From the NCBI GenBank assembly GCA_020536535.1, contig JAHLWZ010000729.1, forward strand, positions 10,116 to 74,115: a stretch of 64,000 nt of DNA, given 5' to 3'. The notes under the pieces were generated by a model that searched no databases, was not told where the DNA came from, and saw only the letters and a list, made by a program, of their open reading frames with translations. Within the stretch, counting starts at the first letter, position 1, and every line of letters begins with the position of its first letter. Below are positions 1 through 64,000 of this stretch, piece by piece. Both the position numbers and the translations under genes were made by a program. Source of the DNA: Pelomyxa schiedti. Taxonomy: Eukaryota; Protista; Evosea.

Positions 1-1729
1 ACGTGTGAATTATGTGACCCTGGATACTACTCACCACCTGGTTGTACAACTCCCGTACCATACATATTTCTTCGTAGCTTATCTGTGTTCAGAGTGCAGT
101 CAGTCACCAAACGGTTCATGCCAACCAGGAAGTTGCAAGCCAAAAAAAGCCTGTGAACCATGTTATCCTGGCTACTCCGCACCAAATTACGGCAGTAGTA
201 ATTGCACTGCATGTACCGCTGGGTCAGAGGCTCCAGACTATGGAACTATTAATTGTACTTTGTGCCAACCTGGATATTATAGTCGGAAAGAGGGTACCAG
301 TGATGTAATTTCACTTGTCATTTTCGTCTTCATATAATATATGTGGTCCTCTAGTCGTAGTAACTCCATAAAACAGTGTTCGGCCTGTGATCCTGGCTAC
401 CATGCTAGTGGAGAAGGTATTGTGCTAGAGTGTTGGAATTCCCTGTTCTAACAGTCACCTCATCACACCGCAGGATCGTCGGAGTGCCTAATGTGTGGTG
501 CTGGTCAATATGCGCCAGAGGGCTCTCCGGAATGTAGTTCTTGCTCACCAGGTTCCTACAGTGCTGCTGGCGCTGGCGCCTGCACTGCTTGCTCCCCAGG
601 GTAATTCCTACACCTATAGCCACAATTCTAATCAAGTCTAGGACGTACCAACCGCAGAACAGCTCAAAGCAATGCTTGGATTGCAATCCAGGTTGGTTGA
701 CAAGAATATCCTCCATTTTGAGAAATCTATAAGATTTGCATCAGTGAGGGATACCTCAACACCATACTTCCCTCAAAACGATAATTGTTTACACAAAATG
801 CAGGGACCTATGCGTCAGGTAATGGCTCCACGTTATGCACGGACTGTGACCCAGGGACATACAATAATCAAACGGGGAAGTCTCAGTGCGAGTGAGTGGA
901 AACTCCACAACGAAATTTGAAAAGATAAGTTTCCTCAACATAGAAATTGTGGCCTGGGCACATACTCTGCAATACAAGGTGCCCTTAATTGTACAAATTG
1001 TACTCCTGGGACGAGCTGTGGTATTTCAGGCTGTGCCACATGTGAATCTTGTGATGATGGTTGGTATCAATCACGTGAGGTGAAAACTTTTGCATCCCGA
1101 ATTGCACACTTAAGACCCACCAGGGACAGGCTGGTTGTTTTCCTTGTTACGCGGGGACTTATTCAAATGAAAACGAAACTGATTACCTTTTTTGTAAGAC
1201 CTGCCCTGCAGGAACCTATTCTGATGTAACGTATGCAAGGATTAAATTTTTCCTCTCTCGTCTGACATTTCCTTGCGGCCATGTAGGTATGCATCATGTG
1301 TCGACTGCAGTCCAGGGTACTATTCAGCCAAGAATGGCTCTGCTTTTTGCTCACCCTGCGCATCCGGTACAAATTCCCTCGGCTCTGCTATGTAACTAAA
1401 ATAACGGCAGGGAACTATTCCAGTGACTCCGCTAGTACAAGTTGTGCAGAATGTGGAAATATGATGACTTCAGCAGAAGGAAGTGCTGTATGTAAAAAAC
1501 AAATAATTTCTGAACACTACTAATTCCAAAAACAAAAAAGGGGTGCAAACCCACAGTTCAACTATGGGTTATCATATTTGCGGGACTTGTAGTTGCGATT
1601 GGAGGCATAGGTGCAACAATGTGGCTTGTTGTGCGATACAAGAACCGGCGTGCAAAGACCACCCGCCTGATTGAGATTGAGAACATAGTTCCATGTCCTG
1701 AGGATGGCCCTGTGTACAGGGGTGATTAA
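1..1729 (+). CDS. 3' part of a multi-exon Cys-rich repeat (TNFR/GCC2-GCC3/ephrin-receptor-like) single-pass membrane protein; 5' end outside the window
   Basis: Repeated C-x2-C-x-(P/A)G-x-Y units across many small exons (CEPCYPGYS, CTACTAGS, CTLCQPGYYS). Last exon encodes a TM helix (LWVIIFAGLVVAIGGIGATMWLVV) followed by basic RYKNRR and TAA at 1727-1729. Confidence 0.8.
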
Positions 1730-1926
1730 TAGGATCACCAAGAGCGTTTGTTACCAAACGGTTCAAATACCTTGTAACTTTCTTTTTATTTTTTCGACTA
1801 ATAACAAAACCACTTTTTTTTTATCCACAGCATAGTAAATTAAGAACGGAGTTAAGAGGATTTCCTGATACTAGTATTAGAAGGCTAAATAGCCAAAAAC
1901 CAACCTTGTTTCTGGGAACTTCAACA

Positions 1927-3732
1927 TCACAAGGAAGATAATGGCCAGGGAGCTGTGCATACTGGACATGCTTGTGTGATTCTCATCCACCGCGATATAC
2001 AGTGTGCATGAAACACATGACCACATACACCGGCAGCAATCCCACACTGTGCCGCTTCACCATTAGAGTGGTCTGATTGTTCTTGGAGAAGCCTCCCTCC
2101 TTGTTCCTGCTCCTCATCACCGCTGCAAACAATGCAGCTCTGCAACATGGTGTTGTAGCATATGGCACAAAGCTCCGGCTGGGTGTTGTATTCGGCCACG
2201 ATGTCAAAAGACTGGAGTCCCAAGAATGGGCAATCAGAAGGTGAGCCGGGTGCCTGGCTGCGGTCGTGTACCCTTGCGGGTGAAGGCGGGATGGAGCACA
2301 TTGTGTGAATATTCATTACCGGGGGTTCACTGCGTATGGAGAACTGTGTGTTTAGATAGAGAGCGGTTTCGTGGTTGCAGTCCATTCCATAGAGAAGGCT
2401 GGCATTAAGGAGCCTGTGAATGCTAGGTATCAACAATGAGTCTGGTTTGCACCACCGGCGCAAGTCGGACAGTGTACAGCCACCCTGTGTGTTGGTTTCC
2501 TCTCCCGTTACTGTCTCAGTGCTGCCACTTGCGTGGGGGCCTATGCTCTTAGAACAGGCATGAACACAAGACTGCAACACACAGAAATCCACAAGTGGCA
2601 ATCTCAAGCCATACTCAGCCCCAGGCCTTGGTGCATAAGTAGCCACAACGCTTGTAAGTAAGGAACTTACAGTCAAGTTTTCACCGCAGCAAGACCGGCA
2701 CAATCCCCCCACGCAGGAAACAAATGATACAACTCTCCTGTCTGACCAGCTCACGGGTATGTGCTCCAAGATGATCTCGCCTCCATCAAACGTGAAATTC
2801 GCCGATGGCGTCGCGGCGGTGGAAGGAGGCTCCTGCGGGGTGTCATATCCTGAGGCTTGTAGGAGGGATTGTGCAAGGTGCGGAGACTTCCGCTGAGCCC
2901 TTTTGGGCCTGGAGCAGAGTAGAACCACACTTTGCAAGGAGGCACCGAGGAGAGAGTCTGAGGATAGGGAGCAGGCTTCCATCCTAACCAGGATTGCGCC
3001 GTGGGAAATTTTGAACGGGGACGAAAATGCCCTCGTGCAGATGATAATGGCCCTGCCGCATTCCCTGAGGTTAGCGTAAACAGGTAGCATTGGCATGTCT
3101 TGCAGCAAGGCACCTATTTGCTTCCACGCGGCCACGCAGCACACAGAGGCTCTGCTTCCGCGAGGCAGAGATGCCATTTGCCTGGCCGCGTATTTCACCG
3201 CCAGGAGGCAAGAGTCCCTCTTCTTCCTGTGCAGGAACCAGGCGCATTCCATTGCCGCGGTCTTGAGCCCCCGATCCACATCGGCCGCGGCGGCCGGTTC
3301 CGACTCTGGCGACTTGGGCTTGGGCCCCGACCCGGCCAGGCACAGCCGAGAAATGTGCACGAACGCGCAAAGAGCCGCGCAGGCGCCGTGGGAGCGCGAC
3401 TTGAGAGACAGAATTGCCCGGCCAAGGTCGCCGTTGTGGACGGCCTCGAGGGCCATGGTCAGAGCTTTGGCGGTTGGGAGCAGGCCATACACCAAGGCAC
3501 AGTGCCGGTCCTCGGCAGTCTGTTGTTGCGGTGAGGGCGTTGGCGAAGTGCGATTGTGGGAGGGGCCACTTGGTGTGGTTTTTTCAGGTGGGGCAACGAG
3601 GATGGCGCGGTGAGTGGCGTGACAGCAGATAGACAGGTGCTTGATGTCACGAAGGCTGAGGAAACTCAGGATGGTGCCCAGTGCTCGGCCTCTACCAGTA
3701 GGTTTATTTACGAATGCCTCAAAGTCCACCAT
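1927..3732 (-). CDS. Intronless 601-aa protein with N-terminal F-box-like motif and C-terminal RBX1/APC11-type RING-H2 finger
   Basis: C-terminus CAICYNTMLQSCIVC...CGIAAGVCGHVFHAHCISRWMRITQACPVC..W matches the Rbx1/Apc11 RING pattern. N-terminus LGTILSFLSLRDIKHLSICC resembles the F-box consensus. Confidence 0.8.
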   Translation of the reverse strand: MVDFEAFVNKPTGRGRALGTILSFLSLRDIKHLSICCHATHRAILVAPPEKTTPSGPSHNRTSPTPSPQQQTAEDRHCALVYGLLPTAKALTMALEAVHNGDLGRAILSLKSRSHGACAALCAFVHISRLCLAGSGPKPKSPESEPAAAADVDRGLKTAAMECAWFLHRKKRDSCLLAVKYAARQMASLPRGSRASVCCVAAWKQIGALLQDMPMLPVYANLRECGRAIIICTRAFSSPFKISHGAILVRMEACSLSSDSLLGASLQSVVLLCSRPKRAQRKSPHLAQSLLQASGYDTPQEPPSTAATPSANFTFDGGEIILEHIPVSWSDRRVVSFVSCVGGLCRSCCGENLTVSSLLTSVVATYAPRPGAEYGLRLPLVDFCVLQSCVHACSKSIGPHASGSTETVTGEETNTQGGCTLSDLRRWCKPDSLLIPSIHRLLNASLLYGMDCNHETALYLNTQFSIRSEPPVMNIHTMCSIPPSPARVHDRSQAPGSPSDCPFLGLQSFDIVAEYNTQPELCAICYNTMLQSCIVCSGDEEQEQGGRLLQEQSDHSNGEAAQCGIAAGVCGHVFHAHCISRWMRITQACPVCTAPWPLSSL

Positions 3733-3960
3733 TGGTTGGTATTTTTTTTCAACTATTATTCTTGGAAGAATTCTAAGATACCTTCTTAAAAGGGAGTGGC
3801 AAGTTGCGGCCGCCTTCTCCGTGTGCTACAGCAATGTAGCTGGAGACGCAAGTTGTGTGTGCATTTAAACAATCCCACACTCTTTTGAGTGGCATCAGAA
3901 TGGTTTCGGTGTGGGGGAGAGAATCGGTACCAAGAAAAGTAAAGTAATGTTTTAATTGTG

Positions 3961-6498
<2,538 letters not shown>

Positions 6499-6712
6499 CT
6501 TGGGAATACGGTCGCGTGTGTCGTTGGTTGAAGCGAAACGATTGTTTTGAACTTTGGAAAAATGGCAGAAGAAAACGAAGGAAGGGGTTTGTTTCTTTGT
6601 TTTTCTGTGTGGTTGGTGTTGAGGGTGTGAGTGTTCGCTGTTGGGCGAATCACTATCAATATTGAATGACTATTGGTGTGTGTGTTGGGGTGTGTTGGGT
6701 TTTGTTTTGGGT

Positions 6713-8998
6713 TTAGGGGTTGTGTGTGGGAGTTGTGGTGGTTACAAGGGGAGAATTGCTGGGTGGAGTTTGTTGGGCTTGTGGGTTTGCTGGGAGTTGT
6801 TGTTGTTGGGTTGGTTGCAGTGATTGTGCGGGTGCAGGGGTGATGGCCATTGGTTGTTGTTGTATTGGTGTGGTTGTTTTAGGGGCAGGGGCAGGCACAG
6901 GAGCGGTTATGGGTTTGGGTGCGGCTGCAGGAACCAGAAGCGGTTCAGTTGATGATGGTGGTGTGATTTGAACTTGCGTTGGTGTTGGAGGTAGTGCTCG
7001 AGTGGGTGTTAAAGATTGAAACGGCGCCTGTATGGGCCTTAGTATTGGTGAAGCCTTGGGACTGGGTGGGCTTGTTGGAGTTTCCGGTGTAGGTGGGGAA
7101 GGCACTGATATGTTTAACTCAGGGGTTGGGGTGCGATGAGGGGTGAACCCGGAACGGGACCTCGAACTCATCCTGCTTGGTGTTGAGAAACCGGAATTTA
7201 ACAGGGGAGGTGAAGAGGCTGCTATTGACGCCAGTGTGGAGGAAGAAAGGGACTTGGCCTTGGCGAGTTGTGTCGAGAGGGGTGGTCGTGGAGCTGCAAC
7301 TGGTCCCAGTGGCGTTAGGTTTGGGGGTGATGGCGAGTTTTCGTGGGCAGGTACTGTAGTTGGTAACGATGATTTACTGGGGGTAATTGGTGGGCTATTT
7401 GGTGTGACGGGGCTGGCTTTAGGCACTGAAGGAGAAAGTGGTGGGGATAATGATCTGGTTGCAGGAAGGGTGTCATCAGGAGAGGGTGTTTTGAGAGGTC
7501 TGGTTCTCGGGACAGATGTTGATGCTGCTGCAGTGGCAATTGCGTTGGCAGAGTCAGTTGTACTCTGGGAGGTTTCTTCATCGGATAATTCGTTCTTGTT
7601 TTTCTTGGGTCTGCCTCGTGGCCTTGGTTTCTTCTCAGTTTCATCAGGGAGGGGATTTTTGCGTGGTCTCCCACGCTTTCTTGGCGTTGTTGAAGGTGGG
7701 GTTGTTGTACTTGTTCCACTGGACTTCGGAGGAGTGGTTGATGGTGTTTTTGGGGTTTTAGGTGTTGCGGGACTTTCAGGGTTTTTCCTTGGCCTCCCTC
7801 TCTTCCGTTTCACTTCATTCTTCGTATCTTCAGATGGAAGGGGATGCTTACGGGGTCTTCCACGACCTCTCTTGGGAACTGGTTCGGTACTTTGAATTGG
7901 ATCCATGAGTAGAGCCACACTGAGAGGTAATTTCTTACCAGTAGGGGGAAATATTGAGGCCTTGGTTGGGGCTAGGTATTTTGATTGATGGAGTGTGGAG
8001 GCCAGATTTGCCACTGCAGTAAGCTCAGGTGCACAGGAAGTTATTACTGCTGAAGTAGGGGCCACGTTCACCTGCAGACTGCTTGTATAACCCTTTTTTG
8101 CATCTGAATCACTTGACAGGCGTACAGGAGACGGAAGTACATTGCTATGTGTAGACTTCAATTCTGGAAGTTGCTTTGGAGGGGAGACTCCAGAAGACGT
8201 TCTTCGGCGCTTAGTTGATTCTACAGGTTGTTCACCGTAATCATCATCTTCTTCGTCCTCTTCCACTTCATCATAGTCATCATAGTCACCACTGAAGTCA
8301 TTGTCACTATTTCCACCGCCTTCACCGCCTCCATTATCTCCTCCTCCACCAGTGCCACTACCGCCAACATTGGAGGCACCACTTGAACTTCCAGATGATC
8401 CACTTGAGTTCGTGTTAGTGCTTGTAGAAGAGCTACCTCCAGAAGAAGTGGGTGCAACACTCGAACCACTCTCGCCCCCATCATCGCGAGGAATCCCAGT
8501 TATGAAGTACTCATATTCCTCGTTCCACTGTTTGTTGTCCAACCGTGATTCAAAGGAAGCCCAACGGTGCAAAGCATTTTTATTGTTATCTGCATTGCAG
8601 TACAAAGAGATGTGAGATATTTTCCTGCGAGATAAACAATAAACCTTTGAGTATCCTGGAAACAGACTGGCGTAAACTAAAGCACTCAGGCTTTGCGTAA
8701 CCTATGGAAACAGGGCCCAGTAAAAATGTGATGTCCTCAACACATGAATACAACACCAATGTTTTAGTACTATTAATTGCCTGACAGCGTTTCCTTTTCA
8801 GCTGTGATGCTTTCATGGTGTCACAACGTTACAAGAGAAAAGGGATAAAAAAAAAACCCAGTAGTACACAAAAGTGGGGAAAAAAAAAAAAAAAGAAACA
8901 AACTTGAGGGGAAAAAAAAAAAAAAAAAAAAGAGGACGAGAGAAAAACAAACTTCTATGGATCGGCTCCCTCCGATGAACAACGATGGACACCGTCAT
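6713..8998 (-). CDS. AT-hook DNA-binding protein with acidic patch and long Pro/Ser/Thr-rich tail; small 5' exons uncertain
   Basis: Four AT-hooks in ORF 6713-8605 (KRGRGRPRK, KRGRPRK, RKRGRPRK, RPRGRPKK). Probable start MTVSIVVHRR at about 8998 followed by a T-rich intron. Confidence 0.75.
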
Positions 8999-9099
8999 CT
9001 TTTTTTTTTTTTTTTTTCTTTTTTCCCTGCCCCATTTTCCGGCTTGTCCAAAAAAAAAAAAAAAAGAAAAAGGAAAAAGAAGAAACATGTGATGTTGGT

Positions 9100-11900
9100 T
9101 GAATGGTTCCCGATCTGTTATCTGTTCCATAACCTGACAGGAGAACCTACTGGCGGAGTGCAAAAGGGAAGGGATCCCACAAGTGAGGGCTGGCTCCTGA
9201 AGAGTCATACCTAGAAGATGTCGTGGTAGAGGAGCAGGGCCTGGTGCAGTTGCAAAAGTCTATTAGATCCCGCAAACCACGACAGCTCGCCGGGGTCGTA
9301 CTCTATCTCAGGCTTGGTGACTTCTACATTGAGCTTCGCGATGAGCTTCCTCTCGGCAAGGAGAACCAGCCCTGGTACCGTGTAGGCTCGTGCCAGTGTG
9401 ATTATCTGTTGAATGTATTATGGGTTTGCTACTCGTTTTGCTATCTGAACAGCTTGGTGGGGGCTTTTTGTTTTTGGTGTTTCTGGGAGAAAAGATTGCA
9501 TACATCCATGAGGTCTTGCATTGACAGTTGGTCAGTGGAAAGCTTGTCAGTGTAACAGTAATGCAGAAGGCATTTGAGTGGTGTTTCCTTGACACTCAAA
9601 GTGATGCAATTACCAAGGGAGCCTGTTTAGTTTCTGCGGTGAGAATTTTCGTGTTTCGTGCATAGAGGAATGGTTTTGGGAACCTGATATGAGCTTCTTT
9701 AGGAATGGAACCCTGGCATAAAGAATCAAGGCGTGTGCCCTGAGGGTGGTTCCCTCCACGCAAATTGACAGATCCTCAGTGGTAGCATCATTTTCAAGAG
9801 AGGCTATATCAGAGGCCTGTGAGCCTGGTTTTACAATCTTGAAAATTGTTGCTGTTCATACCAGAAAAGAGGGTACTGGTTCGACAATTTCTTTCATATT
9901 AAAGGGAATAACGATAGAGGGGACCTCAAAGGAATTGTACAAGTATCGGGCAATTGGTGCGCCAGATTTGACGTAAAGCATGCTGTCTTTGATTTCCTGG
10001 GCAGTTCTTTTGAATTACGTGATGTGAGATTTGAGGCTGTTCATTACTCCACCCTCCTTTACCTACAAACATTCCACACGCGTACATCACGAATAAGCCC
10101 AAGAAATGGATTGGAATTGTCAGAATTCTTTCCAATAAGCATGGAAGAATCTGTCCGTAAACTTGGAGAAAAGAACTTCCCTTGGTGAATATCACACTTG
10201 CCGTTGACATAAAATCTATTTGTTTATTTGTATACCCCGAGTGACTACGGTCCTGGTACATACCGTACAGTTTCGTCGGTGGCGGACCAAGTGAAAGCCA
10301 CATGCACCCACTTCTCCGCAAGAGGGAAAGGATGCGGGATGTCTAAAGTATGTTTCATTGCGGCCATACTCAAGTTCACTCTGAGCGATTCCTTGAATAT
10401 TCCCAAGGAAAATCCGTCACTTGGTGAGATCCCACCTGTGTGTGCTAGGTAAGAAGGGGGGAAATGGCGTTGCAAGGAAGCTTCTCGCATACCACAGTGC
10501 AGAAGTTGCATGCCAAAGGTGTTTCCGAAAACCTAATAAAAAATTAGAAGAAAAAAATTAACATTGTTACGTACCCCAACATCTTCCATCCTGAACCATG
10601 TTTCAACAGTCAAAGCCCTTGTTTCCGTGAAGGGGCTCCTTCCCACACTGAAACCAGTTCCAGAGAACTTGGCAGCCTTCACCAATAACCGAAACTCGTC
10701 AGAGGCATCGCCACATTGACCACACAAGTCTTGAGGCGTGGAAATTGCGGAGCCGTCCCAGTTGCGGAGGAACAGAGGTTTAACAAGTGTTTTAGTCTCT
10801 GCGTCGTTCCACAGGTACCGAAACAGTACACCCTCTGGAATTGGCAATTGGATCCCCTGCATGCTTGCAAGTATTTGCTCGGAAGTCCTTTTGGATATTA
10901 TTCAAAATGTTAAGGCAAGCGGCACAATTAACAAATAGTTACCTTGCAACAGTCCATATTCGTACATCACGAATAAGGCCCTTGAAGTCATGACCAGGGA
11001 TGCCTACGTTGGTGCCAATACCCAGTTGCTGGGCAGTTGGAATAAACGGGTCTCGAAATGTGCCCGATCTGGACTGCCTTTGTCCATTCAAGTAGGACCT
11101 TTGTAAATACTCAATACTCGATGTATGTGCAATGTCTGGCTTACACAACGTTGTTGCCGTCCCAAGTAAAAGCAGCGTGAGTCCATGTCTCCATAATCGA
11201 GGACACCCCTCGGGAACCAAAACCATTATCTACTATTGTCTTGGTGGTATTTTGGAGTTCAATCCTCATATCTTAGGGGAACAAAATTGAGGGGAATGGG
11301 AAAAAAGGTGAATAAAGACATACTGCCCTCATACAAGAAGAGTGAAAATCCAGGTGTAGACCAGCCTCCCCCACAATTTACAACATGTTGGCCACTTCCT
11401 CCACTCAATGTGCTACCCTGGGTGTTTATTGTTGTTATTACTTGTGGTTGATGGATGTGTGAACCGAAATGAAACGAAACAAAACGAAATGAATGGGAGT
11501 AAATACCGCACGAAGTTTGAACCAAGCTTCAACAGTGAGGGCGGAGCACTTCCCAAATGGGGGTGAAATGGAAATGGGGTTACCAAACTCGACACAATAG
11601 TGTCCCTCTGGTGCTCTAGTTCTATTGTGAGAATTCACTGGCAAAAGGGTCGCGATAGAATTGTGCGCACAGAAGTGCGTCTGCTGCCATGAGTACGAAA
11701 ATGTTGGTTTTTATTTTAACCGTCGAGAATGGTTCCCGTCTGTGGATTATGATCTTCTACATGAGGGATTACTGAGGTCAGAACCGCCTTGGAAGATGTG
11801 GCATACAGACTTCCCCCGACTGGCAACAACTAGGGGCTCCAAGCCTACCAGACGTTTCGCTTCAGGAACTGGTACCAGATGAAACTGCAGTTGCTCTAGC
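9100..11900 (-). CDS. Protein with two LamG/concanavalin-A-like domains and a C-terminal BTB/POZ domain; multi-exon, ends approximate
   Basis: LamG motifs ALTVEAWFKL / ALTVETWFRM, WVHVAFTW and GLIRDVR-x-W twice. BTB signature EDLSICVEGTTLRAHALILYARVPFLKKLI at about 9690-9780. Confidence 0.75.
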
Positions 11901-12078
11901 AGATAAAATGAAAGCTGTCAGGGGGCACCCCCAACGAATAAAAATGAAACGACGTGCCCTGGGGTGTCGTGGGGTCGGAATGATTTTTAATGAGGCGTGG
12001 AAAATGTACTCCAACAAATCAATATAGAACAACAAAGCAGTAACAAAGCAAAAACCCAGCGTATAGTACATAAACAAA

Positions 12079-13546
12079 ATGGCATCAACAGCAACACCCG
12101 CAAGCGGTGATGTTCAAGTTCTTCTTGTCAGTGGTGGGTCCTACGCCCCGAACAAAAAAACCAATGAGCTTACATTAAATATTCATTAAATATTTACTGG
12201 TAATACCTTAATTTCAAATATATTACCGCAACAAAGAATAACCATGTTTATTAGTTATTGAAGCCTCTGGGATAAAGAGCACCAATGTAATTGGAAAGCA
12301 GTCGGACTCCTTTGTGACTGTTCATGTTAACGAGAAGTTGGTGGCCCAGACCAGAATAGTTGAAGGCACTCTGTCTCCCAAATACAACGAGATCCTAAGG
12401 GTCCCGCTATCTGCGAATATCATTCAGGACACTGTGCAGATATTTGTATATGGTTCACACTGGTGGAGCAACGAATTTATTGGCCGAGTCGAAATTCCTG
12501 CTCCCATTGTTGCTCTTATTCTGAACTCCGCTCAGCGTGACACTTGGCTGAAACTTCTACCTCCTCAGAGGTGCATTGACCCAAAGAACCGGTATCCCGG
12601 CTTCATCCACCTTGGATTTGCTGTGGACACATCCGGCGAACCTGTTCCTGCCCCGCTGCAGTCCCAGACCTCGTCTTCTCAAAGACAGGCCTATCCTGCA
12701 CAACAGTCCACACCCACTCTACTGAGTTCGCCAAAACCGAACCCGTTACAGTGTGTGGCAGAGTGCCCCATTTGCGGCATTATGTACCCTCAGAGCATTA
12801 TCGAGGAACATGTTAACTCCTGCATTGAGGAGAAGCACTGCGACAAGCCAAGCGAGAAGAAGACCGAGGAATCTATTTATCCTCCCCCATACGTCCCTCC
12901 ACAGGGCCCCACTGGCTCTAATGCACCTTCAGCTCCGTTCTCCCAGCCATGTGCCTTCCCTCAGATGTATTTCCCGGGGCAACCACAACTTGTAACTCAG
13001 CCGCAACTGACACAGTTATATCAGCAGCTAGTGCCCTTACCTGCACAGCAGCCTGAACAGCCACTGGGACCCCAACAATTTTTCGCACAGCACCCGCAGA
13101 TGATACAATCCCAGCAGCTGCTACAGCTTCAAGCACAAGCGCAACAGCAACAGCAGCTACAAGCGCAGCAGCGGCAATCACAGCCGCAAATGCAGCCCCA
13201 GCAAGAATCCACACAGCAACAGCAGCAGACACTAATCCAACTTCTCCCGCAACCACCACAACAAACCCAAGCCCAAGCTCAACAAGCCCAACTCCAACAA
13301 CAAGCACTGATTCAACAATTCTTACAAGCTCAGGCACCCCCACAACAACAAGTCCAGTCTTACATACAACTTCCTTCACCTCCCCCGGTTCAATTGATGC
13401 TCCCACCACAAACCCAGAACCAAACACAAACACTCCCACAACAACAAGCACCATTATATCTTGGTCCCTGTGGATACACTTCCTCTCCAACATCCCCTTC
13501 CCCCTACGGAATCCCACAACCATACACAAACCAGAAATTACTTTAA
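12079..13546 (+). CDS. C2-domain protein with UBZ-type zinc finger, PPxY motif and Gln/Pro-rich tail
   Basis: ATG at 12079, intron about 12134-12253, then VIEASGIK..SDSFVTVHV..QTRIVEGTLSPKYNE..EFIGRVEIP (C2). CPICGIMYPQSIIEEHVNSC (C2HC UBZ); YPPPY; polyQ. Confidence 0.85.
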
Positions 13547-13672
13547 AGCACCTCACTTTTTGACTGTAAAAAACCAACGCACCACCTTGTGAGACTGAAA
13601 ATAAAATTTTCTTTCTTAGTTTGTTTATGCTCTTTCATCTCAAATATACTCCTGGCCGAATGTGTTTTGGGT

Positions 13673-14709
13673 TCAGAGAGTGTCTGTGTGAGTTGCTGTT
13701 TTGAAGTACTGCTTGACAGATTCCATAGACAGTTCAATACCAGTGGTTTGGAGATGCGGTTGTAAGTTGTGAGTGATTAGGAGGATGTTGCGCATCACAG
13801 GCCGGATGATGTTATCCATAACTTGTTGTTGTGGGATATATTCACACATTCGCTGGAAAAGCTGTGGTAGTATAGTCTTGAGGGATTCTTCTAGCTGCTT
13901 GCTTGCTTGTGCAATTCCCTCTGTGAAGAGAGTTAGGGCGGGAATGACATTATTAGAGAGGTTGTACCAGATGCGGTTGATTTGGTTTGTTGTGCCTTGG
14001 CAAGCAAACTTATCAACCCTTGGGCAAGGTGTGTGGTGGTAAGCATGATAAGCTGCTCCGCTGTAGTGGCGATAGCCCTGTCCATCTCCTATTATGTGAT
14101 TTTTCGAGCTTGTTTAGGGCACCATTTAATGAGTGGGAGACCTTCTTGCTATCAATTTTATTAGTCTTCACTTGTGGCGCAAAAGTACCCAAAGAAAACA
14201 GAGAGCTAAAGCCTCCCGAGAGAACTTGTTTCAATTCAACTTTTTTTTTCCCCTCTTAGTTGAGAATTGGAGCTTATTTGTTTGTTTCGGAACCTGTTAT
14301 GTGTGAAAAGTCAAGGTATCCCTCTGTATATGTGAGTGTGACATCGAAAGGAGCAATTTGCTCTCGGAGAATCAGCAGCTGTTGAAATAAAAATAGTACT
14401 CCATCAAATTTATCCTACATAATGAGAACCGAGGATGTTATATTGCACAGATGGGATACCTTTCCAACGACCATTTTGCTTGCTCTTGTTAGAGCTTCCA
14501 CGCAAGCAGAAACAGCTTCTTGAGCTAGACCCTCGAAAACGACTGTCTATGAATAAGTGTGAGTTTAGTGTATAACCGGGGAAAAAATACCTCAACGGAA
14601 AGGTAGAGCTTTGAGAGCAGCGTTAACGAGGCTTGAAGAGTTGGGTACCATTTTTCGTACTGAATTTGGCCAAGTGCTGTAACTGTTTCCCCTTTACTAG
14701 CATTACGTT

Positions 14710-14765
<56 letters not shown>

Positions 14766-16777
14766 CTTGATATATACCTTCAGTCACAATTGAAAGTTTG
14801 TCAGGGTAGTTCAGATCAGAGTCACTAGGAGTAAAGAGGGTGATGTGGTCCCTGATGTGCCTTTGAGCAAGGTAAACCAAACGTTCTTGGAAGTCTTGTT
14901 GCAGGTTGACTAGAAGTTTAGACACAGGCTCAAATACTGCCGAGCTTCCAGTGGTCTTGTCAGGCAGATCGAGGTTTTCCACTATCTCGTTCTTAAGCAT
15001 GTGAAGTACTGTACAGAGAGTGTCGAAGTCGTGGGAATGGATGAGGGTGGAACGAAGCACGTCATATAAACATCTACAATAGTTTTGGACAATAACACTG
15101 CAAAGAGTTCAGCACTGAAATTGTCACACATAGTTACAATACATGACATTGGCTGTGTCAGTGCGAAAAAATGTGTTGTATAAATCGAGTTCGACATGTG
15201 AAATATAATTAACATAGGTACATGAGAATTGTGTCTGGGATAGTTAGACCGGGAAAAAAACTGAGAATAGTTACAATGTGGCTCAGATTTGGGCCAGAAC
15301 AAATCCGGGAAAAAACTTTGGAAAACAGTGGAAATAACGAGTTGCGCTGTTGAACATAACAATTTTGACATTCCGCAAGAAATGGTCTGAACCTAAAAGG
15401 CTTGTGTGAAAGAAGAAGTCGAGGAGGTTTCACTACTCTGGTGTGGCTGAGCTTCTCTTTTCTAGCTCTGAGCAAAGGGGGCGCAAGACTGGAGCAAGAA
15501 CCGAAAACTGCCTCATTAATGGTGCTTCATTTATGTCGGCAATATTCATGAGCGAATCGCCCAACGGGTCAGTAGCTTGCATATGAGTCTGGACTTGTGC
15601 ACCAAGTGTAGTGAGACGGGTTACAACTTCTGCGCGGAGCATAGACATAGCTTTATTTTGCACTTGTTTGAACTTGGAGAGGTACACAGGAGACTCCCTG
15701 AAGTTGTACTGAGGTGGGAAAGTACCCAATGAGACTCTACAACAAAAAAATTGCTAGAAATAAAGTTACCTACATTCTCAACGAGAAATGCAATACAAGA
15801 ATCCAATTTTGCAAGTTGAGTAAAAAACTCAGGGTTTGCTGCAGTAAGACTTGGGTTGTGCAGGAATTGAATTGTAAGAGGTTCAAGCTCATCAAAGTGT
15901 GATTTATATGCTTCTGTGATTTTCAAGAACTCTGAAATCCATTGCTAAAGAATAAGTGTAAAGTTTTATAGAGTGCTTGCGAACTTGCTGTTGCTGTAGA
16001 CGGTTGCACGCCTCGTGGAGGGCATGAGACTTATCAGAGGTGTTCTGATAGGTTTCCATGATGGAATTGTAATTTTTATTCCAGCTATCAACTTGGGATA
16101 TCATGTCCTTTATGCGCGAGTGAAAGTGCTGCAGCTGTTCCAGTGTATCACTGGGGACATTTAGTGATAAAGGAAAGTGTTATGTTTGCTTTTTACATAT
16201 GCGGGCCACGGGGTTCGCAAGTAGCTCTATTTTCATGAAGCCAGCGGTAAAACTGCTCTGTTGAGTCCAACGTGCTACCAAAGGGACTTGGCCCAGTGGT
16301 ATTTACGTTTTTAGTGTCATTATCTTGAGATTGAGCCTCTGCAAGAAACTTCTCAAGGTTAACTTTTTATTTACTATGGGTGCGGGTGAAGGCTAAAGAA
16401 GAAGGGGGGTGGAAGAAAAAAAGAGGAAAAACCCCAAAAAAGAAACACACTTTTGCCGGCACTGGTCGCTCCACGCACATCCTGCCCACCATCGAAGCAC
16501 ATTTCTCACACTGCGGGGAGACCTCAGAGTTGGCCAAGAACGTCTGCAGCACAGCCAGCTGGCCCCCTGTGCCGCCCCCCGTCGTCGAGGCAGACGCAGG
16601 AGACGGCGAGGGCGCCGCTGCTACTCCCATGGGAGACCCACGAAGGCTCACGGCCGCCCCCGCCCCCGGCACGTGGAACACCGACCCGCTGGACGTCAGC
16701 GACGATGACGACGACGCCCCAGTCCCGGTCCCAGTCCCGACCCCAACCGCCCCTGACGACGAAAGCACTCCTCGCAT
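13673..16777 (-). CDS. COG3: Conserved oligomeric Golgi complex subunit 3 (Sec34), multi-exon
   Basis: Recognisable segments [57 protein letters not shown] and [16 protein letters not shown]. Confidence 0.9.
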
Positions 16778-16920
16778 CCCACTTGCAAAGTCCAGTGGAT
16801 GATGACTCGACCGTATCGGTTTCTTATCGAGCCCAGTCAGATCGGAATCAAATGTCTCAGTCCAAGACTGAGGAGTGAGGGGCGCACAACACCGTAGAAT
16901 CACGTGTATATAAATTTTAT

Positions 16921-19900
16921 TCACAATCTTTTGTGGACATAGGGTGTTGGGGTGTATGGTGTTGTTCCTCCTGTGGAACTCACTTTGGCTTTTGCTGCCT
17001 CGTTGGGCCTGATGACAACGTATGGTGTGTTCTGTGCCACTGGCTGTTGCTGTTGCATTTTGTTCGTTTGGGTGAAATTGAAGCCGGAATTGGAATTGGT
17101 CTTGGAAGGAAGCTGTGGTTGTGGATAAGCAGGGTTTGTTGTGATGGTTGTTGCTGCCTGGGGAACTCTTTGAGGTGCGTGGAGTGGTGGAAGGAGCCTC
17201 GGCGTGGTGTTGGGGGGGCCCGAGTATTTGTTGTTGCTGCCGTATCTTGCAGGAGTTGATGTTGCCACTGATGATGCATTGTTGCTGCTGTTTGTGATGG
17301 CCGCTGGATTTGTGGATGGTCGGGTGGATGAGGGTGGGAATTGGGAAACCGAACGCGGTGAGGGGGAGAATGAAGGTGGGAGGGATGATGAGGTGTTGGT
17401 GTTGGTTGCTTCGACGCCGCGAGAGTGTGCCGATCGTGAGGTTGAGAGTTCCATCGGAGATTGGAGGGCTCTAGGTACAGATAGTTATATGTGTGAATGT
17501 GAGTGGGAAGCTGGTTGTTTGCGCTTAGGAAGACTTACCTGCGTAGTACAAATACAGCCATTACTGCAATGGCGGCCGCTCGTAGCCGGTGCCTTGGTCT
17601 TTCCGGGGTTTGTACACCAGCATGGGAATTTGCTAAGTCTTGAAGCCGCGTGTTGATAAATTGGTACCTTGAGAGTATGGGAAGTACAAAGAAAATGTGT
17701 GTGGAATGGAAAACGAGTACACACTGGTCCTCGGCTATGCTCACTCTCTGTAAAAGGTAATACTTTTGATCAAGCAAGTTTTGTCTATTGCTGAGATTAG
17801 AGGAGGTCATCGATATGGAGGAAGAAACATTCGCTTTTGCTGTTGTAGTAGTTGTTGCTCAGAACTCTTTAGGCACATTAGTTTGTGTCATAAAAAATAC
17901 AAGTAATCACTTGAGGGAGAAATCATACAGAAACTCTGTTTCTTAGTTCTAAGCATTCTTGCCCCGATTCGCCAGAGTGAGAGTTCTGTGAGCCTCCTGG
18001 ACTGGGGAAGATTAAAAGGAGGGACTGTCACTGGTACACTTTACCCTGAAGTACTGTTTATTCTGGCGACGCGCTGTTCAAGTGCTGTATGTATGTCTTT
18101 TAAGTTTTGCATAGCCCCATCTGGGATTTCAAGTTGCTTTTGCTTCGATCTCACTTCTTGGAGCATCCTAAATTGTGTTTCTTTGGAAAGAACACTGAGT
18201 TATTACCTAAAAAATTGGTTGCGCTCTTTGGAATACTTCAGTTTGCATTTCTTAAATTCTGAGAATAATGAATTTCTACGATGTATTTGCATAAAATACC
18301 GGACTTGGCTTTTTCTAAGTTATCTGTCCAGTGTTGAGCAAAAAGAGAAAACATTCAAACAAACCTGAAAGATCTTGATTTTGCTGTAATACACGGGCAT
18401 TTTCTTCCTTCAACACATCAAAACTCTCCTTCAATAATGACAAGTCAACACTACATATTCTATGGTACAAAACATACTTGGAGTGCCTCAAGAGCTACGG
18501 CTGAGAGGGCCTGTTTTTGCCCTGTTTTAGCTTCATTTGATAGAGCAGCACGAGTTGATGCAGAAAACACTTCAGTGTGCTTCTTTACATTCATTGAACT
18601 CTTTTCACTATTTCGGCTGTTAAAACAAAAAAGACGTGAGGAGAAGTACCACTGCAGTGAGTCGCGCTCTGCCTCCAATTCTCCTCTTAACCTTTCTAGT
18701 TGCTGCCTTTCTTCTGACAAAGCCACTCTATCGTTAGTCAGTTGCTGCCTCTGGATATCCAGCCTCAATTTTTCACGCTCAATTGCTTTCCGCTCTTGGT
18801 TACTCCAATGTTTGAAGTCCGTTTCTTGCTGCTGGACCTGGACAGCGTGCTCCACAGCTGTATCTACATCCTTTATGGCAGCATCTGCACTACGTACTCT
18901 TCCTTGGAGGGTACTTTGTTGCTGCTCCAATTCCGCTCGCTGATGTTCTAAATTTGACTGCACACGAGACATTGCATCACACAGGTCTTGAAATTGTCGT
19001 AAACTGGAAAGAATGTCATCGGAATTACCACGCAGGCCAGCACCGATTACTTTTGAGACAAGTGGGCTATTTCTCATGTGGTGTATAGTCTCACGGAGGG
19101 CTTTATGTGCCTCAAAGAGTTCCGTTTTCAAACGAAGAAACTCTTCACACACTTGTGATACAGATCTAGGTCCCTGAGTCCTCTTCTGCGAGCTTTGTTG
19201 TATGACCGCTTCGAGAAGCTGAGAATCGGATTCTAACTTGATTTCTCTGTCACGCAGCAATGTTCTAGTTTTATCTAACTGGGCTTGATTACTACCCATA
19301 GAGTCTTGTAGATGCCTGAGGTGGTCACATAGCTGGGAGACACTACTTGTGTTGACTTTGTTATTAGAAATAGCAGCAGTCACAGTACGCAATTCTTCAG
19401 TAATTTTGTACAGAGAATGTTGGGCTTCACTTTTCTGGGTTTCTACTGAGTCTATCAACTTTTGGAGTGCAGAACACAAGTCAGTCACAGAGGTTGAAGG
19501 TGAAATGCTAGAAGAGGTTGCATTGCGAGAAATGACTGTTTCAATAGCTTGTATATCACGAGATAAGCCAACACGTTGTGATGCAATATCCCTTTGTGCT
19601 TTTAACACTGCAGATTTTTCCCTGTTCACCTCATCGAGCCAGGCTTTTATGTGCTCACATAACTGGGATAAAGAACAGTCTTCTCCAGGATTCCAGCCAA
19701 GTTCTGGTAAAGACAAGCCTGTTTGAGAGGAGACTTGAAGTACAAAATCAGATAGTAACTTCTGATTGGTTGTTGATTGGGTGGCTGCCTCTTTGGCGGA
19801 TATAAGTTGCATTTGTGCATCGTACTGTGCACTAGCAAGTTGCTCACACATCAATCGAATTTGCTCTAGTTGTTCACTGATTTGGGGTGGCAGATCACCA

Positions 19901-22900
19901 AGGTAATTTGAAGGAAGTGTGCAAATGCCTTTATTACTGTTGACTTCCCCAGCTCCACGAGTATGCTGTATAAGGAGCTCTGATAATATCAACTGAACTG
20001 CACTGCACACTTTTGTCCCGTTGGCATTTGTATGTTCTTGGGGTGTGGATAGGAGTTTCGTATTTACCTCCTCTAATTGTCTCTTTTTTTCTTCGAGTTC
20101 TTTAGACATTTTTGTTAGTTGGTCTCTTTGCTCCCCAGCACTCTTTTGGGTAATACTGGCTTCAAGTAAGTTTTTTTTTTTGGCTTCTAGCTCGGCACAT
20201 TCATCACGCATTTGTACGACCACAGCATACAACTCACTCCTTTTTTGATTTAAATCGTGAACTGCCTTCTTTTGTTGCAATGCAGATCGTCTGAGTTCTG
20301 TCAACTTTTGCTCAAAAAGTGCTGCATCACCAAAGGAGGCATGAGGAAGAGATGGTACCATATTCATCTCTTGGACTTGCCGAAGTACGGATTCATTTTG
20401 CGTTTTAAGCTGGACCATTCTAAGGGACCCTTTTTAAAAGTAATATCCAATTAAAAATGGGCTATACTTGGATTGCAATGAGATAAAGCAATCTATAGCA
20501 CTTGCCTCTTTCCTTTTATTCCTGAGAAAGAAGAAAGAAAGGAAAAGAAACATACAATCTTGAGGAATTTGTCCGCCTTGTTTTTGTTGCCCAGAAGGGT
20601 TAGATGGCGAGGGGAGAAAAGAAGTACACACCCTGGCATCTTGACAATTTCTGCTGAGTGCTCAAGTAAGTGAACTTGGTCTTGAGGATGTGGATGTCTT
20701 TGAAGCCTCACAGGGTTCGAGAGCAGGGAAATTTCAGTTTTATTGGTCTTTGTATCGACTTCTTGGGGAACAGAAGCATTCTGTTCACTTTTAACATTTC
20801 CGTATTCAGAATCGGTTTGGTGATCCTCTTCATCTTCAAAAATGTCTTCTACAATTTCTTCACTCTCTGTTGTCAGTGAAAACTTTGTCTTCTGTGGTTG
20901 AATAGCTATATCCTCCAGGTTTTGATCCGACGGTAATTGTTCTGTAGATTTTTGAATACCGTTCTCTTGAGGTGAATTGTTTGTGAGAATACGTTGACTG
21001 GAGTTACTTGGAGAATTGGTTTTCACCTAAGTATGTAAATAGGAAGGGCTCAGAAAAGTGATGGATAGAAACCTTCTGGAAGGAGTCCTTGTGGGGTGAA
21101 CTTGGTTCTACTTGTTGTGACGGTTTCATATTTATCAATTTTGGCTGCTGAACATTTTGACCAGCAAGTTGTGGCAACTTGGTTCCAGCCTTCAATTCAA
21201 TCTGAGGTACCTAGAAAGATGTCCTTACTGGAGATGAAAATAATTCTAAATACCTGATTGCAAAGACTTGCTAGAGTTGGAGTAATTGGTTGGCCATTAT
21301 GCGGATAGAGTTTCTCAGGTGGGTTGCTGGATGGTATTGTTGAAGTAGAAGTAGTGGTTACGGGAGTAGCAGGTTCTACATCAGATCTGTGGGGCATTTG
21401 AAGGACGGGATTCTGGGTATTTGGAGATTCTGCATCTGAAAGTACAAAGTCACTTTCTTGGTTATCATTAAGCTGTTGCTCTGGGCATTCATCGTCACTA
21501 TTTAAACCACTGTGTGGGCTCTGGGCACCACCAGATTCATACGAATAATTAGGGTTCATGACACCTGGGCCATCATTGGAGCCATCACCAATACTCCCAC
21601 TAGCTCCCTCCAATTGAATTGTAGAGGCACCTTCATCACTGGGTCTACGAAGAGCGTTGTCATTATCACCATCATTAGACTCACCTTCCCAACCACCATC
21701 CGTAGAATGATGACTTGGCAGGGCATCATCACTATTCTCACTGTTATTCTCAACAGGTGCGCTGCTCCCATCAGTTTCATTTGAAACACCATCATCTTTG
21801 AAACTTCTTTCAAAGTGATTTTCGTCCTTGGGAAGTTTTGACACAGGATTGTCTGCCTCCCCATCACTCAAAATTAGTGCATTGTCACTCCCATCACCAC
21901 AGTCACTATAGACTCCATCATACACAACACTGGCGCTGCCACTGTAACTACCATTTGCACAGTTGCCATTTAAACCATCACCACTGGCGTTGCTGTTGCC
22001 CCCATATGCATCATCTTCGTTGCAGCCTTCACCACCTTCAGAAGTGTGGGAATCTGAATTGGCTCTATCATCAATCGCATCCGTTATTTCCGCGGGAGCA
22101 TTAAGCTCATCATATTCTGGTTCTCCAGAACTTGTAGGGTGGTCTTCTTTCCCGGTGTCACTTGAAAATGCATCACTATTGTCATGGTCACTGGGTTCAA
22201 AGGTGTCATGTGTGGATAAATCAGTGGATGGAACTAACACTTGGAAGGAATGAGTTTTCTTTGAATTTGATGGGCCAGAATTTGCATCTGACTGGATGGA
22301 TGAGCTATTCACTGCAGGAAAACGAGAGTTGTACTTGCTAGCAGGGAGTGCTGAGGTTGGTACTTGATTCTTGATGTTGGGTGGAGTGGATGCTGCAGAT
22401 TGAGTAGGAAGGCTCCTTGGTTGGTTGTCTCCAGAGGGACTGGTTGTTCGTGGGTCAACTCGACTTCTTTGGTGTTGCTGCCCAGCTAGTTGATAATCAT
22501 CTTCCACTGATGCAGAGTTCTCTTCCATGTCTCCGTTGTCTCCTTCCTCCACACTATATTCCCCACCTTCATTCCCGTACTCCTCATCGCCTGGGTCACC
22601 ACCCTCGTTTTCCTCGTAGTACTCACCATCACTTTCATATCCCGGCTCCCCACTTGCGGGTTCATTTTCATTTCCTTCATCTGTTATCGCATTCGCATTG
22701 GTCCCCCGTTTCGATTGCCGGTCCTCTGCCTCCTCCATCGAAGCCCGCTGTTGCTGTTGCTGTTGCCGTTCTTGTTCTTGTTCTTGCTGCTGCCGAATTT
22801 GGTTCTCATCAGTTGGAGACGAATTCCCGCCCTGCGATGGCGGTGCTGACCGTAGTTGCTGCGTCAGTGCTCGCGGTGGTTGGGAAGCGGGGGCGCGGGC

Positions 22901-23407
22901 CCATTCGCGCCTCTGTGTAGTTGCTGCTCCCGTCGGCGCCCGCGCCGTGCCGCCCGTGGTGGCGGTGCTTGCGCTTGTGGGGGAAGTGGCACCCCGACCC
23001 GAGCCCGAGGCCGACCCCGAGCCAGAGGTAATCGACGGTGCGGAAGCCGTATCTCCCGCGGAGCCCCTCGTGCCCCCGCCCACTGGTGCCGGCGGCGCTG
23101 TGGCCGAGGTAGGTGCCGAAGTGCTGGGCAGCGCACCTTGGTGCTGCTGCTGCTGCTGTTGTCGTTGTTGCTGCTGTGGTGGTTGTGTGGGTGCTGCTTC
23201 CTTTACAGTTGGGCGCCCGTTTTGCTGAAGCGCGGCTTGCGGCGGTATTTTGGTGGCTACAGTTGGTTTTGTTGTTGGTTGCTCGGGCGTGACCTTGGGT
23301 TGTGGCCGACGCCCAGGCATTTCAATAGGGGCCAATTGGCGCCCCCCGCTTGGTCCTCGCATCATTGTGGGGTGGTCTCGTTGCAAACGAGCGCGGCTGC
23401 GGAGCAA
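16921..23407 (-). CDS. Large multi-exon coiled-coil protein with disordered/acidic N-terminus and a PACT-like C-terminal motif (pericentrin/AKAP450/Pcp1-like centrosomal scaffold candidate)
   Basis: Same-strand ORFs 21197-23407, 20493-21026 and 18460-20418 (heptad-rich) linked by GT-AG introns. Motif NRQNLLDQKYYLL...RPRHRLRAAAIAVMAVFVLRR at about 17540-17790. Intron 17538-17471 keeps frame into the terminal exon. Confidence 0.65.
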
Positions 23408-23612
23408 AAACGAAAATCACGGTTTCGGCCGAAAAAGGAATTCGACAGAAAGTTTGTCAAGTGGGACGAAAGCGACAGCGTTCCGGTTTGTTGATTTTTT
23501 TTATTGCCCACCGGTGTTTTGCAAAGCCAGTCACGTGTGTGGAAGGCTTAGGTTGGCGGTAGATACAATGGCAGTGTTGGAGGTACACTGTAGTGCTCGG
23601 TGAAAGAGGTAT

Positions 23613-25960
23613 TCAGTGACGGTCGGCAGAAGGTGGGTGGGGTGAAGGTGTTGGGGTGGTTTGGGCTTGGTTTTGTGGATTGGAATTGCTTGTACGTGAT
23701 CCAGGCAGTTCAGTGTTATCGGATTTACCAACTTGCTCTTCAGCGGAATTCGGTTGTTCGGCGGAGGTTCTTCTTGGTTCCGGAGCAGGCCTCAGTGATA
23801 CAGAATGGGGAGCTCCGGGGTCTTGTCCTTGTCTGTGAAGGGCGACAACGGACTTGAGGAGGTCGAGCAAAGTCTGACCTTTGCACTTGATCTTATTCGA
23901 TTTAAGGTACTTCTTCACCGGCTTCTTTTTCAATTTGTTTTCAGCTTCATTAATGAATGCTTCAGCTACAATGAACAAAAATGAGGAGAAAGAATGTATA
24001 GTAGGCGCTGCTGACACACATTTTAATAACTGCAGAACTTCCTTCTGTAAAGTTTCTTCCTCCTGCAACTGCTTAGCAATCATTTCAGTCTCCAGTTTGT
24101 TGAACTGGGGTACATATGGGGGCCTTGGCCTCTTCACAACAATTTTAGGCAACTTGTTACCTGTAGGAACCGGGAGTACAATGGAAGGTGTTGGTAGTGC
24201 TGCTGTAGGTGGAAGTGGTTCAGTTGACTTGCTTGGCAGGCGGGGCAAGGAAGAGACCTCAGCGTGAAACTGTTCTGAAAGTATCTGAACTGCTTGTTCA
24301 TCACCCCGAAGAAGGCGTTCAGCAATTTGGATGGCCTTACAAAGCAAGGCGGGACTCTGCACTTCTTCCTCAGTGTGATGTTCAAACAACACCAAATTTT
24401 GGAACAGAGAGAAGGTGAAAGTTTGTGCCAGCTTCATCCGGCCTAGGGGGTGCAGTAGGGCTTGATTTGTGGCAGCAGTAAAGTCCATGCCTCGTAGAAA
24501 AAGCTGGATTGCACGGAGGTGTTTGGGACAGAGAGGGCGGGAGCAGCTAACACCAGAGTTGGGCAAAAGAACTTGGGCCACTAGCGGATTTAAGCAGCAT
24601 CTGGGAATTGAATCCTTCAATAAGCTCGTAGTCACAAGAGCAGCAGCTACAACGCCACCATAAGGCAGCACAGAGAGCCGACGCAGTGTGGATTCCAAAT
24701 GCTCGAGGTGCTCGGAATATAGCCAATCATGCAGGGAACTAATGGTCTTCAACTTACAGGGAGTAATTTCTTTGTGAATCAGAAGATCTTGTGAGTGAAA
24801 ATGAGATTATTGAGTGCCTTTTGAGTACTCATACCTGAAAAGGAGATACTCTTCTGCATCAGGTGCTCGTGGGTCTTGGGGAGAGCTGCTTGTAGAATGT
24901 TGAGGAATGGAACCATGAAGCCATGGGATGGCTGAGTCCCGGGTTCTGTAAAGGCTGCATCTTCAAGGACAATACCAGAGCAAACTTCCCAGCACAGAGG
25001 TGCCCATATGTTGTGCTGTGTGAGGAAATCACTATGCAGCGGACAAAGCCTCACGCGCATCTCCTCTAAGCTTTCCGGAATATAATGTTCAAATAAGTAA
25101 CGAAAGTGTGCCTGATGCTTGTCGAAAATTTCGGGTGTACATCTACTCTGTAGGTAAGAAAGCATTTGGTGGCAGGAATCCCCGGAATCCCCCAAAGATG
25201 ATGGCCTGTACTCCCGGACAAATGCCATCAACGCGTTGGGAGTAGTGGGCAGTGATCTTCGAATATCTAGACACCCAGCAGAGTTTCCTGATAAAACTGC
25301 CAAAAGAGCTGTGTGGTATGGCTCCAATGTCAATTTGGTGCACAACTCCTCCCTGGCGGCTATAATGAATGTCACAAATTAGGAAGCAGATACAAAGTGA
25401 CATCGTACCTGGTTATGCATTTGAATGAAGGGTATCGTATCCAAGATGTGACACCCTGGTAAAACAGGATTTGGTTGTCATTTTCGCCAGACAATACGCC
25501 AACGGCTTGCCGTTCCCTTAAAGGCTTCGAATACGACGAGCAACACGAAAGGGTGCGTGCCGTACAAAACAGCGGGGAAACCCCTTGGGTGAGGAACGTT
25601 GCAGTGATCGCATCTTGGAGGAGAAGTAACTGGGGCAGAGGCGGCAGAGGCTGAGGAACAGGAAGTGGCTGGTGCCGCGGGTGCCCTCTTGTCTTTGGGC
25701 CTTTCTAGGCGCTCCCATAACGATCTTTGGCGAGAGGGGTTGTTGGGGTCTTGTCGGGGTCCAAGAATTGGAATCATGACATTGTCAAGTAGCCGAAGAC
25801 TTTCATCGTGCACGTTGCATCCTTTTGCCAACAGCCATCGCAACATCCTTCTATTGGGAGAAGCACAATTGGAGTCAGTGCTTTTTGCGTCATTTCTGAC
25901 AGAAACGATGTGAAATGATGCCGAAGTCCGAGAAAGTACCGTTGGTGAAGGTCCAGGCAA
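23613..25960 (-). CDS. Hypothetical protein, multi-exon; 5' end uncertain (may reach about 26340)
   Basis: Three long same-strand ORFs (25478-25960, 24779-25375, 23613-24752) separated by short intron-sized gaps; no family recognised. Confidence 0.6.
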
Positions 25961-26561
25961 AAATCAGGCTGGACCCGTCCACTACAACGGGGGAGACTGT
26001 GATAGGCGCAACAAAATCGTGTTCCTGCACCTCAAAATCACTAACAATCTGTTCACAACCTATGTTTGTGTGATGAGACGCACTAGTCTTTTACCACTTG
26101 TTGATTTTTTCAGCTCAACATATTTTTGGGACGCAACCAGAGCACACTACTCGTCGTGCTTCCACATATCCAGTAGGAATTCCACATACAACCGCGTAAG
26201 TGCTTATCCAAAAACATACCCCATAGAATCCCATCCAAGCAAAAGCGAGACAGCAACAAAACCGATTTTCATATTTGCAACCTTGGACCCAGAGTGAATA
26301 CCCTCCCATTAAAAGGAGGTTCCTTTTTGCAGCCATCGTCCACCTGAGATACCAGCAATATGACCCACCTTGAACAAAAGTATAACCGCAGCCCCACCTT
26401 CAATTAAACCAGTATAACCAGTAGCCGTCAAACCTCCGTCAAACCAAACACACAACAAAACAAACAAAGCATCACGCAAACCAAAAAAATAACCCAACAC
26501 AACGCGGTAGCAGACACCTACACCACCACCAATCCCCCTCAACCCCCTCTGTCGTTCCCAG

Positions 26562-26569
26562 TATAAAAA
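26562..26569 (+). promoter_or_regulatory. TATA box upstream of the tRNA-like Pol III unit
   Basis: TATAAAAA, 31 nt upstream of the predicted 5' stem start at 26593. Confidence 0.55.
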
Positions 26570-26592
26570 GTTCGTAATAAATGCCCCTACAT

Positions 26593-26696
26593 GTGGGCTT
26601 AATTCGTTGCGTAGCTCAACGGTAGAGCGCCTGGAGAACAGGGTTAGAAGTGTCGGTTCGACTCCCACCGTGTCCGTATCTCACAATTTTTTTTTT
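26593..26696 (+). ncRNA. tRNA-like RNA polymerase III transcription unit lacking a canonical anticodon arm (vault-RNA-like or tRNA-derived ncRNA, or tRNA pseudogene)
   Basis: A box TAGCTCAACGG 26612-26622 with D-stem GCTC/GAGC; B box GGTTCGACTCC 26655-26665; shrunken arm CCTG-GAGAA-CAGG; terminal pairing GTGGG/CTCAC; T10 run at 26687-26696. Confidence 0.65.
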
Positions 26697-26957
26697 CCCC
26701 CCTTTTTTGGCTGTGGTTTGGGGATGCATGATACTCACCCCCAAACACCACAACACCAGAGAGATCCACTGCTGCTGCGTGCCCCACCCAAAAGTCTTTT
26801 CGCTTTGCTCAATCTTTTGGGTGGTTACCGTTTTTTTGGTGTTTCCCAGCGGCCTTTCGATGCAAAAAAGCATAGACCCCTTTTGGTAAACTTGTATGTC
26901 TTTGCGGAAAACTGTAGCTTTTTTCCTCTTCCTTTTTGGCTCTACTCATGTTTTTTT

Positions 26958-28886
26958 TTACTCTACTGTCACAGTGACCTGCACTTCATTGTCGTCATCT
27001 GCTACTTTTGGTGGCAAAGGGGATACACGGGCACTGAAACCAGGGCCACTTGGTGTGATGGTAACCTGCTCGCCACTAGTCACAAATGGTAGCGAGAGCC
27101 TTTGCCCATAGCTCACTCTTCTCTCACCTGTAGAGTGTTAGCACAGCCACTTTTTTTTTTTTGAAATATTTTCACCTGTGGCTGTTGGCTCAGTATGGGA
27201 CAATTCCAGAACAACGGTTGTCTTTACAGAGTCCTTTGTTGTTCAGTTGAGAAGAAATGGAACAAAGGGAGGGTAGTGTACTTCTTGCAACAAGCGCAAT
27301 TTAACAGAACCATCAAATTTACAGGGTGTCACGCCCATGACAACAGAATTTCCGTCTTGCTTCACTGACACTTGCACCTAGGTCGATGTTAGAATTGGCT
27401 GGCAAAAAGCATGTATACCTGTGCCGATGTAGTTTCAATCTTGGGAAGCGATTGCGTGTGAACGAGTTGATCCTTTTCAATGTTCGCTTCCACTGCGAGC
27501 TTATTTTTCATGATGTAGGCTTTAAGTTTCCCATTTGAAATTCTGTACAGTAAAACATTAGAAGGCATCAGAAGAGCTTTAATATACTTCGGCATTAGGG
27601 AACCCACAGGGAAATAGAAAGGAATTTGCCATCCAGTTCGGGAATCGGGAGTGCTGTGCCCAAATCAGTTTGCTTGGGAAACAACAAAGTAGTTACCAAA
27701 CTATAATAGAGGATCCCTTCTTGAAGACAGTGTAAGACTCAGGGCCAAGGGGTGCATCCATCTCCACCCAGTAGGCTTCAGCATTTTCTATACAAATGAG
27801 TTTATTACAATAAGTATGCCGGAAAACCAGATATTGTCTTGGGTGTGTCAGATTTTGGGGGAGATGGAGTAGGTGTTGGAGTTGGGGTGGGAGTAGGTGG
27901 GTTAGTTGGTGTGACAGCTGGAGTCGAGGCAGGGGTGACTTTGGGTGTAACAGGTGCAATAGTGGGAAGAATGCCGGGTGTAGCAGAAGGGTTGGTATCA
28001 AAGTCACCTGCCAGTATCAATACAGCCATATTCCCATATTTTGAGTGAGGACCCACAGAAATGCCAGCCTAAAGGAAGTAAACATATTACCACAGAGTTG
28101 TTGCACAGACCACTCGGCAAGATATATCAAACAAACGAGTGCGGTCAACTTTTTTGGACTCACCATCTGAAATTATCAGCTGTATAATATGTTAAACTTT
28201 TTATTATTTTCTTTTGCTACAAAAACCTGTGCAACCACATCAAAGGCGTTAAGGGCACCATAGGAGAAGAGCTCAAAAAGCTAAGGAACAATCAGTGGAA
28301 GAACAAAGTCTTGCTCGAAGTACCCTTATTCTCCAGGCACCATATCTGGTGTACCTCTGGGAGGGTGTGGTACCATCAGACATTGTGTCATTTGTCTCAC
28401 CTTATCAGAGAGCTTAGAAACTGAAGTTGTAAGCACGGAAGAACCTCTGGGGCCTGCATCAAGGACCAGGTCTCTTGCAGAGTGTGATAAAGGCTCACAA
28501 AATGTGAGAGGTTCTCTGGCTCCTGCACGACGAAGGAATGCTATAGCAGCGTCAACTGCCTCAATTCCATCCGTTGTTTCTCTCTCGCCTACACCCGATA
28601 CAATTTGCCGCTTACCTTCGACGATTCAGTCCAAAAAAAAAAGGCACAAACACACAAACCTCTAAATGTGTGTAAAGTTGTAAGAATACGATCTGCAAAC
28701 GCCGCCGGTGCAGTGCGAGCTGCATTAAGCTCTTTGAATACATCTTCTGCAGTGAATTTTGGTGCCACCAAAGTTTTATTGGCGACAGCCTTCGATACAG
28801 CAGCAGGTCCCTGGGTAGTATTTTGTTTATGTTATTAAGATTGCATATTAACGTACTTGTGCAGCAAGGCCAAAAAGCTTGGCCAT
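26958..28886 (-). CDS. CAP/SCP-domain protein with Pro/Thr linker and beta-rich (possibly HSP20-like) C-terminal region, multi-exon
   Basis: Start MAKLFGLAAQ; VFKELNAARTAPAAF, AVDAAIAFL, LSHSARDLV, IISDG...R..LF and GISVGPHSKYGNMAVL match protist CAP proteins; ends ...EVQVTVTVE*. Confidence 0.75.
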
Positions 28887-29521
28887 TCTTTCTTCCTCTC
28901 TTTTATTTTGTTCTTCAGTTGCCTTTAGACCTCTGTCAAATGGTAGGTGTTATCCACCCATCAGTTATTGTTATTTTTATTTTTTTATTCTTATTTTTCA
29001 TTATTATGTTGAACCTATCGTCAGTGTCGCCGGTTGGCGAAGACGCCGAAGTTGAAGTGGCCGTCGGTTTAGTTGTCAACGGCTCTCCGCACGTCATACA
29101 AAACTATTCGGTTCATGTTAGTTGGTCGCGTCGTTGCGTAGGGTGCCTAACCTTTCCCGACGCCGCTGTAGCGTGACATCCCGTGCAAATCATTTTTTAT
29201 TTTTATTGTTTTTCTTGTGTTTGCGGAAAGAGTGCAGTGCCCCTTCAAAAGTTTTTCTCGTCGCTGGCACTCGGGAGAGGAAGAATACCGACCTTGCGGC
29301 AGAGTGTACCTTCGCACGCAGAAAAGGTAGAACCGAGAATTCATTCTCCACGGAACCACAAGGAAAGTGTATCGTGGGAATTGTTCAACTTCAGTGAGTA
29401 AATTTGGTTGTTTTCCTTGATCAACGGCAGGTAAAAGCTCCAGTTTTCCCCCCACAAACAAAGTGGTGGAGTTGAGGGAAAATTAGTTGAAAACAAACAG
29501 GAAAACAAAGAGAAAATTAAC

Positions 29522-31309
29522 ATGGAGTATCGCGTTGTGTTTGTTGACTCGCCAGAGAACCCAGACAGGGCTCTCAGTGTTTCCTTGCCACCAGCGGTAC
29601 AACCTCAAAAAGCGTAATAGATAGATTTTTTACGTCCGGTTTCCAAAGGCATCACTGCAACAACTCCTGGAGACTGTCGCATCAACCGTGGGGTGTTGCC
29701 ACTCCCAAATGAGTGTTGTTGTGCGGGGAAGACATCTTAAGAGCAGAAATGACTTGGTCTCTGCTTTGGTGCAACCTCGTGGTATGGACGTTTTAGTACA
29801 AGTTGACGAGAATGGATTGAATTTATCCAGCGTTCAGACAACATCTACGTTATACATAAGTCAGTAACTCGCCCAATCCTCACGAGAAACCTTTGCATGG
29901 GAACCATTCTGACCAGAAGTAAGGCTGGCATAAACAGCCAAGAGGTTGGGAGTTGTCTGCCTTCTCCATTTTCACTTTGACACTTAATCACAGGCATGTG
30001 CAAACATTGTCTCAGAATTGGCCAAGACCTGTACATTAGAATCCTGTGACTGGCGCACTGTGTGCCCCTTAGTTGTATCATTCCCTTGTTTGCTGATTGA
30101 CTTGTAGGGGGTGGATGTAATTCAATCTTTTTATCCACGGCCTGAATGCAAGGAGAGACAGCAAGTAGATTGCAGCATGAAACTTCGTATGCTTTTCTCA
30201 AAGGTATGGGGAGCTTTACACCTTATAAAGAGCAAGCTCTGCATGCAACCTGCACTTCTCTTATCAGCATTCGGCAAAAATTAGTCTTTTTGTCCCAGGT
30301 TCTGGAAGGTCCAACAAACGAAGATCAATCACAGTGTGATCCCTTACCCAATAACTGAGGATTTAATAAGTACAGGAAGGATGCAGTTGATTTGGGAGAA
30401 CAATGTCATCAACTGGCCTCAGTTCTTTCTATTTTAGCAACAACCCTGGCTAGCTTCTCCTCATCTACGATGTCAAGTAAATCATGTAATGCCGGCATTT
30501 ACAAAGCACCTTTTGGGGTTGTCTCTATACACACAGAAGTATTTAATTCCAAGAATGAGCATAATGTAGGCTAACTCTATCTTACCCCTTCTCACTGGTT
30601 GACTGCAGGGTAGAAGGGAAGATATTTCAAGTATCGCTCCAAAGAGATCTCTCATTCCACCGACTAAAGGCATTGTATGCATACCCCTAGCCAATAGTTG
30701 TTTTTTCGTTTGGTTAAGGGAAAAATAGGAAGAAATGGAGGAGCATGATCACACTTGCTTCATCTATGATTGCTCTCAAAATGCAAAAGCGGTCGTTATG
30801 CAAATGATCCTTGGAACGCTTGCACAGGGCAACAGTTTACTCCTTGTGCTGCAAGCAGCTTTCTTAAGAGATGTATTCAATGGCCTCTCACAGAGAGGAG
30901 TGGACACTGGTACACTCTTATCAACAAATAGACTATCTATTCTGGATAGCTCAGTTTACCTCCATGTAAGGTTCATTGTGTTTCCAAAACCACCAATCAA
31001 TTGACCTTCCAGGACCAACCTGCAGAGGAAAGAGTTACCTGGATAAAGGAGAATGCTGAGCACATCCTGGCAAAAAGTGGATGTAACTCTATCTCAATTG
31101 TGGGGGATGTAGGATACCCTACAGACAAGCCTGAGAATGTCCAACAGATATACGAGCAGCAACTATTATCTTACGAAACTATTGTAACAAACGCGCTATA
31201 CAAAGTCCTGCCAGCTGAGTGTATATGCCTCTACGAAAGAGCTGCCTTTCCTCCCCAATTCCTTTCCAAATTGATATTGGTGCATGAGTTTGAACTGGAA
31301 GAATATTGA
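29522..31309 (+). CDS. Multi-exon protein with N-terminal ubiquitin/PB1-like domain and C-terminal MEDS sensory domain
   Basis: HDHTCFIYD...LAQGNSLLLV...SILDSSVYL...ISIVGDVG...LLSYETIV...ICLYERAAFPPQFL..LILVHE matches the MEDS pattern. N-terminus MEYRVVFVD...SLQQLLETVASTVG is Ubl-like (weaker call). Confidence 0.75.
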
Positions 31310-31414
31310 TAGGTGCCACACAACATGAAAAACGAATTTTGTATAAAGTAAACTGCATCCTAATATAGTTGCAGAAAACACTCTTTCTTTCCTTTGTTTG
31401 GTCAGTATTTTTGG

Positions 31415-32332
31415 TCAGTGGTTTTTCAGCCAGGCACGAAACGAATTCACAAACGCTAATCGAGTCCCACTCATTCCAGCAGCCACAGCCCACCCAGGAA
31501 GGCTTCCCCTGAACAAATGAGAAACAGACAATGGGCAGAAATACCAACCTCAGATCGGTGCAAACAATCTCTGTTATCTCGGTTGTGTTTGGGTCCACCT
31601 CTCTGAATATAACGCCAGAGGGGTAATTCTTTGCACGAACTGAACCTTTTTGAAAGGAGATGAGTATACTTTTTAAAAAGTAGTCTTGGGGTACCCTGAG
31701 CTGGAGTGAGAGATACACCCTCATAAGCTTGAGAACAAAGCACAGCGGCGCGACAAGTGGGATATGATGAAAGTGGCGGGACATCAGACATAACCCGGCA
31801 GTCCACATAGTCACGGGAAGATATCCACCCTCCAACAGCTGGATTTGTTACGACATGAACTATATCCCGGCGCCAAGTTCTCCCTGAATGAGTTGCGCAA
31901 GGGTCTATAGTGTAAATTGATTCCAGAATCTTGAAGGTATTGTCCAATTCTTGATGACTGACAGGATCTGCACCAGGTTAACCGGAAAGTAGCTAAAAAA
32001 AAGGGAAGATTCTTAACCCCACAGTGACTCAAGAACTTTGTTCATGGGAGCATTCAACAATGCAACTGTCTTGAACGTTGAAGGGCGTGGCTCTGTTCCA
32101 GGCCTAATATCAGCCCTGCTTACAGTCACACCATCCTGTGCAATATCGGTAAATCTCAATGCATGTATCAATAACAGTTATTTGTGGTGACCAGCGGATA
32201 ACACACCCCTGACTTAACTACGGACCAAATGTCAGCCCTCTGCGCCTTCGATATTAATTCGTCAATTGTGGCCTGGCACAGATCGCACAGATCTTCCCCG
32301 GTCCATGATGGAAGCGCAGGCAATTTACTCAT
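31415..32332 (-). CDS. START-domain lipid/sterol transfer protein (STARD4/5-like), multi-exon
   Basis: AVGGWISSRDYVDCR, VRAKNYPSG and TDLRGSLPGWAV motifs; ends RAWLKNH*. Confidence 0.85.
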
Positions 32333-32467
32333 GTCAATGTGCCAAGGTGTAAGACGAACTGGAAAATACGATAAACGGAAACACTTTTTTCCGAAAAAAT
32401 GATGATCTGCCTGATGAAAAGAGACAAGGAAAAGAACCATAAAAAGATACAAAAAGGCTCTTCGCAG

Positions 32468-35496
<3,029 letters not shown>

Positions 35497-35611
35497 TTTA
35501 GGCAGAAATGTAACACCAAATTGATAATTGAAAAAAATGAAAAACTTTATTTTCATTTCGAGGGAAGAGTGATAGGAATTGTACAGAGAATGGATTGCGT
35601 GAGGTGGGTGA

Positions 35612-37091
35612 CTAGCTACACCTTGAGGGGTTCACAGGTGGGCAACGGCGAGGGTGAGGGTGAGGCATTTGTGCCGGAGACTGAAGAGTGGGTGACAGTG
35701 GTTGGGTTTGCTTCAGTGGAAGGTGTGCCGGTTGTGGACTCGATAATCTGGGTGAGTAGTGCGCTAAGGTCGTCGTGACATTCAGTGTTGGCGTTTTGGG
35801 TGGCAGTTGCGGCCGTGTTGTGAATTTCAGTGGAAGTCGGTTGTGTGTCACATTCACAAGGAGTTGTAGGAGTAGTGATATGCTGGTGAACGCGTGATTT
35901 CTTGTTTGAACGTACCGTTAATCCTAAAGATATTAGTACGGTATGAATAAAAAAAAAAAGGTGAAACCTTGGTGATCGTCAATGACCTGCCCAAGATCTT
36001 TCGGAGGTCGTTTCCTGGCAGTATAACCCTGTGTGTTAGTGTGGAGTGCGTGAGGGGAGAGGGGAGGCGTGTTGGGAGAAGAGGGTTGGGGGGTGTTCTG
36101 GTCCTTTTCTATAACGAATTCTTCACGAAAGGCACAATTTGGAAGTTTAATGGACTCATCCAACTCGGGCACAACTGGAGTTGAAGGAGGTGGAGGAGGA
36201 ACACTCAGCGCAGGGGAACTGCACCCTGGCACGCAAAAGCCTTCTATGAGTTCATCCACCTCTCCAGTTCTTGTTGAACTGGGAACCAAAGCTCCAATCT
36301 CACTTACAAATTCATCTATCTCTGCAAATTCGCCAGCTGCTATAGGAGTGCTTCCGTCCACCTCTTCAACAACGACTGCTGTAACAATACTTCTCTCATC
36401 TTTCACACTGCCCCCTTCAAGCACTTCCTCACAGGTACCAAGTGGTGTCTCAATATTGGCTGTGGGTTCCGCGGTCGTTAGAGTAGCTGTGACAGTCCGG
36501 GCCAGTTGAACCTGTTTCCCTAAGAAGACATCAGAACTACTGCCGCAAATCATTTAAGGACGCACAAGTATCCAAGAGCTTATTAAAGGTGACAGTAAAG
36601 TTTGAAGCACCAGCCTTCAGCTCAATTACAAGTGGTGGCAGTTCAGTGTTACCTGCATTCAGGGCTTCCCAAAAATGTACCAGAATGGACATAGGAATTT
36701 GCTGTGATGTTGTTTAGTACGAAGGAAGGAGGGAACAAGAAATTACTTCAGCATAGGACAAGCCAGTTCTAAAGGACAGGCCCAAACCCGGAAACACCAA
36801 TGTTACGTCGGAGGCAATAGAAAACCTATCCTGCAAAGCGCGCATGAAAGTGGCGACGTTTTTGTCAATGAGATCGGCGCGGCTCTCAAACAGAAGAGAT
36901 GCGTTCGCGTTCGACGTGGAGTCGCTCGGTGGAAGAAACACTGAGTACACACCACCAAGATACGACAAAGAAATGTCGGGAATTGCTGCACGGAGAAACA
37001 GGAAACAAGCCGTAAGACAAAAAAAAAAAAAAAGCCAGAAAAGAAACCATTCGGAACCTTCAATAAGATCTGTCTCGAAAGCGTCCAACAT
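35612..37091 (-). CDS. Hypothetical protein with DUF2420-like N-terminal domain and acidic/Pro-rich tail; 3' end approximate
   Basis: LLFESRADLIDKNVATFMRALQ...VTLVFPGLGLSF...YAE resembles, from memory, the fungal DUF2420 pattern. Exons include parts of 36714-37091 and 35933-36553. Confidence 0.5.
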
Positions 37092-37443
37092 CGGTGAACA
37101 ATAGTGTAGTGCGGCTCACTATTTGTTGTCGTAACTCTGACTCGTATTTTTTTTTTTTTTGTTTTTATCTCCCTTGCCTTTTCCAGATTCTCAGGGTCTG
37201 GCCCTACGGAGTGAATGAGAAGAAGTCGATTCTTGTACCCGCCAGCGGGTACTCCCCTCGTGATCTTTTTGGCTCGTAAACAACCCACATTGTTGGGACG
37301 GCCCAAAAAAAGAAACGAGGGCGGGGAGCCCATAATGTCGCGCACTTTCAAAACACTTGGTTGCCAGGCAAGAAAATTCACAAACGAAGGTGAGGTTTTT
37401 TTACCCTGGCTTCTAGACTCACGCCCCTCTGAGTCGAAAACTT

Positions 37444-38037
37444 TTACAGTAACATCCTCATGTCGGTGTTGTGGCCCTCAGGCGACCAGTAGCCGTCGCC
37501 GTAGGCCACGAAGCCGTGGCGTTGGTACCACCGCACCGCCCTGCCGTTGTTTGTCTGCACGCCCCCGAGCAGCACGAGGCTCCTGCACCCCAGCGCCGAC
37601 CTGCAGAACCCCACGACGTGCGGGAAGCACGCGGCGGCCACCCCCCGCGACTGCCACTCGTCCGCGACGCAGGGCGCGAACGCCGCGTCGGCCTCGCCCA
37701 GGCTCGCCCCCGCGCGGTAGTAGCGCGCCCGCGCGTGCGCGTCGCACCCCAGGCCGATGGAGAAGTACGCGACCACGACGACGGCAGGCGGCGGCGGCGG
37801 CGGCGGCGGTGCAGTGTGGTCCAGGGCCTCGGTCACGTCCAGCGCCACGAGCGAGGTTGCTTGGGGGTCGTGGCAGAGGGACGACGCGGTTGCTTGGTCC
37901 AAGGCGTGCGGAGCAAAGAACTTCCTGGTGGCAGTCGACAGCGACGCGAAAAAAGACCCCAGTGCGGGGGAGTGATCGGGACGCAGGACGTGCAGCTGCA
38001 GGCGCGAGGAGGGCCCGCAGGGCACTAGGGCTATCAT
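37444..38037 (-). CDS. GNAT-family N-acetyltransferase, intronless and GC-rich
   Basis: Motif A FAPCVADEWQSRGVA and motif B GGVQTNNGRAVRWYQRHGF. Confidence 0.9.
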   Translation of the reverse strand: MIALVPCGPSSRLQLHVLRPDHSPALGSFFASLSTATRKFFAPHALDQATASSLCHDPQATSLVALDVTEALDHTAPPPPPPPPAVVVVAYFSIGLGCDAHARARYYRAGASLGEADAAFAPCVADEWQSRGVAAACFPHVVGFCRSALGCRSLVLLGGVQTNNGRAVRWYQRHGFVAYGDGYWSPEGHNTDMRMLL

Positions 38038-38115
38038 TTTTTTTTTTTTTTAATATCTTTCACCATCCATCTTTACGTGGTTTCGTTTCTTAAGGTTCGA
38101 AAGGGCTTAATGTGT

Positions 38116-41100
38116 TTATGTTTTTTCCCCCAGCTCGTGGGTTTTGCCCTCTTTTGTGGATGAAGCACAGAGCAGGTTATGAGTTAGAGCTAGGAAGAAG
38201 ATGACGAGGATGAAGACCTCTTTTTCCTCTTTCTCCGGCTTTTGATTGTGGTTGACGATGAGGAAGTCGAGGAATTTGATGCACGTTTCTTCCTGTCCTT
38301 CTTTGAGTTCTTCCCACGAGATTGTGTCCCCTTTTTTTTCGGCATGTAAATGGCCTTTTTTTTGGGTCGTCGCTTTCGTTTGGGCTTTGTTTGTTGTGGG
38401 GACGAGGATGAGGATGAGGATGAGGATGAGGATGAGGATGAGGATGAGGATGAGGATGAGGATGAGGATGAGGATGAGGATGAGGATGAGGATGAGGATG
38501 AGGATGAGGATGNNNNNNNNNNNNNNNNNNNNNNNNNNNNNNNNNNNNNNNNNNNNNNNNNNNNNNNNNNNNNNNNNNNNNNNNNNNNNNNNNNNNNNNN
38601 NNNNNNNNNNNNATGAGGATGAGGATGAGGATGAGGATGAGGATGAGGATGAGGATGAGGATGAGGATGAGGATGAGGATGAGGATGAGGATGAGGATGA
38701 GGATGAGGATGAGGATGAGGATGAGGATGAGGAAGAAGTGCAAGCCTTTGTTGTGGCTTTTCTACTGGAATGGCGTTGTGTTGCCGAGATGTCATCATCA
38801 TCAGGGCTGTCATTGTCTGTGGGACTTTCCTCCTTTGCTCTCAGTGATGACATGGGAATGGGTGGCAGTGGCTTCTTGAGCCGGAACTGTTCCACTCTGG
38901 AATCGTACTTGAGAAGTGCAGCCAAAGGTGGGCTGCAATTCAGCACTGACCCTTTGTTTGCACTTGGCGGTGGGTTCTTGAGGATGTACTTGAGGGCCTC
39001 TTCTGTTGATGGGCGTTCATCAAACAGTTCCTTAGAGAGGAGTTCCGCCCATTTCTTTACTTCCGCACAACTCTCTGGGTGGGTCTTACAGAAAGGGGCT
39101 TGGCTTAGCATTTGTCCTAGCATATACACATCAGATTTGGCACTGCACTTGCGATCTATGGGTTTTTCAAGAAGGCGCACAGTTTTTGAGTGATAGGTAC
39201 CAAACTCGGCAGCATATTCCAAGTCGATCAGAAGCCAGCTATTTGTATCTGGGTTGAACACAAGATTCGCCCACCTCACATCACGGTGGGCAATTCCGAG
39301 GCTGTGAAGGCCTGCCAGGCCAAATAGAGTGCTCACCGCAGCTATGAATAGCTCCAATTCATTGGTTGGGTGCCGAGCATCACCAAGTGGCGCTAGTGTT
39401 ACTTCTAATTCTTCTGCACTCTTGGTTTTCTTCGTGTCCCTACTGCCCTTCCTCCCACTGCTGATAACTCTTGGGAAGTGCACAGCATGAATTATGAAAG
39501 GCTTCAATGATTCTTCGACATCTTCTTGTAATCGTCTGTAGACTGAGGAAAATGTTTCAACAGAGAAAGTAGAACTGTGCAAGTGTCAGTTAGAGCACTC
39601 TGATTGGCACAACAAACCAAGTGCGTGATATCCTCTTGTGTATGTACCTATTACTCTTTAAGGTCACCACACAATTTGATTCTTCTTTCTTCAGTATGAT
39701 ATCTGTAGTCACAGGTATCTTTTGCGTACCATAAGTGTACATTGCGTTTTAGGTATTGACAATGTTACATACCCTGTGAAATACATCAAATGTTTTTATC
39801 AAACGGCAAACATTGATAGCAAAAATGAACATTTGCAGCTTATCCTATGTGATGAATGTAAGGTTTGTACAGAAAACAGAAATGAAAACAAACATTTTCT
39901 TGAAGCATATCCAGTGACGGCCCCAGCTGTTCAGTGACATATTGTTTGTTTTTTCCTTTAAAGCACACACAGGGCTGAAAAGTTGCCCCAGAAGTTGCAT
40001 AGGTCACAAGGTACTTAATGAAAGTAGCCTCAAACCAGGGATCTTTACGGATCTTCTTCCTTAACTCTTTTTTTGGTTTCCCTAGTGGGTGGACTGCACA
40101 TTTTTCTTCACCTTCTTTATTTTTGAAAACAGGAGCTCACCTTTGACCATAAGTTTCCCATCAAACTCAAACCACCAGTCTGCTCGTGTTCCCGCCACAG
40201 ATACAGATTTTTCTGTTCTGTTCCTTTGTGGTGTTTTGCTTCTTGCTGCCACATCAGGATTGTGCTTCCTCCATTGGTGAAATGGTTCTGCAAAGTATTT
40301 CTCAATCCAGCCAGCAAGGGAAGCCTCTGAGCTGTCTGGGATGCTTTCTCTTCGATATTTCAGTCCAGAATAAACCTCACACAAACCAGGGCAACTCCTT
40401 GCCAGGTCAAACTGGAACACTTTTGGGAACCTTTGATGCAACCAAATCTCTGAAGAATCAGAAGAAACAGCCAAAGGGGTATCCAACAGGTACTTTTTGA
40501 GTTCTGCTCTTACAGGCACCTTATCAAAAGGTTTTATCAGAGCATCAATTATTTCTTTTGTCACATCCTCTTTTTGGAGTTACATAACACTCAAAAAAGA
40601 AAACATAAACCTTGAGATGACAATGTGTCAATCAAATCATCCTCTGATGTAATTGATAGCATTGTCTCCAATGCTTCCTCACACATATCCATACCATTTA
40701 TTTTCTTCATAAACTGCTGTTTTGCCAGAGGAGCGCAATCTTGCCTAATAATAAGAGAATACAAACGCTTTTTCTTTTGGGAATTCAATGAAAGTGGAAA
40801 GAATTCACTCATACCTCTGCTGTAAAAAGCTGATGAAGAAACTTGGATGCTGAAGGTGCAACCACAAGAATTGGCACCAAAGAGATAAGATTTGCGATGT
40901 TTTCAGTTCTAAGGGTCCAGAATTGAACTAGAAGTGTTTTGAAGTCACAGTTCAAAGATTTCATCTAAAAAAAAATGAGCTCCAGTGATTTCGAAAGGAT
41001 AACCTTATGATTGGCCAAAGCCAAGGTTAAGCCATAAGAATCTTTACAGAGGAGCAGTTCCCTAGTGAGTATGACAAGAGATTCGAGATTTAAATCATCA

Positions 41101-41983
41101 AGGAATGAGGTGACTTCCATAGGACAACAAGTGTTGATCTAGATTTGTTAGAAATGATAACTGAAAAATAAATGACTTGATACTTTATATTCCACCAGGA
41201 ATTTTGCTGCCTCCAGCGGAGAACTCTCGTATCCTTGAAGATTTTCGATCAAGCACACAAGAGACTGAACGACCAAGCTGTCAACAAATTTTCTACTCAC
41301 TGTGAATCCTAAAGTATCCTCAATCTGTGGTGCACATTCAATTTTCATTTCAATCAGAAAGGAAGAACCTGATGACAGGCAAATAGCCTTAACACTTGTA
41401 AAACGTCATAATCAGCACTATTGTTAGATGTCTGGGTGTGCAGCAAGAAAGTGCAGATTGCAGGTACAGCAACTAAATTGGAGGAAATTTCCTCAGCAAC
41501 TCGCCGAACGTCACTGTTAACAGGAAGATGAGTGGAAACGGAGTGCCACTTGGCATGAATAGTTTCCCGCTGTTCTTGGGTGAGATGTTTGTCCCTCTGC
41601 TGCATGGTATTCACACGGGAACCAACTTGGGAACACCGCGGCTTCTTTTTAGTGGGAGGTGACGGTTTGTTGCCGGACAGTTGGGGAGGGTGAATGTTAA
41701 CAGAAGTCTTTGGAGTAGTAGTGGCTGGAGTGCCTAGCACTGATTTGTGTTGTGGCTTTGGCGAATGGCCTGCGACATTGCCTCCTCCTGTTGTGGAGCT
41801 CTTCTTTCCTTTTCTTCCACTTAAATCCTCAATATTAACACTGCAAGCATTCGTGGTGCTCGCTGTTGACAAATCGCCACACTTCATCTGAATCTGTGAG
41901 GTAGGTAGACACGAGGAGTTGTTGAACTTGTAAGTTACCGCTTCAATTTGGTGCCAAGCGACTTGTCCTCGGTGCACCGACAA
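38116..41983 (-). CDS. Crinkler(CRN)-like protein: PD-(D/E)xK REase-fold domain plus protein kinase with Ser/Lys-rich tail; multi-exon, both ends approximate, 3' part crosses the gap
   Basis: Removing a 29-nt intron (40140-40112) gives RADWWFEFDGKLMVKGEEK...PKKELRKK...YLVTYATSG. Kinase LHSLGIAHRDVRWANLV...WLLIDLEYA...SDVYMLG...RPSTEEAL. Confidence 0.75.
38404..38730. repeat. (GAGGAT)n hexamer microsatellite spanning a 100-N assembly gap (38513-38612); encodes poly-Ser on the minus strand
   Basis: Perfect repeat on both sides of the N run. Confidence 0.97.
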
Positions 41984-42544
41984 GAGTGATCTAATTTGTC
42001 ATAGGATAGAAATGAACTGATGCTAATTGAGCAAATTAGAAGAAAGCCGACAGAATGGCCAACACAAGTTGGGGTTGACAGTCAAGGATGCACGAAGGGG
42101 GGAACAATCAAAGAACAGCTTCGACCTCGAAGGTGGGCTCGAATCACACCTTCGATTCGAGCCCGGAACCAAGTAGGTTCGTCGACTGGGGGACTCAGAG
42201 ATTGGATGGTTCCTTTAAAAAACTTCATTTTTTTCTTCCGGAACTACGACACACATGGGGCAACAATCCTGTTGTTGGAAACACTTGGCTGTTACTTCCC
42301 ACATGCTTCGCCGGATTGTGTGCGCGACTCACTGTAGTTAAGGCGACCAACTTTTTGATGAAAAGGAAAAAAATAACTGGTTCTTCGGCGAAGGACAAAA
42401 AAGTCGAAGAATTCGACTTCGAAGCTTTATTCGTGCATCCTTGTGGCATTGCCATGAATGACCAACTTGTGTTGACACAGGGTTTCGAAGCCCGTTTTTT
42501 GGTCTCAAGACAAAAAGGTGCAGGATCAACTTGGAAACAATAGG

Positions 42545-44688
42545 TTAACAAGTTGATTTTGGAGGGAGAAGGTGCACTCTGGAGGGGTTTGTGCTGTTGG
42601 GTGTGGTACTGGTTGTTGTGGTGGGGGCTGTTGTGGATGGTGCTGTGTTGGCGCGGTTTCGTGGGGGTGGTTTGGGGGGTGGTGTGAGCCTGTGTGGGGG
42701 TCTGCGGTCTGTTGCTATGGTGTGTGATTGCTTGTTTGCATTTGTGGGTGGTGAGGTTCTCTTCTGTTGTGTGGAAGGACAGGTGTTTTTTCTTGGTGGT
42801 ACTGGCGGTTTGGTGGTGGCTGTGCTTGGAGTGGTTGTGGCTGGTTTTGTTGCCGTACCAGTCACGGCTGTTGTGGCTGCAGCTGTGGTTGTGCTTGTGA
42901 ATGAGGGGGTTGTAGCTACGGAAGGAGGAGTTGGACTTGCTTTAGGTTTGGTAATGGTTTCTACACTTGGCCTGGGAGGTACTCTTGAAGTAGGATAAGC
43001 CGGGAGGGTCCCGGAACGTGTTGGGCGAAGTGGAAGTGTAGCTGACTGTGTAGCGTTAGGTGGAGGGGAACGAGGCATAGGACGCGGAGGCGGTGCTGTG
43101 GTAGGTGGTGTAGATGGCGTGCCTGTGGATGGCGATGTGGGCGTCGGTGAGGGTGGAGTGGGGGGAGTCGGGGGCTGAGCCCTACGGGGGGGTGGAGGCA
43201 CTGGCCTGTTTCTTGGGGCAGTAGGGCTTGGTTTGTCCGTAGTTGCAGTTGTTGTTGGAGTTGGAGGCTGTGGTCTGCTCTGAGTTGTGGCTGGATTTAC
43301 TTCTGTGGAATTGTGAGTAGTTGATGACCTGCCAGTTTTCATTATTTTCCCAGGTGGGGGTGCATTGGAGGATGGGGGGCCTCTTGGAAAAGAGTTCGCA
43401 GGTGGTTTTTGACGGTTATGTTGCATGGTTGATGCTGCTTGATGCGACGATGCAGCAGTTGAAGGTGCTGAAAGAGGGGATGCAGTAGGCGTTGTACATG
43501 ATGCGGTGGAGGGTGTTGAAGGAAGGTTTTCTTCCGAGAAAACCTTTATTTCACTTGGTTGAGAGGAAATAATTTCTTCTACAATTCCCTGTTTTGTGTA
43601 AGAATTAGACAACACGAATTATAACAAACCGCAAATATTGCTTCACTGTGTTCAATGCAAAATTTCACGAGTTCGATAGAGAACCGTGAATCTTGTATAG
43701 TCAGAGATACATCTTGTTGTTGTGGTCTCACTATGCCTGGACCAATAACTTGGAATGGTTAACAGTGTTTCTTGCATTAGAAGGGAGACCCTACTTAGCG
43801 CTAAGTTTTCAGGGCGCATTTGATTTTGCGACGAGTACTTTGACACTTGCTTGAAAAACGTGAATAAGTGCTTCACAATTGCCACGCGGTGCCTATTTAA
43901 TGTTGACATTGACATTTTGCTTTGACTTGTGAGTGGGTGTGTTATTTTTGTGGATACGATAATATGTTGGTTTGAAAAGGGTGTCAATTTGTGCATTACT
44001 GTTAGTGTTGGGGGTCACCAGGGCAGAAAAAGGAGAATCTGCCTAAGTTTTCTTATCTTTACTTCGTTTTCAGTAATTCCTGATGAGAACTCAATAAAGG
44101 GTCAACTTTCAACATAGTTAATCACCTGTTACTGCTATAAACATGTCATACTGTAGAAAAAAAATTACGACCCAAAAATGGTAGAAACGGGAGGGGGACA
44201 AACGAGTTCAGAAGTCATCAACGCATCTGGCAGTTCTCTACAATAAACTGAATTAAGGGTGCATGTACAAATTTGGATATGTGAATAACCTTAGCCACAA
44301 CTTCAATAAACACGCAGCCAAGTGGGGATCTTTCGCCGCAAGTGTGCGCATTAAATCCACATGCTCACCGGAATCGTACCGTGACTTTATATTTTGAACT
44401 GAGTTTATACTAGCCGACTGCCTAAAGATCCCTTCTGTCTGCAAAAACCACAACCGTTAATACGAAAATAATAATAACAAAACAAACATAGAAGACAATA
44501 AGCAGCAGTGAATTGCAAAAGAGGGCCGGGGCGGGGGGACGGTGACACACCGATAGAAGGGTCTCAGAGACAGGCGAGTCCAAAAACAACTTTGTTACAT
44601 CTCCCACCACCCACGGAATAGCATCTTCCTCGTGGAATTTGCCGTCGGCCCGTCGCGGAGGCGGCTTTACGTCTCTGCCGAACATCAT
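42545..44688 (-). CDS. RhoGAP-domain protein with long Pro/Thr-rich C-terminus, multi-exon
   Basis: MFGRDV...IPWVV, arginine finger TEGIFRQSA, DPHLAACLLKLWLRELPD, NQMRPENLA. Confidence 0.92.
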
Positions 44689-44799
44689 TCTCGTTACAAC
44701 TGCAGGTTTTTTACCCTTTTCTCGCAATTTTTTTTTGTTTCTTTTTTCTCTGTCGTCGCTAGTTCTCTCATTTTGAAGATTGCGTTCCATAAAGGCCAG

Positions 44800-46291
44800 A
44801 GTTCAGATCTGGATAGTGCATGCGCCCGAAACAAAAGATTGGATCTCAAAGCTGCCATTCACAGGTATTGGAGTACTCGCGTGAGATTGGTTGTGTAGTC
44901 TCCTGTCCAATTGATGCTGAAGGTAGAATAAGGCCGAGAATTAAGGAAGAGGGTATCAACCTGTTCAGGCAGACACAGAGTTCATATGGGGTTATTAGTG
45001 GTTTATGAAATTGGTTTGCCTGGTTCCTCACAGTATTAAACGTGCAGGATAGTACAACAAAAACCTTTGGAAATGTTGGGAGTAGTGTCAGGGGAAGGGG
45101 TTTACTTACATCCACGTCAGGAAAATTCGCTAGTTTGTATTCATTTATTGCTCCAACAGATAAAACTATGCACGATTTTCCTGCACCCTCTATTATTGAG
45201 CGCAGAGGTGCAATTGCTTTTTCAATGGTTGAATTGGCAGGAGATGTCACTAATGCAACTGTAGATGCAGATTGTAGTGCCTTGATACCAATTGCGTAAC
45301 GTCGGGAGACGATTCTACTTCCATTTGCCTGATTTGTAGTTCCAGTATTGGGATTGTAGCAAGTTACCTGATTTATCTTTTAATATCACCTCAAACTACT
45401 GACGTACTTACATTCATCATTGGAAAGTTCAACAGCAAGTTCTCAAAAGTACGGGATTCCGGAGAACCAATAAATACTATCTGAGAAATCGGACTAGGTA
45501 AGACTGCCCTCCGACCACAGAAAGACCAGACAGTGCAGCTTGTATCAGTACTGTTGTCTGAAGTGGCACCCTGAGGTAAGCGATTTAGGGGTGTCTCTCA
45601 CAAGAAAAGTACAGTGCATGAAGATGACATAATATCATTATCAAGGCTAGCAACGATAAAATTGGGTCTACTGAGAAGCGCGGTTTTGAGTTCTGCACAG
45701 TGATGCAGGTAGGGAGCATCTGGGAAAACGAGGCAACAACCGGAATCGATTTCCACTCTTGAACAGAATGAAGTGAACTCGGAACAATTCAGAGGAGAGT
45801 GGCCAAAGACATAGAATGTAGGAATTTTCGATTTCCTAAGTGTTCAACGATAGTCACGAACCGAGCGGAAAGGAGTTCAGAGACCTACCAACTCAAGCAA
45901 GAGGTGCCGAATAATATTGCAGCCGTAGCGCCAACGTGAGCAGCAGCAGTCTGGTACAATCGTCAAGTGACGCCCATTGGTTTGTTATTTTGGAGTGGGA
46001 AGTGTGCCTCGTCCACGCAGCAGGTGACAACTGGGTCCCCGATCAAATAAACCTACCCGGTGTGACGCAATAGCAACTGCGTTAGTGACGGCATCATCAC
46101 CACATAACGAAAGGCAGCAGTGGCACCTCAGGCGCGAAACCAGCAGACGAGCGGACGGCTTCCTCGAGCTCTGATACAATCCGAGGGCCCTGCGTGAGCT
46201 GCTCCGCATCGGCAAACTGGACACAGACCCTACGGTACCCACCCCGCGCCACAAACTCCACGGCACTCGGCGGCACAACAATCTTCTCCAT
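44800..46291 (-). CDS. DPH2: Diphthamide biosynthesis protein (Dph2-like), multi-exon; 3' end approximate
   Basis: FVARGGYRRVCVQFAD; GAINEYKLANFPDVD..FVVLSC...FHKPLITPYEL. Confidence 0.85.
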
Positions 46292-46368
46292 TCCCTGCCC
46301 CGGCTCTGATTTCGTCGGATCTGATCGCCAACAGGTTGGTTTTTTTTTTTTTTGTGTGGCAGCGACAA

Positions 46369-49300
46369 ATGAGCCAGGCTTGGTGGGAAGGTGGCAGCGT
46401 GTCGTCCTCCGAAGAAAGTGGCGACGACGACCCCTTCGCGGCGGCCGACAGGGACTTCGATGTGCTGCGCCTCCCTGACCGGGAGCCAGTCGCAGCCTCC
46501 CCGGCGCACCCTGTGCCCTGCACCCGTCCCTCTTCGTCACCAACTGCTCTGCCCCCGGCGTCCAAGTCCGCCCCCTCGACGCCGCTCTCCAGCCACACTG
46601 CGTGGTCGTCGTCCTATTCGTCGTCGTCATCCGCATCCGCGGCCACACGCGCTACAATGGGGCCACCCACGCACCACGTCGCAGTGGGGGGCACGCCAAA
46701 GTCGAGCCTCCAGACCTCCACCAACAGCAACAGCAGCAGCAACAACAGCAAGCGTTGGAGTCCTGTTCCACCAACTCCCAAAAGAACCTCTACCTCGCCG
46801 TCGCCATCTGTATTACCTGCGTCACGTAGTGGCACTACCACGGCAGCGACTAGTAATACTACCGCGAGCAGCATTAGCAGGAGCGGCAGTACGGTCCAGC
46901 AGAATCAGCAGCAGCAGCAGCAGCAGCAGTCCTGTACCCCTGTGACTGTGAGCGCCAGTGGGGGCACCCATTGCAATCCAGTTGACATTGTGTGTGTGGA
47001 CTCTCCTGATTCCCCGGGGGCGCCTCCGCCTCCCCCACCTCCGCCTCCACCTCCTTCTAACCCGCACCCGGCTCCTTCATCGGCATTGGGCGGCGCTGAT
47101 TTCAAGAAGCCGCCGCTGACTGAGGAGCAGAAGGCACGGATGGAACAGAACCGGCTCGAAGCCATTAGGAGGAGGCGACTTCTTCTAGAAAGCCGTCAGC
47201 AACAGCAACAGGAACCGCAACAGGCGAATCCACTTCCTGAACCTAAGCAGTGGTTTGAAATGCAAAAACCACAGAAGAGTTGGAACAATCCTTCTCATAA
47301 TGCTATCATGATGGAGGCTCAGGAGCAGTACAGAAAGCACCAACAGTTGCACAACATGTGCATGGTGCAGGAGAGACAACTCCAGAAGAGACCTGGCAGT
47401 TCTAGCGGCTACAGTGGCTGGGTTGTCAAGGCAAAGCACATTCAATTTGACTCCCCAGTCAAGGATATGAAGATTAAGAGCCAGTCTTCAAAACAACCAA
47501 ATCTCCCAAGCCATGGGCTGGACCAAGTCCTGGCGGATTCTGCGAGTCGCACTTGCCCACAGTCTGACAATAAGCCTGTGTGCCATTGTGATCCAGGTTG
47601 TTGTCACTCAGATGAAACACGTGGAAGCCTTTCACATACAGGGGCAGATATTCACACAGATGCAGACCACGCCCCACCATTAGACCCTGTAGATTGTACT
47701 CATGTTTTGGGTGATGGAGAACCCACAGCTATCTCTGGAAACACTGGTAATATAAACGGTGATACATCCTATGACGTGTGTTCCACAACAACCTTCCCAC
47801 ACTGTGATGACCTCTGTGCTGATGAAGATAACCGTATCCCACATACTTCTGGCAACGAGGGCACTCCTGACAGTGATTCTGGTAAAACCAAGATAACTAC
47901 TGCTTCCCCCACAAACCGTCATCGTGGTGTAAGTTTAGCTGCTGCCTTGATTCGAAGTCACAAGGCACATAGAACTGAAAATGTGTTAGATACCCCTCTC
48001 AAAGGGCTCTCGAAAAAACTACTGTCTTCCCAGACTCCTACCTCTTCGTGGCAACTAAAAAAAACACCCAAGGCATCAAAATATGGCCTTCTGAATCACT
48101 CTAACACCGTTACGGATGACCCCTCACTTCTTCAACCAAGTACAATATCACCACCTCCTCCAAAGAAGACACGTCTGGGGGTAACTCCCCCGGACACCCC
48201 TCAGTATGAAGCTGACCTCTTCACTTTACATCGTTTGATTTCTTTCCAGGCCTGCAGATCACTGGGCAGAGTTCCAGGAGTTTGTTGCCATGTCCACCCT
48301 TCATCATGTATATATTGCACTTTCATGGGACCCTGATTGTACAAGCTTTCGGAACAAACATACGGTTCACACATTAGTTCCCACTCCTACCTAATAAGGT
48401 GCAGGGTACAACAAGAGCTGATTTTGACCACACTCAAGGTAGTAATATACTGCCTCTTCATTGCCAATATTCTTTACCCATACTTCAGTTATTTCATTCC
48501 TCATGGACTCTGGTACAGAAAGAAAACTATTCCATTTACCTCTCAAATCAAAGAAACCGTCTGTCACTTCAATTGCGTTTGTAACGTAACCTATCCAATA
48601 GAATTGTTCCTGTAGAAACCCGCGTGTCATTGTTGCAATCTCTTTTCAGTAATGAACACATACGCAAAGTCTGCTATTGTGCACAAGATGTTTTCAAGGT
48701 GATAAAACACTTTGGTGTCCCAGGTACATGACAAGAACTTGAGTATTGACGGTCTTAACTTTGGAAAGGTCCCTGGAAAAACTGCCAGTGTACACTTGTG
48801 GCAGGTACCATATATTCATTCTCCCCTCTCCTTACTGTTACTATGTACCAGCCTGGGTGCTAGAACCTGATACTCCAGAAGAAGATCTCAATTTTGCAGA
48901 ATTGTGTTACAAATTTCTTCATAAAACTGATGAACCAGATGCAAATCACTTTACCAATCTCTCCAAACTCGCTCCTGGTAATAAACCTTCATTCCACCAA
49001 TTTAGTGTGTCATCTTGAATAGATATCTCCCTGTGCAAATCACTTATGGAGGTACTGAACCAGAAGATGGCCACGAACAATCTTGAGGAAGTATACAACC
49101 GAGAAATGGAGGTACAATCTATTTAATTTGAATAGAACTCAACATAATGGCGAAAACAGTTAATTCCTGTACTTGCAAGTACGGTTTTCCTGTCTATACA
49201 AGAGGCACTAAAATATTCACGAAGGTATGGAACTCTATGGCATTGGGTTTGACAAGCGTAGTTTGGGTTGTTACCGTGAAGAGCTTGAGGTTAATGAATA

Positions 49301-51100
49301 CTACACTTCCTTCCTAAATTTGATAATAGGGTCGGCTGCAAGAGCTCACCTTGCAGGCCCAACAGTACTCCACTTCCCCTGTCAACCTGGGTAGCCCAAA
49401 ACAGGTGGCAAATATACTCTTCGAGCGTTTGAATCTTAAATTACCATCAAGTATGATGCTTTTTGACTCACCCGTATTTACTGTTGCAGGTGCAAAAACG
49501 AACTCGAAGTCGAGTACATCCGAGAGTGTCCTAACTCTCTTAGCCCCCATGCATCCCTTTCCTAGACTTGTAATGGGTTTGTAGAGCCCCCTATTTGCAA
49601 TGCTAACTAAAACCTTTAGATTATCGCCATTGCCAAAAAATTCTATCCAACTGGGTTTTAGCTTTAGAAGCCAAAGCAATCAAAGATGATGTGTGTCAAG
49701 AGAGAATCTTTTTTAGCACCTCATTATGTAGAATCCAGGTTCTTGGAGAATTAAAACTCAATGGAGTTCTATATCGACTGGGACGGGAAGACTGGCCTCC
49801 TCAAACCCCGTTAGCCCTATCTCAACCCTGAGGCCGGACTAACTTTTCCTTTTACAACAGAACTTACAAAATCTTCCCAGGACAGTGTTCAAACTAAAAC
49901 CCTCGTCCGATATTGGCACCCAAAACGAGATTCATATAAATGTCCGTGACGCCTTTGCGTGCACTGAGGGGTAGTTTTTGTTAACATACCTGGGCTAACT
50001 CTTTTTGCAGGAAAATTTTTGTTGTGGCAGATTACTCACAAATAGAATTGCGTGTTCTTGCTCATGTAAGCAAAGATGAGTATTTGATCAATGCTTTTAC
50101 TGCAGGCAACAATTATGACATTCACAAGTCAGTTGCCAGCCATATATTCGGTTCCACCCCAATCTCATTTTTACCTTAACACAAAACAGGTAAGCAAAAA
50201 GATGAAATATCTGATGAAGAAAGAAACCGAGCCAAGCGAATAGTTTTTGGAATTCTTTATGGAATGGGTATATTTGACTATCTTCTATTTCTTTCTTCAT
50301 TCTCCAAAACAGGTCCCCATACATTGGCTTCGTTACTGAAAGTCCCAATGAAAACTGCATCTGCCTTTATTCAATCTTTTCTCAACAAGGTAATTGGAGC
50401 ACAGTCTCCGTTCTCCCTTTTAATTACTGGTTCCAGTTCCCTCGTGTATCTTCTTTTATAAAAGAAACTCGCTCACAAGCGAGGAGGGACCAATATATAC
50501 AAACAATCACTGGCACTAAAAGAAACTTTGAAAAAATAAACACGGCAGCAATGCGTGCACGCTGCGAAAGACAGGCAGTAAATTCCGTGATACAGGGTAG
50601 TGCTGCAGACATTGTAGTGTTAATCCTACTTTCCATAATACTGCTGACGTGATCGTATAGACAAAATTAGCTATGCTCAAACTAAGCTCCGCCCTTTCAT
50701 CGATTCCGCAAAGTGAACTCGTTTTACAAATTCACGACGAGCTTGTGGTAACCACCCTCTCACCACAAAAACCACAAAACCAACCAACAACACACAGATT
50801 GAGGTTCCCAAAGAATCCAAGGACGCGGCGGCCGAAATCCTAAAGAGTAGCATGGAGACCGCGCTGCCTCTGCTAGTGCCCCTCGTGGTTCACCTCTCCA
50901 CCGGCACCAGGTGGGGCTCCCTTGTGCCCTATAAGCCACCGTCATCCTTGCCTGGAGGAGGAGATGGAGATGGGGATGGGGATGGAGAAGGGGCGGGAGC
51001 CTGCGCTTCCACAAGCACAAGTGCTGCAGCAGTCGATGACCCCGACGACGATGACGACTTTGCCTTGCGTTTCCTGCACTCTGACTTCGGGGACGAATGA
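46369..51100 (+). CDS. Family A DNA polymerase (Pol nu/theta-like, no helicase) with long disordered N-terminus, multi-exon
   Basis: [31 protein letters not shown] (motif A), [14 protein letters not shown] (motif B), [22 protein letters not shown] (motif C), [16 protein letters not shown]. Confidence 0.93.
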
Positions 51101-51487
51101 TGCCCTCTTTGAGGAAGGAAACAACACGAAATTCAACTGCAGAAAAATCAACCAAATTTCGGGCACTTATTTTCGTCCAGTAGGACCCCATCACAATTTT
51201 CTAAACAAATTGGATGCAAGGAGCAGCGAGGAGCGGTGGGGATGTAATAAGCCTGCACGGAAAGTGCTTGCGTATATGGAGAGACGAGGAAGCCCATGTG
51301 AGGCCTATGTTGGTGAAATTGACTGCCGAGAGGCGGGCAAATTTGCCAAAGTGGTCGTCATTTGTGTGCGTGTGTCTTCTTTTTCCTGACCACGGTGGAT
51401 GCATTTTTTACTTTTTTTTTTTTTTCTTTCTTTCTTTCTTTCTTTCTTTTTGAAAGGGAGGTGTATGAGAGAGCGGCGGTGTTTTTG

Positions 51488-52189
51488 ATGAGAATGGAGT
51501 GCCCTAGAGTGTTAGACTTATTGGGCAGGAGTCACGAGAGAGGAGGGAGTTCTGAGGTTGAACCGTGCAAGGAAGAAATTGATTACATAATGACGGCATT
51601 CACTGCGATATTCGATGTGGCAATTTTAGAAGACTCGCGGGTTTCTTTCCTTTTCGGTGCTCTCATGTTATCCTAACATAAACCAAGGAGGCTGTGGGAG
51701 ATATGCAAGACGTTTACTTAAAAGAGGAATGGTTTGTCAATAAGCAGTGGCTGGATCATTTCAATGACCTACTTTCTCGAAGTACGTTCTCTCATTACGT
51801 TTCCTAGTTACTCATTGGGTCACCTAATCATAAACACTCCAAAGCCTAGTGAGTTCAGGACAAGTACACCTCGAACCGTTGAATACCTTTCTCGATGGGC
51901 CTTATCCTTCACCACCTCTGCGGTACGCGAAAGAAGAGACCCTAAGCTACATTCACGGCAATTCCCGAGACAGAATCACAGTTTGTTTTTCCTCCCTCTA
52001 AATCCCAACAATACGATTCACAAGATACAAATAACCTACTTGCAAAATTCTCACCACCCTAACTACTTTGTAGATAGCACCTGACTACACACCCTGGGAT
52101 GAGATTTTCACAGTTACCGAAATAGTTAGAAAGCGTGCAGCCCCACCTCCAAAACAAGAAGCCACAGAGTCTCCCATTTCTACAGATAG
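51488..52189 (+). CDS. Small hypothetical protein, multi-exon
   Basis: ATG after a T-rich leader; plausible GT-AG introns joining MECPRVLDLL..., EAVGDMQDVYL... and IAPDYTPWDE...FYR*; no family recognised. Confidence 0.5.
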
Positions 52190-52457
52190 CAAAAGAAGAA
52201 GGTGTGGTCTAATGTAAACAAAGAAGAAAAAAAAAAAAAACACAATACAATTTTATTTGCAGTAGAGGGAAAGTGGGAAATAAATAAAACAAAAGGAAGA
52301 GGTCAGACAGCACCACACCAGCTCTGCTGGAATTGGCGTGGAGGGTCATCTGACGTCGTAATTGTAAGCAGCATCACATCCTTGTCATCCATTCCAGGCC
52401 AGATTATTGTGGGAAGCTTCACATTTCTTGTGTGGTTGGCAGGGAGCCGAGGTCAAG

Positions 52458-55400
52458 TCACAGGTGGAAACTGCCACCACTAGAAGTTGATGATGAAGTT
52501 GCTGTGGAGGCGTTGGATGATGAGGTGTTGGTACTGTTGCTGAGTGTTGGGTTGTGTATGTACGGTCCGTACCCCGATTGGGCCGGCAAAGGGTTTGGTG
52601 AATAGTGAGCTGTGGGTGGTGTACTGCCGAGGACAAGGGCGCCGTCACTGCTGTCCTTCTTCGAGAATTTCCAGAACCGGTGTTTCTTTTCAGGTGGTGT
52701 GTCTCGGTGAGTGTGAGGCATTTTCACATCTGGGTGGCCTTTGGGCTTGTTAGTGCTGTTGATAGCTCCATCTTTTTTCTTGTGGTGCGAGGAAACTGGG
52801 GCAGTGGCAGTTGTGCTACTGTTTGGGGAGCCAAAGCTGCTTGCACTGCTGGCGGGTGAAGAGAATGCGACGGGATTTGAGTGTGGTGATAGTGGAGGAG
52901 AGTTCTTGATCCCCTTTTTGCTCGAGTTCGGAGTTGCCGATGGTTTGGGAAAGAGTGCCTGGTATTGCTGCTCTAGCAGCATACGAAAATGGGTTTGAAT
53001 CTCCTTCTTCAAAGTACTTTTTGGAAAAAAGTTAGCTGAATGCTTGAGAAGAATTTATACCTGTTGGCGTTGCCATCTAAGGAAGAGACATAGTAATAGG
53101 TAGCCCAAACAAGTTGTTTGTGAACGTTGATAGTTTCGGCAAGTTCATTCTAAACATAGTGAGCAAGACTTTGCTTATTGTGTTTTGATACGCAACTGAT
53201 ATTGCCTTGTTACTAGCAGCATACATATCAAACTGTAATTTGATTTTTTCCTTTTCCAACTCAAGTTGCTTGTTACGGCGCTCCAGAGCCGCGATTTGCT
53301 CCTGGAGATTTGTAATATTGTTGTTGCTCGTATTTGTGTCCGGGAAGCCAGGAAGATGTGGCTTCGAACTTTGCTTGCCAGTTTCGGATGAGAGATTTGG
53401 TCCGCGCGTTGATGCTATTTTAGTGGTTGGTGTGTTAGTGAAGGATGAAAGACCAGACCAAGGTTGCGCATAGTTCTCGTCCTTTGATAGAAACTCACAC
53501 TTCTTTTAACTTCCGCGACATCCATTTGCATTCTGGCTTCCTACATAGAATAAGGAGCTTTTCGAGTGAAGGGTTAGAAATGGAAAGAGAACATGTCGGT
53601 GCAGGCGGAAAAGGGGGTGTTGCAGGAGGGCTGCTGCTGAAGGTCTATCCTCGGGATTTTTTATAAAACACTTCCTGAGAAAGTCTTGCATTTCCTAGCC
53701 GAAGGTTATTAATTCTCCATTAATAATTATATGATGAGACCAGGGAAATGTCGGTTGGAAGAGGGATTTCTTCCTGTACAATCTTATACATTGCGGTCAT
53801 TGGTGGTGATCTTTATTAAGAGAGATCAGAAGTGTAGTAATGAATGCTGGAATTGAACCCATAGAAAGGTGGCGATCCAGAAAGTAGCTCGATTATAGTG
53901 CACCCCAGACTCCTTTCATGTTGTTTAATATCGATTTCAATCACCAGAAAAGGAGTGATACCAAATATCTGATGCTGCGCAATGGCCTTCTCGTTGGATG
54001 ATTTCAGGGCTCACTAACAATGTCATTAGCATGTTTCTCGAAAATTGTCATTTTCCATACTCCAGTATGGGGAGCCAACAACACTGAAGTGCTTATTGTT
54101 TTCTTTTATGACTGCAGCCACTCCAAAATCTTTCTTGAAGGTCAGCAGCGAAGTATAGAAAGAACATCTTACCAGCGAGTTTCACTCCCCCTGACCTTGA
54201 CAGCAAAACATTACCTAAGGTGGTGAATGAAAATGCAAGAAATCAAAAGTGATTACCAGCCTTCAAGTCCCTTTTTTTTTTTTTTTGGGTGAGGATTGCT
54301 GAAGAAAAAATTGAAAAGTAGAAACCTATGTATGACATTTTCTTCATGAAGATATTTTACAGCATGCAGAACCTGGTTAAACCCTCAGTTACATTCTCAT
54401 TAAGGGGAACTACTTGCTCAGTGTATAATGCTACAAGTGGTTCTGGTAGTGAACCAAATTCTCTCACAAGGTTAGACAGTGAGCCATTTTCTGCGTATCT
54501 GTGGAGAATAAATTCAATACTGCCCCGAAGTAATTGGAAAACTTACTCAAGTATAATATACAAATGTGAGTTCATTTCGTGCTGTCCAAGAACTCTGACA
54601 ATGTGAGGGTGTGTAAGTTTCTGCAACAAGTCTATCTCGGCCTAAACATACTTGTGTTGGAAATTGGAAAGGAGTGGAAAGTTGCCTTGATGGAATTCGA
54701 AGCCTCTCTTGACATAGAAGTAGAATCAACTCTTTTGAGAGCAACTACTTCTCCACAGTACTCTCCACTCTCAATTAGTCCCTTCAACACAACAGCAGTT
54801 GCTCCACGGCCAATTGTTTCACCCACAGACTGTAATGATGAATATGAAAAGAAAAAAAGAGGAGGAAAGTACAATTTTTCCAACTGGTGCTGTCAGTACC
54901 AATCGTTTAGATGGTGTGTCACCCAATGGGTCAACCATTGAAGACATGGTTCCTGTTGCACCATCCAAGTCACTTCCATCAGTGTTGCTGTTTGTTCCAC
55001 TACCAGATCCATCATCGTTGTCACTTTCGCTCCCCGGCTTAGGGCCATCCAATCTACTTTTTGCTCCGCATATATCACTAAGAGATCGTTGGCGAACCGG
55101 TTGGTCACATTGTTGCTCAAATAGATCAAGTTGTAGACAATGGCAACTGCACAAACATGCTGGAGGCCCAGCACACGGGTGAGTGGGGCAAGTACAACCA
55201 TCTGAAGAGTCAGAGGAGTTATCTGTAGAGTGAAAGGAGGAGGAAGAGGGTGAAGAGCAAGGAGACGTGGAAGATGCTCCCCGCGAGACAGATACTGGTG
55301 TTGGAATAGGGTTGGATGGTGGGTTGACAGGTGGAGGAATATTGACAGGGACCGAGACAGGTTGACGGACTGTCTGGGAGGATGAAGAGGTATAAGTATA

Positions 55401-56957
55401 ACGATTGGTGGGCCGTGTCACAGCTGAGGCGGAGGGGGCTCTCATATGTGACACAGGCGGAGGAACCAAGGAAGTTGCAGATTGTGATTGAAGTGCCACA
55501 GAGGGAGGTGGCTGTGCGCTTGATGGCGGATACACAAGGTTTACAAGGGAAGGAATAACTGACGTCGAGTTCAGACGCCTGTGGTTGGCTCCCTGCTTCT
55601 TTGGGGGTGTTATGAAATCGGTGGATGTAGGGAGTAGTTCTAGTGCTGAAACCACTTGGGTACGGACACTTGGAACTGAGGTATTTAGCGGAACGGACGG
55701 GGGTGGGGGAATATAGACAGATGGGGATGGGGATTGGTATGGGTATGGGTATGGGTATGCATTTGGAGTTGGTGATGGAGACGGGGATGGAGATGGGGAT
55801 GGAGATGGAGATGGGGAGAGAGAGGGGAGGAGTACCAGTTGACTCTTTTGTGGTGGCTGCAAGTTCTCAGATGAATCAACTCCACTTGGGATTCCAGGGC
55901 TTACTGTGGGTGGAGGAAGGCCGGGGCTTACTGTGGGCGGGAATGGGGCGTTAGTGGGCATAGGTTGTGTAATATTTGTGGGAGGAAGTGGTGCTCGTTC
56001 AGAAGGGGGGAGCAGTTGTAAAGAGAGAGCAGAGGGAACTGAGGGTGAGCTTGGGGAAGCTGGGCGCGGCAAAACGTTGGGTTGTATTTGTATGGGAGTG
56101 GTTGGAGGCACTTGAGGAAGTTGGATTGGCTGTGTGTTTACTGGAGACGAATTTCTAGGTGGGATTGGAGAAGTCAAAGTAGGTTGCACGTTAGTGATTC
56201 CTTCCACAGGAAGAGGAGGGGAACCTGTACGTGAAGATTGTGGCTGTTGTGTCTGGGAGAGTAGGGAAGGATTTCGGGCCTGAATAGCAGACAACAAATG
56301 ATGGGGCGTGTGGGGGAGCTGATGAGGGGGTGGGGGAGGTGGGGGAGGGAAATTGGGGTATGGAATAGAAGTCGGTAATCCGTGGAGTAAAGGAACTGCG
56401 GGAGGCCCCCGTGCCGGAGCATCAGGGGCAGAAATTCTTCTCGATCGAGTTTTAGAGTTTTCGGTGATAGGTGGGGCAGCAACGGTGGGAAGAGGTGAAT
56501 TCATATAAAGCCCATCGTTGCTGGTTCTTAGAGAGACGGGTGTACTAACCTGTCTCGCTGGGAACAATGTGGTGTTTGGTGGCGACAACGGGGAAGGCAA
56601 GTGCACCCCTGGCTGTGGGGACATTGAGCGACTGGGATTAGATGGTGATGGGAATCGCACCCTGCGAGGAGGCTCTTCTTCGGATACAGGAGGCGGTGGG
56701 CAAATAGTAGAAGCCAATTGCTCCTCAAAGCTGGGTTTCACCACTGTCGAAGAAACTGACGTGGGCGGGGGCCCGATGTCGTCATCCCCATTGAACGGCG
56801 ACACCATAGGCGGGGGTGCGGAAATGTCGTCTATTTTCGTGGCTCTCTCCGGCGCTGTGGTGTAGTGCAAATAGATCTCTCTTTGGGCTTGTTTCCCCTG
56901 GCCTAGATCCGCGCCCTCCTTGTGGTAACTCAAGTGTGTACCGGAAATCTCAACCAA
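52458..56957 (-). CDS. STE/MAP3K-group kinase (Cdc7/Cdc15/SepA-like catalytic domain) with long Pro-rich N-terminus and coiled-coil C-terminus; start uncertain
   Basis: IGRGATAVVLKG, VALKRV, ENGSL...FGSLPEPLVALY, HRDLKA, VKLADFG, SVVGSPYW, SDIWSLGCTIIELLSG, DFLRKCFIKNPEDRPSA. Confidence 0.9.
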
Positions 56958-57407
56958 CGTCTAGTATGGTCGTATGTGTTTCTTCAGAAAAATGAATGTG
57001 GCAAGCAAAATCACCGGGCGATTCGGTTGGTTTGTTCGACAGCCGGGGATCTAAAGTGTAAAACGCTATTTGGCACTTGTTGCCGGACGTGCTGTGGTGT
57101 CGGTGGTGTGCGTTTGGGGTGTGACGACAACGTGTCGTGGTTTCGGTGCCGCCTGCGTTTCTTAAATTTCCGCTTTGATCTTACGAAGTTATTTTCCCCG
57201 GTTCACTGAAAGGAGTTGGTAACAACAGCACCGAAAAAGCTCCGTGTATCTTTGTTAAGCCCATTCCTGGAATGCTCAGTTCTCCAATCCTCTGCCTTTC
57301 CACAGGCAGCCACAGCCTGCCGCCACGCATCGAATTGATCTGTTCAGTCGATCATAAATCTGTTCCGCAATTAACAGATCCAACTTTCCTCGTCTATCGT
57401 CTGTCCA

Positions 57408-59884
57408 ATGGGTATCCCCAGGTTCATGACCTGGGTGCGTGGCACAGCGCCACAATCGTTCTCTATCTTCATTTCGCAGAGGGGACATGCGCCCATAATT
57501 CCTCCTCCGCAAGCCACCCCCGCTTCCACACCAACAAGCGCCTCGGCTGCGTCCCCGCCGGCTACACTCCCCACAAGCGGTGCTACTTCTTCGCCTGCAC
57601 CCATAACTGCCTCCAAGACGCCCACTCCAACACCAAGTGGCGGCGCTCCCCCCGTGTCGTCTGGCACGTCGAACGTAACCGTTTGTACCCCCGAGCCCGA
57701 AAACCGCGAGCCTTTGCCGTGTGGATGTCGCTATATTTCGACTTTGCCTTCGCCGGAAGCGTTCCATTTCCCTCCCCCGACGCACAAGATCACACCAGGT
57801 CCTGTTATTGACAACCTCTATTTGGTTTGGTGCCAAAATACACACTTGTGGGAACAACTTGTCTAATTTAAATTCATGTTTAGGATGTGAATTGCTTGAT
57901 TCATTCCTGCACTTCTGCTGTTCAATCTGTACAAAATTCGAAAGGAACGCCTATTCAGACAGATGATTTTGAAGCTGAGGTATCAAATTTAGCAGGAAAA
58001 GACATACCTTGTTCATTGTATTAAACAGGTTATCAAAGAACTTCTCAATAGAATCGATAGGATTGTTCATGACACCAAACCCAAGCAATTGCTTTTTCTG
58101 TCCTTGGATGGTGTTCCACCTGCTGCAAAAATCACCCAACAGCGGGAACGAAGGTTCAAATCATGGATGAACCCAGAACTTCCGGCATCTGTCACACCAT
58201 CCCAGGCACCAACACAACCTCAACAACCAGGGCAAGTTCAGAGATTGCCACAGCCTCAACAACCCCCACAAGTGCAGCAATTGCCTCAGTCAAACCCAAG
58301 CGCGTCAGCTAACTCCCTGTGGGATTCCAATGCTATTACTCCTGGCACCAGGTTTATGACAAGGTTATCTCTTTCTGTCCGCAAGTTCGTTGAGCACAGA
58401 ATTTCCAATGGATGCACTCTTTGTGCTTCTTCTTCCACAACTGGACCCAAGTTTAGTAGATGCACCTTATGGTCAGTTCTCACTGTCATTGTCTCAGATT
58501 CTACTATGCCTGGAGAAGGAGAGCAGAAGATTATTGATTTCATTAGATATCAAAGAGATCAACACAAGGCAGCAAGTAGTTCCACACAAACGAACTCTCC
58601 GCCTGCCGAATCTACTGCCACTGATAAACCGAGCCAACAGCACTACATTTACTCCATGGATTCAGACTTAGTGCTCCTGTGCATGACACTGCATGAACTA
58701 AATTTGAATCTCTTGTGGACTGAAGATGATTTTAATACTTATACGTATCTGGATATAAAATCTGTGCAGAGCACTATAATGCAGCTCATTGGCTCTTTTT
58801 CTGGGACTGTGTTCAATGACACAGCTATATTGTCAGATTGGATACTTCTGACTTGTTTGTTGGGCAATGATTTTATCCCAGGAATTCCCAGTCTCTGGCT
58901 TGGGGAGAACGCCTTAAACAGACTCACCGAGCAATACAGTTTGGCAAAACATCGAGGAGCAATCACGCGTCTGGTTGACAATGGCGAAATTAACTACTCA
59001 CAAGTTGCTATTGTACTTCAAGATATTTTAGTGCAGGAACCAAATATATTAGAGCAACGAGAGCAACAGCGTTGTGTGTCTAGAAATATCCCGTATACCC
59101 CCAAGCCATTTGAAGCGACGAGAAGTAGACACTACTGTTTCAATTTTCCGGAACTGGACAGCCAGAATCCAGATGTACCTATTCATGTGGCTCGAAGCTA
59201 TTGGGAGGGACTCACGTGGGTGATAAAATACATCTTCAAAGGTTGTCGGAGGTAAAGCTGCCGATTCTCCAATAGAATACTAGTAAACAAACAATCTCTG
59301 ATGCCTTTATAAATTAGCTGGGAATGGATATATCCCTATCACAACGGCCCTTTTCTTGTGGATTTGGTTGGCTTTCTTTCTCTCAAAACAGCGAGTCCCA
59401 TCAATACTTTTACATCACCCCCTGGTTCTCCCATAACACCAGCTGAATTGTTACTTTCAGTGTTACCACCATCCAGTGCCAATCTACTACCAAAGCAAAT
59501 GTCTTCCGCGTTTGGAGAAACAAGTATTCTTTCTCGATTTTGGCCAAACAGGTTTACATCCCAGTTACCCTTTTTGTAATCACAACCCCGTGCAGGTTCC
59601 CAAGAGCAGTAATTCCGATCGTCAACATGGCCGAGGTAAAGAAACAGTATTTGCAGCTGCGGGCTTCTATTTCCTCGTCTAGCTTGGTTACCTATTCCAC
59701 ACTTTCTGGCTTTATATTCTCTTCCACCATGTGCCCTCCGCCAAAGGAATCTTCCCCCAATCCAGGCAAGACCATAATTAAGCTTGGCTCCCTATATGGT
59801 CACTTTGCGTCACTCCGCGATGGTTCCACCCCAAACACAGCTTCATGTCCCCATATCCTGGAACTGGCCTTCACAATGCTATAA
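57408..59884 (+). CDS. XRN-family 5'-3' exoribonuclease, divergent and short
   Basis: MGIPRF, DNLYLDVNCLIH, DGVPPAAKITQQRERRF, WDSNAITPGTRFM, PGEGEQKI, DSDLVLL, GNDFIP, YWEGLTWV, SWEWIYPYH. Confidence 0.93.
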
Positions 59885-60108
59885 CAAATAGAACAATAGC
59901 AAAACAAATTTCCACTGGATAGAAGAAACAACTTTTTGATGGACACAATCACCCGGCTCGTTCGTTAAAAAAAACCCAGCGTATCACTTTTCGTAGACAG
60001 CATTGCCCTGCGGTGTGTTTTTAAGGCAAACAGATAGTTTCTAAAGACTCATTTTTTGTTTTTAATCTACTTTTACACTTTACTTTACTTCAACACTTGT
60101 ATAAACTG

Positions 60109-63100
60109 ATGGCCTTCAGCCGTCTCCTTCTTGTTGTTTGCGTATTGGTGGTTGTAACTCTGGCAGAGAGGTACTGCTTTATACAAGTTCACTACAAATA
60201 AACTCACCAACCCAATAGGACTGAGGAAGATGCCGAGTTCAATGCTGGGTGCAGTCACTACGATAAACAGTTTGATGAAATCCAGTGCGTACAGTGATTT
60301 TTTGGTTTTCCTCATTATCTCATTTAAAAAGAGTTGATGTTCCATGCGATAAAACTACTATCGATGTTGACGGCCTTGGCACTCTCGAACTAAAGGACTT
60401 GGATCACAACCATTTACAAGGGTTTACTGCCACTTTCCCTGTCGCTGCAGTCATTGTTAAAGGAGGTATATTAACACGAGATCTCGCAAAAAGATTTAAT
60501 CTTATGCCTAGAAAAAACTGCCCGTGTGCATCACTATCCGCCTGGCACAACATCCGATTCTGTGGAAATGCGCACCCCGTGCAGACCAGATGGTGACTGC
60601 CCTATGATTAGACACGTTGGATTTTGTTACGAACGCAAAGTGCTCATCTGTTCATTGGCAACTGGCTCGTATGACTGGCGGTTTACCTGGGACATCATCA
60701 AGTCCATCAACCCCGAAGAGTACATTGTTCCCGTGAGCAACAACCCGCTTGACCTCACGTACTCGTACGATGTGAACCCCACGGGACACATGGAAAACGT
60801 CACAGTCTCTGGTTCAATCTTATTGAGGAATCCATCAAGTCGAAAGTACATCATGGTTACCGTTGACGCCAAGTTTGGTGATCTGGAGCTATCCTTGGAT
60901 TGCGTTGACTCGGTTTGTGCTTTTATAGTTATCTCGTTTGTACTGACTGTTTCCTAGCCTTATTCACCTTTGAAAATCGAAGCTGCTGGCAGTGTTACAT
61001 GCAACTACAAACAGACTCTTCCTGACTCTTTTGATGATATGTTCCGTCCAGTGACAGTAGTGGTTACACCAGAACCTGGCTCACCTGTACACGGCTCAAT
61101 GTCTGTAGACATACCCGTTTGGACCCGAAATTTGGTTTGCCTTTTCAAGTTTGTTTTCATTTCTCACTCCCCAGCAGGTTGATGAGTGCATCCAACTGAC
61201 CGATAGTCTCACACAAGATTCAAATCCTCCAGTCCTTTTGAGCCTTGGACAGAAGTGCTATGAGTGGCATGATTGCATGACGGACAACTTCCACTATTGG
61301 GTTGATGTCAGTAAATGTGGCTACCATTACATCACCGACAGTATAACTGGTGTTACGAATGACGAAGGAATCTCCTACGAGAGCAACGTTGTAAACGTTC
61401 AAGTGGAGGCGCCCTGCAACCTTGCTGAATCTTGCGATGTTTCTGGCAACTACGACACTAGTTACTTGTGGACTGTGGACAAATCTGCATCAACTTCATT
61501 GGTCACAGTGGAACCCGGCACAGATGTTCTGATTCACTATGATATCGCATTCACTAAGACTGAAAATGGACGTGAGCAGTACACTCTATCCGGCGTTATC
61601 TCTGTTCAAAATCCAAACGTTCTCTACAACGCCGAGTTGGCCTCTGTACTGGTTCAATATAATGCCATTACCGTTCCTGTCACATGGACAATTCATGGAG
61701 TTGAAACTTCTGTGGTACACATATCTCTTTCAGCCTTCAATTTCAGCATTAACTCCCTCTTAGCCTGGCCTTATTTTACATGCAGGAGATACACTTGTTG
61801 GTGAATGCAATGACTTCGAAATCGCCGAGCCACCTTATGATGCACTCATGACTGTCGATGTTTCTGTGACGGGTATTCTCATTAGTGGCGGCAGTGAAAC
61901 TTGCGGACCCGCGGACTTCACGGAACACCAACCAGTACAGAACTTTCTGATTAACTTGCAAACTAACTTTTCCTCTAGATTAATGACTGCGTTACTGTGT
62001 TTGACCAACTTACGTTCAACGGCGTAACTTCCTACCCTGCACTTGCAACGCAATGTGACAGTGGAATGCAAAGCTTTGATACCATTAATGGAGAGATTTC
62101 TACTCGTGGCCTTGAGTGCATCCAGTTGAATGCCACTAATACCGTGCAATTGTATGATCCGGTGGGAAATCTGTTGGCCAGCGATTCCGCCATCACTACT
62201 GTGGATGTTCCTTGTGACTCTGACATCTCGCTGAACGTTAATGGACAATACTCGTTGCTCTATACATGGGAAGTTACCAAGTCGGTATCCGCTCCAGTTC
62301 TGAACCTCACAATCAACGAGGGCTACATGGAGCAGTATTGTTACACCGTGGAGCCACAGTCGCACACGTTCGGCCTCTCAATCAGTGGTGTTGTTACTGT
62401 TATCAACAACAACGTCAACCAAGATGTGAATATTCTCGAAGTCGGCGTTGAATTTCCGGGCCAACTACCTGCAACCGCGGCTTGTGACACAGTATGCGCT
62501 CTTCCGTCTCTTTTGTTGTCACTTTAACAACGCGCCCAGAACTATCTCCCTGCTGGTGACACAGCCACTGCTATCTGCAACTGGTATATGGACCTTGACG
62601 CAGTCCCAGCCGACAACTCCATCGCAACTGCAGTAGTCACCACAGATCCTCCATTTAACAGCGGCTCCGCTACAGCCCAAATGGGTGCCTTCCCGGGTTC
62701 TTGGACAAAGCTCAGCACGGTTCGTATACCCTACAACTCTCCCTACTCTTTCGTCTAATGGTGTGCAGTTGGACGCTTGTGTATCTGTTGTAGACATGAT
62801 TGACAGTGTGGCGTACACCCTCCCTGGCCAGTGTGTTGGCGTAGACCCAGAAGCTGCCATTACTGACTGCTTTGATTTCATGATACTCGAGTGTTCATGT
62901 GGCCAGTTCGAGGTGACGGACCAGATTGCAGTCTCAGGAGTCGACACACTGACGATCACCTGGAGTGACAACGTTACAGTGCAAGTGAACGTTATGTGCT
63001 CACTCGGGTGCACGCTCTCACAGGGTTACTGGAAGAACCACGCAGATCCTGCTTCACCCAAGTACAACTCACACTGGGACAAGCACCTTGGGGAAATCTT

Positions 63101-63404
63101 CTTCCTGTCCGGCCAAACATGGCTACAAGTCCTGAACCACCCTGCTTCTTCACCTCATGGGACGTACTACTCTTTGGCGTACCAGTACATAGCTGCCATA
63201 TTGAACATCGAGTCTGGTGCAGCCGTCGTTGACGACGGGGTTACAGATGCCCTCACAAACTCGCTTATCTTCTTCAATGCCAACTTCCCAGATACCTGGG
63301 ACCTCTCCCTGAAAACTACCCTGGAAAGCTGGAAGACTACACTGGAGGAGTACAACCTTGGCCTAAGGCCCAATGGTCCACCCCCCTGCCCTGATTCTGA
63401 ATAA
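60109..63404 (+). CDS. Secreted beta-rich repeat protein with bacterial-type N- and C-terminal domains, multi-exon
   Basis: Signal peptide MAFSRLLLVVCVLVVVTLA; AAVIVKGG...HVGFCYE domain; three repeats (FTWDIIKS, YLWTVDKS, YTWEVTKS); C-terminal GCTLSQGYWKNH...YYSLAYQYIAAILN. Confidence 0.8.
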
Positions 63405-63494
63405 GAAGACAGAACTGGCTACTTGTGAACACCCTTATCCACCAAGTAATAATTTTTTTGTTAAAAAAAAAATCTAGCTTAATCTTGGCATTTT

Positions 63495-64000
63495 ACACTA
63501 GCCTAAGAGGGTAACCCCAAGCCAATGATTGTAAATTCCCCTGAGAAGATGCATAGTCCTTGTCAACAAAATTTGAATTAATGGCTGCCTACGTAGTGTT
63601 AGTATTCCAAATGAGTATGCACGGAAAACTTAGTGTTTTTAGTTCCCTAGGGTTGTGCAAAAAGGAGAGTTTGGGTCTGCTACGAGAGTGAGAGCCAGTT
63701 TCCTCGGCTTGCTCATTACTGTTGGATCCCAGTATCAACAGTGATTTCCTACAATTTCAGTGAAACCAAGTGGCGTGAGGTAACCGGCGCAACGTGAAGT
63801 ACATGATTTTTGTTGGTACGAAAGCCACGAGTGTGTTGAAGCCACAAACGGTTATCCAAATTGGTGCCGCCAGGAACAAATTTGGGACTGCCCAAGTGTG
63901 CACACTTTTTATCGGGTTTATTAGTTTTCTCAGTCCAGAGACGAGGAACTGAGACGGAAAAAAAAGGCGTTTTCTACAAGACCATCGGCCACGGGGTGCA
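63495..64000 (-). other. Possible 3' exons of a minus-strand gene entering from outside the window
   Basis: Minus-strand TACTAAC branch point (63598-63604) followed by an acceptor TAG and a short open exon; frame not resolved. Confidence 0.3.

Follow-up and report, generated by a model that had tools for sequence, protein, structure and literature searches.

What kind of gene lies behind a TATA box, A and B boxes and a run of ten T that frame a tRNA-like sequence with a collapsed anticodon arm? The question is raised by positions 26562-26696 of the window, by which we mean the whole 64,000-nt stretch of DNA that was analysed (C729:10116-74115 of Pelomyxa schiedti). The genome searched comprises 52,367,397 bases in 5337 contigs; it was obtained by single-cell genomics (52.4 Mb, 5337 scaffolds) and described in a paper that mentions neither tRNA nor vault RNA (PMC8887013). 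The sequencing runs that contain the window stretch include single-cell DNA and RNA libraries and belong to one study.

An earlier note had taken the locus for an apparently intact RNA polymerase III (Pol III) unit encoding a non-decoding RNA of vault-RNA-like layout. All of the motifs that it listed (TATAAAAA, GTGGG, the A and B boxes, the D stem, the miniature anticodon arm, CTCAC and T10) are present where it placed them. However, the unit is not intact: TATAAAAA, which had been regarded as its own promoter element, and the 5' GTGGG both lie inside a dispersed LINE repeat, and the native leader has been replaced. In the window, a LINE 3' end is fused to a copy of a tRNA-derived small-RNA gene that is damaged at its 5' end, so that the unit is chimeric. 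We refer to the version of the tRNA-like gene that is held by the window copy, C729:1130-1226 and C2370:42-134 as the W subtype. The features of the locus are as follows.

26255-26284, plus strand: native upstream block, A/T-rich, ending in ...CATATTTGCAACCTT; near-identical in the three W copies, with about 80% identity further upstream
26285-26328, plus strand: 5' piece of the inserted retroelement, 44 bp; present at six other loci
26329-26605, plus strand: LINE 3' end, about 275 bp; at least 25 genomic copies with 76-97% identity, mostly 3' ends
26562-26569, plus strand: TATA box TATAAAAA, inside the LINE 3' end; other LINE copies have it at an equal distance from the element end
26593-26597, plus strand: GTGGG, the 5' stem strand of the earlier note, 31 nt after TATAAAAA; LINE sequence, consensus GTGTGGGCTTAA
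26609-26686, plus strand: tRNA-like body and 3' trailer, W subtype; identical to C729:1143 onward and to C2370
26612-26622, plus strand: A box, matching TRGCNNAGTGG at 9 of 11 positions
26614-26628, plus strand: D arm, stem GCTC/GAGC
26630-26642, plus strand: stub anticodon arm CCTG-GAGAA-CAGG, 4 bp and a 5-nt loop
26655-26665, plus strand: B box, matching GGTTCGANNCC at 11 of 11 positions
26669-26675, plus strand: acceptor 3' strand
26680-26686, plus strand: trailer end CTCACAA, with CTCAC at 26680-26684
26687-26696, plus strand: T10 Pol III terminator with a C run after it; the same T-run-then-C-run context is found behind many genuine tRNA genes in this genome

The LINE insertion at the window copy

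A non-LTR retrotransposon (LINE) that targets the starts of tRNA genes occupies 26285-26605, in a copy with an internal deletion. When 26540-26720 was searched against the whole genome, the matches split at about 26605: the part at 26540-26605 recurs at some 20 other places with 89-97% identity, and the part at 26609-26720 matches only C729:1143-1253 and C2370:10-121 (99-100%) and C1563 (78%). The repeat boundary is at 26602-26605. On C1517, the 3' piece follows an open reading frame with the C-terminal half of an RVT_1 domain (E 6.9e-15), which identifies the repeat as a non-LTR retrotransposon. Since the 44-bp piece lies about 370-910 bp upstream of the 3' piece at three or more loci, at least C2312, C821 and C711, the copy in the window is internally deleted.

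In element orientation, the LINE ends in ...TATAAAAA-N23-GTGTGGGCTTAA and a few C. Six genuine tRNA genes, i.e., Ile/Leu (intron-bearing), Met, Ser, Gln (twice) and Glu, have such an end either about 2-15 nt in front of their 5' end or slightly within it, and two tRNA-like units are abutted in the same way. The end on C312 stands in front of a non-canonical unit with a B box and a T-run, and three distinct flanks contain no recognisable Pol III gene. At the window copy and two other loci, the insertion reaches into the first coding bases. The element thus combines the marks of a tRNA-targeting non-LTR retrotransposon: a reverse transcriptase reading frame, truncated copies and a fixed short distance to Pol III genes. 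Among the tRNA-gene-targeting non-LTR retrotransposons of dictyostelids, the closest are NLTR-A of Dictyostelium purpureum, with insertions 2-6 bp in front of the coding part of the tRNA gene, and TRE5-A (PMC5911963). The P. schiedti LINE shares with the dictyostelid elements the reverse transcriptase, truncated or internally deleted copies, ends within about 15 bp of tRNA 5' ends and a tendency to land also at non-tRNA Pol III-type units. In contrast to them, it resides in one of the Archamoebae, some of its insertions enter the first coding bases, and in place of an oligo(A) tail it has, at the 3' end, a TATA box and a leader-like TGTGGG...AA.

The empty site is retained in the paralogues as ...CATATTTG(A/C)ACCTT-ATGTGGGAACGGC-GCGTAGCTC, or in short form ...AACCTT-ATGTGGGAACGGC-GCGTAGC. 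In the window, its left flank stops at 26284 and its right flank restarts at 26609. The insertion has replaced 13 bp, which comprised the leader and the start of the acceptor 5' strand, and has displaced the native block at 26255-26284 to about 320 bp from the gene body. An uninterrupted join with the letters of the empty site also occurs in a contig from a DNA run; because of 17 other differences nearby, that contig represents a paralogue rather than an allele. It was by accident that the LINE supplied the window copy with a TATA box and another GTGGG.

The window copy is therefore unable to make the terminal stem that the uninterrupted paralogues form from their own leader, and it is probably impaired or dead. 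As a 94-99-nt RNA, it folds no better than shuffled sequences (z = +0.4 to +0.5), so that the pairing of GTGGG with CTCAC is a chance 5-bp match (z = +0.41 at 99 nt). The paired ends described in the earlier note are thus genuine as a family feature, made with the native leader in the paralogues, and fortuitous in the window. With the covariance model R1, which was built from four family members, the window copy scores 61.9 bits versus 80.1 for the intact W copies. Taken alone, the window yields the more modest result of a damaged gene copy.

The insertion is nonetheless informative about the gene that it hit. Targeting by Ty3 and TRE5-A needs intact or functional A or B boxes and the loading of TFIIIC and TFIIIB (PMC5911963). 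If this rule extends to the P. schiedti LINE, the insertion would mark the unit as having been bound by Pol III factors, and by this analogy it would provide independent, genetic-style evidence that such unusual units are recognised in vivo as Pol III genes. The window copy is identical to its paralogues in spite of the insertion, which fits a recent hit and fits ongoing gene conversion too.

At the LINE 3' end, TATAAAAA precedes GTGTGGGCTTAA by about 23 nt, and GTGTGGGCTTAA resembles the TGTG(G)AA leaders of several tRNA genes and of the tRNA-like family. Judging from this resemblance, the LINE may swap the upstream promoter and leader of the genes it hits for a look-alike. Promoter-like motifs beside tRNA-like units in P. 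schiedti should be treated with caution, as they may be retrotransposon ends.

Two LINE-derived units of about 1.23 kb each are arranged in tandem at C711:88280-90175, with 45 nt from the end of the first to the start of the second, an arrangement suggestive of repeated insertion at one target. At 87058-87495 of the same contig, a 94-nt unit occurs three times in tandem at a spacing of 171-173 bp; each copy has an A-box-like motif, a B-box motif and a T6 run, and the unit is not called by ARAGORN. As such a unit directly follows the LINE end on C312, the 94-nt unit is a LINE target too.

Uninterrupted paralogues and the wider family

In a permissive scan, the Rfam tRNA model (RF00005; gathering score 29 bits) matched the window copy over 26605-26676 with 27.1 bits (E 0.0067), below the gathering score; the acceptor stem has two mismatches to the model and the T stem one, and the anticodon arm is collapsed. 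Across the whole window, Rfam gave zero matches at gathering score, and at a permissive E-value it gave, apart from this sub-threshold tRNA, only chance matches, with no Vault and no Y RNA. The two uninterrupted W copies reach 31.5 bits with the tRNA model, above its gathering score. They have the native leader ATGTGGGAA, internal A and B boxes, a D arm, a T arm, the reduced anticodon arm (4-bp stem, 5-nt loop), a trailer of 10 nt with complementarity to the leader, and a T10 terminator, in a unit of about 93 nt. The predicted fold is a cloverleaf in which leader and trailer extend the acceptor to a helix of 15 bp that contains two bulges of one base each (-32.2 kcal/mol, z = -1.6). The copy on C729 lies about 35.5 kb from the window copy on the same contig, and the two belong to a segmental duplication of about 1.7 kb (window 25397-27072 versus C729:1-1584). 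Duplicated along with the tRNA-like gene is the 3' end of a neighbouring gene; over the final 120 nt (26952-27072), the two duplicates are identical.

Searches of the P. schiedti genome by pattern, by D arm, by DNA similarity and with R1 identified a family of about ten loci in several subtypes. In addition to W, there are the Lb subtype (C1563, twice, C216 and a fragment on C5172), the La subtype (C16) and more distant members (C291:1413-1504, C4253 and C4). R1 assigns 62-116 bits to the W and L copies, 39 to C291 and 27 to C4253, against at most 37 for ordinary Ala, Arg and His tRNA genes. With the Rfam tRNA model, the L subtype scores 35.3-35.6 bits and the family overall 27-36 bits, at threshold.

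The family plan of A and B boxes, stub arm, leader-trailer pairing and a T8-T11 run is mostly kept in the diverged relatives (C1563, C216, C16, C291 and C4253). The Lb copies have a 13-nt stub arm, CCTG-GTTTT-CAGG, and a 12-bp outer helix. In C291, the stub has 4 bp and a 3-nt loop, and the terminal helix is an uninterrupted 14 bp of different sequence (z = -2.4); across the intact W, Lb and C291 copies, the fold z-scores range from -1.6 to -3.7. C4253 combines the TGTGGG leader of W and L with the inner stem of C291 and is without the stub arm. The La copy (C16:141681-141778) has a 19-nt arm with UCA in a 9-nt loop, for which ARAGORN labels it SeC, and retains the bulged long terminal helix; by parsimony, its longer arm may be a secondary insertion. 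The link from W and L to C291 should be regarded as provisional, being based on 39 bits and generic tRNA features and bridged by C4253.

As the earlier note expected, the copy number (three near-identical copies, about ten loci) is that of neither a SINE head nor a lone decaying pseudogene. A SINE head is also out by layout: the family unit stops at the T-run right after the tRNA-like part, and the conserved block of the L subtype extends upstream, not downstream. A kinetoplastid-type tRNA-like promoter of a divergent snRNA was likewise considered and dropped, the host being an amoeba with spliced genes.

A conserved inverted-repeat motif, GAACCACCAAGGGTTC, is found about 30-45 nt upstream of the units on C291, C4253 and C4 and is absent from W and L; it may be an upstream promoter element. 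Another tRNA-like unit, with a good D arm (TAGCTCAGYGGTAGAGC) at its start and uncalled by ARAGORN, is present at C2370:1152-1240 and in two copies on C1144. C2370 is a small contig dense in odd tRNA-like sequences beside a W copy.

Conservation and alternative explanations

To judge from these sequences, a family of tRNA-derived, non-decoding Pol III RNAs is plausible. We hold with moderate confidence that the small-RNA gene of which 26609-26696 is a copy descends from a tRNA gene, and that its family is a functional non-decoding tRNA-derived Pol III RNA.

The strongest competitor, which we consider unlikely, is that these loci are dead tRNA pseudogenes that lost part of the anticodon arm and were then spread by segmental duplication, their likeness being due to recent duplication or gene conversion and no RNA function being involved. 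The small size of the family, the marginal tRNA-model scores and the location of the window copy and C729:1143 within one duplication on one contig all agree with this view. So does the lack of a transcript among the RNA-seq contigs of two single-cell libraries, which cover the neighbouring mRNA and a LINE copy and leave the unit uncovered, although such data miss small non-polyadenylated RNAs and are little informative here.

The distribution of substitutions, all comparisons being between paralogues in the one genome of P. schiedti, speaks against dead copies. Between the window copy and C729:1143, the unit at 26609-26696 shows 0/88 differences, whereas 30 of 184 columns differ in the upstream flank and 19 events are found within 255 nt of the downstream flank; Fisher's test gives p = 4.7e-6 versus upstream, 0.005 versus downstream and 1.6e-4 versus both. 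Flanks among the close copies differ by 7-16%; the C2370 copy is identical over 121 nt and has 78% identity upstream. Immediately before the leader, some 30 nt (26255-26284) are near-invariant as well. Gene conversion could account for the identity among the three W copies as an alternative to constraint. Where W and Lb differ (78% identity), it is in the acceptor strands, the variable region and the loop of the stub; the A-box and B-box blocks are spared. Moreover, the stub arm and the long terminal helix persist, with compensatory changes, across subtypes that are 73-78% identical or less, and the trailer is complementary to the leader, unlike in the genuine tRNA genes that were compared by eye.

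On an alignment of few, related sequences that was fitted to the structure model, 90.7% of the pairing cells are paired, compared with 77.6 +/- 1.8% in shuffles and 40-52% with slid partners. There are 13 two-sided pair changes, including six in the terminal helix, a result reached by 0/500 shuffles. These compensatory changes in the aligned copies support the helix. The preference of the earlier note for a functional tRNA-derived RNA over a decaying pseudogene is therefore reasonably supported for the family, with its conserved boxes and terminator, compensatory helix changes and identical units, but not for the window copy, which is damaged.

It is improbable, in our view, that the units matter only as DNA, as sites for TFIIIC and TFIIIB binding that serve as a chromatin boundary or a harmless LINE landing pad, with the RNA being irrelevant. 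Conservation between subtypes does peak at the A and B boxes, the LINE did land at the unit, and in other systems Pol III factors are needed for targeting of this kind (PMC5911963). Nevertheless, selection for DNA binding leaves the compensatory leader-trailer changes and the conserved terminator unexplained.

A special case of the non-decoding RNA reading, which we rate as more doubtful still, is that the family supplies the vault RNA of P. schiedti. Vault RNAs are encoded by Pol III genes, about 90-140 nt in length, in which the A and B boxes are internal, the 5' and 3' ends form a stem and a T-run serves as terminator. The intact unit shares this general layout: at about 93 nt it lies within the 86-141 nt range, it has both boxes and the T-run, and its ends are predicted to pair over 12-15 bp in the intact paralogues and relatives; in the window copy they do not, the 5' strand being LINE. 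The earlier note had proposed a search for MVP and TEP1 genes. MVP repeats (PF01505) occur on six contigs (C810, C516, C352, C518, C850 and C93), some of them perhaps allelic or duplicated, and a single TROVE gene (PF05731) is present on C807. Because of these genes, a vault RNA or a Ro/TEP1 partner RNA is expected somewhere in the genome. On the other hand, the Rfam Vault model (RF00006) found no match in the whole window at gathering score, around the window copy with the E-value limit raised to 10, or on the paralogues with a limit of 1, and nothing ties the tRNA-like family to MVP. The family is also far more tRNA-like than known vault RNAs, with a recognisable tRNA cloverleaf including D and T arms, and the window copy has no native 5' strand.

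A working decoding tRNA of unusual shape or with an unrecognised intron is scarcely credible, despite the good D and T arms, the scores of the intact copies above the tRNA threshold and the UCA-bearing, SeC-labelled relative on C16, because the W unit has a 4-bp stem and a 5-nt loop instead of the 5-bp stem and 7-nt anticodon loop of a tRNA, its 13-nt arm is too short for an anticodon loop, and an intron would lengthen and not shorten it. In agreement with the earlier note, no normal tRNA score was obtained when introns were allowed: ARAGORN, with or without introns, called no tRNA gene in the window or in the W or Lb copies. As to tRNA-Sec, the genuine gene is elsewhere, at C1146:9231-9316 (67.9 bits on RF01852, the sole genomic match), the loop of the C16 relative is 9 nt, and W has no UCA.

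The proposed RNA and related systems

The surroundings of the W gene are those of a tRNA gene. In 56 ARAGORN calls from sampled loci, most of them genuine tRNA genes, position -8 is A or T in 84%, and many tRNA leaders, by eye, end purine-rich before +1 (TGAAA, TGTGAA or CTGTGGAA). The W leader TGTGGGAA and the T10-C6 terminator fit these leader and terminator patterns. Therefore, the W gene looks like a tRNA transcription unit whose trailer has turned complementary to its leader, a complementarity seen in none of the genuine tRNA genes compared by eye. From the A-box spacing (the A box is 17 nt downstream of the first base of the leader) and the leader motifs, we infer a Pol III start at or just before ATGTGGG; a start downstream of ATGTGGG would preclude the long helix.

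In the mechanism that we propose, TFIIIC and TFIIIB would load onto the A and B boxes, and Pol III would initiate within the leader, some 17 nt before the A box. The predicted transcript of about 93 nt would have both ends in the 15-bp helix, in contrast to the single-stranded leader and trailer that let tRNA ends be processed to a 7-bp acceptor, and this helix should exclude RNase P, RNase Z, CCA addition and aminoacylation. Such a transcript would be stable and non-decoding, with a tRNA elbow on a closed stem, and would probably bind protein, the candidate partners being La, a Ro/TEP1-type TROVE protein and vaults. If expressed, the family would represent a tRNA gene turning into a non-decoding structural RNA, and the route, if this is true, would be loss of the anticodon loop together with gain of a trailer that locks the ends. 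This would be in a lineage that has vault and TROVE proteins and no known partner RNA for either.

Several tRNA-derived or tRNA-like non-decoding RNAs use tRNA-type Pol III promoters. Rodent BC1, the 4.5S RNAs, the mascRNA of MALAT1 and the tRNA-like parts of the TMERs of murine gammaherpesvirus 68 are all tRNA-derived or tRNA-mimicking and non-decoding, and in mascRNA the anticodon arm is reduced. In contrast to these RNAs, the P. schiedti family has an archamoeba as its host and occurs in several diverged subtypes, and its leader and trailer are apparently kept, predicted to pair as a helix of 12-15 bp rather than to be removed by RNase P and RNase Z. The bacterial Y RNAs of the YrlA type carry a tRNA mimic on a Ro-binding stem. 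Like YrlA, the P. schiedti family has a tRNA-like elbow on a long closed stem, and the P. schiedti genome has a TROVE (Ro/TEP1-type) gene. In YrlA, however, the tRNA module joins the stem at a different point, whereas the P. schiedti units keep the normal tRNA order with the stem as an extension of the acceptor, and Ro is a putative partner.

A bolder and, as a whole, rather doubtful extension would be that the Archamoebae possess an undescribed class of Pol III RNA that arose from ordinary tRNA genes, with a tRNA elbow, a stub arm and a closed leader-trailer stem of 12-15 bp, and that a Ro/TEP1-type or vault particle is its partner. Separately, this extension would have the LINE 3' TATA box and leader look-alike keep the Pol III genes that are hit in working order.

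The gene next to the tRNA-like unit lies on the minus strand at window positions 26911-28660, and its 3' end is about 215 nt from the unit. Pfam searches with five of its single exons gave no match. The gene is spliced, with at least 11 introns of 40-48 nt (GT..AG), and it is represented by RNA contigs from two runs.
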